This document shows positions 1 to 64,000 of a stretch of DNA of 64,000 nucleotides, piece after piece. The position numbers were made by a program, and so were the translations under genes. The stretch's first letter is position 1; the number at the start of each line of letters is the position of its first letter. The stretch covers positions 1,734 through 65,733 of the forward strand of contig JAJZKW010000002.1 in the NCBI GenBank assembly GCA_021803945.1. The letters are read 5' to 3'. This DNA comes from Candidatus Micrarchaeota archaeon. Lineage in GTDB: Archaea; Micrarchaeota; Micrarchaeia; Micrarchaeales; CABMGC01. Under the pieces are notes generated by a model. It was given only the letters and a program-made list of their open reading frames with translations. It was not told the DNA's origin and did no database searches.

Positions 1-1842
1 GGTTTCAAGTGCGGCCTGGAGATACACCAGAGGCTTGCAACAAGGCAGAAGCTCTTCTGCTCGTGCAGTGCAGAGATCACCGGAGACGAAGTCATAGCAC
101 AGGTGTCGAGGAGGCAGCGCGCCGTAGCCGGAGAGCTCGGAGCCATGGACAGATCCACGAGCTTCGAAAGCAGCAGGAAGAGGAAATTCATATACAACAT
201 ATTCAGGAACACTTCATGCCTCGTCGACATAGACGAGGAGCCTCCGCACAAAGTGAACAGGGATGCGATAGATACAGCGCTGCGTTTTGCATCTGCGTTC
301 GGATCAAAGGTGCCTGACGAGATAGAGCCGATGAGGAAGGAGGTAGTGGATGGCAGTGACACCACTGCGTTCCAGAGAAGTATGATGGTCGCCTATGACG
401 GAAAGATAGAGGTAAACGGAAGGCACATACCGATAACATCCATATTCCTCGAGGAGGAGTCAAGCGGGATAGATTCCAGCAGCAACGACTCTGTAGTGTA
501 CAATATAGACAGGCAAGGAATACCATTGATAGAAATAGATACAGACCCTTCAATATCAACTCCGCAGGAAGCCAAGGAAGTGGCCCTAAAGATAGGCTTG
601 ATACTAAGACTAACAGGAAGAAAAGACGGCAATACTATAGCATCAGGAGTCCAGAGAGGGATAGGGACAATAAGACAGGATGTAAACGTATCGATTGCCG
701 GCGGGACAAGGGTCGAGGTAAAGGGCCTGCAGGAAATAGGTTCTGTAGACTTGCTGATAGAGAACGAGGTAGAGCGGCAGATCAGGCTGATAGAGATAAA
801 GAAGGAGCTCGTGGCAAGGCAGGCAAAAGTTGACGGCTCATCCGTAGATCTTTCGAAGATCCTAGGGTCCGTAAGCGGAAATATAATAGGCGACACGTTG
901 TCCAAAGGCGGGATAGTGCTAGGCTCAAGGCTCCAGGGATTTGCAGGCATGCTAGGCATGGAGATAAGTCAGGACAGGAGGCTCGGCAGTGAGATAAGCG
1001 ATTATGCAAAGATGGCCGGAGTAAAGGGAATAATCCACAGCGACGAGGACCTGGGCAAGTACGGAATAGGGGACAGCGAAATAAGAATGATAAGGTCAGA
1101 GCTCGGAGTCAATGATCTTGACTCATTCATACTCATAGCCGCAGACAAGGATGCCTGCACGATGGCAATGTCTTTTGCGCTTGACAGGGCAAGGATGGCG
1201 CTGACAGAAGTACCTCCTGAGACAAGGGCCGTGTCGGATTCAAAGAAGGGCACCACAAGGTTCATGAGGCCCCTTCCAGGAGGCTCGAGGATGTATCCGG
1301 AGACTGACTCGGAGCCAATACTGATAAGCAGGCAATATTACGATGGCATACAGAAGCAGACAGTCTACATGGAAGACAGGCTTGCAGCGATAAGAAAAGA
1401 GATAAGCAACCAGCAGCTCGCAGAGCAGATGGCATACTCTGTAAGGCTTCCCCTCTACGAATACATAACCTCCAATGTCAGCGGAATAAACATCGTGGTG
1501 GCTGCAACGCTGCTTGAGAAGATCAAGGAGCTTGAAAGGTCTGGCATAAGTGTAGATATTGACAAGGATGTGATGGTTCATCTGTTCAAGGCGTATGCGG
1601 CCGGAGAGATAACAAAAGCTGCAATAGGGGAAGTGATGAAGAATTCGCCGAAATCTATAAATGACACCGATAGGATAATAAGTGAAAAGTCGCTTGCAAG
1701 GATATCTGGAGAAAGGCTAAAAGAACTCATACTCAAAGAGAAGAAGGCATCAAAGGGCGACCTGGCGAAGGAACTAATGTCAAAGTACAGGCTGAATGTG
1801 GATGGCGATGAGTTCAATGTGATACTTGGTGATATGAAATGA
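1..1842 (+). CDS. gatE: Glutamyl-tRNA(Gln) amidotransferase subunit E (GatE); 5' end lies outside the window
   Basis: Frame 1 is open from base 1 (GFKCGLEIHQRLATRQKLFCSCS...) and runs in frame into the 103..1842 ORF. It has the GLEIHQ motif and a GatB/GatE-like layout with a helical C-terminal tail. The stop overlaps the next start (ATGA). Confidence 0.85.
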   Translation, partial: GFKCGLEIHQRLATRQKLFCSCSAEITGDEVIAQVSRRQRAVAGELGAMDRSTSFESSRKRKFIYNIFRNTSCLVDIDEEPPHKVNRDAIDTALRFASAFGSKVPDEIEPMRKEVVDGSDTTAFQRSMMVAYDGKIEVNGRHIPITSIFLEEESSGIDSSSNDSVVYNIDRQGIPLIEIDTDPSISTPQEAKEVALKIGLILRLTGRKDGNTIASGVQRGIGTIRQDVNVSIAGGTRVEVKGLQEIGSVDLLIENEVERQIRLIEIKKELVARQAKVDGSSVDLSKILGSVSGNIIGDTLSKGGIVLGSRLQGFAGMLGMEISQDRRLGSEISDYAKMAGVKGIIHSDEDLGKYGIGDSEIRMIRSELGVNDLDSFILIAADKDACTMAMSFALDRARMALTEVPPETRAVSDSKKGTTRFMRPLPGGSRMYPETDSEPILISRQYYDGIQKQTVYMEDRLAAIRKEISNQQLAEQMAYSVRLPLYEYITSNVSGINIVVAATLLEKIKELERSGISVDIDKDVMVHLFKAYAAGEITKAAIGEVMKNSPKSINDTDRIISEKSLARISGERLKELILKEKKASKGDLAKELMSKYRLNVDGDEFNVILGDMK

Positions 1843-2531
1843 AATACGATATTCTAGGATCGAACATGCAGCATCTCAGGGTAACCCTCGAGGAAGGCGA
1901 TAAGATATACGCGGACTCTGGCTCGTTCATAAGCAAGACGCAGAACGTGACCATGGTTCCGAAGCTCGCCGGCGGCGTGATAAGCGCATTGGAAAGGAAG
2001 GCTACAGGAATGACTGCCACTCTAACAGAATTTGCGGTAAAGGATGGGTCTGGCACAGGCGATGTTTCGGTGTCAGGGGTCTTTCCAGGAAAGATATACC
2101 AGGTCACCCTTGCAGAAGGCCAGAAATTCATTATAGAGCGTTATTCTCTGCTTGCGGCGGAATCTTCGGTAACTTACACCATAAAGACGATGAACCTCGG
2201 CGCGATGCTCTTCGCAAAGTCAGGTTACTATCTCCTCGAACTCGTGGGACCAGGGAATGCGTTTATCCACATAGTCGGCGACATAATAGAGCACAACATA
2301 ACCAAGGATAATCTTGTTGAAGTGGATCCCCAGCATGTGGCAGGCTTCGACTCCACCCTTAGTTACAACGTCAAGTCCGTCGAGAACATCAGGACAGCGA
2401 TGTTCGGAGGGATCGGCCTTTTCCTGGCCACTTTCAGCGGCACAGGCAGGCTTATAACGCACAGTGTTTCAAGGCACAAGCTATCCATTGAGATATATCT
2501 GGAGGCGCTAGGTCAGCAGAAGCCGAAGTGA
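1839..2531 (+). CDS. AIM24 / TIGR00266-family protein (DUF124)
   Basis: 230-aa ORF translationally coupled to gatE. It is soluble and beta-rich, with the family-like N-terminus (LRVTLEEGDKIYADSGSF) and C-terminal GGIGLFLATFSGTGRL. Recognised from memory of the family, not searched. Confidence 0.6.
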   Translation: MKYDILGSNMQHLRVTLEEGDKIYADSGSFISKTQNVTMVPKLAGGVISALERKATGMTATLTEFAVKDGSGTGDVSVSGVFPGKIYQVTLAEGQKFIIERYSLLAAESSVTYTIKTMNLGAMLFAKSGYYLLELVGPGNAFIHIVGDIIEHNITKDNLVEVDPQHVAGFDSTLSYNVKSVENIRTAMFGGIGLFLATFSGTGRLITHSVSRHKLSIEIYLEALGQQKPK

Positions 2532-2562
2532 TGGCTTGGGCAGAGCGCTGTACAGGTCGAAG

Positions 2563-3069
2563 ATGTTTGACGTCGAGAAATGCGTAACCCGAATTGCAGG
2601 GAGGAAATTCTCCTTCGACCTGATCAGAAGCGCGAATACCGTCGGCATCGTGCCGATTGCGGATGACGGAAGTATAATACTCGAGATGCAGTACAGGTAT
2701 GTTGTAGGAAAGTACCTGTACGAGATACCTGCAGGACACATTGACAAGGGAGAAAGCCCTGAGCATGCAGCCAGGAGAGAACTCGAAGAGGAAACAGGCT
2801 ACAGGGCAAAGCACATGAGAGTGCTGTTCAGGTGCTATCCTAGCCCTGGGATAAAAACTGAATACGCAACATACTATGTTGCGCACGGACTTGTGAAGAC
2901 CGCCGCCCACCTCGACAGGGACGAAGTAATAGCTACCATAAAGGTAAGCCTTGCAACTGCTCTAAAGATGATAAGGAAGAACCAGATAAAGGACAACAAG
3001 ACAATTGCGTCTATACTTTTCTATACCTCATTTTCGACGAAGCGAAGGCGCCCGCTTGCGCTGTCGTAG
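2563..3069 (+). CDS. NUDIX hydrolase (ADP-ribose pyrophosphatase-like)
   Basis: Nudix box GHIDKGESPEHAARRELEEETGY. I prefer ATG 2563 over the track's TTG 2536. The 3' end overlaps the convergent gene by 49 nt. Confidence 0.85.
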   Translation: MFDVEKCVTRIAGRKFSFDLIRSANTVGIVPIADDGSIILEMQYRYVVGKYLYEIPAGHIDKGESPEHAARRELEEETGYRAKHMRVLFRCYPSPGIKTEYATYYVAHGLVKTAAHLDRDEVIATIKVSLATALKMIRKNQIKDNKTIASILFYTSFSTKRRRPLALS

Positions 3070-3716
3070 TTCTTCAGTTCTTTCCTGTGTTTTTTGTATT
3101 CCGGGCACAGCGTAGAGACTACGCTCCAGAACTTAGCAGAGTGGTTCATCTCCTTCAGGTGCGCAACTTCATGCGATATCACATAATCGAGAAGCCCTTC
3201 AGGCAGCATAGATACTGCATAATTAAGAGTGATCATCCTGTTGCTCTTGCACACTCCCCACTTCCTGCACTTCCTCACCTTTATTCCACTCAAACTCTCG
3301 TTTATCTGCCCAGCCTTCCTGGTTGCAATCTCCCCCGAAAGCCTTAAGGAATCTGCCTTAATCATCCTTTCAATAGCCATGCTTGCCGCAGCATGGCTAG
3401 GCGCATATACCAACAACCCGCTTTCGCTTATGTCTACTTTTGGCCTCGAACCGGATCTAATGTAATTCACATTATATCTCCTTGACCTGTAGAATATGGA
3501 ATCGGAATCAAACAGTCTTATGCAGGACTTTATCTCATTGTAGTGCTTTGATATCCATGGCCTGTGCTTCGAGATCATCTTTTTCATCATCCCTTCATTC
3601 CTTGAGACCACCACAAGCCTGTCTTCGATGAACTTAAGGTATGTGTTCTTTATCCATGGCTTCATGATGAATTCAGCCCTTATCACATTGCCGTCTACTT
3701 CAACATGTCCGTCCAT
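3021..3716 (-). CDS. DUF45/YgjP-like zinc metallohydrolase
   Basis: HEVAHL zinc motif followed by NHSAKFW, typical of the YgjP/DUF45 (M48-related) family. Internal ATG 3716 (MDGHVEVDG) avoids overlap with infB, whose stop is at 3721. Confidence 0.7.
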   Translation of the reverse strand: MDGHVEVDGNVIRAEFIMKPWIKNTYLKFIEDRLVVVSRNEGMMKKMISKHRPWISKHYNEIKSCIRLFDSDSIFYRSRRYNVNYIRSGSRPKVDISESGLLVYAPSHAAASMAIERMIKADSLRLSGEIATRKAGQINESLSGIKVRKCRKWGVCKSNRMITLNYAVSMLPEGLLDYVISHEVAHLKEMNHSAKFWSVVSTLCPEYKKHRKELKNYDSASGRLRFVENEV

Positions 3717-3720
3717 AGAT

Positions 3721-5478
3721 TCACTTCTCCAGTTTTGCATTCCTGTTTATCTCGGCCAGGACCTCAATGAGGTCCTTGTCGTCGTCTGTCAGAAGCTGCT
3801 CGTGTTTGAACTTCAGCGCGCGTATCTCATCGCTCGGTATGAAAGTGTAAAGTATGTCGTTCTCCTTGATCTGCCTGCCGAAAGTGACGTCGGATATCGA
3901 GATCGCGACGCTGTCTCCCTTCTTCGCCTCCTGCTTTCCTATGCCGTTGTCCTGTATCTCCTTTATCCTCCCGATCATATCTCCGTTCTCCTTCATCAGG
4001 AGGTATGATGGCTTTATCCTGCCTGCAGCCACCTCGACACCAAACACTGCGGGGTGCGAGACCCTGAAGCACGAGTTTGGCAGTATCTTCAGTTTCCCAG
4101 GAAAGGTGAGCGCCTTCTCGAGAAGCTCCCTCTCCCGCTTCCTATGGGCATCTATCCAGACCTTGTAATTGTCTATCAGCTTGTAGATTATGTTGGCGTT
4201 AATCACGTCTATGCCAGTGGCCTGCCTCTCCGCCTCAGCGTCGTCCTCGATGCCGACTCCGAACGCAAGTATGACTGCATTGTGTGGGTCTGTAGCGCGC
4301 ATGGAGAATGCGTCAAGCACGTCCCTCTTTGTCACTTTTCCAAGCGCCTTCTTGCTTATGTCGACGTTTATGCTCTTAAGAAGCCTCGATATTGCCTCGA
4401 TGCTGCCTATGGTGTCAGCCTTAAGTATGACTCCAGACTTATCCGAAGCGAACACCTCCTTGAGCTCCGCAGATATCTCCTCCTCGTAGGTCTGGCTCTT
4501 TGTGGATATCACAAGCGATCCAGGAAGCGCGCCATCAAGTCCGCTTCCGCTTATCTTCACTCCTGAAGCAGCGCTGACAAAATCAACATAATAAAACTTT
4601 CCAGCAGATTCCCTCATCTCCTGCAGCGGCTTGGGCTTCAGCAACGCCCTTATCTTCGCGGTATTTATCCCCGATTCTGTCGCAAAGGCCACAGTGTCAT
4701 TTACGGACAGGGTGCCGTTGTACAATATAACATCAAGTGTTATTCCCAGCCCCTTCTCCTCCTTCTTCTCTATTATGCTCCCGACTCCAGGTTCGCCGGT
4801 GTCGATGTCCAGCCGCTTCCCGAGGAACTTCTGGGAAAGCCCTGCGACATACATCAGAAGCTCAGCAATCCCTTCCCCAGTCTTCGCGCTTATCGGCATT
4901 ATCGAGAGCTCCTTTGTCACGTCTGTGACCCTGTCGAACCTCTCGCTCGAGAACCCTGCCTCGCTGAGCTTTCCAACGAGCATGTACAGCTTAGCCTCAA
5001 GCTCCTCCTTCACTCCAGGACTCTGCTTCGAAAAGGATTCAAGGAAACTGGAAGTGCCAGCAGGCCTCCATCCTGTCATAAGGTCTATCTTGTTGGCTGC
5101 CACTATGAAAGGGGTCTTGTACTCCCTCAATATGTCAATGGCCTCATAGGTCTGCGGCTCAAGGTTCTTTGTTATGTCCACGACCAAGATCGCAAGGTCA
5201 GATACGGACCCTCCCCTCCTCCTGAGATTCGTGAATGCCTCATGCCCAGGCGTGTCTATGAACAGGAGCCCCGGTATAGTTATCTCAACGCCCATCTTCT
5301 TGATCAGCGGGCCGCATATCCGCTTCACCACTTCAATCGGGACCTCGCTAGCCCCTATATGCTGCGTTATCCCTCCTGCCTCCTTGCTGGCTATCGCAGT
5401 GTTCCTTATCTTGTCCAGGAGCGAGGTTTTTCCGTGGTCCACATGCCCCATCACAGTTATTATAGGTTGCCTTATCAT
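3721..5478 (-). CDS. infB: Translation initiation factor aIF5B (IF2 homolog)
   Basis: 585 aa. GTPase motifs GHVDHGKT, DTPGHEAF and NKID are present, with the aIF5B domain order. No intein-sized insertion. Confidence 0.95.
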   Translation of the reverse strand: MIRQPIITVMGHVDHGKTSLLDKIRNTAIASKEAGGITQHIGASEVPIEVVKRICGPLIKKMGVEITIPGLLFIDTPGHEAFTNLRRRGGSVSDLAILVVDITKNLEPQTYEAIDILREYKTPFIVAANKIDLMTGWRPAGTSSFLESFSKQSPGVKEELEAKLYMLVGKLSEAGFSSERFDRVTDVTKELSIMPISAKTGEGIAELLMYVAGLSQKFLGKRLDIDTGEPGVGSIIEKKEEKGLGITLDVILYNGTLSVNDTVAFATESGINTAKIRALLKPKPLQEMRESAGKFYYVDFVSAASGVKISGSGLDGALPGSLVISTKSQTYEEEISAELKEVFASDKSGVILKADTIGSIEAISRLLKSINVDISKKALGKVTKRDVLDAFSMRATDPHNAVILAFGVGIEDDAEAERQATGIDVINANIIYKLIDNYKVWIDAHRKRERELLEKALTFPGKLKILPNSCFRVSHPAVFGVEVAAGRIKPSYLLMKENGDMIGRIKEIQDNGIGKQEAKKGDSVAISISDVTFGRQIKENDILYTFIPSDEIRALKFKHEQLLTDDDKDLIEVLAEINRNAKLEK

Positions 5479-5543
5479 CGCCGCGCACCCGAGTAAGCTT
5501 TAAGAATTCTATTAACTATATAATCTGCATATACTATTTAAAG

Positions 5544-6119
5544 ATGGCGAAATTTATGGAGAGAGCACTTGTCCTGGTAAAGCCCGACGGCGTGGAAAGG
5601 GCGCTTATCGGAGCTGTAATAAAGAGGTTCGAGGATTCAGGCTTGAAGGTCGTGGGGCTTAAGATGGTGAAGCCCACAGAGACCGTAGTCGGAAAGCATT
5701 ATACAGATGACAAGGAATGGCTGCTCAGCGTAGGTGCGAAGGCCAAGCAGTCGGCAAAGGAGAAAGGCAGCGAATCAAAGGAGACTGAGATGGAGATAGG
5801 CCGCAGGATAAGGTCGCTGCTCATCAGTGAGCTTACAAAAGGGGTCGTAGTCGCATTCGTGCTAGAGGGCAACTCTGCAGCCGAGGCTGCAAGGAAGATT
5901 GCAGGAGGGACGGAGCCAAGGAGGGCAGACCCGTCATCCATAAGGGGGACGTATTCCACCGACAGCTACTCCATGGCTGATCAGAAGAAGAGGCCGGTAA
6001 GGAACATAGTACATGTATCGGAAAATGGCGAGATAGCAGAGAAGGAGATAAAGGTGTGGTTCAGCGAATCGGAGCTCTTCAAGTATGAAAGGGCGGACGA
6101 GGAAGCGATGTACGGCTGA
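5544..6119 (+). CDS. ndk: Nucleoside-diphosphate kinase, long variant
   Basis: N-terminus ERALVLVKPDGVER and ...SSIRGTY...NIVHVSE align to NDK. At 191 aa it carries an insertion after HYTDDKEW, and the active-site box reads HVSE rather than HGSD. Confidence 0.8.
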   Translation: MAKFMERALVLVKPDGVERALIGAVIKRFEDSGLKVVGLKMVKPTETVVGKHYTDDKEWLLSVGAKAKQSAKEKGSESKETEMEIGRRIRSLLISELTKGVVVAFVLEGNSAAEAARKIAGGTEPRRADPSSIRGTYSTDSYSMADQKKRPVRNIVHVSENGEIAEKEIKVWFSESELFKYERADEEAMYG

Positions 6120-6254
6120 AAGCTTCTTTACAGATAGATGCACATTTTCATTGTTCCATATCCTATGTGTTTGAGGTGTTACGGCTTTTGGCAAGCATAA
6201 TATTCACGAGCGCGTGGGCTTCGGGATACACTACTCCCTGAGAGAATCTCTTAG

Positions 6255-6578
6255 TCATTTCTTTTCTAGTATGTCTCCGAACGATCTGATAAAATAAGCT
6301 CTTGCCTCACTGAGGGCCCTATTGCCATCCTTTGTCAATGAGTATACTATCAGCTTGCCCGACCTCTTGCCTGTTATCAGTCCTTTTTCACTCAGATCCC
6401 TGAGTGCAGGATAAAGCGTGCCGGCCTTAGGCTTCTCCCCCCTTCTCTTCTTTATCTCTTCTGCTATGCCATCCCCGTGCATATCCTTCTTTGTAAGCAG
6501 CCATAATATCTGGAACGAGAGGAAGCCCCTCATGTCACAGTAGCACGATCCCATAGCACCAACACACATATATGACAT
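6255..6578 (-). CDS. PadR-family winged-helix transcriptional regulator with Cys-containing N-terminus
   Basis: FLSFQILWLLTKKDMHGDGIAEEIKKRRGEKPKAGTLYPALRDLSEKGLI is a typical PadR wHTH. The N-terminal CVGAMGSCYC precedes it. Confidence 0.75.
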   Translation of the reverse strand: MSYMCVGAMGSCYCDMRGFLSFQILWLLTKKDMHGDGIAEEIKKRRGEKPKAGTLYPALRDLSEKGLITGKRSGKLIVYSLTKDGNRALSEARAYFIRSFGDILEKK

Positions 6579-6615
6579 CCTATATATTTAAATACTTATA
6601 TATGATATCCTATAT
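6568..6615. promoter_or_regulatory. Two 18-nt direct repeats ATATATGA(C/T)ATCCTATAT, 30 nt apart, in the padR / Cys-repeat gene divergent promoter
   Basis: Copy A is 6568..6585 and overlaps the padR start codon. Copy B is 6598..6615 and ends 12 nt before ATG 6627. There is one mismatch between copies. Confidence 0.5.
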
Positions 6616-6626
6616 CAGGTGTATAA

Positions 6627-6923
6627 ATGAACGATAAGCAATGTAATTGCGACAATGAAGGCGGCAAGCAGTGCTCCTGCGGAAGCATGAATGAGGGGCA
6701 GTGCGGCTGCGGAAGTGGCGGAGAGAAGCAGTGCAGCTGCGGAAACAGCGGAGGAGGGCAGTGCGGCTGCGGAGGCAGAGGCCACATGCAACACGGGAAA
6801 ATGAGGGAATTCTTCACAACCGATGAGATAATAGATGGTCTCAAGGAGTACAAGAAGACGCTTGCAAAGGAGATTCTTGGAATAGACGAGAAAATAAAGA
6901 AGATAGAGAAGGAAAAAAAGTAA
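6627..6923 (+). CDS. Cys-rich repeat protein (5x QCxC[G/D]) with C-terminal coiled-coil; DUF5320-like architecture
   Basis: 98-aa ORF with 10 Cys in five CxC pairs at an exact 10-aa period, then a Lys/Glu-rich helix (EYKKTLAKEILGIDEKIKKIEKEKK). Divergent from padR, with a TATA-like GTATAAATG immediately upstream. Confidence 0.65.
   Translation: MNDKQCNCDNEGGKQCSCGSMNEGQCGCGSGGEKQCSCGNSGGGQCGCGGRGHMQHGKMREFFTTDEIIDGLKEYKKTLAKEILGIDEKIKKIEKEKK
6630..6779 (+). repeat. Five in-frame 30-nt tandem coding repeats
   Basis: GCAGTGCnnCTGCGGA recurs at 6668, 6698, 6728 and 6758, with a degenerate copy (CAATGT) at 6639. The period is exactly 30 nt. Confidence 0.9.
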
Positions 6924-6963
6924 TTTCCTTCCAGTTTTTTAATTTTTGATATCCTGAGGCACA

Positions 6964-7269
6964 TCACAGGTTCATACTCATCCTTGCCTCATCGCTTATC
7001 ATTTCAGGGCTCCATGCAGGATCCCAGACGAGGTCTATGTCAACGTTGCCTGCGTCGTGAAGATGCTCTATCCTGAGCTGTACGTCCGCAAGTATTACGC
7101 TTGTGACAGGGCACATCGGGCTCGTCATGGTGAGCGTTACCTTTACATTGTTGCTTTCGTCTATCCTTATGCCTTGGATCAGGCCAAGGTCTACTATATT
7201 CAGTCCTATCTCCGGGTCTACGCATCCCTTCAGCGCGGTTATTATCTCCGCAATAGTTATCCTTGTCAT
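6964..7269 (-). CDS. DUF59 / MIP18-family Fe-S assembly protein (SufT/PaaD-like)
   Basis: 101 aa with DPEIGLNIVDLGLI...TLTMTSPMCP, the canonical DUF59 signature including the conserved Cys. Confidence 0.8.
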   Translation of the reverse strand: MTRITIAEIITALKGCVDPEIGLNIVDLGLIQGIRIDESNNVKVTLTMTSPMCPVTSVILADVQLRIEHLHDAGNVDIDLVWDPAWSPEMISDEARMSMNL

Positions 7270-7332
7270 ACAGCATCCATTCTCTTTTTTGGTATTTAAT
7301 ACCTACTCCTTCATGCTCCAGAGCGTCACGAT

Positions 7333-10300
7333 TCACCTACATCCCGGCGAAGTGATCCATGCACACCCATTCACGCTCGGGCATATGTTGCCTCCGAGGT
7401 CCTTGCTCGTACTGCTCGTCGCAGATCCCGAGCAGTAGAATCCATTCAGCGAATTCGATATTATGTTGTCCTTTATTGAAGTGAACTGTGAATTGCCTAT
7501 CCTTATCCCGAAGGACGAGTTGCTTATCGTGTTGTTTTCAAGGCTGGTCGAGAGGCTCTGGTTTAAGCTCACTCCTGTGTCCGTCCCTGATATATTGTTG
7601 TCCTGAACAGTGCTGCTGTTGTATGCGTAAAGATAGATGCCATCCGAAGAATTTATTATGTGGTTGCCCTGGATATTGGAGTACTCTGAATTGTTGACGT
7701 ATATTGAGCTGTTTGACGATCCAACAAACGTGTTGTTCAGTATCGAGATGCCTGACACAGCAGCCTTCGAGTTGAATACCGCGGCATTGGTGAATCCTAT
7801 CAATATGCAGTTCTTAAGCGTCACCCTACTGGTATTGTAAGACGATACAAAGCTTCCCCCATTTGTTGCTAATATCGTGTGCCCGTTGCAGTCTATGGTA
7901 GTGCCATCGGCAGTAAGGTTGCCCGCAGAGCGTATCGCGAAGCATGTGTCGTTATATGGGTACACCATGTCCTGCGTAAGTGATATTGTATCAGGGCTTG
8001 TTATGAGGGTGCACACCTGCGAGAGATAGACGGGAGATACTTCAACAAGCCAGTCACAGTTCACATTCGATACCCCATAGTTTATCCTGCCGTACTGCGC
8101 GTACACTCCTGAAGAGTCAGGAGAGCATGAATAGCTATAGCCGCTTCCAGAATAAACATGATTGTCGTATATCGTGTTGTGCATTGATCCTGAGATTAGA
8201 AATCCATAGTCTGTGAAGTTTGCAGTATTGTTCAATACCTTGTTGTTGTGAGCGCCTGACAGTACAAAACCGTATCCTGAAGGCGCAGAGTTCGCCCTGT
8301 TCCCGATCAGCGAACTACTGTTGGTATTTACCAATGAGTATGCCTGCGTGCCGAAATTAGCCACCAGGTTGTTCGAGATGTATGCATCTGTACCGTTGCT
8401 TATGTTGACTCCGCTGCCGACGAAACGTATCACAGAAGATGTAAGGCTTAGAGAACGCGTATTGCTTGCCATGAGCCCGCTCCCGAATCCAGATATCGAA
8501 CACCCGTTTACCGTCACATTCGAGACGTTGTCCATGCCGAACGCCGCGCCTATGCCAGTCGTAGATATTATCGAACTGTTCGCCGTGCAGTTTATTCCGA
8601 CCATGCTTGTGTCTATCTTGAAGCATGCTCCCTTAGCGAATATCTTCCCACCTATGGAATAATGCCCTGGCGCAGTTATCGTGGCGCATCCCCTAAGAGG
8701 GTATGCGCTCAGGTTAGGTAAGACCTTGACAGCGCATGATGTTGCCCAATTGCAGTCCGTGCTTGTGCATTTCACCCCAGTTGCAGAAAGCAAGCTCGAA
8801 TTGTAGGTATTCGTGGAACAGAAGAGGTCCACCTTGGAGCTCAGGGAGCTTTCGCCGTTCCTAAGGTACACATCAGTGGAATTGTCAAGGGTTATGCCGT
8901 ACGTGTTGTTTGTCATGTTAAATCCGCCCACTGTCGCATATGTTGTGCCGTTTATGTAGAATCCGTACACGTTCGAGTATGCACTAGAGTTCAGCAGGCT
9001 TCCATCAGTCGACGAACGTATGTAGATCCCGTACCTGCCGTTGTGCACAATCGTCGACCCGATCCCGAATTTCACAGCATTGACCAGATAGATTCCATAA
9101 GTGTTGTTCTGCAGGTTGCATCCCTGTATGGTTACGTTGTAAGCCCCGTTGTCCGACAGTATGCCATAAGGCGCGTTCTTTATTGTGTATCCATCGCACC
9201 TGAGGTTCACGTTTGATGCGTTGATGAGTATGCATGGTACTGTTCCTGCGCCTGGCTCCGATGCATTCATGTACGCTGCGAAGTTGAGATCGGATCCGAT
9301 GGTGTATGTGCCTGACGTGTCTATGCTGCCGCACGAATCTATCGCAGGGCTGAGTGTTACGCCTGTTACTGATGCCTGGGTGTTGTTCGCCGAGCAGTAT
9401 GCAAAATTGCAGAATCTGTTCACATAGCATGACGAATTGTAGAACCTGTTAGATGCGCTGAAGCTTGATGTTCCGGAGCATGCGATGTCCACAGGGTTGC
9501 CAAGCATAACCGACTTGATCACCCTGTTGCCTACAGAATTCATGAGCGAAATGCCGTAATAGGAGTTGTACTCCACAATGTCCCTGGACAATGTATTGTT
9601 CCCTCCTCCAGTCACGTTTATGGCGCCCGATACGCCCCCTGCGCTCCTAATATAATCATTGTATATGTGGTTGCGGCTGGATTCGTAGAGGTAGATCCCG
9701 GACCGTGTGGCGTTCTTTGAGGTGACGTTAAATACTGTGTCATTGTTGGATGCATTCAGGTATATGCCATAAGAGAATGCGGATACTACAAGGTTTGTTA
9801 TGCTGACATTCGGCTCGGAGCTGACTTCGACCCCATACGATACGGGCCCATTTACTGTAAATGGGCCAGACCCGGCTATAGCATGTCCCTTTCCGTCAAG
9901 AACCACTCCGCTGGACCCTATCTTCATGCATGTTCCTCCTCCAACAGGCGCAGTTACATTGTTTGCCAGGTAATAGCTCCCCGGCTTTGATATTGTAGTG
10001 CATGAATTTATCGCAAAGGCCGGAAGCCCAGTGGTATTTATTCTTATTGGAGGAGCAGGCATGCTGCTGATGAACGAATAGGCCATCCAGGCTATTATCA
10101 GCACTACAATAACTCCTGCAATTATCTTAATCGACCCTCCATATCTTTCAATCAACTCTTGCCTATCGATCGCAATGCCCTTGCTTGGGCGAGCAGGCGG
10201 TTGCTTAGCTGCAGTCTCCGCTCCTCCCTGGTTGACTTGGATCTGATTAGCTGGTTCCTGCTTCGCTGTTTCCGCTGTCTCCTCTCCATCATCCTGGCCA

Positions 10301-10395
10301 AGGTCTCCGCCCATACCTGTAGCATCAGCTGCCTTGCCCGGATTGTCCTGACCAGCATTTACGTTGGGATCATGCTGGGTTTGGTTATCTGTCAT
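7333..10395 (-). CDS. Large N-terminally anchored surface protein with four parallel beta-helix (PbH1/NosD-like) modules
   Basis: 1020 aa. An acidic, disordered N-terminus of about 88 aa is followed by one TM helix (IIAGVIVVLIIAWMAYSFI). Four modules then each open with C..I..PG.Y and carry many short G/N/S/T-rich turns (NN.I..N..GI.L). Cys-rich linkers separate the modules. There are roughly 40 N-x-S/T sequons by eye. Confidence 0.75.
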   Translation of the reverse strand: MTDNQTQHDPNVNAGQDNPGKAADATGMGGDLGQDDGEETAETAKQEPANQIQVNQGGAETAAKQPPARPSKGIAIDRQELIERYGGSIKIIAGVIVVLIIAWMAYSFISSMPAPPIRINTTGLPAFAINSCTTISKPGSYYLANNVTAPVGGGTCMKIGSSGVVLDGKGHAIAGSGPFTVNGPVSYGVEVSSEPNVSITNLVVSAFSYGIYLNASNNDTVFNVTSKNATRSGIYLYESSRNHIYNDYIRSAGGVSGAINVTGGGNNTLSRDIVEYNSYYGISLMNSVGNRVIKSVMLGNPVDIACSGTSSFSASNRFYNSSCYVNRFCNFAYCSANNTQASVTGVTLSPAIDSCGSIDTSGTYTIGSDLNFAAYMNASEPGAGTVPCILINASNVNLRCDGYTIKNAPYGILSDNGAYNVTIQGCNLQNNTYGIYLVNAVKFGIGSTIVHNGRYGIYIRSSTDGSLLNSSAYSNVYGFYINGTTYATVGGFNMTNNTYGITLDNSTDVYLRNGESSLSSKVDLFCSTNTYNSSLLSATGVKCTSTDCNWATSCAVKVLPNLSAYPLRGCATITAPGHYSIGGKIFAKGACFKIDTSMVGINCTANSSIISTTGIGAAFGMDNVSNVTVNGCSISGFGSGLMASNTRSLSLTSSVIRFVGSGVNISNGTDAYISNNLVANFGTQAYSLVNTNSSSLIGNRANSAPSGYGFVLSGAHNNKVLNNTANFTDYGFLISGSMHNTIYDNHVYSGSGYSYSCSPDSSGVYAQYGRINYGVSNVNCDWLVEVSPVYLSQVCTLITSPDTISLTQDMVYPYNDTCFAIRSAGNLTADGTTIDCNGHTILATNGGSFVSSYNTSRVTLKNCILIGFTNAAVFNSKAAVSGISILNNTFVGSSNSSIYVNNSEYSNIQGNHIINSSDGIYLYAYNSSTVQDNNISGTDTGVSLNQSLSTSLENNTISNSSFGIRIGNSQFTSIKDNIISNSLNGFYCSGSATSSTSKDLGGNICPSVNGCAWITSPGCR

Positions 10396-10452
10396 AAGAC
10401 CAATTTAAGCTTAACTTTATATCTTTGGCACATCTATTTATAGATTACTTAG

Positions 10453-10524
10453 GCCTCGTTAGCTCAGTGGTAGAGCGCTTGTTTCGTAAACAAGAGGTCG
10501 GGGGTTCGATCCCCTCTCGAGGCT
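10453..10524 (+). tRNA. tRNA-Thr (anticodon CGU)
   Basis: Manual cloverleaf: acceptor GCCTCGT/TCGAGGC (7:66 is a T-T mismatch), D arm GCTC-AGTGGTA-GAGC, anticodon arm CTTGT-TTCGTAA-ACAAG, T arm GGGGG-TTCGATC-CCCTC, discriminator T. No encoded CCA. Confidence 0.9.
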
Positions 10525-10705
10525 ATTAACTTTCTCCTAACTCTGATAAATTCCATAAATCTATAATAGTGCAAAGCACCAAAAGGACGTAATACCCTGA
10601 GGGCCAAAACTCTCTTTAAGAACATTTTACTAAGAGTGCAAACAGATTGTCGTCATTCACCTACAAGAATATTTAAGTCTAAAGGATAATAATATATCTG
10701 ATTAA

Positions 10706-11323
10706 ATGGAACTTGAATTTAGTGGAAAGGATATCATACTGAAGGACAAGGAGCTAAATTCGTTGGACAAGAAAGTAATTAAGCTTGTTAATCTTATCGA
10801 TTTCGAATATGTGATAATAAGCGGGTATGTAGCCATACTGTTTGGTAGATCTAGGGCAACTGAAGATGTAGACATGTTTATCCGCGTAGGCAAAGAAGAG
10901 TTCTACGCTTTCTATGACCGCATTTCTAAAAATAATTTTTATATAATAAATGCCGAGAACAAGGAAGAAGGATACGAATTCCTTAAGGAAGGGATAGCCC
11001 TGCGCATTGCTGAGAATGGAGAGTTTATACCCAATTTTGAATTGAAGTTGCCTAAAAGAGAGATAGATAGACTGACCATGAAGAACAAAATTAAGGTTAA
11101 ATTCAGCAATTTTGAGATAAACACATCTGAAATTGAGCTGCAGATAGCGTTCAAGCTCTTTCTAGGCAGCGAGAAGGATTATCTTGACTCAAAGCATCTG
11201 TACAATACCTTTGAAAACTACCTTGACAAGAAGAAATTATATCAATATATAAAGCTGCTTGGAGTAAACATGAATGTAGCAGAAAGAATACTGAGACTAA
11301 AGCCAGGCGAGTTTAATGGATAG
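10706..11323 (+). CDS. Nucleotidyltransferase-fold protein (minimal NTase / AbiEii-like motif), function unknown
   Basis: 205 aa in a visibly AT-rich stretch. ISGYVAILFGRSRATEDVDMFI fits the hG[GS]-x(9-13)-D-h-D-h polymerase-beta NTase signature. Confidence 0.5.
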   Translation: MELEFSGKDIILKDKELNSLDKKVIKLVNLIDFEYVIISGYVAILFGRSRATEDVDMFIRVGKEEFYAFYDRISKNNFYIINAENKEEGYEFLKEGIALRIAENGEFIPNFELKLPKREIDRLTMKNKIKVKFSNFEINTSEIELQIAFKLFLGSEKDYLDSKHLYNTFENYLDKKKLYQYIKLLGVNMNVAERILRLKPGEFNG

Positions 11324-11504
11324 ACGTAGATTCCTTAAGGAACTTAGGGATATTAAAAAGGAGAATTTCGAACAGAACCTAAAATTTATGGATTTATATG
11401 CAAAATTCCTAAAGAGTAAGACTAACAAGGAATGGAGCCGTCAGCAAAAGGAGTTTATAAATAGCATATACGCTTCCCTACCAAAAAAGGGTAATTTACT
11501 TTGA
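11316..11504 (+). CDS. Small basic helical protein, hypothetical
   Basis: 62-aa ORF whose ATG overlaps the upstream stop by 8 nt (AATGGATAG). Lys/Arg/Glu-rich, with no His, so there is no HEPN Rx4-6H motif. Confidence 0.35.
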   Translation: MDRRRFLKELRDIKKENFEQNLKFMDLYAKFLKSKTNKEWSRQQKEFINSIYASLPKKGNLL

Positions 11505-11517
11505 TTTGTGGCAATCC

Positions 11518-11883
11518 ATGGAATTCAATGAACTTACTGACGAAGAAGAAGATGTCATAATCCGCAAGGGCACAGAACGCCCTTTCAGCGGAGAGTACGA
11601 CACATTTTTCAAGGAAGGGGCATACGTATGCAGGAGGTGCGGGTCCCATCTGTACAATTCTGGAGACAAGTTTGACGCAAGGTGTGGATGGCCGAGCTTT
11701 GATCAGGAGGTGAGGGGCGCAGTCAAAAGGGTTCCTGATAAAGACGGTTTAAGGACAGAGATACAGTGCGCAAGGTGCGGAGCCCATCTGGGCCACGTCT
11801 TCCTCGGTGAAGGTATGACTGCAAAAAACACGCGGCATTGCGTGAACTCAGTATCTCTCAAGTTCATACCCAAAGGGAAATAG
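11518..11883 (+). CDS. msrB: Peptide-methionine (R)-S-oxide reductase MsrB
   Basis: Two CxxC zinc pairs (CRRCGSHL, CARCGAHLGHVF) and the catalytic RHCVNS. ATG 11518 is preferred to TTG 11506. Confidence 0.9.
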   Translation: MEFNELTDEEEDVIIRKGTERPFSGEYDTFFKEGAYVCRRCGSHLYNSGDKFDARCGWPSFDQEVRGAVKRVPDKDGLRTEIQCARCGAHLGHVFLGEGMTAKNTRHCVNSVSLKFIPKGK

Positions 11884-11884
11884 C

Positions 11885-12412
11885 ATGCCCAAGCCAAAAA
11901 CCGAGACCATTGTCTTTGGAGGCGGATGCTTCTGGTGCACAGAGGCAGTCTTCTCGATGTTTGATGGGGTAGTACGCACAACCCCAGGATACTCTGGAGG
12001 AACGAAGAAAAACCCTACTTACGAAGAGGTGTGCTCTGGAACCACAGGACATGCAGAGGTCCTTGAAATAGAATACAATCCTGCCATAGCGCCTCTTGAG
12101 AAGCTTCTCGACGTCTTCTTCAGCATGCACGACCCTACCTCCCTGAACAGGCAGGAAGCTGATGTCGGGTCGCAGTACAGGTCTATAATACTCTGCACTT
12201 CGGACAGCCAGAGGGATGAAGCTGAGAAGTTTATAGTCCGGATACAGGAGCGCTATGAGAAGCCGATAGTCACTGAAGTAAAGATGCTGGGCGCCTTCTA
12301 TCCGTCCGAGGACTACCACAAAGACTACTACAAGAGCAATCCGTTGCAGCCTTACTGCATGCTGGTCATAGGGCCAAAAGTGCAGAAGATAAGGAAAAAG
12401 TACGGCATATAG
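11885..12412 (+). CDS. msrA: Peptide-methionine (S)-S-oxide reductase MsrA
   Basis: GGGCFWCTEAVF active-site motif and GHAEVLEIEYNP. It begins 1 nt after the msrB stop. Confidence 0.9.
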   Translation: MPKPKTETIVFGGGCFWCTEAVFSMFDGVVRTTPGYSGGTKKNPTYEEVCSGTTGHAEVLEIEYNPAIAPLEKLLDVFFSMHDPTSLNRQEADVGSQYRSIILCTSDSQRDEAEKFIVRIQERYEKPIVTEVKMLGAFYPSEDYHKDYYKSNPLQPYCMLVIGPKVQKIRKKYGI

Positions 12413-12550
12413 GAAAAACGACAAGACCGCAGGCACAAGTCAGCCAGCTTCTCTAATACTGCGAATGATTTATGGAAATACAATTCCATTTCAGATAGCT
12501 ATAAATACATATTATGTTTTATAACTCTGTTATAATCTTAGCTGATATTC

Positions 12551-12892
12551 ATGGCAAACGGGTACCAAAGGGCTTCGAAGGAGATAGTGCCTGCTGCAAG
12601 GCTGCTGATAGCGAAGCAGCTAAAGGAGAAATACAACATGTCGGAGACGAATATAGCCGCTGTAATGGGCGTCGCCCAGGCTGCGGTTAGCAAATACCTC
12701 AACGGAAAGTATTCAAAGACGGTTGAGAGGGTCTCTCGTGAGCTCGATGCAGGCTGCATGGACAGGTATCTGTCTTACATTGCCAAGGGAGACCAGAAGG
12801 TGCTAAAGAGCTGCATATGCTCCCTGTGCCATTCAGTAAACAGCTTCGGCTGCAAGTTCTCGCCGTTCAGCGATGAAACGGCCAAGGCATAA
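12551..12892 (+). CDS. HTH transcriptional regulator with C-terminal Cys cluster, first gene of the suf operon
   Basis: ETNIAAVMGVAQAAVSKYLNGK is an XRE-like helix-turn-helix. The C-terminus reads CICSLCHSVNSFGC (C-x-C-x2-C-x8-C). It ends 8 nt before the sufB ATG. Confidence 0.6.
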   Translation: MANGYQRASKEIVPAARLLIAKQLKEKYNMSETNIAAVMGVAQAAVSKYLNGKYSKTVERVSRELDAGCMDRYLSYIAKGDQKVLKSCICSLCHSVNSFGCKFSPFSDETAKA

Positions 12893-12900
12893 GTGAGTTG

Positions 12901-14316
12901 ATGGTAAACGAAGGACTTGAAGAGGTAGTTGAAAGGAAGGAATACGCCGAGAAATACGGGTTCTACCAGGATATCTCATACGACGAGTTCCCCAAAGGGC
13001 TTTCAGAGGAAGTCGTAAGGAGTATTTCGAGGATAAAGGGCGAACCGGAATGGATGCTTGAAAAGAGGCTTACAGGGCTGAAGGTATTCTTAAGCAAGCC
13101 GATGCCGTCGTGGGGAGCCGACCTGAGCGATATAAAGTTCGATGATTTCTACTACTACATGAGCCCGAAGGCGAATGAGGAGTCGAGCAAGTGGGAGAAC
13201 GTGCCAGATGACATAAAGCAGACTTTCGACAAGCTCGGTGTCCCAGAAGCTGAGAGGAAATTCTTTGCAGGAGCCGAAGCGCAGTTCGACAGTTCAGTGG
13301 TGTACTCGCACATAAACGCAGAGCTGGAGAAACTTGGAGTGGTATTCACAGATACTGACACTGCGGTGAAGAAGTATCCCGAGCTGATGAAGAAGTACTG
13401 GGGCACCATAATACCTCCTACTGACAACAAGTTCGCTGCACTCAACACTGCGACATGGTCTGGAGGGTCTTTCATATACGTGCCTAAGGGCGTGAAGGTG
13501 CCGATGCCGCTTAATGCTTATTTCAGAATCAATGCCAAGAACTCCGGGCAGTTCGAGAGGACGCTTATAATCGCAGATGAAGGCGCCGAGGTGGTTTATC
13601 TCGAGGGATGCACTGCCTTAGTGTACGCTTCCAACTCCCTCCATTCTGCAGTGGTGGAGCTCGTTGCGCTTGAAGGCGCCCACATAAGGTACGTGACGAT
13701 ACAGAACTGGTCCAAAAACGTATACAACCTCGTCACGCAGCGCGCACACGTATCAAAGAACGCACGGGTGGAGTGGATCGACGCAAATATAGGCAGCAAG
13801 ATAAACATGAAGTACCCCAGCATATTCCTCAACGGCGAAGGCGCCAGGGGAGAGGTGCTTTCAATAGCGATCGCCGGAGACGGTCAGATACAGGATTCAG
13901 GAGGCAAGATATACCATCTCGCCCCGAACACCACCTCAAAGATAATATCTAAGAGTGTGTCGAAGGGAAGCGGAGTAACGACATTCAGGGGGCTGCTTCA
14001 TGTGGCAAAGAATGCCGAAAACGTGAAGTCGCACGTGTCATGCGATGCGCTCCTGCTAGATGAGGACGCGAAGACCAATACCTTCCCATACAACCAGATA
14101 AACAGGAGCGACGCAGTCATAAGCCACGAGGCAAAGGTAGGAAAGATAAGCGACGACGAGATATTCTACCTTATGTCAAGAGGCCTGAACGAGGACGACG
14201 CCACCGCAATGATAGTGCTAGGATTCATAGACGACCTTACGAAGGTCCTCCCTGTCGAATATTCGCTTGAGCTCAAGAGGCTTATCAAGATAGACACGAG
14301 CAAAGGAGTAGGCTAA
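12901..14316 (+). CDS. sufB: Fe-S cluster assembly scaffold SufB
   Basis: About 470 aa with a SufB-type beta-helix core and the C-terminal FYLMSRGL...A..MIV.GF motif. Confidence 0.9.
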   Translation: MVNEGLEEVVERKEYAEKYGFYQDISYDEFPKGLSEEVVRSISRIKGEPEWMLEKRLTGLKVFLSKPMPSWGADLSDIKFDDFYYYMSPKANEESSKWENVPDDIKQTFDKLGVPEAERKFFAGAEAQFDSSVVYSHINAELEKLGVVFTDTDTAVKKYPELMKKYWGTIIPPTDNKFAALNTATWSGGSFIYVPKGVKVPMPLNAYFRINAKNSGQFERTLIIADEGAEVVYLEGCTALVYASNSLHSAVVELVALEGAHIRYVTIQNWSKNVYNLVTQRAHVSKNARVEWIDANIGSKINMKYPSIFLNGEGARGEVLSIAIAGDGQIQDSGGKIYHLAPNTTSKIISKSVSKGSGVTTFRGLLHVAKNAENVKSHVSCDALLLDEDAKTNTFPYNQINRSDAVISHEAKVGKISDDEIFYLMSRGLNEDDATAMIVLGFIDDLTKVLPVEYSLELKRLIKIDTSKGVG

Positions 14317-14333
14317 CCTCTCCAGGTATTTCG

Positions 14334-15572
14334 ATGATTTCATACAAAGAGTTTGTAGACGATGCTATCCGCAATTATGAGTTGCTTCCCGCGGAATCGA
14401 ACGAGATATACAAGAAGTATGCAGTAAGCATGCCACTCACAGAGATGGGCCAGGAGGCGCAGCCTAGCAGCATGCTCGAGTCGGATATCGAAGGGCTCTC
14501 AAGGGACATTGCGGAAAAGACAAGGATAAAGTTCGATGCAGTGATATCGGGCAACTGGGCGAAGAGCTTCAATCCACACATCAGGATCAGCGCAGGAGAC
14601 AAGGCCGACGTGAGCATGCTTGAGAACAAGCTCTTCAAGAGCAGCGAGGACAAGTTTGCGGCATTCGCAAACGCAAATTCAAGGTATTTCATATCTATAG
14701 ATGCAGGAGACGGAGCGCGCATGAAACTGAACCTCCTATTCGTAAACAGCGGAAACCTCCCTGCGCAGGTGCTGGTAAAAGCCAGCAACAGCTCAAAAAT
14801 CGAGGTGTTCGAGCTTTTCATCTCCGCCAACGGCTCGGGTTCGCTGGTAAGCGTCCTGCACGAGATATCAGCAGACAAGAACTCAGAGGTCGAGCTGAAC
14901 GTGTTGCATAACGAGAACCGTAGTACGCGCATACTTAACCTGTGCAAGGCTGTGGCAGGAGATGATGCAATACTACGCGCAAATTTCATGTACAGCGGCG
15001 GGGCTCTGGTAAAGACAAAAGGACATGCGGATTCTAACGGGATCAACAGCCAGGTTGACATAAGCGAATTCGCCTTGGGGGCAATGGACCAGAAATTCGA
15101 TCTCGGCACGTTCATAGTAAATACAAAGCCGTACAGCATCGCGAGGCTTGAATCGGGGGCTGTGCTGTCGGATTCATCCCAATGCATGCTGAAGGGATTC
15201 GCGAAGGTGGAGAAAGGGGCGAAGGGATGCCTCTCAAAGATCACCGAACGCGGGATACTGCTAAGCAAGGAGGCGCACATAGACGCGCTACCTGACATGT
15301 CGATAGACTACAGCAATGAGGTAAAGGCAACGCATTCGGCAGCCACCGCGCCAATGGACAAGGAGGCTCTCTTCTACCTGATGTCAAGGGGGTTAGAAGA
15401 GAACGCGGCGAGGAAAATGTTTATATCAGCATTCATTGCTAAATACATATACAACATGAAGGAAGGGGTTGCCAGCGCAGTCACGATGTCGGTCATGCTC
15501 AACAAGCTGGATGGCGGCATTCCTGGAGCAATGCCGGACGTCACGACAAGCGGAGTGTGGGGAAACAGGTGA
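14334..15572 (+). CDS. sufD: Fe-S cluster assembly protein SufD (SufB/SufD family)
   Basis: 412-aa paralog of SufB with C-terminal LFYLMSRGLEENAARKM, lacking the SufB N-terminal region. Confidence 0.8.
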   Translation: MISYKEFVDDAIRNYELLPAESNEIYKKYAVSMPLTEMGQEAQPSSMLESDIEGLSRDIAEKTRIKFDAVISGNWAKSFNPHIRISAGDKADVSMLENKLFKSSEDKFAAFANANSRYFISIDAGDGARMKLNLLFVNSGNLPAQVLVKASNSSKIEVFELFISANGSGSLVSVLHEISADKNSEVELNVLHNENRSTRILNLCKAVAGDDAILRANFMYSGGALVKTKGHADSNGINSQVDISEFALGAMDQKFDLGTFIVNTKPYSIARLESGAVLSDSSQCMLKGFAKVEKGAKGCLSKITERGILLSKEAHIDALPDMSIDYSNEVKATHSAATAPMDKEALFYLMSRGLEENAARKMFISAFIAKYIYNMKEGVASAVTMSVMLNKLDGGIPGAMPDVTTSGVWGNR

Positions 15573-15576
15573 GTGC

Positions 15577-16308
15577 ATGATACTTGAGATAAAAGACCTG
15601 AGCGCAGAAGTAGAGCAGAGGAGCGTGCTGAAGGGCCTCAGCCTGAAGGTGGGGGCCGGAGAGATGCATGTCATAATGGGCCCAAACGGTTCAGGGAAGA
15701 CCACGCTGGCAAAGGCGATAATGGGCCATCCTAACACAAAGATAACAAACGGAGAGATACTTGTCGATGGAAACAGGATAAACGACATGCCTGTGAACGA
15801 GAGGGCGAAGCTGGGCATATTCCTGGAGTTCCAGACTCCAGTGGAGATAGAGGGCCTAGGGATAGTAGGATTCCTGAATTCGGCAAGGGGCGCGCTCGGG
15901 AAGGAAAAGATCACCTACAAGGAATTCATGACTGAGATAAAGCAGAATTCAGAGAGCCTTAGGCTCAGGGAGGACCTCGTTGGCAGATCTCTTAACTATG
16001 GGTTCTCAGGAGGGGAGAAGAAGAAGATGGAGATACTTCAGATGTCAGTGCTCAAGCCAAAGCTCGCGATACTCGATGAGCCTGATTCAGGCCTTGACAT
16101 AGATGCAGTAAGGGTTGTAGCGGAGAACATAAACGAATTCAGGAAGAAGACCGGCGCCTCCATACTCCTGATAACACACTATAGCAGGATATTGAACTAC
16201 ATGGACCCACAGTTCATACACGTGATGACAGACGGCAGAATAGCAAGGTCGGGAGGGAAGGAGATAATAGCGGACATAGAGAAGGAAGGGTACACAAAAG
16301 ATGAATGA
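15577..16308 (+). CDS. sufC: Fe-S cluster assembly ATPase SufC
   Basis: Walker A GPNGSGKTT, ABC signature FSGGEKKK, Walker B ILDEPDSGLD. Internal ATG 15577 (MILEIKDLS) is used rather than the track's 15469 extension, which overlaps sufD. Confidence 0.92.
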   Translation: MILEIKDLSAEVEQRSVLKGLSLKVGAGEMHVIMGPNGSGKTTLAKAIMGHPNTKITNGEILVDGNRINDMPVNERAKLGIFLEFQTPVEIEGLGIVGFLNSARGALGKEKITYKEFMTEIKQNSESLRLREDLVGRSLNYGFSGGEKKKMEILQMSVLKPKLAILDEPDSGLDIDAVRVVAENINEFRKKTGASILLITHYSRILNYMDPQFIHVMTDGRIARSGGKEIIADIEKEGYTKDE

Positions 16309-17562
16309 ATGGACGCCCTTGATGTAGACTCCATAAGAAAGGACTTTCCGATACTCGGCACCAAGGTAAACGGCAAACCTCTCATCTACCTCGACAGCGC
16401 AGCAACCTCTCAGAAGCCCAGCTCCGTAATAGAGGCAGTGGACTACTACTACAAGAATTACAATGCAAACATACACAGGGGGCTATACGAACTCTCGATA
16501 AAATCGACAGAGGAGTACGAGAGGTCGAAGGAGCTGGCGGCAAAGTTCATAAACGCCGAATCGTACAGGGAGATAATATACTGCAGGAACGCTACAGACG
16601 CAATAAACATAGTATCGCTATCCTGGGGCGAATCCGGCATATCTGCAGGAGACCGCATACTCATAACTGACATGGAGCATCACAGCAACATAGTGCCCTG
16701 GCTGGAGCTTGCAAAGAGGAAGAAGGCCGTCCTGGACCACGTCGGCCTCGAAGCCGGCTCGTATATAGACATGGAAGACTTCAAGAGGAAACTCGAATCA
16801 AGGCCCAAGATGGTCGCGTTCACAAACGCATCGAATGTCCTGGGTACAATAAACGATGCAAAGAAGATGGCAAGGCTAGCGCACGAAGCCGGAGCAACGG
16901 TCCTTGTGGACTGCGCGCAGACCTCGCCCCACATGGCCCTGGACGTAAGGGACATGGACTGCGACTTCGCCGCGTTCTCAAGCCATAAGATGCTTGGGCC
17001 ATCGGGAATCGGGATACTTTACGGGAAGGCTGCGCTCCTGGAGCAGATAACTCCTGCGATAGTAGGCAGCGACATGATAAGGTCAGTCACGTTCGATTCC
17101 GCAGTCTGGAACGAGCTTCCATGGAAGTTCGAGTCAGGCACACCGAACATCGAAGGCGCAATAGGCTTCGGAGCCGCAATAGAATACCTCAACAAGACAG
17201 GTATGCAAAGGATCAGGCAGCACGAGATCGATATAACGAAGTACGCCATGAAGAGGTTAAGCGAGGTACCAGGAGTGAGCGTCTTCGGCCCGGGGATGGG
17301 CGAACCGGAAAGGCGAGTCGGAGTCATATCCTTCAAGATCGCAGGGGCGCATCCCCATGATGTCGCTCAGATATTCAACAGCGAGGGAATAGCCATACGC
17401 GCAGGGCACCACTGCGCCATGCCACTTGTCACGCAGGTCGTGGGAGAACCGGCAGTATCTAGGATGAGCTTCTATCTATATAACAATAAAGAGGAGGTTG
17501 ACAAGGCGATTGATGCTATAACGAAGGTGAAGAAAGTCCTCAGGCTCGACGGGAAAGAGTAG
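16309..17562 (+). CDS. sufS: Cysteine desulfurase SufS (class V aminotransferase, group II)
   Basis: PLP lysine motif SSHKMLGPSGIG, active-site loop RAGHHCA, and abutting start with sufC. Confidence 0.9.
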   Translation: MDALDVDSIRKDFPILGTKVNGKPLIYLDSAATSQKPSSVIEAVDYYYKNYNANIHRGLYELSIKSTEEYERSKELAAKFINAESYREIIYCRNATDAINIVSLSWGESGISAGDRILITDMEHHSNIVPWLELAKRKKAVLDHVGLEAGSYIDMEDFKRKLESRPKMVAFTNASNVLGTINDAKKMARLAHEAGATVLVDCAQTSPHMALDVRDMDCDFAAFSSHKMLGPSGIGILYGKAALLEQITPAIVGSDMIRSVTFDSAVWNELPWKFESGTPNIEGAIGFGAAIEYLNKTGMQRIRQHEIDITKYAMKRLSEVPGVSVFGPGMGEPERRVGVISFKIAGAHPHDVAQIFNSEGIAIRAGHHCAMPLVTQVVGEPAVSRMSFYLYNNKEEVDKAIDAITKVKKVLRLDGKE

Positions 17563-17585
17563 CATAAAGGATCAAAGCGCAAAGC

Positions 17586-18206
17586 TTACGAGCCGTAATA
17601 TTCATGCTTGCCTAGCACAAGGGCTATTATGTCTTCGAAGTCGACATGCACCTTCTGCTCCCTTTCCACTGACAGTCCGCGCAGGTTTATTGTGCCCCTG
17701 AGCTTTTCAAGGTCTCCAAGGGAGCTTACTACAAGTATTATCTTTCCATATGCCTTCAGGAAATCCGTTGCGCTATCTATGAACTTCTCAGATACCTCGA
17801 TTCCCTTTTCCCCTCCGTACCAGGCCTCGGATAGCTTCATATCGTCCCCGTCCGGTAGATAAGGCGCATTGAATATTATCATATCGAACATGCCTTCCAC
17901 GTTCGAGAACAGGTCGCTCTTCACGACTTCACATTCAGCAGATATCCTATCTGAATTCCTCCGTATATTTTCCTTGCACAGTTCAAGCGCATCGTCATTT
18001 ATGTCAGCGAAGACAACACGTTTCACGTTTGCGTTAGATGCAGCAACGAGTCCGAGGATGCCGCTCCCGCACCCGATTTCGAGAACTTCCACTCCGCCTT
18101 CCATACTGTCAAGCTCCTCTCTGATCATATCGGCCGCAAGGAAGGAGTCCTCAGCCGGAATGTAGACATTGTCATTGGTCAGGATGTCCAGTCCGGCGTA
18201 TTCCAT
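17586..18206 (-). CDS. HemK-related / Mtq2-like N5-glutamine methyltransferase
   Basis: SAM motif LEIGCGSGILG and the substrate motif NAPYLP (an NPPY variant). At 206 aa it matches the archaeal hemK-related family. Confidence 0.7.
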   Translation of the reverse strand: MEYAGLDILTNDNVYIPAEDSFLAADMIREELDSMEGGVEVLEIGCGSGILGLVAASNANVKRVVFADINDDALELCKENIRRNSDRISAECEVVKSDLFSNVEGMFDMIIFNAPYLPDGDDMKLSEAWYGGEKGIEVSEKFIDSATDFLKAYGKIILVVSSLGDLEKLRGTINLRGLSVEREQKVHVDFEDIIALVLGKHEYYGS

Positions 18207-18323
18207 GAAATTATTGCGATATAAAACTATAAAAGACTAAAAGTAAGGCCGTTCTGCGGACCAAGAGGCTAAAATACGAATATATACCTTTCATGCGTCA
18301 TTAAAATGTAACGGGCGCTGCCT

Positions 18324-20096
18324 ATGCTGTTCGATGAAGTTTCAAGGTATTATGAAAGGCTTGAGAATACTTCCTCAAGGCTGGCTATGGTTGACATACT
18401 CTCCGAGCTCTTCTCAAAGGCAAGGCCCGATGAGATTAAGAACCTTATATACATGACGCAGGGAGTGTTGGCACCGTCATTCGAGGGCGTGCAGATTGGC
18501 ATGGCCGAGAAGTTCACTGAGGCCGCTATAGCAATGGCTAGTGGATACTCAAAGGAGGACTCCATTGCAAGCTTCAGGAAGACCGGGGATATGGGTCTTA
18601 CTGCAGAGGAATTCATAAAGAAGGGAAAGCTCAGGACTCTGTCCAGGAAGGAACTTGAGGTCAACTACGTCTTCGAATCCATGCTTAAGATTGCAGGCAC
18701 ATCTGGCCATGGCAGCCAGGAGTCAAAGATAAAGATGCTAGTCGAGCTCCTGGCATCAGCATCTCCGCTGGAGGCCAGGTACATGACAAGATTCGCCCTA
18801 GGCACGCTCAGGCTGGGTGCTGGTGATGCAACCATACTAGAGTCTCTATCAAAGGCATATACCGGCGACAGGAACGCAAAACCGAAGCTGGAGAACGCCT
18901 ACAACATCTGCAATGACTTGGGGAGGGTCGGGCAGACGCTCAGCGAAAAGGGAATTCCAGGGATAGAGCGTCTCAAAGTTTCGCTTTTCAGTCCGATAAG
19001 ACCAGCACTGGCAGAGAGGTTGCCTACAGCTGATGCGATACTGGAGAGGATGGGCGGGAAATGCGCGATAGAGTCAAAGTATGACGGATTCAGGGTACAG
19101 GTTCACATCGACAGGAAGAAAAAGAAGGTGGAGATGTTCTCAAGGAACCTTGAAAAGACAACAGAGATGTTCCCCGACCTTGCAAAAGCCGCACTGCTGG
19201 AGGTAAGGGCAGCAGAGGCGATACTGGAGGGCGAGGCGCTTGCATATGACGACACAACAGGAGAGTTCAGGCCATTCCAGGAAACCATACAGCGAAAGAG
19301 GAAGCACGATATAGCCGAAAAGAGCGCAGCCTTCCCGCTCCATCTCTTTGCGTTCGACCTGATGTACCTCGATGGGGAGGACTATCTCGGGAAGCCATAC
19401 GAAGAGAGAAGGGAGAAGCTAGAGTCGATAATAAAGGGGGACGGCACAATAAGATTCTCGGACAGGATAATCGCGACTACCCCAAGGCAGATAGACAAAT
19501 ACTTCGAGGAGGCCGTAGAGAGCGGCCTTGAAGGGATAGTTGCCAAGGACCTTCATGCACCATACATCGCAGGCGCGAGGAAATTCAGCTGGATAAAGCT
19601 AAAGAGAAGCTACAAGGGCGAGCTCTCAGATACCGTTGACCTCGTAATACTCGGATATTACCTAGGGAAGGGGCAGCGCACCGAATTCGGGTTCGGCGGC
19701 CTGCTGGCAGGCACATACAACGAGAATAGGGACGTCTTCGAAACGATAACCAGGATAGGCACGGGATTCTCAGAGAAGCAGATGGAGACCCTCGGCAGCA
19801 TTCTCAGGAAGATAAAGGTTGCCAGGAGGCCGGCAAGGGTCGACGCGCTTATAGAGCCACACTTCTGGGTCGAGCCGAAATATGTTGTGACAGTGCGCGC
19901 AGACGAGATAACGAGATCGCCCACGCACACCTGCGGAAAACCCGAAGGAAAGCCAGACGAGCCTGGATTCGCGCTGAGATTCCCCAGGCTCGTAAGCGAC
20001 GGAGTCAGGGAGGATAAGGGAGCAGAGGACGCTACAACTACAAAGGAGATAGCCGAAATGTATAATATGCAGAAGAAGGTAAAGGTAACTGATTGA
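18324..20096 (+). CDS. lig: ATP-dependent DNA ligase
   Basis: 590 aa with the adenylation motif ESKYDGFRVQVH (KxDG), EGIVAK, and the C-terminal OB motif FPRL. Confidence 0.92.
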   Translation: MLFDEVSRYYERLENTSSRLAMVDILSELFSKARPDEIKNLIYMTQGVLAPSFEGVQIGMAEKFTEAAIAMASGYSKEDSIASFRKTGDMGLTAEEFIKKGKLRTLSRKELEVNYVFESMLKIAGTSGHGSQESKIKMLVELLASASPLEARYMTRFALGTLRLGAGDATILESLSKAYTGDRNAKPKLENAYNICNDLGRVGQTLSEKGIPGIERLKVSLFSPIRPALAERLPTADAILERMGGKCAIESKYDGFRVQVHIDRKKKKVEMFSRNLEKTTEMFPDLAKAALLEVRAAEAILEGEALAYDDTTGEFRPFQETIQRKRKHDIAEKSAAFPLHLFAFDLMYLDGEDYLGKPYEERREKLESIIKGDGTIRFSDRIIATTPRQIDKYFEEAVESGLEGIVAKDLHAPYIAGARKFSWIKLKRSYKGELSDTVDLVILGYYLGKGQRTEFGFGGLLAGTYNENRDVFETITRIGTGFSEKQMETLGSILRKIKVARRPARVDALIEPHFWVEPKYVVTVRADEITRSPTHTCGKPEGKPDEPGFALRFPRLVSDGVREDKGAEDATTTKEIAEMYNMQKKVKVTD

Positions 20097-20100
20097 TCTT

Positions 20101-20703
20101 ATGCACAAAGTCCAGGATAGGACAAAGGCCGCGTACGACAGGATTGCAGCAGAATATGCCAGAACGTTCTTCGATTTCTCACTGATGAGCAAACAGTATG
20201 ACAAATTCAAATCCCTCTGCAGCAAGGGATCGCTCATACTTGATATCGGATGCGGACCGGGGAGGGATGTGAAATATTTTTCCGACAACGGCTACAAGGT
20301 TGTCGGTATAGAATACTCTGCAGGCATGCTGGCCCAGGCAAGAAGGATGGTGCCAGAAGCCGATTTCAGGGAGATGGATATGCGCAGGCTAGGGTTTAAG
20401 AATGGTTCGTTCGATGCGGTCTGGGCCAATGCCTCCCTCCATCATCTTCCAAAGGATCAGGCAGAGACTGCAGTCAAGGAGATGGCAAGGGTACTAAAAC
20501 GGGGCGGAATAGTATACCTCAGCGTGATAAATGGGCCTGGAAAAGATGCGCATGAGATCAATGAGGACGGCAGGCAGTTCTTTTCATACAGGCTCGAAGA
20601 GCTCGAAAAGCTCCTCGATAAAAACGGACTAAAGATGGTGGACGGCTATGTCACTGAAGGCTTCGGAGGGGATTGGGTAGAGGTCTTTGCAAGAAAAGTC
20701 TAG
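20101..20703 (+). CDS. Class I SAM-dependent methyltransferase
   Basis: LDIGCGPGRD motif I and the acidic loop IEYS. Substrate unknown. Confidence 0.75.
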   Translation: MHKVQDRTKAAYDRIAAEYARTFFDFSLMSKQYDKFKSLCSKGSLILDIGCGPGRDVKYFSDNGYKVVGIEYSAGMLAQARRMVPEADFREMDMRRLGFKNGSFDAVWANASLHHLPKDQAETAVKEMARVLKRGGIVYLSVINGPGKDAHEINEDGRQFFSYRLEELEKLLDKNGLKMVDGYVTEGFGGDWVEVFARKV

Positions 20704-21029
20704 ATCGCGCCCTCCTTCCTGAGCATCTGCATCTTTTTCTTCGTCCCTCCGGGTGCAGAATATCTGCCCAGTTCCCCGTTGCTCCTTATCACCCTATGGC
20801 ATGGTATTGCCGGAGCAAGAGGATTTGCCTTAAGCGCGCTTCCCACCGCCCTGTATGCTTTTGGGTGCCCTATAGCAGCCGCAATCTGCTTGTAGGTCAT
20901 CGTTTTCCCCCTGGGTATGTCAAGCGTTTCGCGAAGAACTGCCGTCTGAAAATCGGTCATATTGTACTTTGCAAGCCTCCTGACAAGCTCCTGCTTTCTT
21001 TGACTGCGCATAATCATATATGCATGCAT
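20700..21029 (-). CDS. ogt: Methylated-DNA-protein-cysteine methyltransferase, short (C-terminal domain only) form
   Basis: Active site IPCHRVI and the HTH segment YKQIAAAIGHPKAYRAVG. The 4-nt convergent overlap with the methyltransferase leaves the N-terminal start ambiguous. Confidence 0.8.
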   Translation of the reverse strand: MHAYMIMRSQRKQELVRRLAKYNMTDFQTAVLRETLDIPRGKTMTYKQIAAAIGHPKAYRAVGSALKANPLAPAIPCHRVIRSNGELGRYSAPGGTKKKMQMLRKEGAI

Positions 21030-21196
21030 AGATTTCTATAATTTGGCTTTATCTTCCACTACCTTTTGATGTAGTTCCACAATTCATCCTTTACTTAAGT
21101 ATCTATTCTTATATCTGCAGCTAAGCTGTTCCTCTACTAAAAACACAACATAAGATATTTAAATATATACCTGAGTATTATCTAATCGGCGATCAC

Positions 21197-22243
21197 ATGG
21201 TAGAATTCGGCACAGACTTTTCGAGTACAAGCGAGGAGAGCGCGAGCGGCGCTCCACAAATAAAGATAGTCACAATCGGGGTTGGAGGAGGAGGGAACAA
21301 CACAATCAACAGGCTTCTCAAGGTAGGAGTCAAGGGAACCGAGCTTGTTGCTGTGAACACTGATGTTACACACTTCAAAATAGTCGACGACAGGATCAAA
21401 AAAGTGCTTATTGGAAAGGCGCTTACAAGAGGACTGGGTGCAGGCGGAGCTCCTGAAGTAGGCGCAAAGGCCGCAGAGGCCGACAGGCAGGTGCTTGAGG
21501 AGATTCTGGGAGGCGCACAGCTTGTATTTCTTTGCGCAGGCATGGGCGGAGGCACAGGAACAGGCGCAATACCTGTAATCGCGCAGATCGCGAAGGAACA
21601 GGGCGCAATAGTGGTCGCAATGGTAACCTATCCATTCGATCTTGAGAGAGTGAGGAAGGTAAAGGCAGAGGAAGGCATACAGAAGCTCAGGAAGTTCAGC
21701 GACAGCGTGATACTCCTTGACAACAACAGGCTGGTGAAGCTTGTGCCAAACCTGCCAATGAACGAGGCTTTCGCAGTTGCGGATGACATACTCGCAAAGG
21801 CGATAGGCGGACTTGTCTGGACCATAACTCAGCCGAGCCTGATCAACATAGACTTCGCAGATGTAAGGTCAATAATGGGAAACGGGGATGTAGGCTTCAT
21901 ATCAGTGGGAACAGGCAAGGGAAACGACAAAGTGACCTCTGCTGCCGATTCCGTACTGAAGAACAAGCTTCTTGATGTTGACTTCGAGAATGCGAAGGGT
22001 GCCCTCATACACATATCAGGCGCATCAGACCTTAGCCTGGGCGACGCCATAAAGGCCGGAGAGATCATAACCGAGAGGATGGATCCAAAGGCCAACGTGA
22101 AATGGGGCGCCAGGATCATACCAGGGTATGAAGGCCAGCTGGAGATAGTGGCCATAGTCACCGGAGTCAAGGGCGCGAGCATAGTCGGAAAATTCTCCGA
22201 TGAGCCGCAGCAGGTCAAATACGGCGGGCTCGACATGATATGA
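21197..22243 (+). CDS. ftsZ: Cell division GTPase FtsZ (paralog 1)
   Basis: GVGGGGNN, the tubulin signature GMGGGTGTG, and the T7 loop NLD/NID. Confidence 0.92.
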   Translation: MVEFGTDFSSTSEESASGAPQIKIVTIGVGGGGNNTINRLLKVGVKGTELVAVNTDVTHFKIVDDRIKKVLIGKALTRGLGAGGAPEVGAKAAEADRQVLEEILGGAQLVFLCAGMGGGTGTGAIPVIAQIAKEQGAIVVAMVTYPFDLERVRKVKAEEGIQKLRKFSDSVILLDNNRLVKLVPNLPMNEAFAVADDILAKAIGGLVWTITQPSLINIDFADVRSIMGNGDVGFISVGTGKGNDKVTSAADSVLKNKLLDVDFENAKGALIHISGASDLSLGDAIKAGEIITERMDPKANVKWGARIIPGYEGQLEIVAIVTGVKGASIVGKFSDEPQQVKYGGLDMI

Positions 22244-22270
22244 GGGCCTGTTGTTTGATATTTGGTGAAT

Positions 22271-23293
22271 ATGATGGCAGACCAGTTTGATTACGATGCA
22301 TTCACCCCGAAAGTAGCGGTGGTGGGTGTCGGAGGGCAAGGGAGCAACCTAGTTAACAGGCTGTTCAACTATGGCATAAAGAGCGCGGATACGATAGCTA
22401 TCAATACTGACATAGGGCATCTCAACATGATAAAGGCCCACAAGAAGCTATTGATAGGCAAGAACATAACCAACGGGCTTGGCGCAGGAGGATTTCCCGA
22501 AGTGGCTGCAAAATGCGCAGACATCAGCAGGGGCGAGATAGAGGAGCTTCTCGGCGGATACAATCTGATCTTCCTGGCGGCAGGCATGGGTGGAGGCACA
22601 GGTACAGGCGCGGCTCCGACAGTTGCAAGGATTGCAATGGAAACAGGGGCTACAGTGATCGCCACAGTGACATACCCATTCTCGCTTGAAAGGAGCAGGA
22701 GGTTCAAGGCAGACTGGGGCCTTGAGCAGCTGAACAAGGAAGCAGACTGCACGATAGTGATAGAGAACGACAAGCTGCTGTCATACGTGCCTAACCTTCC
22801 GATAGAAAAGGCGTTTGAGGTTGTTGACAATGTTACAGGCAATGCCGTTAAGGGCATAGCGGACACGATAACCCTACCTAGCCTGATCAACCTGGACTTC
22901 GCAGACCTTAAGAACGTCGTGAGGAATACTGGAACGGCGGTGATAAGCCTCGGATACGGGAGGGGCACTGACAGGGTGGCACAGGCAATCAAGTCCACAA
23001 GGTCGCATCCGCTGCTCAGCGTTGACTATGACGGGGCCAAGGGCGGATTGATACACGTGGTCGGAGGATCAAATCTGACCATAAGCGAGGCTACAGAGAT
23101 AGGCGAAGGCGTAACGGACGGCCTTGCCGGAAATGCCAATGTGATCTTCGGGGCCAGGATGGCTCCAGAGCTGAGGGACGAGATCCATGTCATGTCAGTA
23201 GTGACTGGAGTCAAGGCCAAGTTCGGCGAAAAGAGGAACACCGAGGAGGCAGTCTCCGCGCTGAGCGTAGAGACCATAGGCAGGATATATTGA
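22271..23293 (+). CDS. ftsZ: Cell division GTPase FtsZ (paralog 2)
   Basis: GVGGQGSN, GMGGGTGTG and INLDFADL. ATG 22271 is preferred to TTG 22262. Confidence 0.9.
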   Translation: MMADQFDYDAFTPKVAVVGVGGQGSNLVNRLFNYGIKSADTIAINTDIGHLNMIKAHKKLLIGKNITNGLGAGGFPEVAAKCADISRGEIEELLGGYNLIFLAAGMGGGTGTGAAPTVARIAMETGATVIATVTYPFSLERSRRFKADWGLEQLNKEADCTIVIENDKLLSYVPNLPIEKAFEVVDNVTGNAVKGIADTITLPSLINLDFADLKNVVRNTGTAVISLGYGRGTDRVAQAIKSTRSHPLLSVDYDGAKGGLIHVVGGSNLTISEATEIGEGVTDGLAGNANVIFGARMAPELRDEIHVMSVVTGVKAKFGEKRNTEEAVSALSVETIGRIY

Positions 23294-23403
23294 ATCTAGG
23301 GGCCGGACAGGCTCCCTATCCATTCTTCCCTATGCACTAGCTTCTTTTTTGCGGATAGCAAAAGCTTTTTAACTTTCAATATTTATGAACTAAGAGTGAT
23401 TAG

Positions 23404-23811
23404 GTGCCAGACGATATAACTTACGGATCAATGAAGGACCTGAAGCCCGGGAGGTTCCTGCTGATAGACGGAGTGCCTTGCAGGGTGGTTGAGATAGATA
23501 CGTCATCGCCTGGCAAGCACGGCGCCGCGAAGATGAGGATAACGGCTGTTGGGATCTTCGACGGTTCGAAGAAGACGCTCCTTAAGCCGAGCTCTGCAGA
23601 CATAGAGGTGCCTGTGATAAGCAAGAAGAAGGCCCAGGTTGTGTCGATCACAGAAAACCTTGTGCAGGTGATGGACCTCGATACGTACGATACGTACGAA
23701 GTCCCGATGCCCGAGGAGCTTAAAGGCTCGCTGAAGCAGGGATCCGAGGTAGAGATCATGGAGAGCATGAACAGGAGGATAATATCAAGAGTGATGAGCG
23801 GAGGTAATTAG
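23404..23811 (+). CDS. Translation initiation factor 5A (aIF5A)
   Basis: Hypusine-site loop SSPGKHGAAK. GTG 23404 lies about 20 nt downstream of a TATA-like box; ATG 23431 is an alternative start. Confidence 0.88.
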   Translation: MPDDITYGSMKDLKPGRFLLIDGVPCRVVEIDTSSPGKHGAAKMRITAVGIFDGSKKTLLKPSSADIEVPVISKKKAQVVSITENLVQVMDLDTYDTYEVPMPEELKGSLKQGSEVEIMESMNRRIISRVMSGGN

Positions 23812-24114
23812 ATGGAACTGAAGATAACCAACGATTATGAGAACAAGCTCCTAGGGAGGAGGGAGATAAGGGCGTATGCAGTATACTCTGACAAGACGCC
23901 CACCAAGGCCGAGGTGAAGGAAGAGGTGTGCAAGAAGCTCAGCATGGACCCGGACCTTGTGGAGATAAGGGAGATAAAGCAGCAATACGGGCTGATGGCA
24001 AGCGACATAACTGCCTATTCCTATTCAAGCAGGGAGATAATGGACAAGCTCTTCAAGAAGAGGGGCAAGAAGGGCGCTACCAAGGAGGCGAAGAGCGGAG
24101 CAACGGCTACATAA
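23812..24114 (+). CDS. rps24e: 30S ribosomal protein S24e
   Basis: N.LL.RRE pattern (NKLLGRREI) and the ...P.K.E.......L... layout. It starts directly after the aIF5A stop. Confidence 0.9.
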   Translation: MELKITNDYENKLLGRREIRAYAVYSDKTPTKAEVKEEVCKKLSMDPDLVEIREIKQQYGLMASDITAYSYSSREIMDKLFKKRGKKGATKEAKSGATAT

Positions 24115-24124
24115 GGTGCAATAG

Positions 24125-24289
24125 ATGGCAGAAGACAAAAAAGAGGAGAAGAAAAAGAAGCAGCCAGGTTTCAGGTACGTTCCAGGGACCAAGTTCTGCT
24201 CAAAATGCGGAGCCAAGATGGCAACGCACAAAGACAGATACTCGTGCGGAAGGTGTGCCTACACCGAGTGGAAGAGCAAAGGTCAGTGA
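24125..24289 (+). CDS. rps27ae: 30S ribosomal protein S27ae (eS31 zinc-ribbon domain)
   Basis: Not on the ORF track because it is under 60 aa. Hand translation gives [54 protein letters not shown], with a CxxC...CxxC ribbon. The rps24e-rps27ae order is the conserved archaeal one. Confidence 0.8.
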
Positions 24290-24994
24290 ATGCCCAAGCC
24301 AGCCGGGAAGAAGAGCCTAGCTGACAGCCTGATATCAGCCGCAATCCTGGTATTCATATACCTGGTGGTGGGATTCGCCCTTAACCTGCTCGTCGCCCTG
24401 ATCTACCAGTCAGGCTATCTTGGATACAACAATTCCAGGTTCCTGTCAGACGTGGCAAGCCTGCTCTCATTGTCCATAGCAGTGATATTATACCTGTTGC
24501 TGTTCAAGAGGCTGAGCTTCAGAAAGGCTGTGCAGGGCCTCGGGTTCTCCCAGAAGAAGGGCGCCAAGAGAACCGGCAAGGTGAGGCTGGTGTGGCTCGG
24601 CCTCGCAATCTTCATTGCAATATTCATATTCGAGATGGCTGTGGGGCTGATAGGGCAGGCGACCAACACGCAGATAAACACCAACGTGAGCGCAGTGCTT
24701 GCAGGCGCGCCGCTGTGGTTCTACATCTACTCGGCAATAATAGAGCCCATAAACGAGGAGATCTTCTTCAGGGGCTTCCTTGTTCCGAGGATAGGCATCC
24801 TGGCAAGCTCGCTGATCTTCGGGTTCGCGCATTATACGTACTATTCCACATTCGGTATAGAGGTAATAGCCGCATTCACGTTCGGCACCCTGGCAGGATA
24901 TGTCTTCAAGAAGACCAGGTCGATATACCCTGGCATAATCGCGCACATACTGGTGAACAGCCTGGCAGTCATAGTAATGCTGGCGATAGCCTGA
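24290..24994 (+). CDS. CPBP-family intramembrane glutamic endopeptidase (CAAX protease/Abi-like)
   Basis: Multi-TM protein with the three family motifs EEIFFRG, FGFAHY and HILVN. Confidence 0.8.
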   Translation: MPKPAGKKSLADSLISAAILVFIYLVVGFALNLLVALIYQSGYLGYNNSRFLSDVASLLSLSIAVILYLLLFKRLSFRKAVQGLGFSQKKGAKRTGKVRLVWLGLAIFIAIFIFEMAVGLIGQATNTQINTNVSAVLAGAPLWFYIYSAIIEPINEEIFFRGFLVPRIGILASSLIFGFAHYTYYSTFGIEVIAAFTFGTLAGYVFKKTRSIYPGIIAHILVNSLAVIVMLAIA

Positions 24995-25003
24995 GGAAGC
25001 ACC

Positions 25004-25687
25004 ATGAGGTTCAAGATAATAATAGTAGAGCCGAGGTACCAGATAAACCTAGGCTATATAGCAAGGGTATCAAAGAACTTCGGTGTCAGGAGGCTCTTCC
25101 TGGTAAATCCGAGGACCAAGATCGGAGGAAGGGCCATAATGTTCTCAAAGCACGCGAAGGATCTTCTCCTGAACGCAAAGGTATACAAGAGCCTTGAGCA
25201 GGCGGTAGCCGGATGCGACGTGGTGATAGGTACAACGGGGATATGGAGGAAGGCCAGGGTGAGCTTCAAGGATGTCTATATGGTTGACAAGGCCATAGAG
25301 AGGCTTCAGAAGATGAAAGGAGACAAGATTGCTGCAATACTAATAGGCAGGGATGACACAGGCCTGAAGAAGGACGAGATAGAGAGGTGCGACATGGTGG
25401 CTTACATAGGCACAAACCCTGAATATCCAGTGCTCAACATCTCTCACGCCCTTGGAATAATGCTCTACCTGCTTAACTCCAAGAACTTCAAGCCTGTATA
25501 CGACGATGCTTCAGCGAGGAGGGCCGACAGGGACGAGCTCGAGCATCTCTTCAGGATATTCAATGACACTGTTGAAAAGAAAAGGATAAGGAACAAGAAG
25601 GCCGTAAGGAACATCTTCAGGCGCCTGGTGTACACCTCCCAGCCGAACAGGCAGGAGATACACGCCCTGATATCCGCCCTCAAGTAA
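25004..25687 (+). CDS. SPOUT (TrmH/TrmJ-type) RNA 2'-O-methyltransferase
   Basis: N-terminal IIIVEPRYQINLGYIARVSKNFG and the C-terminal knot motif NISHALGIMLY. Confidence 0.72.
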   Translation: MRFKIIIVEPRYQINLGYIARVSKNFGVRRLFLVNPRTKIGGRAIMFSKHAKDLLLNAKVYKSLEQAVAGCDVVIGTTGIWRKARVSFKDVYMVDKAIERLQKMKGDKIAAILIGRDDTGLKKDEIERCDMVAYIGTNPEYPVLNISHALGIMLYLLNSKNFKPVYDDASARRADRDELEHLFRIFNDTVEKKRIRNKKAVRNIFRRLVYTSQPNRQEIHALISALK

Positions 25688-25737
25688 ACTAAGCTACCAG
25701 GCCATGGGATGCGGGCTTCCTATTCCAGATTAGGAGG

Positions 25738-26103
25738 CTACTGCTTCTTCCTCTTTATTATCTTCACTTTTGCAGGCGTTATGAGTATCCTTGTGGCGTC
25801 TATCTGGCCGATGTCCCCGTTCAGCTTCTCGACGTAAGCCTTCAGCGCAGTCACGACATTCTTGAGCGTAGTGGGCCTCTTGTTCAGTTCGCTCACATCA
25901 AGGAGGATTATGTTCTTCTTGGATATCTCGTCCTGTATCGCCCTTACTTCATCCTCGCTGGATATGGAAACCGGCTTTACGTACATGTCCGCAGGCTCGT
26001 GCAGCAAGTCGACATTCTCCATCTCCACGGAATTCATGTATTCCTCTATATTTATCTCTTTGTTCGAGCCAAACGCCTGGCCAAGCTTGTCAAAAACTCC
26101 CAT
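25738..26103 (-). CDS. sepF: Cell division protein SepF (DUF552)
   Basis: 121 aa with a short N-terminal amphipathic segment MGVFDKLGQAFG and the SepF core (ILLDVSEL...GDIGQID...LITPAKVKI). Confidence 0.8.
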   Translation of the reverse strand: MGVFDKLGQAFGSNKEINIEEYMNSVEMENVDLLHEPADMYVKPVSISSEDEVRAIQDEISKKNIILLDVSELNKRPTTLKNVVTALKAYVEKLNGDIGQIDATRILITPAKVKIIKRKKQ

Positions 26104-26217
26104 GTTAATTCACTAGTCGCCTTTAACGACTGCATATTCATGCGCGAATCATTTTTATAATACTTTCCCTTGGTCCTTTTTATCTGCCGTCCGGTTTTGC
26201 GTATACAAAAACCGTCT

Positions 26218-28374
26218 TCAGGCACGTCCAGCCGGCCCTTTGCCCTCTTCATCCGCCCCAACCACCTGCGAGATTATCTTTTTTGCCACGTCGCTGCCGA
26301 ACATCGCCCTGATGCGCTCCTGAGACTCCGGCTTCCTTATGTCGTATGCCTTCTTTATCCCGTTGTTGTACATCATCCTCGCCCTCACCCTTCCCACCTG
26401 CTCCAGCCTTATAAGGTCCATAAGCTCTTTCCTTATCCCATACTTTATCCTTATCCTCATCTCAAGAAGCTTCACAGGGTTGAACCTCGAGAGCTTTGCG
26501 AGCTCCATGCTGGCATAGAGCAGCCAGTCCGCATTCGTGACCTTGGTGAAGAGCGCACCAGGCGTCGTCCTGTAGTCCTTCATGACCTCCCTCTCCACCT
26601 TCTCGCTTATCCAGTCGTTGAGCATGAGTGCAGTGCTGAACGGTTTCACCGGGTCGTAGAACATGAAATCGTTGTCATCGTACCTGGCAATGCTGTTGTC
26701 AGCAAGAGACTGGTACTCGAAATACCTCTCCTCAGCCTCCGGAGTGGCCCTGACATACGGTCTCATCTCCATTGTGTTGCACACCATGAAGAGTATGGAC
26801 AGATCGTCCGTAAGCCTCGGTATCGAATCTATGATCCATTTTGCCGAAAGCGGGTCTATATAGAGCTCGCTTACCCTGTGCCCTATCCTGGTGGCGTTGT
26901 ATATGCTTCCCTTCGATTCGATAAAACCCCAGTCACCGAGCTCCTTCAGCACCTCCCGTACTATCTGCTTCAGCCGCGTCTGGTCTGAATACTGGTATCC
27001 GTAGAACGTGCTGGCCATGAAGTCTGCTATCGACTCTTCGCTAGTCAGGAACCTCGTCGCCACGAATGCGAGTATATGCGTCCTGAGTATTGGCAGGACT
27101 CCCAGCTTCGACGTTATGGGGTCAAGGTCCGAGAGTATGTACCTGTTGTACAGGTCCTGCGCATCAGACTTGGATTTCGCTATCAGCAGCGCCCTGCCCT
27201 CAGTGTCGTACTTGGGCCTGCCGGCTCGGCCGAAGAGCTGGGTCACCTCATTTATCCCTATGTATTCGCTGCCTGAGCTCCCGCTGTACCTTGTTATGTC
27301 CCTCACAAGCACCGTATGTGCCGGAAGGTTTATCCCCAGGCTCAATGTCGTTGTCGAGCATATGGCCTTGAGCATGTTCTCCCTGAACGCCTCCTCGACC
27401 ATCACCCTCTGCTCGTTGACAAGCCCGCTGTGGTGGAATGCAACACCGCTCAGTATGCATTTGGCGAGCTTTTCGCACTGCATTGTAGGCCTGCCGAGGA
27501 CTCCGAGTATGCGGTCGCTCAATTCCTTCAAGCGCTCCTTCTCCCCTTCGGTGATGTACTTGGACACCATTCCAGAGAGCTTCTCGGATCCTGCCTCCGC
27601 ATTCCTCTTCGTACTGTAAAATATCATTATCTGCTTCTTCCTCTTCAGCGTGTCTTCTGCGACCCTTATCTCCGGTATCCTGTTCGTGCTCTGCATGGCC
27701 TCCTCGCGCCCTCCCTCGTACATCGCATTGCCGTTTACCTCTATCCCCCTCTCCAGGACGACAGGCCTGTAATCGCTCTCTATAAGCTCCGCCCCCATCC
27801 ACCCGGATAGCTCCTTCGTGTTCCCCACAGTCGCGCTCAGCGCGATCAGCTGCGCGCCTGCGCACATCCTCTCGAGCTTCGATATGAGTATCTCAAGCGT
27901 AGGGCCCCTCCCCTGCTCATCAAGCATGTGCACCTCGTCTATAACTATGCATCCTATGCTCTCCATCCAGGAAATCCCGTGCCTTATCAGGCTGTCGAAC
28001 TTCTCCGTCGATGCGAATACTATGTCATAGTCCTCAAGCCACCTGTCCAGGGAATCGAGGTCGCCTATGGACATCGCCACCTTCAGGTAAGGGTAGTCCT
28101 TCCTGAAGTCGTTGTATTTCTCCCTGACAAGCGCCCTCATTGGAGCTATGTAGACGGCCTTCTTCCTGTCCCATATAACAGATTTGAGCATAGCGATCTC
28201 TGCTATGAGCGTCTTTCCGCTTGCTGTTGGCGCTGCGACAACAAAGTTGTTCCCTCCCGCCAACCCTGATTCCACAGCGAGCTCCTGCGGCGGAGTGAGC
28301 TTTGATATCCCTCTTCTGTCGAGGGATTCGACTACCTCCTTGGGCACCTTCCCTACCAAATCTTTTATATACAT
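26218..28374 (-). CDS. hel308: Ski2-like DNA helicase Hel308
   Basis: 718 aa with Walker A APTASGKT, DEVH, SAT and GRAGRP, plus C-terminal winged-helix, ratchet and HhH-like domains. Confidence 0.9.
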   Translation of the reverse strand: MYIKDLVGKVPKEVVESLDRRGISKLTPPQELAVESGLAGGNNFVVAAPTASGKTLIAEIAMLKSVIWDRKKAVYIAPMRALVREKYNDFRKDYPYLKVAMSIGDLDSLDRWLEDYDIVFASTEKFDSLIRHGISWMESIGCIVIDEVHMLDEQGRGPTLEILISKLERMCAGAQLIALSATVGNTKELSGWMGAELIESDYRPVVLERGIEVNGNAMYEGGREEAMQSTNRIPEIRVAEDTLKRKKQIMIFYSTKRNAEAGSEKLSGMVSKYITEGEKERLKELSDRILGVLGRPTMQCEKLAKCILSGVAFHHSGLVNEQRVMVEEAFRENMLKAICSTTTLSLGINLPAHTVLVRDITRYSGSSGSEYIGINEVTQLFGRAGRPKYDTEGRALLIAKSKSDAQDLYNRYILSDLDPITSKLGVLPILRTHILAFVATRFLTSEESIADFMASTFYGYQYSDQTRLKQIVREVLKELGDWGFIESKGSIYNATRIGHRVSELYIDPLSAKWIIDSIPRLTDDLSILFMVCNTMEMRPYVRATPEAEERYFEYQSLADNSIARYDDNDFMFYDPVKPFSTALMLNDWISEKVEREVMKDYRTTPGALFTKVTNADWLLYASMELAKLSRFNPVKLLEMRIRIKYGIRKELMDLIRLEQVGRVRARMMYNNGIKKAYDIRKPESQERIRAMFGSDVAKKIISQVVGADEEGKGPAGRA

Positions 28375-28507
28375 AAAAATCTGCGTATCTGCGTAGTGGG
28401 ATTTGGGGAATATATTTAAAAGAGTATTCCCGCTATTATTACGAGTAATATAAATTGAAAGTTATAAACGCTATGGGTTTTGGTTAAACAACCAGGTTCT
28501 CGATAGA

Positions 28508-28945
28508 ATGACTACACTCTTGACACAAAACGCGAAAATGAGACCAAGGAAGATGGAAGTGCAGGTTTCTTATCCTAAGGATAAGGAAATGGACAGGATT
28601 GTAGGGTTGCATGTATTCGGTAACCTGTATGACCTGGACCCCAAGCTTGCCACGGACATTGAGTACCTCAAGGCCGTGGTACTCAAGGCAGTCGAGATTG
28701 CAAAGATGACGCTAGTTGAGCAGAAGGCATGGCAGTTCGGAGGCAAGAAAGGAGGCGTATCAGTAATCGCCCTTGTCACAGAGAGCCACTTCGCGCTGCA
28801 CACCTGGAACGAGTACAAGTACGCTTCAATCGACATATACACCTGCGGGGAGCACTCAGATCCGCATGCGGCATTCAATTACGTTATACAGGCCCTGAAG
28901 CCGAAGAGGCACCAGGTATTCTACGCCAACAGGAGCAGCGAATAA
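28508..28945 (+). CDS. speH: S-adenosylmethionine decarboxylase proenzyme (class 1b)
   Basis: Self-processing site [11 protein letters not shown] (E-S cleavage) and IDIYTCG. Later in-frame ATGs (for example 28589) are possible starts. Confidence 0.85.
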
Positions 28946-29149
28946 ACACCAGGAACATTCTCTCTCTTTATGAAGCACCAGAGCCAGCTTCGGAGCCTAT
29001 GTGATTCGATTTTCCATATCAATACCGCGAATCGAACAGAAGAACCCTTTTGAAGACTTTATGGGTTTAGAACAAGCGCAGTTGCATAGAAGGACTCCTC
29101 CCGGCACGCTTTTAAGCGGACAAAATAACAAGCGCCCATGTGATTATTG

Positions 29150-29215
29150 GGCAAAATAATAGGTTTTATATATCAGGAAAAGCAATAAAAATGCTGTGAA
29201 TTCTATGTCAAAAAC
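29150..29215 (+). promoter_or_regulatory. Promoter/5' block, copy A (GGCAAAA..TTTTATATA.CAG.AAAAGC....A.AATGC.GTGAATT.TATGTCAAAA)
   Basis: Aligns by eye to 29750..29816 with scattered mismatches. The TATA-like TTTTATATAT lies about 37 nt upstream of ATG 29205. Confidence 0.55.
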
Positions 29216-29684
29216 CAAAGGCCAAGAAGGACAGGGAGTTACTGCAAAGGAATCACGTACATTAGCCGATTTAATTAGGAGTGCTAGTAATACTTTAAAC
29301 GAAAGGACAGCTACACTTAAAGCTACTACTGGGCTTCTCCATGATGCTTTAAAAGAAGAGACAGCTACACTTAAAGCTACTACTGAGCTTCTCCAAGCTA
29401 CCACAGCTAGACTTAGAGATACGTATAGACGCAGCATAGAATCAAGGTACCCAGGGCTTGTCAAGGACTGGCAAGAAGAGTTAGATCGTACTTATAGAGC
29501 ATATGGGATACCACTATTAGAATCAGATCATCCAATTAGACAGGCAATTATCGAGCTAATTCCCGATCACATAAACTTACCCAATGTAGTTAGACTTAGC
29601 AATGCTTACCAGTGCTCGCCATCCGGATCAACGCCGCTCGAATCTTTGGAAAAGGAATTAGCCTCCATAATGAGCGGAGACTGA
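29205..29684 (+). CDS. Orphan protein, paralog A (coiled-coil N-terminus plus shared C-terminal domain)
   Basis: ORF with its own TATA box. It shares [YF]P..V..WQ.ELD....G.PLLE..HP.R.A...L.P.H....NV.RL.NA....P.GSTPL.SLEKE.ASI with 29806..30270. I recognise no family. Confidence 0.55.
   Translation: MSKTKGQEGQGVTAKESRTLADLIRSASNTLNERTATLKATTGLLHDALKEETATLKATTELLQATTARLRDTYRRSIESRYPGLVKDWQEELDRTYRAYGIPLLESDHPIRQAIIELIPDHINLPNVVRLSNAYQCSPSGSTPLESLEKELASIMSGD
29306..29395 (+). repeat. In-frame 54-nt tandem duplication inside paralog A
   Basis: GACAGCTACACTTAAAGCTACTACTG(G/A)GCTTCTCCA occurs at 29306..29341 and 29360..29395 (36 nt, 1 mismatch), encoding TATLKATT(G/E)LL twice. Confidence 0.9.
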
Positions 29685-29749
29685 AAAGAAAAGTTAAGAA
29701 ATATCACGACGATACAAAGCAAAGGCAAACCCTCTCCTTCGCGGTAATC

Positions 29750-29816
29750 GGCAAAAATAGGTAGTTTTATATACCAGAAAAAGCGTTGAGAATGCAGTGA
29801 ATTGTATGTCAAAAGA
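29750..29816 (+). promoter_or_regulatory. Promoter/5' block, copy B
   Basis: See copy A. The block starts exactly 600 nt downstream of copy A. Confidence 0.55.
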
Positions 29817-30270
29817 AAAGACTTTAAACGAAGGGATAGCCAGCCCCAAGGCGAATACAGATGCTTGGGACAAGCTCAAGGAGGTAGTGAGATACGGCAT
29901 AGAACTCACGTTTCCAAAGCGTGTAAGCCACTGGCAAAAGGAGCTTGACAACTTTCTCAGCGCATGCGGTATGCCGCTATTAGAACAGGGTCATCCGGTC
30001 AGGAAGGCAGTCACCATGCTGGTCCCAGGGCACGAAAGCGTTGCAAACGTGATCAGGCTTGCCAATGCTTTCTTTAGCCCTCCGCGGGGTTCAACGCCGC
30101 TCAAATCTTTGGAAAAGGAATCAGCTTCAATAAGGGAAGAGTCTGACAGGATTCGTCATACGGATCCAGATTGGGTGCTCTTTTCCGGATTAAGCAGGAG
30201 CCCCGATAGCATCCTGAGCCCAGATGAAATAGATCTTATACGAAGATCCTCATCCCAAGTGGACGAATAG
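29806..30270 (+). CDS. Orphan protein, paralog B
   Basis: 154-aa ORF from ATG 29806. It carries the shared C-terminal domain with paralog A plus a unique acidic/Ser-rich tail. Confidence 0.55.
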   Translation: MSKEKTLNEGIASPKANTDAWDKLKEVVRYGIELTFPKRVSHWQKELDNFLSACGMPLLEQGHPVRKAVTMLVPGHESVANVIRLANAFFSPPRGSTPLKSLEKESASIREESDRIRHTDPDWVLFSGLSRSPDSILSPDEIDLIRRSSSQVDE

Positions 30271-30320
30271 TCTTACACCTGCGACATTATCCAATCCAGA
30301 GACCCAGGGAAGGCACATCG

Positions 30321-31631
30321 TCATTCGAACAGCCGCACTCTTGGAACGCTCTTGTACTTTAATTCTACAATCGTGCTATATACCAAGAGCAGCGCAAGTA
30401 TCAGTATGACGCCTAGAGCGAGCACAGCCCTTGGCAGTCCGAAGAGGAAGACCAGGCATCCGGCAATGGCTATGACTGAGAGATACGGATAATATGGCAG
30501 CATGAAGCTGCCATGCTTCTGTCTCCTCCTCATGTTTATCAGCGCGAAGCATGCCATTATCCAAGAGAAGATTATGCCGAAGTTGCTGATGGACAGTATC
30601 GTATATATGTTGCCTGAAAAGAGCATCACTATTTCCACTACTGCTGATATCCATATGCCATTTACTGCAACTCCAGTGTCTTTGTTGAAGGCTCGCGTTA
30701 TCTGCGGAAGCAGACCGTCACTCCCTATCTGGTAAATGAGCCTTGAAGCCGTGAATATCAATGTAAGGGTAGCAGTCGCTATCGCCACCAATATCCCAAT
30801 ATCTATAAGAATGGATATGCCTTGGGGAGCGTGAACATAGTTCAGCGCAGTGCTCAGCGGCTGCGAATTAAGGTCCAGGCTGTAATTTGGTACGAGCAGC
30901 ATTACACCAATGGTAATCAATACGAATGCAACCATGCTTATGAAGATCGAGTAGATCATGGCCTTGCCAGTTCCGACTCCCTTTCCGCGCACGTTATCCG
31001 TCAACCCCGTAAGCACTTGGAATCCTGCATATGCAAACACTATGGTGGTAATCGCCTCTGTGAAATCAGAGACTGGGGCGCTCGAGGCGATTGCATGGAA
31101 TGCGGCAGGGCCTCCCTGCGCTACGTGCAGCAATGCAAACGCCACAAAGAGCGATACCGTAAACAGTATGATGAGGATAAGGCTTTGGTTCAGCTTAGCA
31201 GTTTCCGTTATCCCGCGCATGTTCAACAGCGACAGAGATATTATCAGCAACGCGGCTATGGCTATCTGGTATGCCGGGCTAACAGCAATCCCGAGCACCG
31301 AAAGGAAGTATCCTGCGAAGCCGAACGAAACAGCAGATATTGTAGTGCAGTACCCGAAATACAGCAGTATCCCGGTAACGAATCCAAGCTCAGTCCCAAA
31401 TGCCCTGCTGGCATACGAGTATGCTACTCCCTTAGCCTTAGGCATCATGGAGCTGAGCTCGCCGAGGTTACCCGCGACAAGCATGGCAACAATACCGACC
31501 ACTACGTATCCGAGCAGCGAGAAGACGCCGTCCTGCGCTATCGGTATGCCTGTTACTACGAACAGCGTGTCCCCTATTATTGCGCCCAGGCATATGGCAA
31601 CAGCTGTCTTCATATCTATTTTGTAGGACAA
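30321..31631 (-). CDS. APC-superfamily amino acid / polyamine permease
   Basis: 436 aa with about 12 TM helices and N-terminal GAIIGDTLFVVTG, typical of amino-acid permeases. Confidence 0.85.
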   Translation of the reverse strand: MSYKIDMKTAVAICLGAIIGDTLFVVTGIPIAQDGVFSLLGYVVVGIVAMLVAGNLGELSSMMPKAKGVAYSYASRAFGTELGFVTGILLYFGYCTTISAVSFGFAGYFLSVLGIAVSPAYQIAIAALLIISLSLLNMRGITETAKLNQSLILIILFTVSLFVAFALLHVAQGGPAAFHAIASSAPVSDFTEAITTIVFAYAGFQVLTGLTDNVRGKGVGTGKAMIYSIFISMVAFVLITIGVMLLVPNYSLDLNSQPLSTALNYVHAPQGISILIDIGILVAIATATLTLIFTASRLIYQIGSDGLLPQITRAFNKDTGVAVNGIWISAVVEIVMLFSGNIYTILSISNFGIIFSWIMACFALINMRRRQKHGSFMLPYYPYLSVIAIAGCLVFLFGLPRAVLALGVILILALLLVYSTIVELKYKSVPRVRLFE

Positions 31632-31696
31632 TCGCCATCCCGATTAAATATGCTACTTACTAATTTAAATCTATACGCGCATAAAAGTTAGACTGT

Positions 31697-31768
31697 GCCC
31701 TAGTAGCTCAGTGGTAGAGCGCTTGTTTTGTAAACAAGAAGTCGGGGGTTCGATCCCCTCCTAGGGCT
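31697..31768 (+). tRNA. tRNA-Thr (anticodon UGU)
   Basis: Manual cloverleaf: acceptor GCCCTAG/CTAGGGC (perfect). D, anticodon-stem and T arms are identical to the tRNA at 10453. Anticodon loop TTTGTAA. Confidence 0.92.
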
Positions 31769-31958
31769 TCGCCATTTTTGGGAAAGCCCTTATACGATAC
31801 CATAAATATTTATCTAACTTTAATTATTAATGAGGGTTTTATATGAATTGCTTACGTTCAGCGCGTTCTAAAGCTAGGACAATGTTAGAAAACGGCTTAT
31901 GGATTTTAAAACGCTTGCATAGCGAAAAGATTTTAATACCATAATTAGATATAGCTTC

Positions 31959-32366
31959 ATGGTTGATGCACAACAAATGGAAACCACGACTTCGCAACCT
32001 CAAACTAAAGGCATGGAGAAAAGAGAGCGTGGTACATTACTGACCATCTGGTTAGGGATTATGTTCCTTGCGACGTTGGTTGTTTCTATAACATATCTAT
32101 TCTTTAATTCATTTATCACAAAAGCACTTCCAAATATTTCAACTTCGATAATCTATGTGCTTGGTGCTTTGTCAGTTATCCAGCTAATTTCTATATACTT
32201 CATCTTCAAGTGGAAAAAAATAGGGTTTTATGGTGTTTTAGGACCTGCAGCCATAAGTTTTGTCATAAATGTACTTTATTTAGGGTTTTCATCTGCGATA
32301 CGTGGGCTTCTCGGCCTGATGATATTATACTTACTGGTTAGGAATAAATGGAATTTGTTCGAATAA
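31959..32366 (+). CDS. Small integral membrane protein, hypothetical
   Basis: 135 aa with 3-4 predicted TM helices, in the AT-rich islet. Confidence 0.45.
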   Translation: MVDAQQMETTTSQPQTKGMEKRERGTLLTIWLGIMFLATLVVSITYLFFNSFITKALPNISTSIIYVLGALSVIQLISIYFIFKWKKIGFYGVLGPAAISFVINVLYLGFSSAIRGLLGLMILYLLVRNKWNLFE

Positions 32367-32367
32367 A

Positions 32368-32553
32368 TCAGGTAGCTTTAGGTGGGCTCGAGGAGAATAG
32401 AACTCTAACCTCTGTCATGGAATTTACGTAGGGATATATAAGAGTTCCAAAGGTCCTCTTTTCTAACACTATCTTAGGCCTCGCCGCCTCTGCATTGAGA
32501 TATTTGTATACTTCTTCTGCTTCTGAAGAAAAGATAACTCGGACGGGTTTCAT
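32368..32553 (-). CDS. Small ORF with RelE/ParE-like N-terminus, possibly truncated
   Basis: 61 aa. The ATGA overlap with the upstream wHTH gene suggests coupling. VRVIFSSEAEEVYKYLNAEAA resembles the first strand and helix of RelE/ParE toxins, but the conserved C-terminal half is absent. Confidence 0.3.
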   Translation of the reverse strand: MKPVRVIFSSEAEEVYKYLNAEAARPKIVLEKRTFGTLIYPYVNSMTEVRVLFSSSPPKAT

Positions 32554-32831
32554 ATTTCCATCCCCTTTGCTATTGCTTGCCTAAGGTTTGCGCTGGTATT
32601 GTGTATCCAAGTTATCCCCTTAAGGGTCACTACTATTTTATTGCTCTTTTCAAGGTATTCGAGAATAGTCATCAATGTATAATGATTAACCTGTTTTGGC
32701 AGATTTCTCTTAATTTCTGGTATAGTTATTATAGAGTTCTTCGAATTTTTTATAACCTCTTCAACCATAATAACTGTATTTAATGTTGGGGATGACCTCT
32801 GCATAGTTATCGTTTTTGGCATATCAATCAA
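32550..32831 (-). CDS. Small winged-helix-like DNA-binding protein, hypothetical
   Basis: 93 aa. ITIPEIKRNLPKQVNHYTLMTILEYLEKSNKIVV has a wHTH-like pattern. It is the first gene of a two-ORF overlapping pair. Confidence 0.45.
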   Translation of the reverse strand: MIDMPKTITMQRSSPTLNTVIMVEEVIKNSKNSIITIPEIKRNLPKQVNHYTLMTILEYLEKSNKIVVTLKGITWIHNTSANLRQAIAKGMEI

Positions 32832-32980
32832 CTTTATTTATCAGCCAATAATAATTATATACTAATAGATATATAAATCCTGTGGTCTACGTAGTAAATA
32901 AGCGGAAGAAAACACCCACATTGCTTAAATAGCCAAGTCTGGCGAAACGTATACAACGACATATCGAAGAGAAAATCCCG

Positions 32981-33481
32981 CTATTTCGATAGCCGGACGT
33001 ATATCCTCCGATACTGCAGTAACACTGCCGCAACCAGAATCACAGCAGTTGCAATGTATAAGTATAGAAAAGGGGAAACCGTGCTGCTATACATGCTATA
33101 ACCTATTGAAACTGTCAGAAGAAGCCCCATTAAGCCCATCACGGCAAGGACCAACGAGTGCACAGTAAATATCATGCTGAACGCCATACTCTGTTTATTG
33201 CCTGCGTTCTTCTGCTGACCTATGCGGTAGAATATCGAGGGAAGGTTAATTAGATAAGGGTACTTTTCAAATAGTGTATACCTATAGTGGATCACCAAGA
33301 GGAATATCGCCGAAACGCAGGTGAATACAAAAGGGACTATTAAGAGCCTGACCTTGTTACCTAAAAGCCCGAAATAATAAATCGCTATAATCCAGGCAAA
33401 CAGGTTAAAAAGCAATCCAATAACGATAAGCGCCCTAGCTCCTCTTTCCAGCCCATACCTCTTAAGTTTTCTTCCTGCCAT
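32981..33481 (-). CDS. Integral membrane protein, hypothetical
   Basis: 166 aa with 4 TM helices. No family recognised. Confidence 0.5.
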   Translation of the reverse strand: MAGRKLKRYGLERGARALIVIGLLFNLFAWIIAIYYFGLLGNKVRLLIVPFVFTCVSAIFLLVIHYRYTLFEKYPYLINLPSIFYRIGQQKNAGNKQSMAFSMIFTVHSLVLAVMGLMGLLLTVSIGYSMYSSTVSPFLYLYIATAVILVAAVLLQYRRIYVRLSK

Positions 33482-33703
33482 AGAAAATACACTCGATCAA
33501 GATACTTATGCCTTGTGCCGGAGCAAACTGATCACAGCTCCGCCCAAGCATATCTGCATGTTAATGCGGACATAAAGGAAAATCAGGCATTCTTCCAAGG
33601 ATTCCAATAAAGGCGATGGCCCTTATGGCCCCCACGCGTAGCTGTCCAACGCAGCACGAGAAGGTATATATACCAGGCAAGCTCTAAAAATTCCGGTGAT
33701 AAA

Positions 33704-34150
33704 GTGGCATCGGCAAGACATGCAGAACCAAAAGTCGCGTATAAAGTCCAGACATACGTGGAATACCTCTATCCTGGGGTACTCGCAAGCGAGATTTCGG
33801 CAAGTCCTGTTGCAACCCGCAACATAGCCAAGACCGCGCTGGCTCTGCCAGAAGACGCATATGGGTTCAGGTTTTTTGATAGGACAGAGGCGACTGTCAA
33901 TGGAGAAGAGCTCTTAGGAAAGCCAAAGAATTTCTCCCCCACATATTATCCAGGAGGCAAAATATACACCCTTGAGCAGGTAGAAAAGGGAGACCTAAAG
34001 ACCCCACGATGCGATATTCTTCTAGGAAACATGATAAGAAACAACTTTCCTAGGGTTGTTGAGACAAGAACTGGCAATGTCTATCCTGTTTCCGAAGGCG
34101 ACCAAATAATAGACCTAGACGCTTCCGCAAGAAGTGCAGCAAGGGATTAA
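33704..34150 (+). CDS. Hypothetical soluble protein
   Basis: 148-aa ORF with GTG start 36 nt downstream of GTATATATACCAGG, a TATA-like box. No recognisable motif. Confidence 0.4.
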   Translation: MASARHAEPKVAYKVQTYVEYLYPGVLASEISASPVATRNIAKTALALPEDAYGFRFFDRTEATVNGEELLGKPKNFSPTYYPGGKIYTLEQVEKGDLKTPRCDILLGNMIRNNFPRVVETRTGNVYPVSEGDQIIDLDASARSAARD

Positions 34151-34190
34151 CTGGATTCGGCGCTGTTTACGGATTACAAAAGATCTGCTG

Positions 34191-35360
34191 CTAACTGGCA
34201 GTGGCTGAAGCCGTTGCGTATGCTCCCTCCTTGCCCACGACATTTATCCTGTACGTAGCTCCTGCCTTCGGAGTTGTCCTGAACGCTCCGTCGTTGTATG
34301 TCGCAGTTCCGCTGTATGTAATAGTCACTGTGGCACCAGGCCCTACTGTCATGCCGCCCTGTACCGACGAGCTTCCTGATACGAGCACCAACGCACCTCC
34401 AGATCCCACAGAGAAGGTCTGCATTCCGTAAGACTGCAGCCTGAGCCCTATGCCTGCAAGTACCTTGGCGGCAACGCTCAGGTTGCCATACGCCCTGCCT
34501 GACAATCCGCCTGTCAGGGCTGCGTTTACACTGCCGCTCAACGAAGCATTTGCCCTGGCAGATGACTGCGCAGCGACCGTCTGCTGGCCATACACATTAA
34601 CTGTGTTCAGGACAACGCTCTGGTTTCCGCTGTTCTGCACGACTATCGATACTGTTGTCGTGTTGCCGCTCGCGGCTATCGATGATGATACTATCCTGAC
34701 ATCCGGAGTTATATCAGCCAGGGCTGCCTTTGCGCCCGCGCTTAATGCAGTTGTCGCGCCTATGCTTGCGGCAGATTGGATGTTCACCCCGCTTACTACT
34801 GCTGCCTTTATTGCAGGTACCCTAATGAAAACCGTAGAATTTTGGCTGAATGCTGCCGACACCGTAGGTGTGTAGTCTATCAGCACTCCAGATGCAGCGT
34901 TTATGCTCTCGTTTCCCGATATGGACACAAGCACCTGCGGCTTAGAAACAGGCACAGAATATGTGGTCCCGTTTATTGTAATATTTACTGATGTTACATT
35001 GAACATTACCTGTCTTATGGCTGAACCTGCTTCCAGGTTGGCATAGCCCATCACCTGTGCACTATCCTGTATTGCCATGAGGTTTACACTGCCGCTTCCG
35101 ACAGCATTAACCCATCCTGAGCCTGAAGGATCGGTACTGTTGACTTTCATCGAGGTATAGGTGAATACCAGCGCAGACGTGCCGGAAGGGACCTGCGCAG
35201 GGTCGGTCATCATGACCGGTACCCTGACAACTGACCCTTTGCCCATGCTTGTGGTGTTTGAAGTGCCTGTTGAAGGGGCGGAAATGCCGCTCAGCGCCGC
35301 AAGCCCTATAACCAACAATGCGATTACCGCTATGCCTGCCATGATTCCTGCGTTTTTCAT
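34191..35360 (-). CDS. Secreted/anchored DUF4382-like protein with S/T/A/G-rich C-terminal half
   Basis: N-terminal signal/anchor GIMAGIAVIALLVIGLAAL. The stretch VPVMMTDPA...GWVN...VNLMAI...LEAGSAIRQVMFNVTSVNITINGTTYSVPV...VLIDYTP matches the DUF4382 pattern as I recall it. Confidence 0.55.
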   Translation of the reverse strand: MKNAGIMAGIAVIALLVIGLAALSGISAPSTGTSNTTSMGKGSVVRVPVMMTDPAQVPSGTSALVFTYTSMKVNSTDPSGSGWVNAVGSGSVNLMAIQDSAQVMGYANLEAGSAIRQVMFNVTSVNITINGTTYSVPVSKPQVLVSISGNESINAASGVLIDYTPTVSAAFSQNSTVFIRVPAIKAAVVSGVNIQSAASIGATTALSAGAKAALADITPDVRIVSSSIAASGNTTTVSIVVQNSGNQSVVLNTVNVYGQQTVAAQSSARANASLSGSVNAALTGGLSGRAYGNLSVAAKVLAGIGLRLQSYGMQTFSVGSGGALVLVSGSSSVQGGMTVGPGATVTITYSGTATYNDGAFRTTPKAGATYRINVVGKEGAYATASATAS

Positions 35361-35490
35361 GTATTCACTGTTTTATTAGGACCTTGTAAGCCTTAAATAT
35401 CTTCATATCCGTGCGCAGATCCAATCCGATAGCGGCGCAACCTTTTTAAATTTTTTCTTAGCATCTATTACTTGGACATGGTGCAGTCGC

Positions 35491-35685
35491 TTGAATAAGA
35501 GACAACGGCTAACAATCGCTGGAATTCTTATACTGATACCTTTTGCCGTGTACTTCGACGTGCCATTCTACAATGTGGTGAACCCAGAGCTTGGGGGCCT
35601 TCCATTCTTCTACTGGTTCCAGATGGCGATGCTTCCTGTATCCGCAGTCCTGTTCGTCATAGCAGCATTCCTGATTGATGGTTGA
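35491..35685 (+). CDS. DUF3311-like small membrane subunit of a solute:sodium symporter
   Basis: 64 aa with 2 TM helices and the PFYN...P.LGG.PFFYWFQ motif. TTG start. The stop overlaps or abuts the symporter start. Confidence 0.6.
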   Translation: MNKRQRLTIAGILILIPFAVYFDVPFYNVVNPELGGLPFFYWFQMAMLPVSAVLFVIAAFLIDG

Positions 35686-35690
35686 ATAAT

Positions 35691-37250
35691 ATGTTGGTCA
35701 GTGCACTTGGCATAGCAATTTTCCTGATACTCTTCTTAGCATTCGTATTTTTGGGATTCTACGGTTCAAGATGGCGGAAGGGAAACCTGAATACGCTCTC
35801 GGAATGGGGTCTTGCTGGCAGGAGGCTTGGACCGTACCTAAGCTGGTTCCTCATAGGGGCCGACGTCTTCACCGCATATACCTTCATAGCCGTGCCGTCC
35901 CTAGCCTATGCCGGAGGCTCTATGGCCTTCTTCGCAGTTCCATACGTGGCGATAGTCTTCGGGATAGCAATGCTCACAATGCCAAGGCTGTGGCAGGTGT
36001 CGAGGAATAAGGGATATGTTACGGCATCAGACTTCGTGAAGGCCAGGTTCAACAGCCGTTCATTGTCCATACTGATTGCTATAACAGCAGTGGTTGCCAC
36101 TCTCCCGTACATAGCGCTCCAGATAGCCGGGATGCAGGCTGTGCTTACAATAATACTATACGGTGTCGCCAGCGCAGGAACAGTATCAGAGATAGCCCTT
36201 ATAATATCATTCATAATACTTGCAGCATTCACATTCACAAGCGGCCTCAGGGGCGTAACCCTCGGATCGATATTCAAGGACATACTGATATTCCTTACAG
36301 TGATCGTAGTCATAGTGGCGGTCCTGCTTTCATACGGAGGGTTTACGCACTCGTTCGCATCAATCGCAAGCATAAAAGGTGCAACTGCATCCTCTCCATA
36401 TTCCACACTCCCGGCGGCCAGCGTACCGGCATTCTTCACCCTCTTTCTCGGAAGCGCATTCGCCCTTTACTTATATCCACACATAATAAACGGGAGCCTG
36501 GCAGCTAACTCGAAGAAGTCGCTCAGGAGGAGCCTTGCGATGCTGCCTATATATTCGATAGGCCTGGCCCTTCTCGCTCTATTCGGAATAGTCATATATG
36601 CGGTACCTAGCGCGCTTGCAATAGTGAAGGCCGCAGGCAACGGCCTGCTCACAGTCCCATCATTGATAGTGACTATCCTTCCAGGATGGCTCGCAGGGAT
36701 CTGCCTGCTCGGCATATTCGTAGGAGGCATGGTGCCTGCAGCGCTTATGGCTATAGCCGCAGCCAACCTGCTCTCAAGGAACGTAATAAAGGAGTTCAAG
36801 CCGGACATCACCCCGGCAGGGGAGACCAGAATAGCCAAGTGGCTCTCAGCTGCATTGAAGTTCATAGCGCTTGGATTCGTATTCGTGGCTCCGCTCACAT
36901 ACGCGATACAGCTACAGCTGCTAGGAGGCGTCATAATACTCCAGCTCCTGCCTGCAGTGTTCCTCGGCCTATTCATGAAGAAGCTCGACTGGAAGCCCCT
37001 GACTCTAGGATGGGCTGTAGGGCTTATAGTCGGAATATGGCTTGTCCTGCTTGCAAACCACTTCGGTGCGCTTGCAACGTCTGATTTCAAGACAAGCATA
37101 GGCCTCCTGTACATAGGCCTGATAGCGCTAGCTGCCAATCTTGCAGTATCCCTTGTAGGTTCTGCCCTGGTCGAGAGCATAGGCGCGAGGAGGAAGGGCC
37201 TCATAAAGGAAGCCGAGCTCCTGGGCGATGTAAAGGTCTCAAGGGCGTAA
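35691..37250 (+). CDS. Solute:sodium symporter (SSS) family transporter
   Basis: About 520 aa with 13-14 TM helices and an SSS-like N-terminus (GSRWRKGNLNTLSEWGLAGRRLG). TTG 35682 is an alternative start. Confidence 0.85.
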   Translation: MLVSALGIAIFLILFLAFVFLGFYGSRWRKGNLNTLSEWGLAGRRLGPYLSWFLIGADVFTAYTFIAVPSLAYAGGSMAFFAVPYVAIVFGIAMLTMPRLWQVSRNKGYVTASDFVKARFNSRSLSILIAITAVVATLPYIALQIAGMQAVLTIILYGVASAGTVSEIALIISFIILAAFTFTSGLRGVTLGSIFKDILIFLTVIVVIVAVLLSYGGFTHSFASIASIKGATASSPYSTLPAASVPAFFTLFLGSAFALYLYPHIINGSLAANSKKSLRRSLAMLPIYSIGLALLALFGIVIYAVPSALAIVKAAGNGLLTVPSLIVTILPGWLAGICLLGIFVGGMVPAALMAIAAANLLSRNVIKEFKPDITPAGETRIAKWLSAALKFIALGFVFVAPLTYAIQLQLLGGVIILQLLPAVFLGLFMKKLDWKPLTLGWAVGLIVGIWLVLLANHFGALATSDFKTSIGLLYIGLIALAANLAVSLVGSALVESIGARRKGLIKEAELLGDVKVSRA

Positions 37251-37291
37251 GCAGGCAACCGATCCCTAATGCTTCATTGCCGTTCCTGCGA

Positions 37292-38563
37292 TTAGACTGC
37301 CGATAGCCTCCTATACATCATACTGCATGCAAGCGTGAGCGCTCCTCCTACCACAAACGTAGGACCGAAGCCGTATGCCACTGCCAGCCATCCAGAGACA
37401 AGGGATCCAGTGAATGACCCTATGCCAATAAGGCTGCTGTATATCCCGATCGCGCTGCCCCTTCCCTTAGACCCGAGTGTCTTGAAGAGTATGGCATATG
37501 AGGTGGGGTAGTATATTGCGTATGCCACCCCTGAAGCCATGATGTAAAACAGGAAGTTGCCTGTAAAGAAGTCAAATCCCTTAAGGCTCACGAACGCAAT
37601 GCCTATGACTACATAGCTGAATCCCCTAAGCAGGAGCGCCAACCATGATGCAGCCTTTAGATTCAGGTTCTTTGTAAATTTGTCATAGTAATAAAAGGTC
37701 AGCGTCTGTATGACCATTGCAGATAGTACAACGAAGAAGATGGCGGATTCTGTCAGGCCGCCTATCTTCAACCCTACCGGATATTCAGTGTTGAATACCG
37801 AGCTCCCGAAGAAGAATATGAAAGATATTGCATAGAATGCTATGACCAGGTTCCTTTTGCCGCCCGCTATATCCCTGAATTCGAACCATTTCCTGATGTT
37901 CATCGGGTTAGGTATCCTGACCACCATATGCGGTATGCCTACAAGCCTGTACAGGAAATAATTCATGCTCTTATTTATCGAAACCCTTTTCCTAAGCGAG
38001 GCCGGTTCGCTTATGGTCCTGGCCGCGATCAATGCAGATGCCACAGACGCTACGGCAAGGACAACGATGAGCATTCCAAGACTCGCCACTCCAGTTATTG
38101 CCCATGCCACCACATATCCAACTGTAGCGCCAAGCGAGGCAAGGGTCTGCAGCAGGGAGAAACTGTGGGTCCATCCGTTCCTTTTCCCATTCTCCATTAT
38201 GAGGAGATTTATAGGAGCTCCTGTAGCTGCGTTAACAAACGATATCACTGCATAAAGGGCTATGACTCCGTATATGCTCTTTACGAAAAGCAGGCCAGCT
38301 ATGAGGATGCCTGTAAAGAAGTAGGGAAAGACTATCAGCGCCTTCCTCTTGTTGACTATGTCGGTTATGAATCCCCACAGGAATACTGCAGGTATGGATA
38401 TCATGCCTGAAAGCGTTATCGCATACGACACATCAAGTATCCCGCCTCCTAGCTTAAGTATGTACAATGTGACCAGGATGGAGAGCGGCCCGTATGCGAT
38501 GTTGGCGGGTATTACGGAAAGCATCCATAAGCTGCCCAATTTGTTATGATCTCCACGTCCCAT
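37292..38563 (-). CDS. MFS transporter
   Basis: 12-TM profile. ATG 38563 is preferred to TTG 38608. Confidence 0.72.
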   Translation of the reverse strand: MGRGDHNKLGSLWMLSVIPANIAYGPLSILVTLYILKLGGGILDVSYAITLSGMISIPAVFLWGFITDIVNKRKALIVFPYFFTGILIAGLLFVKSIYGVIALYAVISFVNAATGAPINLLIMENGKRNGWTHSFSLLQTLASLGATVGYVVAWAITGVASLGMLIVVLAVASVASALIAARTISEPASLRKRVSINKSMNYFLYRLVGIPHMVVRIPNPMNIRKWFEFRDIAGGKRNLVIAFYAISFIFFFGSSVFNTEYPVGLKIGGLTESAIFFVVLSAMVIQTLTFYYYDKFTKNLNLKAASWLALLLRGFSYVVIGIAFVSLKGFDFFTGNFLFYIMASGVAYAIYYPTSYAILFKTLGSKGRGSAIGIYSSLIGIGSFTGSLVSGWLAVAYGFGPTFVVGGALTLACSMMYRRLSAV

Positions 38564-38694
38564 AAAACCACACGACGAGTCCAATTGTTCCAATCTCCCT
38601 GTCAACAAGGCTTATTCATAGTCATTATAACCATTTGTAAATCAGGGCAAAACAAATCAGGGACGAAATTGTTAATATTGGGCAAATCCAGGTC

Positions 38695-39390
38695 TTACTT
38701 GTACACGAACTCAACTGTTACCTGCTCCAAGACTCCCTCCCTCCCGCTGAAGAAGAGGGGATTCTGCTCCGGTCCGGAATTTACTCCTGCAGAATAAGCC
38801 GCAGGGTATGCTGGATACACGTATCCTTTCGACACAGTCATGTTCCTTATTGAGACAGCGTTGCTGCCGGCAGCCACCTGTGCCTGCAGCGTCGCATTCT
38901 GTATCGCGAGGCTGAGCGCAGACTGCATGAGCTGCTCTGACTGCTTGCTTGACAGCGAAGACGAAGTCTGCGTCACATAAACATTCTGTATAAGCGAGAG
39001 CGCCCCGAGTATCGAGCTCACATTGGATATCTGCGGCACAGATATTGACACTGCCTCTGATGCCTCGTACTTGCTGCTGTTATACACGCGCTGCAGGGAA
39101 TAGGACTGTGTTGATATGCTGCTTGAGTTATTGCCAATGTATTTCGCAACGGTAAAATTGAATCTGCTGATGGTAAGGCTAAGGTTTGCCGTGGCTATAG
39201 CCGCATTGCTTCCAGTGCCGTTCATCCTTACATATATTGTGGCCACCTGCGGGTATCCGTACGAGATTCCGGATGCGCTTACAGTAAGATGTGTCAATCC
39301 CTGGCCTCCTGGAAGGCCATTTGGATAAAGTATGCCTGCCATAAGGACAGACGCCATAGCGAGTATTGCGACCAACGTAAGCATTATCAA
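38695..39390 (-). CDS. SIMPL/DUF541-like secreted protein
   Basis: N-terminal anchor followed by a two-lobed alpha/beta pattern, ending QVTVEFVYK. Recognised only loosely. Confidence 0.5.
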   Translation of the reverse strand: MIMLTLVAILAMASVLMAGILYPNGLPGGQGLTHLTVSASGISYGYPQVATIYVRMNGTGSNAAIATANLSLTISRFNFTVAKYIGNNSSSISTQSYSLQRVYNSSKYEASEAVSISVPQISNVSSILGALSLIQNVYVTQTSSSLSSKQSEQLMQSALSLAIQNATLQAQVAAGSNAVSIRNMTVSKGYVYPAYPAAYSAGVNSGPEQNPLFFSGREGVLEQVTVEFVYK

Positions 39391-39485
39391 TATGGTCTCT
39401 GTTTTTATGCAAACACCAATATAGTATATTTAGAAAAGAATATAAATCAAATTCAGGCCTCCCCCTGTCTGCGTGTCATGCGGTA

Positions 39486-40205
39486 TCATATCGGCGTGGC
39501 TCCGATGAAATGGCCTATGAGGTATCCTGCAAACCCTGCCACGAGCCCTATCACAACCATCTGGATGCCATTGTGCCATATCGACCCTATGGTGGTCTTC
39601 GCTTCGTAGCATCCTATCAGGAACAGGGTAATGCCGCTGAGCACCACCGCTCCAGCAGCCCCCGCAAGCATATTGTTCGTCAGGAATATGAATGGAATCA
39701 ATGGTATTGCAGAGCCTATTACAGTAGCCAGGATGACCGTTGTGAAGCTCCTTAAAGGCGCAGATTTGTCAACAGGGGAGAGCTTCAGCTCGAAGGCCAT
39801 CATGAATTCCAGCCAGGCCTTCGGGTTCGAGCATATCATATCTGTCAGCTTCTTGAGCCGCTTGCCCTTATATCCCCATTCCTCCAATACCTCATTGACC
39901 TCTTTCCTTTCGACATTAGGTATCTCCTTCATCTCCCTCTTCTCCTGCTCCACCTCCTTGAGGTACAACCTGCGCCTTGACATTGTGGACGTATACGCCA
40001 CTGCCCCCATTGATATGGATTCCGCGCTCAGGGCAGCAAGGGCGGCTACGAAAAGTATGCGTATGTCCGCTGTGGCAGCCGACACCCCGAGTATGATCCC
40101 GAGAACGTTGACGATCCCGTCCTGGCTGCCCAGTATGAAGTCGGAAAGGAATGTGGGGTGTGCATGCGGTTCAGAATGCTCCTGCTTGATCTTGTAGTCA
40201 GCCAA
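39486..40205 (-). CDS. VIT1/CCC1-family iron (manganese) transporter
   Basis: FILGSQDGIVNVLGIILGV signature, a cytosolic helical insert, and C-terminal TM helices. Confidence 0.85.
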   Translation of the reverse strand: MADYKIKQEHSEPHAHPTFLSDFILGSQDGIVNVLGIILGVSAATADIRILFVAALAALSAESISMGAVAYTSTMSRRRLYLKEVEQEKREMKEIPNVERKEVNEVLEEWGYKGKRLKKLTDMICSNPKAWLEFMMAFELKLSPVDKSAPLRSFTTVILATVIGSAIPLIPFIFLTNNMLAGAAGAVVLSGITLFLIGCYEAKTTIGSIWHNGIQMVVIGLVAGFAGYLIGHFIGATPI

Positions 40206-40257
40206 ATCAACACCCCATGCCAGTAGCCAAAGCAGGCATTATACAACGCTTGCCATT

Positions 40258-40277
40258 CTGCATAATTATTTATGCAG
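40258..40277. promoter_or_regulatory. Perfect palindrome CTGCATAA-TTAT-TTATGCAG in the VIT1 / PLD-like divergent intergenic region
   Basis: Read directly. It has 8-bp arms and a 4-nt spacer, centred about 30 nt upstream of ATG 40297, so it overlaps the expected TATA position. Confidence 0.4.
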
Positions 40278-40296
40278 GTGCAATGTATTTTAATAT

Positions 40297-40857
40297 ATGT
40301 TGGGATGGAAGAGGCAGCACAATACCTACTATTACGGCAGTGGCGCATACAAGTATGTTGACGACCTCATCTCCAGAAAAGGGGACATCCTGATAGTCTC
40401 GCCTTACATAGACAGGTACTATGCAGAGCTGATACTCAAGAAATCGCATGTCAGCAGGTTCTACGTGATATCGTCGTCAATTGATGAGCGCGCTTTGGAC
40501 ATTCTGAAGGGCAGATCCAGCCCATTGCGATTTATAGGATACCTTGCGCTATCTGCAATAATGCTCTGGCTCGCCATTTTCATAGGGCTAAAATGGCCGT
40601 ATCTTCTGATATCAATAGCGCCGATGGCGATCTGGGCCTTCAAGCATCTTGGCAGGCGCCCTAAGATAGCCCTGAAGGTCCCCAGGCAGTTCGTGCACGC
40701 AAAGATGTATATCTCAGCAGGCATGGCCATAACCGGATCTGCCAACCTGACTTATAGCGGGACCCACAGGAATGCAGAGCATATAAATGTAATATACGAT
40801 GCAGACGACATCTCCAGGCTCAAGGACCAGTTCTGGGAGATATGGGGAGGGATCTAG
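40297..40857 (+). CDS. PLD/HKD-superfamily (Nuc-like) protein interrupted by a transmembrane hairpin
   Basis: HAKMYISAGMAITGSANLTYSG matches HxK...GSxN, but the usual Asp at +7 is Ala. The N-terminal ILIVSPYI strand is present. Two hydrophobic helices (YLALSAIMLWLAIFIGL, LLISIAPMAIWAF) sit between the two halves. Confidence 0.6.
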   Translation: MLGWKRQHNTYYYGSGAYKYVDDLISRKGDILIVSPYIDRYYAELILKKSHVSRFYVISSSIDERALDILKGRSSPLRFIGYLALSAIMLWLAIFIGLKWPYLLISIAPMAIWAFKHLGRRPKIALKVPRQFVHAKMYISAGMAITGSANLTYSGTHRNAEHINVIYDADDISRLKDQFWEIWGGI

Positions 40858-41750
40858 CTAACGCTGTTTACCCTGCCGGACGCAAATATCCTCGGGCTCT
40901 TCTCCTTCACCAGCATGAAGCCGTCGCCTTCAAGAACAGACAGCGGCTTCTCGAACGATATCGTTGCAGCATCCTTCTCAATCTGCTCAACTTTGCAGAC
41001 TGCATAGGAGAAGTTCGACACGAACACATACCTGCCCCCGGTCTCGACCTTCTCGTTTGCAAACGAGCTTACCTTCAATGCAGTTGCCACTGTCTTGGCC
41101 TTCTGGAACTTGGACTGCAGGAAAAGGTCACCCTTGTCTATCTGGTCGTACTCAAGCCCCTTTATGGCGAGCCCTACCCGTGTTCCGTATCCTGCTTCAG
41201 GGACATCCACATCCTGGCTCTGTATCGACTTGATTGTCAGCTGCTTCCCCGAGCTGTGATACATGATGTCATGCACCTTCACGGTGCCGCGCGTGACTAC
41301 CCCAAGCACAACAGTCCCTATCCCCTTCACAGGAAAGGCCCTGTCTATGTCTATCCTCGTATCTCCGCCATGCTGCTCCTTCCTCGACACTATCCTGTCA
41401 AGCAGGTCGGCCTTGCTGCAGACCTCTGCATCGCGGAACATGTTATTAGTTATTTTTGATATGTCATTGTCGTCCAGTATTATCACATGCTTTCCAAGCA
41501 GGGATGCGGCCACGATGACCTCGCCAAGCAGCTTATCCACAGATGCTGTGCTTATTGCTATCTGTCCTGCTATCAGCATCGTTTCCGCCATACTGTAATA
41601 CATCTTATCCTCCCTATTCACAGGCATGACTGCGACTATGGTGTCAGCGCCCAGTTTCCTGTTGAAGAACGCGATCCCCTCGTCCGATCCCTTCTTCCCT
41701 ATGAATGACGCAAGATTCTCGTCTACAGGTACCGATACTATGTAATTCAT
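40854..41750 (-). CDS. EF-Tu/SelB-like protein with degenerate GTPase domain
   Basis: Domain-2 beta-barrel PVKGIGTVVLGVVTRGTVKVHD...GTRVGLAIKGLEYDQIDKGDLF. The N-terminal region lacks P-loop, DxxG and NKxD motifs. Confidence 0.62.
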   Translation of the reverse strand: MNYIVSVPVDENLASFIGKKGSDEGIAFFNRKLGADTIVAVMPVNREDKMYYSMAETMLIAGQIAISTASVDKLLGEVIVAASLLGKHVIILDDNDISKITNNMFRDAEVCSKADLLDRIVSRKEQHGGDTRIDIDRAFPVKGIGTVVLGVVTRGTVKVHDIMYHSSGKQLTIKSIQSQDVDVPEAGYGTRVGLAIKGLEYDQIDKGDLFLQSKFQKAKTVATALKVSSFANEKVETGGRYVFVSNFSYAVCKVEQIEKDAATISFEKPLSVLEGDGFMLVKEKSPRIFASGRVNSVS

Positions 41751-41760
41751 GAAATCAAGT

Positions 41761-42441
41761 CTACGAAAACGTTATGTCAAGATCTCCTGCATAGCTGAAA
41801 TCCGGGCATTTCATATACAGGCTCACAATATAACTGTCTTTCCTGTCCGCCTTGATCGGCAGCTTCGGGTCTGTACTAACGATCTCGAAAGGCCTGCTTA
41901 CCTCTATCCTGCTCACTACGTCCCCCAGGGATACGACCTTGTACAACTGTATCTTCTCGCAGAAGAGCTGCGACTTCTGCATTGCCGATGTCACTGCCGA
42001 GTCCTCAAGCTCAACATCCCGGTCTTTATGGTGCAGGGTAACCTTCTTCAGGCTTATTGTTACATTGTTCGACGCCTCGTTGCCGAAGTTTATGGATAGA
42101 GGGCCTTCATAGGTCATATCAGGCGCCCTCACCTTTATCCTGAAAATCACCTTGGACATGAATCCAACCTCCACCGGCAGCTTCGGAGAGACGTCTACCA
42201 GCCTGAAAGGCTCAGCAACCGCTATTGCACTGACAACCATCTTGGGACCTTTCATGCCTTCAGGAAGCAGTCCGCTGCCCATCTTATTCTGGAATGGTAT
42301 ATCTATGTCAAATTCCGGCTTGCTGACATGCATTCCGTCAATCGCATGCGAATTCCCCATGAATTTCAGGTTTATACTCGTGACGGTTATGTTGGTTCCC
42401 GCCTTCTTCCTCCCAAATAACCTGCCTAGAATCGATACCAA
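41761..42441 (-). CDS. Hypothetical protein with two tandem Ig-like (PapD/MSP-like) repeats
   Basis: Internal duplication: EPFRLVDVSPKLPVEV...RAPDMTYEGPLSINF aligns with RPFEIVSTDPKLPIKA...KCPDFSYAGDLDITF. No signal peptide. Basic amphipathic N-terminus. Confidence 0.5.
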   Translation of the reverse strand: MVSILGRLFGRKKAGTNITVTSINLKFMGNSHAIDGMHVSKPEFDIDIPFQNKMGSGLLPEGMKGPKMVVSAIAVAEPFRLVDVSPKLPVEVGFMSKVIFRIKVRAPDMTYEGPLSINFGNEASNNVTISLKKVTLHHKDRDVELEDSAVTSAMQKSQLFCEKIQLYKVVSLGDVVSRIEVSRPFEIVSTDPKLPIKADRKDSYIVSLYMKCPDFSYAGDLDITFS

Positions 42442-42522
42442 TGGAACACCGTGAGACTTAGCAATACTATATGCATGTATAAGCTATATATTTTTTGGCT
42501 ACCAAACAGTATTGGTGTTATA

Positions 42523-42981
42523 TTGCTTGACCTCAATTCAAAAGCTCCGGATTTTAGCCTTGACGGCTCAGATGGCAAAAAACATACCCTCAGGGAATTT
42601 TCTGGCAAGTACCTCATCCTTTACTTCTACCCAAAGGACGACACGCCAGGCTGCACGACAGAGGCAAGGGGATTCAATGCAAAGCTTAACGATATAAACA
42701 AGCTCGGGGCAGTGGTTGTCGGGGTTAGCAGCGACAACATAGCTTCCCACTGTAGGTTCCAGTCCAAGTACAACCTTGAATTCCTTCTCCTGTCAGACCC
42801 TTCGCACGATGTGATAAAGGATTATGGCGCCTATGGCAACAGGGGGATATTCGGAATGGGCACGATGAGGACGACTGTCATAATCGACAAGACAGGCCAT
42901 GTAGCAAAGATATTTGAGAAGGTGAATCCGTCCGGCCATGAGGAAGAGATAATAAAGTTCATAAAAAGCCATCCGGAATAA
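42523..42981 (+). CDS. bcp: Thiol peroxidase Bcp (1-Cys/atypical 2-Cys peroxiredoxin)
   Basis: FYPKDDTPGCTTEA active site. TTG 42523 sits about 30 nt downstream of TATATATTTTTT. The track's upstream extension from 42451 has no homology-like content. Confidence 0.85.
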   Translation: MLDLNSKAPDFSLDGSDGKKHTLREFSGKYLILYFYPKDDTPGCTTEARGFNAKLNDINKLGAVVVGVSSDNIASHCRFQSKYNLEFLLLSDPSHDVIKDYGAYGNRGIFGMGTMRTTVIIDKTGHVAKIFEKVNPSGHEEEIIKFIKSHPE

Positions 42982-42990
42982 GGTCTTCAA

Positions 42991-45543
42991 ATGCCATTGC
43001 ATGATAAAGGAACAAAAGGACTGGAAAGACACGACACTCTGGGTAGCAATGTAATACCAAGGAAGTACACGCTGAGGTTCAAACCGTATTTTGCAACATT
43101 CAAGTACGAGGGAAGCGAAACCATAGAAGTCGAGATAAAGAAGGCAACCACATCAATATCCCTCAACGCCTCTGAGCTTGACATAAAGGAGGCCTACGTA
43201 GCGCAAGACGGGAAAGAACAAGTGGCCGCAACGAAGCTGAATTCTTCAAAACAGACACTGACGCTCGTCATCGGGAAAGGGGTGAAAGGCAGAGCTTTGA
43301 TAAAGATCGGCTTCGCAGGTATCCACAACGACAGCATGTATGGATTTTACAGAAGCAGGTACAACAACGGCGGCAAGGCGAAATACCTGCTGACTACGCA
43401 ATTCGAGGCGGCAAATGCGAGGAATGCGTTCCCATGTTTCGATGAGCCTGAGTTCAAGGCGGCCTTCGACGTTTCAATAATTGCAGAGAAGGGGTTTGAC
43501 TGCATATCCAACATGCCTGTATCGAGAGTGGACGACCTGGGGGGCGGCCTAAAGGAGGTAAAGTTCGAGGAGACGCCGCGTATGTCCACATACCTCCTAT
43601 ACTTGGGCGTCGGGAATTACGATTATGCAGTAGGAAGGGCCGGGAATACCAGGGTAAGGGTCGTAACAGTGCCTGGAAGCGGGGGCATGGCAAAGCTTCC
43701 CCTCGAGTACGCCATAAAATTCATAAAGTTCTATGAAAAATATTTTGGCATAAAATACCCGCTCCCCAAAGTCGACCTGATAGCAATACCGGATTTTGCA
43801 GCAGGGGCCATGGAGAATTGGGGTGCGATGGCCTTCAGGGAGACCGCGCTGCTCGCAGATGAGAAGAGCCCCATCGCTGTCAAGCAGAGGGTAGCAGAGG
43901 TTATAGCGCACGAGCTTGCGCATCAGTGGTTCGGGGACCTTGTGACGATGAAGTGGTGGAATGACCTATGGCTCAACGAAAGCTTTGCGACATTCATGAG
44001 CTACAAGGCCATGGACGCTGTTTTCCCAGAATGGGAGGTCAGGATCGAATATCTTCAGAACGTCATAAACACGGCTTTCATCGCAGACCAGCTCAGATCC
44101 ACGCATCCAATAAGCGTGCCTGTGAACTATCCAGGAGAGATAGACCAGCTATTCGACGAGATCAGCTACGAGAAGGGAGGAACGGTGCTGAACATAATAG
44201 AGAGCTATGTGGGGAACGGGATACTAAGGGCAGGACTGAGCAGGTATCTCAGGGAGCACTCGTATGCAAACGCTACGAAGTCCGACTTATGGCATGCGAT
44301 AGACGAGGCCGCAGTGAAAAGGCATGCCCGCACTGACGTGTATTCTATTGCAAACTACTGGGTCAACACGCCAGGCTATCCGGTAATAGACGCAAAAAGG
44401 GACGCAGACGGCATAAGTCTCAGGCAGACGAGATACTTCCTGCTCAGCAATATGTCAAGCGACTGTACATGGCCTATACCTGTAGACTATCTGGTGGGAG
44501 GCACGGAACGAAAAATGCTGTTTGACAGGAAAACCGCACACATAAGGGCAGGCAAGGGCCAATGGGTAAAGCTAAACTTCAGGCAGAACGGGATGTACCG
44601 TGTAAATTACGACGCAGAGGACATTTCAAGGCTCGGTGAGCTCGTACAAGGCAAGAAGATAACAGGAATGGACTCTTGGGGCATAGAATCCGACATGTTT
44701 GCAAGAAGCAGGTCAGGCAGGATGCCTGCCGACAGCTATCTTGAATTCGCTGGGAGGTACTGCCTTGACGGCGATCATCCTCTGGATGCCAGCGTGCTGT
44801 CCCACCTGGTATGGATCTACTACAGGCTCGGCCCTGGGAACAACGCCAGGGCAAGGGAGCTGCTACTTCTCTATACCAATCGCCTTATCGACAGGCTGGG
44901 GTGGGAGAGGGACGAAGGCGAGACCCCATACGACACGCAGATGAGGTCTGCAGCAATCATGGCCTCAGGTATGATAGGATATGCGCCCACTGTGGACAAG
45001 GCAGTCAAAATGTTCTACGACTTCATGAACCGCGGAAAAGCCATAGATCCGAACATACGCGGCGCCGTTTATTCTCTCGCTGCGTGGTCCGGCGGAGACG
45101 AGGTCTTCAGAATCCTCAAGGAGAGATTCTCAAGGGAGACTGTCCCGGACGAGAAGACGAGATTGCTCCGAGCCACTGCAATGTTCAATGACAAAGGAAT
45201 GGTCCTTAAGGCTTTCAGCTTCGCAATGTCAAAGGCCGTAAGGCTGCAGGACTCGTTCATGGTCCCTGCGATTGCAGCTTCCAATCCTGCTGCGAGGGGA
45301 ATACTGCTTCCATGGACCGTTAGGAACTGGAAGGAGTTGAGGAAGAGATACGCAAGTGGGACACACATGCTCATAAGGTTCATAGACAACCTCGCAGTCC
45401 TGGACACAGAAAAAGAGAAGGAAGAGATAGAAGGCTTCTTCAGGAAGAAGCAGAACTTCAGGGACGATATAGGCCATGCGCTTGACAAGGCGCTCGAGCA
45501 GATAGAAGCAAACATAAGGTTTCTCAAGGCCAACGGGCTGTAG
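42991..45543 (+). CDS. M1-family aminopeptidase (tricorn-interacting-factor F2/F3-like)
   Basis: GAMENWG exopeptidase motif and the zinc motif HELAHQWFGDLV...WLNESFA. 850 aa. Confidence 0.9.
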   Translation: MPLHDKGTKGLERHDTLGSNVIPRKYTLRFKPYFATFKYEGSETIEVEIKKATTSISLNASELDIKEAYVAQDGKEQVAATKLNSSKQTLTLVIGKGVKGRALIKIGFAGIHNDSMYGFYRSRYNNGGKAKYLLTTQFEAANARNAFPCFDEPEFKAAFDVSIIAEKGFDCISNMPVSRVDDLGGGLKEVKFEETPRMSTYLLYLGVGNYDYAVGRAGNTRVRVVTVPGSGGMAKLPLEYAIKFIKFYEKYFGIKYPLPKVDLIAIPDFAAGAMENWGAMAFRETALLADEKSPIAVKQRVAEVIAHELAHQWFGDLVTMKWWNDLWLNESFATFMSYKAMDAVFPEWEVRIEYLQNVINTAFIADQLRSTHPISVPVNYPGEIDQLFDEISYEKGGTVLNIIESYVGNGILRAGLSRYLREHSYANATKSDLWHAIDEAAVKRHARTDVYSIANYWVNTPGYPVIDAKRDADGISLRQTRYFLLSNMSSDCTWPIPVDYLVGGTERKMLFDRKTAHIRAGKGQWVKLNFRQNGMYRVNYDAEDISRLGELVQGKKITGMDSWGIESDMFARSRSGRMPADSYLEFAGRYCLDGDHPLDASVLSHLVWIYYRLGPGNNARARELLLLYTNRLIDRLGWERDEGETPYDTQMRSAAIMASGMIGYAPTVDKAVKMFYDFMNRGKAIDPNIRGAVYSLAAWSGGDEVFRILKERFSRETVPDEKTRLLRATAMFNDKGMVLKAFSFAMSKAVRLQDSFMVPAIAASNPAARGILLPWTVRNWKELRKRYASGTHMLIRFIDNLAVLDTEKEKEEIEGFFRKKQNFRDDIGHALDKALEQIEANIRFLKANGL

Positions 45544-45626
45544 GCCTGCGCTCTCTTCCAGGACAGCACAACGCTTAAAATACCTATTACCCTATACTTA
45601 CTGCTTATATTAGAGTGATTTACGTG

Positions 45627-45815
45627 ATGTGCGAAAGATGCAGCAATGACATACACAAGTATAGCACATGCAACTACTGCAAGAGAAAGGTGTGCATAAA
45701 TTGCGTCAAGAGTTCAAGAAGGGTATCAAAGGTAATCAGGCTGGTCATATGCAAGGACGACTGGTCAAAGATGGCTTCCAGGAAGACGTTCAAGAGCGCA
45801 ACAAAGGAGCAATGA
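45627..45815 (+). CDS. Small Cys-rich zinc-ribbon-like protein
   Basis: MCERCSNDIHKYSTCNYCKRKVCINCVKSS carries three CxxC pairs. A TATA-like CTTATATTAG lies about 20 nt upstream. Confidence 0.4.
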   Translation: MCERCSNDIHKYSTCNYCKRKVCINCVKSSRRVSKVIRLVICKDDWSKMASRKTFKSATKEQ

Positions 45816-45823
45816 GCAGATAA

Positions 45824-48800
45824 TCAGACCTTCTCTATCCCTATCACAACCTTCTCTTCATCCATGCTGAACTCCTTCACAAACGAAGAGCCCACCTTCT
45901 CCGAACTGTAGATCTTTACTGCGCTGAGGTCCTTTCCAAGCTGTTCCTTGTGCTTGTCCAATATCTCTCCGATCTCCCTTGATACAACATAGGAAAGGGC
46001 TATCTTCTCCCCCTTCTTCAATCCCATCTCCTTCCTAGCCATCTGCACGCCTCTCTCGAATTCCCTGAGCATGGCCTCTTCAAGCAGCTCTCCGCTCACT
46101 TCCCTGTCTGCATATGCTATTCCATATCTGAACTTTACTGCATTATCTCTCTCCAGCCTCTCTATTATGTCAAAATGGTCCTTTGTCACGTTGAAAATCC
46201 CCTTTTCAGTCCTGAGCCTGTAGCTTCCCAGCGCATCTATCCCTGCAAGCATCTCCTTCACTTCAGCCTTCTTCAGCGCGTCAGCCACAGCAGAAGCATT
46301 TTCCCTGAATTCCGGCCCGAGCCTCTGGAAGAGAGGCCTTACCTCGAATGCTGATGCCTCTGTCTTCCTGATCTCCAGGCGCTTTACGTTTGTGTAGCCC
46401 TCTATCAGGTACGATAGCTTCTTTATTGCGCCGTATGCATCATCTCCGCTCACCTCGACTGTCGCAGCGGCTATCGGCCACCTAAGCTTAGTCCCTGACT
46501 TCTCGCGGCTGTTTAGTATTGCGGTCATGGCCTCCCTGGCGATGCCGAACTCCAACTCCAGCTGCCTGTCCATCGCCTTCGTATCGGCCTTGGGCCACTT
46601 CTCCATGAATATGCTCGTGCCGCCTCCATACAGCTCAATGTGCATCTTCTCCGAAGAGAACGGCATTATTATTGAGGAGATGACAAGGGCGTTGTGGAAT
46701 ATGTAGTTCACAAGCTTCGCTATGGCTCTTGCCTGCTTCCTGTTCCCCGACGAGATCTTCTTCTTCGCGATCCTGAGATAGAACCTGCTGAAATCCTCAA
46801 GCATGAAATCACGGAGGTCCTTTACCGCATCGTCTATGAAGTAATTGTCAAGGTTCTTGGTGGTGCTGTCCACCAGTGTGCTGAACCTTGACAGTATCCA
46901 TCTCTCTTCAGTCTCCAATCTGTCTGCTGCCGGCCTTCCAGGCTTGTCCTGCCTTATACCTGCGAACAAGTTGAATTCCTTGACAAGCTCAGATATGTTG
47001 TAGAATGTTATTATGTTGCTGTTGGCTTCCACGAGCTCCTGCTTCTTCAGCTTAAGCTCCAGCCATCTCGGGTGGCTCGAGCACCATAGCCTGAATCCGT
47101 CAGCCGAGACGAGGTCTAGAAGGTCCCTTGCAGATACCGCATTGCCCAGGTGCCTGTGCATCTCCTGTCCCAGTTCGTCCTTGATCATGCCCCCTATGTT
47201 CACCCTCTTGTAAGAGGTCTTTCCATATATCGCAACGCTGGTCCTCAGTAGCACCGCAAACCATCCTCTTATCTGGTCCCTGCTCTCAGTTATCCAGTCA
47301 GCAGGGTAGAACCTCCTGAATTCGGCATCGTTCAGGCTCGCAGTGTGGGATATGCCAGCGTCATACCAGACGTCGAATATGTCAGGTATCCTCTCTGCCA
47401 CTCCACCGCATTTCCTGCATTTGAACGTCACTCTGTCAACGGATGACTTGTGCAGGTCGGCAAGAGGCTTCTTCAGCCCTGCCCTCTCCTCAAGCTCCTT
47501 CGAAGAGCCCATGACCTCTATCTCCCCGCAGGACCCGCACACCCATACAGGTATTGTCGAGCCCCAGTACCTCTGCCTAGAGATCGTCCAGTCAGGCGAA
47601 TTCTCTGTGGCTTCAGCGAACCAATCCCTTGCCGCTTCAGGGTGCCATTTTATCTTCGCGTTTTCCTTGAGCATCCTCTTCTTTATCCTCTGGATGTTGA
47701 CGAACCACTGCTCCGTAGCCCTGTATATCAGCTTGCTCTCGCATCTCCAGCAGTGCGGATAGCTGTGCGTTACGCTTCCCTGGTGCAGCAGGCTCCCTCC
47801 TGCTTTCAGGGCTTCCAGCACCGCTTTATTGGCCTCTTCCGGAACCTTCAGGCCAGCGAACTTGCCTGCCTCATCAGTGTACCTGGCATGCTTGTCTATG
47901 GGCGACATTATCGGCATCTTGTTCTCCCTGCCGAGCTTGAAGTCTTCAGGACCGTGGCCCGGAGCCACATGGAGCAATCCTGTTCCCTCGGTAACTGTTA
48001 CAAAGGTCTGGCTGAGCAGGACCTTGTGGTATCTCCTCAGCTCCTTCTGCCTCGGTACCTCCTCTTCCAGCGGACTGATGTATTTCACGCCCTTAAGCTC
48101 CCTTCCGTACATCTCCGCAGTCACTATCGCATCAGTTCCAGTTGCAGCAGTGAAGGCGTCAAGCCTCTCCTTTGCAACTATATAATTCTTGTCTCCGCAT
48201 CTTGCCACCACATACATCTGCTCCGGGTTGGCTGCTATCGCGAGGTTGGAAGGCAGGGTCCACGGCGTGGTCGTCCAGATCACTAGGTAGGAGTTGCCAG
48301 GCAGTTCGGCCTTCCCTCTGCCTGCCACCTTGAAGGCCACGAATATAGAAGGGTCTGTGGCATCAGCGTATTCCACTTCCGGCCCCTGTGCAGAAAGCAC
48401 GGTCTCGTCCTTCGGGCAGTATGCAAGCCCCTGCACGTCCCTGTATACGAGCCCCTCATCATACATCTTTTTGAAGATGCCCCATCCAGCGTTTATGTAG
48501 TAATGTTCGTAAGGCATGTATGCATGCTCGAAATCCAGCGACGACCCGAATCTCGTGTAATCCGATATCATGCCTTCTGCCTGCTCACCTGCAAATTCCC
48601 TGCATGAGTTTATGAATGCCTCTATCCCCATCCTATCCTCTATGTCTGCCTTTGATGTTATCCCAAGCTTCTTCTCTACCTTGACCTCTATCGGCAGCCC
48701 GTGCACGTCGAATCCCGCCCTGTCGTGCACGTCGAATCCCCTGTACCTCTTGTACCTGAGGACAAGGTCCTTTATCGTCTCAACCCACACATGGTGCGCG

Positions 48801-48943
48801 CCAAGCTGCCCGGTCACATACGGCGGGCCGTCAAGGAAATAGAAGGGCTTCATGCCCCTGCTCTTTTCCCGCACCTTCTTCAATACCTCATGCTCTTTCC
48901 AGTAGCCAAGCATCTCCTCTTCGTTCTTGTTAAGGTCCAGCAT
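45824..48943 (-). CDS. ileS: Isoleucyl-tRNA synthetase
   Basis: 1039 aa with a HIGH-type motif (GQLGAHHVW region), a KMSKS-type loop, a CP1 editing domain, and Zn-binding CxxC pairs (CWRC, CGSCG, CRKCGG). Confidence 0.93.
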   Translation of the reverse strand: MLDLNKNEEEMLGYWKEHEVLKKVREKSRGMKPFYFLDGPPYVTGQLGAHHVWVETIKDLVLRYKRYRGFDVHDRAGFDVHGLPIEVKVEKKLGITSKADIEDRMGIEAFINSCREFAGEQAEGMISDYTRFGSSLDFEHAYMPYEHYYINAGWGIFKKMYDEGLVYRDVQGLAYCPKDETVLSAQGPEVEYADATDPSIFVAFKVAGRGKAELPGNSYLVIWTTTPWTLPSNLAIAANPEQMYVVARCGDKNYIVAKERLDAFTAATGTDAIVTAEMYGRELKGVKYISPLEEEVPRQKELRRYHKVLLSQTFVTVTEGTGLLHVAPGHGPEDFKLGRENKMPIMSPIDKHARYTDEAGKFAGLKVPEEANKAVLEALKAGGSLLHQGSVTHSYPHCWRCESKLIYRATEQWFVNIQRIKKRMLKENAKIKWHPEAARDWFAEATENSPDWTISRQRYWGSTIPVWVCGSCGEIEVMGSSKELEERAGLKKPLADLHKSSVDRVTFKCRKCGGVAERIPDIFDVWYDAGISHTASLNDAEFRRFYPADWITESRDQIRGWFAVLLRTSVAIYGKTSYKRVNIGGMIKDELGQEMHRHLGNAVSARDLLDLVSADGFRLWCSSHPRWLELKLKKQELVEANSNIITFYNISELVKEFNLFAGIRQDKPGRPAADRLETEERWILSRFSTLVDSTTKNLDNYFIDDAVKDLRDFMLEDFSRFYLRIAKKKISSGNRKQARAIAKLVNYIFHNALVISSIIMPFSSEKMHIELYGGGTSIFMEKWPKADTKAMDRQLELEFGIAREAMTAILNSREKSGTKLRWPIAAATVEVSGDDAYGAIKKLSYLIEGYTNVKRLEIRKTEASAFEVRPLFQRLGPEFRENASAVADALKKAEVKEMLAGIDALGSYRLRTEKGIFNVTKDHFDIIERLERDNAVKFRYGIAYADREVSGELLEEAMLREFERGVQMARKEMGLKKGEKIALSYVVSREIGEILDKHKEQLGKDLSAVKIYSSEKVGSSFVKEFSMDEEKVVIGIEKV

Positions 48944-49029
48944 CTACATACCACAGGAAGATAGGATATCTTATATAAAATCAACTATTAAATGCTTTTG
49001 CTGTAAAACCTTATTGCCCGAGGAATTCA

Positions 49030-49662
49030 ATGAGATCCGCAGATGCCACGACTTTGTTCAGGGTACTTTTGATAGTCCTTGTAGCGTATCTGATCCTCGG
49101 AAAATACAGCCCTGTCGTGATAATAACACTGATAGCGGTAGCCATGCTGCTCGACGCAGTGGACGGGTTCTTCGCAGTAAACGAGGCCAGCAACGGCGCA
49201 GTAGGGGCCTCGGTCTATATAAGGTCCGTCCTTGGGGACAAAGGCTCAGCGCACACTGTGCAGGGATTCAAGAAAAGGCTTTCAAAGGCGGCTAAATTCG
49301 GTCCAAGGATAGATGTTGCAGGGGACCGCGCCGTGGAATACATTCTATGGGTCGTCTACACAGTTGCCGGGGTAATACCGATCTTCGTATTATTCATTGT
49401 TATAATAAGGCACTCGTTTGTCGATGCCTTCATGGCTGCTAAAGGCACATCTTCAAAGATGAAGACAAGGTTCGCCAGGGTCATCTATTCATCAAACCTA
49501 TGGCGCGGCGGGATAAACGTCGTCAAGTTCCTGACCTTCTCGTATCTCTCCCTTGTCTACATATGGTCCTACCCGGAATGGATAGGCTATGTCCTGGTGG
49601 CAATACTTGTGTCTTACATACTCCTAAGGGGTGCGGCCGAACTTTATGAAGCGTATGCGTAG
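49030..49662 (+). CDS. CDP-alcohol phosphatidyltransferase-family protein with a split catalytic motif
   Basis: Multi-TM protein. DAVDGFFA is followed about 40 residues later by GPRIDVAGD, so the family motif DGxxAR-x8-G-x3-D-x3-D is interrupted. Confidence 0.55.
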   Translation: MRSADATTLFRVLLIVLVAYLILGKYSPVVIITLIAVAMLLDAVDGFFAVNEASNGAVGASVYIRSVLGDKGSAHTVQGFKKRLSKAAKFGPRIDVAGDRAVEYILWVVYTVAGVIPIFVLFIVIIRHSFVDAFMAAKGTSSKMKTRFARVIYSSNLWRGGINVVKFLTFSYLSLVYIWSYPEWIGYVLVAILVSYILLRGAAELYEAYA

Positions 49663-50140
49663 TGGTCAGATGCCAAAGAAATGCATAGTTACCAGCTGCA
49701 TAGTGGTCAAGAGTGGCAAGATACTCCTGATCCACCACAAGAAACTCAAGAAATGGATGTATCCAGGCGGCCATGTAGGTGCCAATGAGACGCCGCAGGA
49801 AGCCGTAGTCCGAGAGACGAAGGAGGAGACAGGGTACAGGGTGAGGGTAGTCGGGGCCGCGCCGCTGGGCCTGAGGGGCCATGCGCCTGCAAAGGAGCTG
49901 GTGCTGCCGTTTGCGATCCTTTACGAGGATGTGCGCTACAAGACTGGCCGCCACATGCATTTCGATATGGTATACTTCGGCATGGCAGAAGGCAGGCGCG
50001 GCAGCCTGGCAGAGGGCGAGTCGCAGATGCTGAAGTGGGTGTCAGAAAGCGAGGTAGATGGCATAGATACTTATTACAGCATAAAGAAGATTCTGAAATA
50101 TTCATTCCGCGCCATAAGGGGCGGAAGGCTGAGCAAATGA
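49631..50140 (+). CDS. NUDIX hydrolase
   Basis: Nudix box GGHVGANETPQEAVVRETKEETGY. The true start is ambiguous (ATG at 49631, 49646, 49655 or 49670). The stop overlaps the next start (ATGA). Confidence 0.8.
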   Translation: MRPNFMKRMRSGQMPKKCIVTSCIVVKSGKILLIHHKKLKKWMYPGGHVGANETPQEAVVRETKEETGYRVRVVGAAPLGLRGHAPAKELVLPFAILYEDVRYKTGRHMHFDMVYFGMAEGRRGSLAEGESQMLKWVSESEVDGIDTYYSIKKILKYSFRAIRGGRLSK

Positions 50141-50844
50141 GACCGGAGATAAGCGTAATAGTCCCGGCGTTCAACGAGGAACGCTACATAAAGCATCTGT
50201 TCAGGGGCCTGAAGGTGCAGACCTTCAGGGACTTCGAGGTCATAGTTGTCGATGGGAACAGCACCGACGGCACAAGGGAGATATCGAAGAGGCACGGCGC
50301 AACGGTTGTCATAGACAGGAAGAGAAATATAGGCGAGGCAAGGAACCGCGGGGTAAGGTCGTCTTCAGGCGAGATACTGCTGTTTACGAATGCCGATACT
50401 TTGGCATCGAGCGGACTGCTCATGACCTACCATGAGCTGTTCAAGGACAAGGCAGTGGTGGCTGCCACAGGCCCTCTCGTGCCGCTCGAGGATACGACCA
50501 GGTTCATAGAGTTCGGGTACATGTTTGCGTCGGTAGTGCTAGCAAAGGCGGCATTCGCCATAGGCAAGCCCTCAATAAGCGGCTCAAACTTTGCAGTGAG
50601 GAGGTCTGCATTCAAAGAATCAGGAGGGTTCGATGAAACGCTCTTCACGTACGAGGACCTGGACCTCGCGCACAGGCTAAGGAAACTCGGAGCAGTGAGA
50701 TATGTGGATGACGCCGTGGTTGCCACGAGCTCGAGGAGGATAGCTAAATGGGGCATACCTCGGTACATACTCTTCAATGCAGGCAATGTCGCAAGGTACA
50801 ATCTCTTCCACAAGCCAAAGGAGCATTATGAACCAATACGCTAG
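50137..50844 (+). CDS. Family-2 glycosyltransferase (dolichyl-phosphate sugar synthase-like)
   Basis: ISVIVPAFNEE...VIVVDGNSTDGT...DAD pattern and the ED motif YEDLDL. Confidence 0.85.
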   Translation: MRPEISVIVPAFNEERYIKHLFRGLKVQTFRDFEVIVVDGNSTDGTREISKRHGATVVIDRKRNIGEARNRGVRSSSGEILLFTNADTLASSGLLMTYHELFKDKAVVAATGPLVPLEDTTRFIEFGYMFASVVLAKAAFAIGKPSISGSNFAVRRSAFKESGGFDETLFTYEDLDLAHRLRKLGAVRYVDDAVVATSSRRIAKWGIPRYILFNAGNVARYNLFHKPKEHYEPIR

Positions 50845-50856
50845 GTGCTGCCTGAC

Positions 50857-51561
50857 ATGAAGCCTGATATAAGCGTAATCATACCCGCCCTGAACGAGCA
50901 GAAATACATACGCTATCCGCTCTCCGGGCTCAAGGCGCAGACGTTCAAGAACTTCGAGGTCATAGTAGTCGACGGAGGCAGCGAAGACGATACAGCGGAT
51001 ATAGCAAAAAAATCCGCAAGGGTGATAGTATGCCGCAAGCGCGGCGCAGGCGTCGCAAGGAACATGGGCGCAGAGAAGGCAAAGGGGAGCATACTCGTTT
51101 TCATAGATGCGGACACCAGGCCTTCAAGCCGCCTGCTTGAGACATACATGGCGGCATTCCTCGACAGCAGCACAGTAGCTGCGACCGGGCCCATTCTCCC
51201 ACTGGAAAAGGCAGGCAGGAGGATAAAGGCCGGATACTGGATCGTCTCAGTTGCTTTTGTCAAGCTTTCAATAATATTCAACAGGCCTTCGATAGTAGGC
51301 TCTAATTTCGCGGTAAGGTCAGCAGCATTCAGGAAGGCCGGAGGGTTCAACGAGAAGTTCATAACGTACGAGGACTGGGACCTGTCGAACAGGCTGGGCA
51401 GGTTCGGAAGGGTCAGGTACGAGGGCCGCGCCCGTGTCCGCACGAGTGCAAGGCGTGTTATAGCATGGGGATTACTTGGCTATACTCTGTTCTATGCGAT
51501 AAACATGTTCATGTACCATGTCCTCAGGAAATCAAAATCCGATTACAAAAGCATAAGATGA
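50857..51561 (+). CDS. Family-2 glycosyltransferase, tandem paralog
   Basis: ISVIIPALNEQ...VIVVDGGSEDDT...IDADT...YEDWDL. Collinear similarity to the preceding gene. Confidence 0.85.
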   Translation: MKPDISVIIPALNEQKYIRYPLSGLKAQTFKNFEVIVVDGGSEDDTADIAKKSARVIVCRKRGAGVARNMGAEKAKGSILVFIDADTRPSSRLLETYMAAFLDSSTVAATGPILPLEKAGRRIKAGYWIVSVAFVKLSIIFNRPSIVGSNFAVRSAAFRKAGGFNEKFITYEDWDLSNRLGRFGRVRYEGRARVRTSARRVIAWGLLGYTLFYAINMFMYHVLRKSKSDYKSIR

Positions 51562-51654
51562 TCCGGAGCAGTCCAGCATTTCGATACATATAAAAGTCTT
51601 GTTATGCTAATACTCATAGTCTATTTTGTCTTCTACACTGTGGTAGGTAAATCA

Positions 51655-51834
51655 ATGGATTATACTAAGTTTGAAAAGGCAACCATCATAGGTGCAAGGG
51701 CGCTTCAGCTAGCCTACGGCGCGCCTCCCCTGATGAAGGTGCCAGAGAACATAACCGAGCCGATAGACCTTGCCGCGCTCGAATTCGACGAAGGGGTAAT
51801 ACCTATAGTCGTAGTAAGGAAACCGCTGGCTTGA
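51655..51834 (+). CDS. rpoK: DNA-directed RNA polymerase subunit K (Rpo6)
   Basis: MDYTKFEKATIIGARALQLAYGAPPL is the conserved RpoK core. Internal ATG 51655 is used. Confidence 0.85.
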   Translation: MDYTKFEKATIIGARALQLAYGAPPLMKVPENITEPIDLAALEFDEGVIPIVVVRKPLA

Positions 51835-51845
51835 AGGCGAACTCT

Positions 51846-53282
51846 ATGGAAGAGTATGATGTTATAGTGGCTGGCTCAGGTATAGGTGGATCGCTTGCAG
51901 CTGCAGGAGCGGCAAAAGGCGGTGCAAAGGTCCTGCTGCTTGACAGGAACGATTATTCCCAGGCAGGAAAGAAGACCAACTGGGGATGGGTCTGCGGCGA
52001 TGCCGTTGCAAAAACCCACGTGGATTTTGTCCGCGACGAACTCGGACTGAAGCTTGCAGAACCTGTCCTTGATGTTGCCGTAGAAGGAGTGCAGGTGCTA
52101 AGCCCTGACATGACCAGGAAGTTCCAGTTCGAGGGAGCAGGTTTCAGCCTCGACAGGCCGAAGTTCGCAAAGGTGCTAGTTGACTTTGCAAAGAAGAGCG
52201 GAGCAGAGTACAGGCCGAATTGCGAGGTGGGCGGCCCTGTGGTAGAGGACGGCAAGGTAGCAGGAGTATACGGCAGGGACGAGAAGGGCGAACAGTTCCA
52301 GTACAGGGCAAAGATAACGATAGACGCGCTTGGAATAGCAAGCACAATAAGGAGGAAACTCCCGCAGAACAATTACATAGAAAACACAGTGAGCACAGAC
52401 GACATAGAGTCTACAGGACGATACATAGCGTCATTCGAGGTAAAGGAAGAAGACATAAACTACTATGATCCCAAGAATGCACTGATACACCTGAACCAGC
52501 AGCTCGCCCCTGGCGGGTATGGCTGGGTCTTCCCAAAATCAGGGAAGAGGGTGAACATAGGCCTAGGGGTGGAGAAGAAGAGCCTTGAGATAAGGAACAG
52601 CAAGCTCAACAAGACAGACACCCTTCATACGCTGATAGACCAGTACATAGAATGGAACAGGGCAGTGACAAACCTGAAGCTGGACGACCAGGACAAAAAC
52701 GGCAAGGGATACTGGTCAGTCACTGTAAGGAGGCAATTCGATAGCCTGGTGTATCCTGGATACATGGGCGCAGGGGACAGCATGGCAATGCCGAATCCAA
52801 TAAGCGCAGGGGGCATAGGCCCGGCGATGTCCTCAGGGGCGATAGCAGGAAAGATAGCAGCAGAGGCGATAGCTGCAGGAGACACCAGCATGGATTTCCT
52901 GTGGAAGTACAACCTCAGGTACAACGAGGTCTACGGCAACAAGACCGCAGGCCTCGAGGTCTTCAGGATCTATCTCCAGTCACTGAACAACGAACTCATC
53001 AATTACGGGATGTCGAAATTCCTGACAAAAGAGGAGGCCATAGCAATAAGCTACGGAAACGTTCCGGAGATATCCATAGCAAGCGCATTCACCAAGGTGC
53101 TGAGCGGGATATCTAACATAAACGCGTTCAAAGAGCTTCTTTATGCAGTGAAGACGATGAAAGAGATGAACGAGACTTACGCTAATTATCCGAAAGACCC
53201 TTCAAGCTTCGGCGCGTGGAAGGCGAAGGTAAATGCGAAGATGCATGAAGTAAAGGAGAGGTTCAAGCCTAATCCAATATAG
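51846..53282 (+). CDS. Geranylgeranyl reductase-family flavoprotein
   Basis: FAD fingerprint YDVIVAGSGIGGSLAA and the GGYGWVFP motif. At about 478 aa it is longer than typical archaeal GGRs and has a C-terminal extension. Confidence 0.82.
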   Translation: MEEYDVIVAGSGIGGSLAAAGAAKGGAKVLLLDRNDYSQAGKKTNWGWVCGDAVAKTHVDFVRDELGLKLAEPVLDVAVEGVQVLSPDMTRKFQFEGAGFSLDRPKFAKVLVDFAKKSGAEYRPNCEVGGPVVEDGKVAGVYGRDEKGEQFQYRAKITIDALGIASTIRRKLPQNNYIENTVSTDDIESTGRYIASFEVKEEDINYYDPKNALIHLNQQLAPGGYGWVFPKSGKRVNIGLGVEKKSLEIRNSKLNKTDTLHTLIDQYIEWNRAVTNLKLDDQDKNGKGYWSVTVRRQFDSLVYPGYMGAGDSMAMPNPISAGGIGPAMSSGAIAGKIAAEAIAAGDTSMDFLWKYNLRYNEVYGNKTAGLEVFRIYLQSLNNELINYGMSKFLTKEEAIAISYGNVPEISIASAFTKVLSGISNINAFKELLYAVKTMKEMNETYANYPKDPSSFGAWKAKVNAKMHEVKERFKPNPI

Positions 53283-54006
53283 CTCCAGCTCCAGTCCCAT
53301 TCAAAAGGTTGCCATACAGGTCATAGGCTTTTGCGCTTTCAAGGTCGAAGAGCCCGCTGTTCAGTAAAGGCATATGCTCTCCTGTCTCATGTCCTATCCG
53401 GCTTCCTATTATAAGCCTGTTGAAGGCAGGAGCCGCTATTAATTCTATGTCCTTGTTGTAATCCTCATAATGCTCGCCCATGGCTGTCCCAGCCCGTGCA
53501 ACAAGCCACGCCTTTTTGTCCACTCCGTTCACCTGCGCCGCAATGTGCCCGTGGCCGCATATTATGTAATCCTTCATGACGGCCTCTTCAGAAGGCAAAG
53601 CGTTCCCGTGCATGAGTGCCGCATCGGAAAGCATTATCTCCTTCTCGATCCCTGCCTTGAACCCTATGCCTGAGAGTATACTTTCCAGGTATGCGTCATG
53701 GTTCCCTCTGGCTATCCTCACATCTATGCCATCAAGCTTGCCGAAGAATTCCCTGAATGAGCCAGCGTCTTCCTTTGTCAGGTTAGCCAACCTGTGTTTT
53801 ACGTCGCCAAGGAACACTATCCCATTCGCATTGTTCTCCTCGTATATCCTCCTTATCTCCAATCCCATTGCTGCTGCAGCGTTAGGAAAAGAGACTCCGG
53901 ACCCGGAAAAGGTATCCTCTATGCCTATGTGAAGGTCTCCCAGAGCAATGATCCTTTCGCTGTCAATCATCAGCGCCGGCACTCCTTTTAAGAATGACAT
54001 GCCCAT
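53269..54006 (-). CDS. Calcineurin-like metallophosphoesterase (archaeal SbcD-related, TIGR00024-like)
   Basis: Motifs GDLHIG, GDVKH, GNHD and GHGH. The 3' end overlaps the convergent GGR gene by 14 nt. Confidence 0.75.
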   Translation of the reverse strand: MGMSFLKGVPALMIDSERIIALGDLHIGIEDTFSGSGVSFPNAAAAMGLEIRRIYEENNANGIVFLGDVKHRLANLTKEDAGSFREFFGKLDGIDVRIARGNHDAYLESILSGIGFKAGIEKEIMLSDAALMHGNALPSEEAVMKDYIICGHGHIAAQVNGVDKKAWLVARAGTAMGEHYEDYNKDIELIAAPAFNRLIIGSRIGHETGEHMPLLNSGLFDLESAKAYDLYGNLLNGTGAGAILD

Positions 54007-54067
54007 ACGAAAAATCTTTCATGAGAAGGTTAATAATCTTTGTATAAAAGATATCTCTCTGTATTGG

Positions 54068-55141
54068 ATGCCGCAGGGATCTCTTCGAATAGGCAGGATA
54101 GCCGGGATAGACATAGAGCTACACTGGCTCTTCATACTACTAATACTAGTATTCATATACATATCCCCATTGCTCGGATTCATCTGGATACTTCTCTTCG
54201 TTTGCGTGCTCATACATGAGCTCTCCCACTCAATAACCGCGATAAGGAACGGGATAACCGTTACAAAGATAGTCCTGCTCCCGATCGGCGGGGCGTCGAT
54301 AATAAATGACATAGCCATAGATCCGTCCATAGAATTCAACATAGCCATAGCAGGGCCAATAATGAGCTTCTTCCTAGGGGCATTGTTCGGCATTCTTGTC
54401 ATCTTCACCCCACCTGGCGTGATAACATATCTTGTCCAGTACCTCTTCGCGATCAACATACTGCTAGGCGCATTCAACATACTGCCGGCGTTCCCTATGG
54501 ACGGTGGCAGGGTCCTCAGGAGCTTCCTGCAGCGGAGAAAGAGCTTCTACGAAGCTACCATGACCACGGCGAAGGTAAGCAAGTACTGCATGGCCCTGAT
54601 AATAGCGGGCACGCTGGTATTCATCGCGATCCCCAGCGGCTACTCGTTCTTCTCTAAGGAGATCATACTGGTCTGGGATTTCATAATAGTCTTCTTCCTC
54701 TATGAAGGCATGAAGGCGGAGCAGAACGCCGTCATAATCAAGCAGGAGACCAAAGGCATGACCATAAATGACGCAATGAACAAGAATTTCTCCACAATCG
54801 GGTGGAGCTCTACTCCGAAGGACCTCTATCTCCTGATCAAGAAGAAGAAGGAGCATCTTATACTGACAAAATCCCCGTCAGGCAGCTACGCATTGGTCAA
54901 CGTATTCGACAAGCAGGAGATAAGCAAGGCGTCATCGATAAGTGATCTGGCGATCCAGATCCCCAACGTCCAATGCAATGCAAGCATATCCGATGTAATG
55001 TCAAGTATCGACGCAACGCCGTTCAGGGTCGCTGCAGTGTTAAAGGGCAAAAAGCTTGTGGGAATAGCTACAGGGCAGCATATAACGGCCTTCCTGGCCC
55101 TGCACATGGTTGGCAGGAACAATAGGAAAGGCTTAAAATAA
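54068..55141 (+). CDS. Site-2 protease (M50 family) with C-terminal CBS pair
   Basis: HELSHSITA (HExxH) and NILPAFPMDGGRV in TM segments, with a CBS-like C-terminal region. Internal ATG 54068 avoids overlap with the divergent gene. Confidence 0.85.
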   Translation: MPQGSLRIGRIAGIDIELHWLFILLILVFIYISPLLGFIWILLFVCVLIHELSHSITAIRNGITVTKIVLLPIGGASIINDIAIDPSIEFNIAIAGPIMSFFLGALFGILVIFTPPGVITYLVQYLFAINILLGAFNILPAFPMDGGRVLRSFLQRRKSFYEATMTTAKVSKYCMALIIAGTLVFIAIPSGYSFFSKEIILVWDFIIVFFLYEGMKAEQNAVIIKQETKGMTINDAMNKNFSTIGWSSTPKDLYLLIKKKKEHLILTKSPSGSYALVNVFDKQEISKASSISDLAIQIPNVQCNASISDVMSSIDATPFRVAAVLKGKKLVGIATGQHITAFLALHMVGRNNRKGLK

Positions 55142-55176
55142 TTCAATCTTATGTTATATCTGCGACCGGTGTACTG

Positions 55177-58100
55177 ATGTTGTACCTAAAGTCTATTGTG
55201 CTTGATAAGTTCAAGTCCTTCAAACGTACCGAGCTGCTGTTCAGCAAGGGCTTTACCTGCGTTGTCGGTCCAAACGGAGCTGGAAAGAGCGTAATATTCG
55301 ATGCGCTCATGTTCGGCCTCGGAGAGCCGTCGCTCCAGACCCTCAGGGTCGACAGGCTCGAAGAGCTCATAAACAGGAACATCAAGAGGAAGCGCGACGA
55401 GCCTACTGTGGCCCACCTAAAGATGGATTTCGAGGGCGACGGGAAGCCCGTGACCGTGGTCAAGTCGATAAGGTCAGACGGCAAGACAGGCTACAGACTA
55501 AATGACAAGGCAATGACAAGGAAGGAGATCGTCGAGTTCCTTTCGAGCGAAGGCGTGCGCGCAGACGACACCACTACGATAGCGCAGGGAGAGATAAACG
55601 CCTATGCAACATTGAACTCGAGGCAGAGGAGGGAGCTCATAGACACTGCGGCAGGTATAAAGCAGTTCGAAGACAAGAAGCAGGAGGCGCTGAAGGAGCT
55701 GGACAAGGTGGACAGCAAGATCAATGAAGCCAAAGTAGCGCTCAACGAGAGGCAGGGCTTCCTGGACGGGCTTGAAAAAGAGAAGGAAGCCGCCGAGAGC
55801 TACATGAAGATGAATTCGCGGATGAAGAACCTGCGGTACAGCGTGCTTGTTGCAAGGAAGGACATGCTAAAGAGCTCAAACGACGCTTATACAAAGGAGC
55901 TTGCAATACTCGACTCTAAGAAGAGCGAGTCATCTTCCAGGCTAAGCGAGCTCAAGGCCAAGAGGGACCAGCTTGCGGAAGAGAGGCAGCAGCTCACAAA
56001 GGAGCTTAACAGTATAAACTCGGCCTCAGGGGAGACCGCATCAAAAGTGGAGAACCTCACCCGCGAGCTTGCAAGACTGGAAGTGGAGATACCATCCATA
56101 CAGAAGTCAATAGACGACAACAAGCTTTTCATAAGCCAGTCCGAGTCAGAACTATCAGCTGCAAATGACAGGATAAAGGAGAACAATTCCGTGATAGCAA
56201 AGCTCAACAAGGAGATAGCCGAGGCCGAAGCCGAGCTGGCGAAGCTCGGAGCCGTCCCTGAGGAAGGCGTGGACTACGAAAAAGAGCTTAAGGATGCAGG
56301 CATATTGGCGGAAGAGAGCGAGAACAGGCTGATAGACATACAGGGATACATATCAAAGCTGCAGGCAGATCTTTCGGCCGCGTCTTCAAAGAGGGCTGAC
56401 CTCGAGTCCAGGCACGAAAGCCTTGAAAGGAGCCTTGGCCTGATCACAGCAAGGAAGGAATCGAAGGAAGCCGAGATATCATCGACAAAACAGGCCATAA
56501 CAGACATGATCTCAACCATAGCGAGACTGGACCAGGAAAACTCGAAGGCAAAGAAGAGGTTATATGCGATAGACGGGGAGATGCTGACGTTCATAGAGCA
56601 AAGGGCGATCCTGCAGCAGAGGGAAGGCAACCTTAGCGCAAAGATATCAGAAAAGTTCTCAGAAAAGGACGGTTTCTACGGCAAGGCCTCAAGCCTATGC
56701 CATTACGACAGCAAGAATGCCTACGCAGTGGAGGCCGCGGCGTCAGGCAGGTTGGAATACTTCGTTGTAGACTCTATAGCCGTAGCGGGCAAGATAATAG
56801 ACTACCTTAAGAGGGGCAGCATTGGCAGGGCGACCTTCATACCGATAGGCGACCTTAGGCCGGAGGGCCAGAGGCCGGACGAGAAGGGCATCACGCCTGT
56901 CATAGATGTTGTAAAATTCGAGGGGAAATTCGCCAAGGTATTCTCTTACATTTTCAGTAACACATACATCATAGGGGATGTGAACGACGCCAAGAAGTAC
57001 GGGATAGGGAAGCACAGGTATGTGACTCAGGAAGGCGAGCTGATAGAGCAGTCCGGCACAGTCTCGGGAGGGTCGTCAAGGAGGGTATCGCTGTCGTCAA
57101 TAGAGAACAGGATCAGGGCGCTCGAGGCGGAGAAGGAGAAGGCGAGGAAAGAGAACGACATCGCGGAAGTCAGCCTGCACGAAGCCGAGAAGGAGAAGGC
57201 CCTGCTCGACATGCAGCTTGAAAACCTCTCCTCCGAGCTGAAGAAAGCTGCAGAGGAGTTTACCGCCGCGCTCAAGCAGCAGTCAGATGTGGCATCACAG
57301 ATAAGGGAGAGGTCAGAGGAGGAGACGAGGATAGGCAGGGAGATACTAAGTAAGGACAAGGAGAAGCTTGATGTGGTGACCGCGCTGACCAGGAGCAAGC
57401 AGGTGCAGGCCTCCATATACAGCAGAGTATCAGCAGCATCAAGAAGCCTGTCGAAGTCAGGCAAGTACAAGCAGGAGAAGGAGAAGGCCGACAGGCTAAG
57501 GCACGAATCAGAGGAGAAAAAGATAAGCAAGGCCTCCCTAGATACGGAAGCCCAGATTCTAGGAAAGAAGGCAGCAGAGCTTTTGTCTGCCATGGCAGAG
57601 AGACGCAAGCAGGCGAAGGAGCTCAAATCGCAGCTTCAGGACAAGGAGATGAGGAAAGAGGTCCTTCTGAAGTCAAGGGGAGACATAGAGAAGGAGATGA
57701 AGAACAAGAATGAATCAAGCAGGAGGCTCTACGACAGGCTAACTGCAATAGACGAAGAGGTCGGAAGCCTCAGCATGGAAATAGGGAAGCTTGACTCGGA
57801 GGCAGCGAACTTCGACAGGCAGATAAACGACCTCAGGATAAAGATGAGCCAGACAGGCACAAGGCTAAACGATATAACTGCCGAACTTTCTGCGTCCCAA
57901 CCAGGCCTTATGCTTGTGGATGGAAAGCCCGAAGAGATGGAAGCGGAGGCGAATATCCTAGCGGCGAAGCTGCAAGACCTGGGAAACGTCAACCTCAAGG
58001 CACCAGAAGTCTACGAAGAGAAGAAGAAATTCGCTGCCGAGGCCCAGGCAAGGGTCAGCACGCTGCAGGCAGAGAAGGACGCAGTGATCAGGATGATGGA

Positions 58101-58590
58101 AGAGATCGACTCAAAGAAGCTGCAGACATTCATGGACATGCTCAACCAGGTCAACAAGAACTTCGGCAAGCTGTACAACTACGTGTTCCCAGGGAAGGTC
58201 GCAATAATGCTCGAGGACGAATCCGACCCGCTCAACAGCGGAATAGTCATACACATGAACGACGGAAAATCCGATGTGCCCCTCAAGTCCCTTTCCGGAG
58301 GGCAGAAATCGATGATAGCGCTTATGATGCTCTTCTCGATCCACCTATGCAAAAAATCGTCCCTCTACCTCTTCGACGAAGTTGACGCTGCGCTAGACTC
58401 AGAAAATGCCAAGCTGCTATCAAAACTCATAAAGCAGATGAGCGAAACTGCGCAGTTCATAGTGATAAGCCACAACAACTCCCTCATAGTCAATGCAGAT
58501 GCTGCAATAGGGATAACAATGGACGAAACAAAAGAGTCGAGGGCAGTCGGCCTTGAGATAAGCAGCGTGGCCATGAGCAAGCAGCAGTAA
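55177..58590 (+). CDS. smc: Chromosome segregation ATPase SMC
   Basis: 1137 aa with Walker A GPNGAGKS, long coiled coils, a hinge (GRATFIPI), signature LSGGQKS and Walker B LYLFDEVDAALD. Confidence 0.93.
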   Translation: MLYLKSIVLDKFKSFKRTELLFSKGFTCVVGPNGAGKSVIFDALMFGLGEPSLQTLRVDRLEELINRNIKRKRDEPTVAHLKMDFEGDGKPVTVVKSIRSDGKTGYRLNDKAMTRKEIVEFLSSEGVRADDTTTIAQGEINAYATLNSRQRRELIDTAAGIKQFEDKKQEALKELDKVDSKINEAKVALNERQGFLDGLEKEKEAAESYMKMNSRMKNLRYSVLVARKDMLKSSNDAYTKELAILDSKKSESSSRLSELKAKRDQLAEERQQLTKELNSINSASGETASKVENLTRELARLEVEIPSIQKSIDDNKLFISQSESELSAANDRIKENNSVIAKLNKEIAEAEAELAKLGAVPEEGVDYEKELKDAGILAEESENRLIDIQGYISKLQADLSAASSKRADLESRHESLERSLGLITARKESKEAEISSTKQAITDMISTIARLDQENSKAKKRLYAIDGEMLTFIEQRAILQQREGNLSAKISEKFSEKDGFYGKASSLCHYDSKNAYAVEAAASGRLEYFVVDSIAVAGKIIDYLKRGSIGRATFIPIGDLRPEGQRPDEKGITPVIDVVKFEGKFAKVFSYIFSNTYIIGDVNDAKKYGIGKHRYVTQEGELIEQSGTVSGGSSRRVSLSSIENRIRALEAEKEKARKENDIAEVSLHEAEKEKALLDMQLENLSSELKKAAEEFTAALKQQSDVASQIRERSEEETRIGREILSKDKEKLDVVTALTRSKQVQASIYSRVSAASRSLSKSGKYKQEKEKADRLRHESEEKKISKASLDTEAQILGKKAAELLSAMAERRKQAKELKSQLQDKEMRKEVLLKSRGDIEKEMKNKNESSRRLYDRLTAIDEEVGSLSMEIGKLDSEAANFDRQINDLRIKMSQTGTRLNDITAELSASQPGLMLVDGKPEEMEAEANILAAKLQDLGNVNLKAPEVYEEKKKFAAEAQARVSTLQAEKDAVIRMMEEIDSKKLQTFMDMLNQVNKNFGKLYNYVFPGKVAIMLEDESDPLNSGIVIHMNDGKSDVPLKSLSGGQKSMIALMMLFSIHLCKKSSLYLFDEVDAALDSENAKLLSKLIKQMSETAQFIVISHNNSLIVNADAAIGITMDETKESRAVGLEISSVAMSKQQ

Positions 58591-58599
58591 GCAGCAGTG

Positions 58600-59628
58600 A
58601 TGATATTGAAGCCTAAAAATCAGAAAGCTGCGCCTAAACGCGCAAAGCAGAACCAGGGGGGCATACTGGTCCTGTATCTCATCCTCGCATTGTCTGTTGT
58701 AGGCTATGCCATGACCGGAAGCATACTGATAGGTGCAGCCGCTTTTGTAATACTTGTCGTTACCCTCGCATCTGAATTCAAGTTCAGTGTCAAGGAGGAA
58801 GGCATGCGAAAGAGCGTATATGACATAATTACAGCGATAGTGGCAGTAGTTGTCATATGGATAATACTAATAATACTTCTCGGGACCAGTTCACCTGTCA
58901 ACGTAGTCGCGAGCTGCAGCATGCTGCCAACGCTTCACAGGGGAGACATGGTGATACTCCGCGGCATACAGAACATGACCTCGTTCCTAGAGTCACACCA
59001 AATACCGATAGTGAATGTCTCTCCGCAGGAAATGAACTACACGCTTTCCCACATGAATAGCGAATCCCTGGCTTTTTTTGCGTATAATCCGTCAAACAGC
59101 TCGAAGATAGGCGAGATAGTCAATGTCCCTGACCCAAGGGTGCAGCTATACAACACAAAATGCATAGATACGTATACTGTTTCAGGCCAACCTCAGTATA
59201 TCTCCAGGTGTGCGGTCAGGTCGCAGGCAGGCAACCTGATAAAATACAACTATTCGATAGAGCGCGTGGATGTTGCAGGCGCCATCCAGTACATCCCGCA
59301 AACTAACAGGATAACTATAGGAAACACTACGATAAACGAGAACTACAGCAATCCGATAGTGGTGTACCAGACAACCGCCAATGACTCCTTCAGCGGAGAC
59401 ATAGTGCACAGGGTCTTTTCAGCAATAAGGGCAGGAAACGACTATTACATACTTACAAAAGGCGACAACAACGGCGGCCTGGACATCCAGTTCCTAAACT
59501 ATCCAGCCAAGTCAAGCGCAGTGCTGGGATATGTGATTGCAGATATCCCGGTCGTGGGGTACCTGAGGCTGATAATAAGCGGGCAGCTCTCAACTCCGGC
59601 AGGGTGCAATTCTACCATAATCAGGTAA
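58600..59628 (+). CDS. Signal peptidase I (archaeal/eukaryal S26B type) with a large insertion
   Basis: Catalytic Ser box SCSMLPTLHRGDMVIL, His box GDIVHRV, and TKGDNN. About 150 extra residues lie between the Ser and His boxes. Confidence 0.68.
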   Translation: MILKPKNQKAAPKRAKQNQGGILVLYLILALSVVGYAMTGSILIGAAAFVILVVTLASEFKFSVKEEGMRKSVYDIITAIVAVVVIWIILIILLGTSSPVNVVASCSMLPTLHRGDMVILRGIQNMTSFLESHQIPIVNVSPQEMNYTLSHMNSESLAFFAYNPSNSSKIGEIVNVPDPRVQLYNTKCIDTYTVSGQPQYISRCAVRSQAGNLIKYNYSIERVDVAGAIQYIPQTNRITIGNTTINENYSNPIVVYQTTANDSFSGDIVHRVFSAIRAGNDYYILTKGDNNGGLDIQFLNYPAKSSAVLGYVIADIPVVGYLRLIISGQLSTPAGCNSTIIR

Positions 59629-59680
59629 CGCTGCTCGGACGAAATAAAAACAAAATAGTGATAACTTGCGGCAATACTGG

Positions 59681-60835
59681 ATGACAAGAAATGTTCTCCT
59701 GGTCGCGTTTTCAGCATTCTTTGCGGATATGGGGTACCAAAGCGCAATCGCCCTATTCCCGATCTTCCTAGTTACCGTGCTCGGCGCTTCGGCTTCAGCC
59801 TTCGGATTGGCCACAGCTGCGGCATTCGGTATAGGTTCATTCTTCGGCTACCTCGGCGGATTGATGAGCTCCAGGTTCAATGACAAGAAAATTGCCATTT
59901 TAGGCAATTCGCTCATACCTCTGATATCCCTCATGGGCCTAACTTCCAGTCCGCTGATTGCAGCCGCACTCTTCAGCGGGGGCTGGTGGGCTAGGAATTT
60001 CAGGAGCCCACCGAGGAGGGTCATATTCTCCAATGCGACAACAGTCAAGAACAGGGCCAAGGCGTTCGGATTCCTGCATGCGCTTGATATCGGAGGCGGT
60101 GCGCTTTCGATAGTGATGCTGCTTGCATTGATCCTCATAGGAATCGCTGTCAAGACCATACTTCTCCTGACGATCATTCCGCTGGTCATATCCACAATGC
60201 TATTGTTCTTCATAAAAGAGGCGAAGCCAGGCATTGCCAATGCAAAGAGCAAATTAGTTAATATCACAAGAAAGATAGCAGTTCAGGGAAATGCCTATAA
60301 AGGAATAATAATAGCCACATCTCTCTACGGTTTCAGTTCATATACTTTCGGATTTCCCATACTGACGATATCCCATGTCTCAAACGACCTGTTCGGAATA
60401 GGTGCTTACGGAGTTTATCTAGGTGTATCTGCGATTGCGGGGTATTTCATCGGATCAATGGGCTGGAATAAGATAAGGACGCTGTCGCTGGCCGGTTATG
60501 TATTGTCAGGATTAGGCACATTGATAATAGGCATAGGGTACATTCTGCAATTGGGACTCGCATCACTTTTCCTCGGAGTGATAGTGATGGGATCAGGCTT
60601 CGGGGCCATAGAGACGCTTGAGCCTACCTTGATCTCCCTGATAAAAAGTCCAAAGGACATCGGCAGGGGAATGGGAGCCCTTGCAGGGTCCAGGAGTATC
60701 GGGATATTCTCAGCAAACCTAATCATGGGCATATTGTATGTAATCAATCCTGGCGAGTCCTACATCTATGCAGCAACAGTGGCGATAATCGCAGGTGCCA
60801 TAGTGCTGGTTTCTGGCAAGGGCCTCAAAGCCTAG
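59681..60835 (+). CDS. MFS transporter
   Basis: 12-TM profile. ATG 59681 is preferred to TTG 59666. Confidence 0.72.
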   Translation: MTRNVLLVAFSAFFADMGYQSAIALFPIFLVTVLGASASAFGLATAAAFGIGSFFGYLGGLMSSRFNDKKIAILGNSLIPLISLMGLTSSPLIAAALFSGGWWARNFRSPPRRVIFSNATTVKNRAKAFGFLHALDIGGGALSIVMLLALILIGIAVKTILLLTIIPLVISTMLLFFIKEAKPGIANAKSKLVNITRKIAVQGNAYKGIIIATSLYGFSSYTFGFPILTISHVSNDLFGIGAYGVYLGVSAIAGYFIGSMGWNKIRTLSLAGYVLSGLGTLIIGIGYILQLGLASLFLGVIVMGSGFGAIETLEPTLISLIKSPKDIGRGMGALAGSRSIGIFSANLIMGILYVINPGESYIYAATVAIIAGAIVLVSGKGLKA

Positions 60836-60873
60836 CGCTGCCTGAATAAAAAACCTGAGCTTTGCAATCTTCA

Positions 60874-61917
60874 TCAACCTGTTACATGCTCCTTGTACGC
60901 CAACAATTCACGGATGCCCAATATCAGGCTGCCAATCCCTACAACACCGACCACTAACAGCACAAGCACAGTGGCTACCCCTACCGAGTCCAGGTTTGGT
61001 ATTGGGTTGCCTGTGCTTATCGCTATATTGTCCAAGACTGGAAATGCGATTATCAATGCGCCTATTAGCGCAAAGATAAAGCCTCCATAAAACAGCGTCC
61101 TCCCAGCGGTCTTCCTTCCGACGTAACTGACCTGCGCTATACTGAGTTTCTTTAACCTTGCAATATTTGCAAACAGTCCGCCGAATATTATCTGCATTAT
61201 CATGGTTCCTAATCCAAAGAACAGCCCGGGCAGGGGCGCATATATCAGGCTTGGGACCTGCGGGGCCAGTATGAAGGTTATTATTGTTGCATAAGGCCCA
61301 AATCCCCAACCCGCTATAAGCCCATGCACTACTGCCATCTTCAGCGGTATCTGCTTAGGCTCAGGCTCTCCGACCCGCAGCTTCGCGGAGAATGACGAAC
61401 GATGTTCCTTGCTGCCCAGCAGCGCGTCTATCGGTATATGGAGATATTTTTTCTTGTTGAGTATATATGCTCCCGCTACAAACATAGCTATTCCGACTAT
61501 TATGTAGACCGGGCCGTCAAGGTTGTATGTCTTGTATATCGCCGCCAAGCCAATAAACCCCAGCGTCGTGAGCAGCGCCCTCTGAAATGTGAACCCCGCC
61601 GAGAATGCGAACCCCGCCTTCATCCCCTTCATGGTGCTGTAGCTCCCTACAGCATAGCTGAACGTTATAGGCCAGGTGTGTTCATCAGGAGTCGCTCCGT
61701 GCATCACTCCCAGTATGAGCGATATGGTCACTATTGCAATCAATGAGAGCTTTTCTGGTGGGTTAAGTATATAACCCAAATTGAACTGGACCCCGCTGAA
61801 TTCATAGAGGGCGAGCAACGCTACAACCACAACTGCGATTGCAATTATAAGCACATATGCCGGCTGCAATTCTTTGCGCTTCGGCGCCTCCTTGTCCTCC
61901 ATCTTCAACCACACCAT
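60874..61917 (-). CDS. Polytopic membrane protein with His motifs, putative metal-ion transporter
   Basis: 347 aa with about 8 TM helices. HGATPDEHTW and HGLIAGWGFG lie at TM ends. It is divergent from a NikR-like regulator. The family is not firmly recognised. Confidence 0.45.
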   Translation of the reverse strand: MVWLKMEDKEAPKRKELQPAYVLIIAIAVVVVALLALYEFSGVQFNLGYILNPPEKLSLIAIVTISLILGVMHGATPDEHTWPITFSYAVGSYSTMKGMKAGFAFSAGFTFQRALLTTLGFIGLAAIYKTYNLDGPVYIIVGIAMFVAGAYILNKKKYLHIPIDALLGSKEHRSSFSAKLRVGEPEPKQIPLKMAVVHGLIAGWGFGPYATIITFILAPQVPSLIYAPLPGLFFGLGTMIMQIIFGGLFANIARLKKLSIAQVSYVGRKTAGRTLFYGGFIFALIGALIIAFPVLDNIAISTGNPIPNLDSVGVATVLVLLVVGVVGIGSLILGIRELLAYKEHVTG

Positions 61918-61949
61918 GCCCTATGGCTAATAATTATTTCAAGATTTAA

Positions 61950-61970
61950 TTATTAACTAAAAGTTAATAA
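61950..61970. promoter_or_regulatory. Palindrome TTATTAAC-N5-GTTAATAA in the transporter / nikR-like divergent promoter
   Basis: Read directly. A third half-site, GTTATTAAC, lies at 61985..61993. The background is AT-rich, which raises the chance expectation. Confidence 0.35.
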
Positions 61971-62047
61971 ATATTCGCTATTAAGTTATTAACATTACAA
62001 GGTGCCGCCTATTAATCCGCAATGGGCATAATCTTGAATGAGTTGAT

Positions 62048-62443
62048 GTGCTGGAGATATTGAGCATTTCTATAGACAAAGCGGCTCTGAGGCAGCTCGA
62101 CGGAATCCAAAAAAGACTAGGGTACAAGAGCAGGTCGAAGCTGCTCAGAAATGCAGTCATGGGCATGCTAAGCGATTATGAAAGCATAGACTCCCTCAAG
62201 GGCAATGTCGAAAGCGTGTTCGTGCTCACATACGGTGATTCCGAGAAGAATCGCGTATCGGACCTGCTCCACAGGTTTGAGGGGACGATAGAGACGGAGA
62301 CGCACCACCATCATTCAGGAGCCTGCATAGACGTCCTAAACATAAGCACGGATGCCAAACGGACAATCGAGATCTTAGGCGCACTCAAAAAGAGCAAGAG
62401 CATATACTCAGTGACATATTCCGTTATACCAAAGACCAAATGA
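62048..62443 (+). CDS. nikR: NikR-family ribbon-helix-helix metal-responsive regulator
   Basis: N-terminal RHH (ILSISIDKAALRQLDGIQKRLGYKSRSKLLRNAV) and a C-terminal ACT-like domain with THHHHSGAC ligand-type residues. GTG start. Confidence 0.7.
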   Translation: MLEILSISIDKAALRQLDGIQKRLGYKSRSKLLRNAVMGMLSDYESIDSLKGNVESVFVLTYGDSEKNRVSDLLHRFEGTIETETHHHHSGACIDVLNISTDAKRTIEILGALKKSKSIYSVTYSVIPKTK

Positions 62444-62446
62444 GTG

Positions 62447-63805
62447 CTAGGCGCCCTCTGCTTCCTTGAGTTCGGCCCTTCCTATCTCAAGGAGCTGCCT
62501 AGCCCGGCCTTCTGTCTTCGCCTCTGCAGCCATCCTTATCTTAGGGCCTGTATTCGAGGCCCGCGCAAGCAGCCATCCATCCTCAGTGACTATCTTTACC
62601 CCGTCCACGTCTATTATCCTATAGCCCTTCCCAGAAAGGCTCTTGGCCATGGCGTCTATAATGCCGAACTTCTTCTTGTCATCGGATTCAAACTCCTCGT
62701 ATACCTTTACGTATTTCGGCAGCCGTTCGACAAGCGAGGAGAGGCTGCTCCTGCTCACGCAAAGGAGCTCTGACATCTTCAGCGCGGAGAAAAGGCCGTC
62801 GTCAGCCCCATACGTCTCCTGGAAGTACATATGGCCAGATATCTCCCCTCCAAACCTCGCATTCTCCTTCTTCATCCTCTCCTTGAAGTGCGAATGGCCG
62901 ACCTTCGATAGGAGTGGTATGCCTCCCGCAGCCTTTATCTCGTCTTCTATAACGCTAGAACATGACGGCTCGTAGACTACCTTCTCCCCGCTCTTAAGGT
63001 ATCCCTTCACAAGGAGCGCAAGCGCCGTGTCCCCGCCAATAACGTCTCCCTTCTCTGTTACGAACAGGACCCTGTCACCGTCCCCGTCAAATGCAATCCC
63101 CAGGTCCAGTCCTTCTGACTTAACCAGTGCCACAAGTTCCCCTATGGTATGCGGGTTCGGTTCCGGCGACCTTGAGGGGAACCTTCCATCAGGGATATCG
63201 TTTATGGCCTTTACCATTGCTCCTTTTCTCCTGAATATCCCTGTAGCCAACCCCGAATATGCGCCGTTGCCAGGGTCTATCCCAACCTTCAGCCCTTCGA
63301 GCGGACCTATCTTGCCTGACAAGGCCTCTATATAATCCCTAACTATATCTGTGCTCCTGTCCTCCATGCTGCCCCTTCCCCTGTCAGCGAATCCGTCTCT
63401 CTTGATCATCTCCCTCATCTCCTCGAGGCCTGTGCCTAGCCCTATCACGTAGGCATCCTTCCTGCATATCTTGAATCCGTTCCATTCAGGAGGGTTATGG
63501 CTTGCGCTCACGGTAATCCCTCCGTCAAGCTTATAGCGGGAAATGGCGAAGTAGAGCAGGGGAGTGGGTATGACTCCTGCAAAGACGATGTCAAGCCCCT
63601 CGCTAAGGATCCCGTCTACCAGCCTCTCTGCGAGCCCCTTGCTGCTAACCCGCACATCCATGCCTACAAGCACCTTCCTGCCTTCGCCTATCAGCTCCCC
63701 GAAAGACCTGCCTACAAGCTCTGCAAGACTTTCGTCTATGTCACTGGGATATATCCCCCTTATGTCGTAAGATCTGAATATGCTGTCCTTGATCTCCTGT
63801 CCCAT
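62447..63805 (-). CDS. Phosphoglucomutase/phosphomannomutase (alpha-D-phosphohexomutase)
   Basis: Active-site TVSASHNPPEWNGFK, Mg loop FDGDGDR and sugar loop GGEISGH. Internal ATG 63805 (MGQEIKDSIFRSYDIRG) is used rather than the track's 63979. Confidence 0.9.
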   Translation of the reverse strand: MGQEIKDSIFRSYDIRGIYPSDIDESLAELVGRSFGELIGEGRKVLVGMDVRVSSKGLAERLVDGILSEGLDIVFAGVIPTPLLYFAISRYKLDGGITVSASHNPPEWNGFKICRKDAYVIGLGTGLEEMREMIKRDGFADRGRGSMEDRSTDIVRDYIEALSGKIGPLEGLKVGIDPGNGAYSGLATGIFRRKGAMVKAINDIPDGRFPSRSPEPNPHTIGELVALVKSEGLDLGIAFDGDGDRVLFVTEKGDVIGGDTALALLVKGYLKSGEKVVYEPSCSSVIEDEIKAAGGIPLLSKVGHSHFKERMKKENARFGGEISGHMYFQETYGADDGLFSALKMSELLCVSRSSLSSLVERLPKYVKVYEEFESDDKKKFGIIDAMAKSLSGKGYRIIDVDGVKIVTEDGWLLARASNTGPKIRMAAEAKTEGRARQLLEIGRAELKEAEGA

Positions 63806-63911
63806 CCAATCCCAGATATCTAACACAGTATTATAATAAATATTATGATGAAAATAATCACGTTTATTATTGCCTGCAGCCGGAGTGCGGCACTGGGCCA
63901 GGATTGATCCA

Positions 63912-64000
63912 TTGAACAGGGAGAACATAATACTTTCAATACTAGTCTTAGGGACGATGATGGGCGCAATAGACGCCACGATAGTTCTCCTCGCCCTGCC
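63912..64000 (+). CDS. N-terminus of an MFS (DHA2/EmrB-like) transporter, truncated by the window end
   Basis: Hand translation gives LNRENIILSILVLGTMMGAIDATIVLLALP, matching the G..M..lD.tIV..ALP start of drug:H+ antiporters. The start codon is uncertain (TTG 63912, GTG 63885 or ATG 63955). Confidence 0.4.
   Translation, partial: MNRENIILSILVLGTMMGAIDATIVLLAL

Follow-up and report, generated by a model that had tools for sequence, protein, structure and literature searches.

A cysteine-tailed XRE-type protein and a conserved promoter palindrome as candidate feedback control of suf operons in Micrarchaeota

The control of Fe-S cluster biogenesis in archaea is essentially unknown. A small gene preceding sufB in a genome of the Micrarchaeota (DPANN; 902 kb, 94% complete) raises the question of whether these organisms possess a dedicated regulator of their Fe-S assembly machinery and, if so, what such a regulator would sense. 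The gene lies in a window (the whole stretch of DNA that was analysed, 64,000 nucleotides long, to which all coordinates refer unless a locus is named) that originates from acid mine drainage metagenomes; its close homologues and all the related loci are found in Candidatus Micrarchaeota (DPANN) assemblies. A first-pass annotation had described the gene product as an XRE-like helix-turn-helix (HTH) protein with a four-cysteine tail, and had suggested that it might be an Fe-S-sensing regulator distinct from SufR and IscR.

The gene (12551..12892, + strand, ATG start, recognized as an ORF and by Pfam) encodes a 113-aa protein, and its XRE-type HTH domain is genuine: residues 22-62 match HTH_3 (PF01381) with 27.9 bits, above the gathering score of 23 (E 2.5e-6). 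The HTH stretch quoted in the first-pass annotation corresponds to residues 34-53, and the recognition helix, AQAAVSKYL, to residues about 42-50. As had been stated there, the gene stops only 8 nt before sufB (stop codon TAA at 12890-12892, sufB ATG at 12901), and profile matches identify the genes that follow as sufBDCS, with which it probably forms one operon. These genes, all on the + strand, are sufB (12901..14316; TIGR01980, 674 bits, and PF01458; alternative TTG start at 12898), sufD (14334..15572; PF01458, 154.7 bits), the ATPase gene sufC (15577..16308, ATG at 15577; TIGR01978, 311 bits) and, as the last gene of the operon, sufS (16309..17562), coding for a group II cysteine desulfurase (TIGR01979, 546 bits). 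It should be noted that the best NCBIfam match of sufD, TIGR01981 with 167.5 bits, is below the cut-off of that model (222). No SufE/SufU partner could be recognized among the ORFs between 12551 and 17562, even though the operon has a group II SufS. The ORF map places a convergent gene (17586-18206, - strand) after sufS.

On its 5' side, the regulator gene is separated from the end of msrB-msrA (12412) by an intergenic region of 138 bp with its own TATA box (TATAAATA, 12500..12507, + strand, read from the sequence), preceded by the purine-rich, BRE-like stretch AGATAG. The assignment of this box as the promoter TATA box is inferred from the archaeal consensus and was not measured.

Some features of the surroundings deserve mention in their own right. 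The methionine sulfoxide reductase genes msrB-msrA (11506-12412) adjoin the regulator-suf operon in the window, and are also adjacent in 7 of 30 orthologous loci (L003, L004, L005, L007, L010, L011 and L018); L005 and L011 have them in divergent orientation, with the intergenic region bearing the palindrome described below common to both transcription units. The msrB-msrA and suf genes may form an oxidative-stress gene neighbourhood. Farther upstream, a 1020-aa ORF (7333-10395, - strand) with an N-terminal hydrophobic stretch, many N-x-S/T sequons and repetitive Asn/Ser/Gly-rich segments probably encodes a glycosylated beta-helix surface protein. The sufB gene of the window contains no intein, and in-frame inteins were found in sufB after the conserved ...LEG|C motif at L002:6347-8929 and L015:1048-2901. 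Further sufB inteins are present in L006, L014, L022, L025 and L030, and in several loci of the sister family or from metagenomes (among them L053, L055, L056, L063, L065, L076 and L105); the inserts are either about 380 aa long with a LAGLIDADG endonuclease domain, or mini-inteins of 136-165 aa.

A word-indexed search returned 28 other homologues with 38-89% identity to the regulator. Its tail reads C88-I-C90-S-L-C93-(HSVNSFG)-C101, i.e. C-x-C-x2-C-x7-C; the motif announced in the first-pass annotation is therefore present, but its last spacer is of seven residues rather than eight. In the alignments, C90, C93 and C101 are invariant in all 27 close Cys-bearing homologues and in all 36 of the more distant relatives. 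Conservation of this kind, over such a range of identity, means that the ORF is more than a chance reading frame. The fourth cysteine of the tail behaves differently: C88 is kept in more than 90% of the 27 close homologues, but roughly one in three of 30 species-level orthologues has A, Y or L at this position. Four cysteines are thus a property of the protein of the window, but only three are invariant, and the tail is better described as Cys3(+1) than as Cys4. The additional upstream cysteine that had been pointed out, C69, does exist but is not conserved, being already replaced in the homologue with 89% identity, and was rejected as a ligand for this reason.

An exhaustive profile search extended the family to 1,082 proteins at E up to 0.001. 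In an alignment of 36 distant Cys-bearing members, the sole invariant positions were P14, Q43-A44, K48 and the C-x2-C-x7-C triad, Q43-A44 and K48 being part of the recognition-helix consensus [AT]QAAVSKY. The complete family signature ([YC]-E ... P-A-x-R, [AT]QAAVSKY, C-x2-C-x7-C), whose elements are invariant or nearly so in the alignments, is found in the protein of the window. Two family members, P0041 (226 aa) and P0156 (247 aa), are tandem versions with two HTH modules, each with its own Cys motif.

If homologues were unlinked to suf genes elsewhere, the first-pass annotation had reasoned, a role in suf regulation would be refuted. This check was run, and the linkage held. A scan of loci from one genome per species yielded 39 loci, 30 of them with Cys-bearing orthologues (family f1) and nine with Cys-poor paralogues. 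In all 30 Cys-bearing loci of f1, the regulator gene is found immediately 5' of sufB-sufD-sufC-sufS. In the sister family f2 the order is sufB-sufD-regulator-sufC-sufS in each of the 20 loci fetched, so that all 50 Micrarchaeota loci with Cys-bearing orthologues have the gene within a suf operon, and the linkage has survived a rearrangement which placed the gene first in one family and between sufD and sufC in the other. In a sample of 401 Micrarchaeota genomes, profile matches were present in 77 of 82 f1 genomes and in 75 of 94 f2 genomes; among the genomes counted here and in the family tallies given further below are two unpublished ones, G197 and G029 (one per family), which contributed no sequence and support no other claim. 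None of the nine Cys-poor paralogue loci has a suf gene within 6 kb.

Nearly every f1 or f2 genome encodes one such Cys-poor paralogue. That of the genome under study (G000:C21:15938-16222; L041:1444-1812) is located directly upstream of a glutamate dehydrogenase gene, has a similar recognition helix (IAQVAVSKYL), carries one N-terminal and one C-terminal cysteine, and lacks the palindrome.

Support independent of gene order came from the promoter. An alignment of the 160-nt upstream regions of the window gene and of the 30 orthologues revealed nothing in common but the TATA box and a perfect TATAAC-N3-GTTATA. In the window, this candidate operator is a perfect 17-bp palindrome, TTATAAC-TCT-GTTATAA (12519..12535, no strand; core at 12520-12534), lying downstream of the TATA box, whose first base is 27 bp away from the palindrome's centre. 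The last base of the palindrome lies 16 nt ahead of the start codon, and the element is expected to overlap the transcription start. It is the single exact copy in the window (0.07 expected at up to one mismatch), and is unique in the 902-kb genome. Three sites with one mismatch exist in the genome, but the reversed control pattern gives no fewer and their neighbours are unrelated genes, so they were not retained as members of a regulon.

A single copy per locus, at the 5' end of the operon, is present in 29 of the 30 f1 loci, with one mismatch in the thirtieth. In the orthologous loci, TATA-like boxes begin 25-35 bp ahead of the palindrome's centre; over both families, the palindrome lies about 18-35 bp past the TATA box. 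In f2 it occurs upstream of sufB in 19 of 20 loci, 18-25 bp past a TTTAAATA-type box, while the contig of the twentieth ends short of that region. Because in f2 it remains on the 5' side of sufB, about 2.7 kb from the regulator gene (up to 3.9 kb where sufB has an intein), the palindrome is tied to the promoter of the operon rather than to the regulator gene. None of the nine Cys-poor paralogue loci contains it. The centres of its two inverted half-sites are spaced by 9 bp, which is suited to a dimer of HTH domains; dimer binding itself remains an inference.

The palindrome is found where operators of archaeal repressors are typically situated, downstream of the TATA box, ahead of the start codon and over the expected start site. 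The lack of binding data for the HTH protein nevertheless leaves room for another factor to bind the palindrome, or for the protein to act as an activator; in that case the HTH protein might merely be carried along or serve a different purpose, for instance as a chaperone-like or cluster-carrying accessory of the Suf system. The Cys-poor paralogue encoded by the f1 and f2 genomes shares the helix motif and could in principle recognize a similar site, but, as seen above, its own loci have no palindrome. The position typical of a repressor operator also speaks against these possibilities, as does the fact that presence or absence of the palindrome follows the Cys-bearing gene, and variants of the operator follow variants of the helix. 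We consider this explanation very improbable.

The last two points emerge from a comparison with lineages in which the regulator is rarely or never found. The regulator is not universal with SUF: the tallies for SufBD and for the regulator are, respectively, 58/76 and 1/76 in family f9, 16/17 and 0/17 in f13, 7/7 and 0/7 in f10, and 21/30 and 2/30 in f4. Twenty suf loci from such regulator-poor Micrarchaeota lineages were used as a negative control, and neither TATAAC-N3-GTTATA nor its core ATAAC-N3-GTTAT was present within 8.7 kb in any of them. In 18 of the 20, no homologue of the regulator was found near the suf genes. The two exceptions (L169:1682-2110 and L168, reverse, about 6716-6928) encode divergent homologues in which the helix contains TPAA..Q instead of [AT]QAAVSK, and the perfect palindromes upstream of these two are of another sequence, TTAACTATAGTTAA and TAACAATTGTTA. 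Whether the palindrome is present, and in which sequence, thus follows the regulator, and the two divergent cases suggest, as far as comparison of sequences can, that recognition helix and operator co-vary.

In our opinion it is very likely that the regulator controls suf through the palindrome, notwithstanding the absence of binding data. Related genomes are not independent samples, so that the raw counts suggest more separate confirmations than there are; what can be counted as independent is the existence of four distinct operon layouts (see below) and the negative control.

A metagenome scan seeded solely on the conserved recognition-helix peptide gave 80 loci, 71 of which were informative. 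In 65 of the 71, a relative of the regulator is encoded directly beside Fe-S biogenesis genes, which strengthens the original suggestion of a suf-linked regulator and widens it. The layouts were regulator-sufB (14 loci), sufD-regulator(-sufC) (21 loci), regulator-sufC with the 5' side missing (4 loci), regulator-sufC-sufB in an SMS-like order (9 loci), and regulator followed by a NifS/IscS-type cysteine desulfurase (17 loci); in both of the nifS-linked loci that were checked, the next gene encodes a NifU/IscU-type scaffold. In each class, most complete metagenome loci have TATAAC-N3-GTTATA at the 5' end; among the nifS-linked ones it is present in 10 of 20. The relatives linked to nifS-nifU or sufCB look as if they come from other, unidentified archaeal lineages.

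Two observations on Micrarchaeota families without SufBD can be taken only as leads. A homologue precedes a cysteine desulfurase gene in three of the five genomes examined, and at L147:820-2741 (genome G102) the palindrome TATAAC-N3-GTTATA is followed by an operon for a ThiI-like PP-loop sulfurtransferase (PF02568), a regulator homologue with at least four cysteines, and DUF2085, a membrane protein.

If the regulator acts on the suf promoter, the question remains of what it senses. The location of the gene in its own target operon, the cysteine triad with a variable fourth ligand, and the association with three kinds of Fe-S or sulphur-mobilization operons point together to a sensor of the product of the operon. 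The N-terminus may be part of the site. In the relatives linked to nifS or sufCB, a cysteine (in the motif 'PCE') aligns with Y5, and many of the still more distant members likewise have an N-terminal 'PCE' aligned with Y5-E6 together with a C-terminal CxxC of variable spacing. Among 329 distinct sequences, an N-terminal Tyr goes with CxxCx7C in 142 of 147 cases, a figure that is merely descriptive since the sequences are related. This pattern hints that the N-terminus contributes to the cysteine site.

No experiment or structure shows a cluster, and CxxC-containing triads can bind zinc or form disulphides, so the choice of an Fe-S cluster over either of these is inferred. A structural zinc ion, forming a zinc knuckle in a C-terminal dimerization region, would leave the protein a palindrome-binding regulator of suf, responding to another signal or simply setting an autoregulated basal level. 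CxxC with further cysteines is a common zinc motif, about two thirds of the f1 proteins have four cysteines, and Pfam gives a weak, sub-threshold match to the zinc-ribbon model PF10058 (E 0.02). Structural zinc sites, however, usually keep four Cys/His ligands, while here just three cysteines are invariant; many orthologues have A, Y or L in place of the fourth, and all members of the sister family have exactly three. In addition, the family tracks Fe-S and sulphur-mobilization operons that differ from one another, as would be expected of a sensor of their product. Structural zinc therefore appears unlikely, though it cannot be dismissed.

Structure prediction did not settle the matter. The AlphaFold2 monomer, calculated from a 27-sequence alignment, has six helices and a mean pLDDT of 76.6; the HTH is made up of helices 32-39 and 43-50, and C88, C90 and C93 lie in helix 82-96, whereas C101 falls in a low-confidence tail. 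The disorder predicted around C101 counts against a cluster, but is also what one would anticipate where a cofactor is required. Searches with this model gave no match against the PDB with Foldseek at E up to 0.001; with VIA-align wide, the best hit had a Z of 5.3 and concerned only the HTH of DeoR, and NsrR, at Z 4.1, was within noise. Sequence and profile searches of the PDB returned weak matches to generic HTH segments only, and no solved structure matching the whole protein. The ESM Atlas structure search retrieved clusters of archaeal HTH_3 and HTH_3+ThiN proteins (TM about 0.7); that these look-alikes are all archaeal, from several phyla, is no more than a lead.

A thiol redox switch was considered as well. 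C90-x2-C93, with C101 or C88, could form a disulphide under oxidative stress, releasing the operator and inducing the oxidant-resistant SUF system much as in SurR. C90-x2-C93 is a classical CxxC motif, acid mine drainage is an oxidising habitat, and the proximity of msrB-msrA, seen in the window and also in 7 of 30 orthologous loci (in two of them with divergent orientation), would fit such a switch. The palindrome, however, is absent from msrBA. A disulphide would need neither a third invariant cysteine at fixed spacing nor an N-terminal Cys/Tyr that co-varies with the tail, and the relatives head nifS-nifU and sufCB operons, apparently in other archaeal lineages. We regard such a switch as quite unlikely.

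The reading we prefer is that of a dimeric autorepressor with a cysteine-held Fe-S cluster reporting the Fe-S supply, which we judge probable, though well short of established, since cluster binding is inferred. A dimer of the XRE-type HTH protein would bind TATAAC-N3-GTTATA over the expected transcription start, just past the TATA box, and would there block initiation of the regulator-sufB-sufD-sufC-sufS transcript, including its own gene. Repression rather than activation is itself an inference. The invariant C90, C93 and C101 would be ligands of an Fe-S cluster assembled by the Suf machinery, with a fourth ligand provided by C88 where present, or by the conserved N-terminal Y5/E6. As long as the supply of clusters is sufficient, the holo-protein would repress; once clusters run short or oxidants destroy them, the apo-protein would leave the operator, and suf would be derepressed. 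It must be stressed that the holo-protein is only presumed to be the DNA-binding form, the direction of the response resting solely on the position of the operator and on analogy with known systems.

The closest analogy is with SufR, a [4Fe-4S] protein with three Cys and one Glu as ligands, which represses in its holo-form and is autoregulated (PMC6034842; bioRxiv 10.64898/2025.12.26.696629). It belongs to COG2345 and is about 220-250 aa long; its winged HTH, at the N-terminus, is joined by a GRP AT-hook, and its sensor domain is C-terminal. Archaeal COG2345 (SufR-like) proteins have been reported upstream of suf in Thermoplasmata in a 2025 preprint (bioRxiv 10.64898/2025.12.26.696629). The protein studied here resembles SufR of cyanobacteria and actinobacteria (e.g. 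Rv1460 of M. tuberculosis) in being encoded first in, or adjacent to, the suf operon, in the palindrome on the suf promoter, in having three conserved cysteines (set here in a different context, their role as cluster ligands together with a possible non-Cys residue being inferred), and in the proposed logic. It differs in architecture, as SufR is about twice as long, with winged HTH, AT-hook and separate sensor domain, whereas the present regulator has 113 aa, an XRE-type HTH, and its cysteines in a short tail. The operators differ as well, CAAC-N6-GTTG (or ACACT-N5-TGTGA) for SufR as against the conserved TATAAC-N3-GTTATA. No GRP tripeptide is present in the regulator, and Pfam, NCBIfam and PDB searches gave no sequence match to SufR. 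The COG2345 proteins of Thermoplasmata are a different family from the Cys-tailed regulator.

Among Rrf2 proteins, IscR has three Cys and one His as ligands and exerts feedback control on Fe-S biogenesis operons, while NsrR has three Cys and one Asp, the fourth ligand coming from the N-terminal region of the partner subunit. The regulator shares with IscR, NsrR and RsrR the small HTH protein, dimeric in Rrf2 and presumed so here, and the three cysteines with a variable further ligand, which is likewise presumed here; the co-variation of its N-terminal Y5/Cys with the C-terminal motif is a parallel. In contrast, Rrf2 proteins have a winged HTH (PF02082) and the motif C-x5/6-C-x5-C(+His/Asp/Glu) instead of C-x2-C-x7-C, and Rrf2 does not appear among the Pfam or NCBIfam matches of the regulator at E up to 0.1. 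The claim that the protein is distinct from SufR and IscR therefore stands, there being no sequence or architectural match to either COG2345 or Rrf2. Apart from generic HTH models, in fact, the regulator has no significant match to any curated family in Pfam and NCBIfam. By its HTH domain it is a member of the XRE/Cro-C1 HTH_3 group (PF01381), which includes the HTH of the archaeal ThiN-fused regulators; homologues of the regulator carry the HTH_3 assignment too. To the best of our knowledge, no XRE-family member with such a cysteine tail, or with control over Fe-S assembly, has been described, and none was found in the literature searched.

MqsA-type antitoxins, in which an N-terminal CxxCG...CxxCG zinc ribbon precedes the HTH and which are paired with a toxin gene, were ruled out: the match to TIGR03830 is limited to the HTH (18.4 bits against a cut-off of 61.8), the cysteines of the regulator are C-terminal, and its neighbours are suf genes, with no toxin. 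SurR of Pyrococcus and Thermococcus (cited in PMC6981617) is an archaeal regulator whose CxxC switches DNA binding according to the redox or sulphur state. Its fold is an ArsR-type winged HTH with the disulphide switch in an N-terminal CxxC, and its targets are hydrogenase and sulphur-reduction genes, outside Fe-S assembly operons.

Reviews name only bacterial Fe-S sensors, such as IscR, SufR, RirA and NsrR (PMC13066941), and no candidate regulator of Fe-S biogenesis in archaea was found in the literature searched besides the COG2345 SufR-like proteins. The family proposed here, archaeal Cys-tailed XRE regulators of Fe-S and sulphur-mobilization operons, was not found described in the full-text literature searched, in which subscription journals are poorly covered, so this is no proof of absence. 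The window also shows the genomic hallmarks proposed for the family, a gene placed in or at the head of an Fe-S biogenesis operon with (T)ATAAC-N3-GTTAT(A) on its promoter.

Taken as a whole, the regulator, which is no homologue of SufR or IscR, is rather more plausibly than not a feedback regulator of Fe-S biogenesis built on a new scaffold, with the proviso that the feedback role is inferred. More tentative, and in our estimate slightly below an even chance, is the broader hypothesis of an ancient, archaea-wide regulator with an ATAAC-N3-GTTAT operator, serving NifS-NifU (MIS-like), SufCB (SMS-like) and full SUF operons, and carrying a cluster on its C-terminal cysteine triad and an N-terminal residue, as an independent counterpart of IscR and SufR on the XRE scaffold.

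The 113-aa protein and its 15-17 bp operator represent a concrete, testable pair, for which the comparative evidence is sufficient to design direct experiments. Should the cysteines prove to bind a cluster, an Fe-S-sensing repressor of Fe-S assembly would have been invented independently for a third time, here on the widespread XRE fold, and the pair would offer a handle on Fe-S homeostasis in the genome-reduced DPANN archaea, which keep very few regulators.
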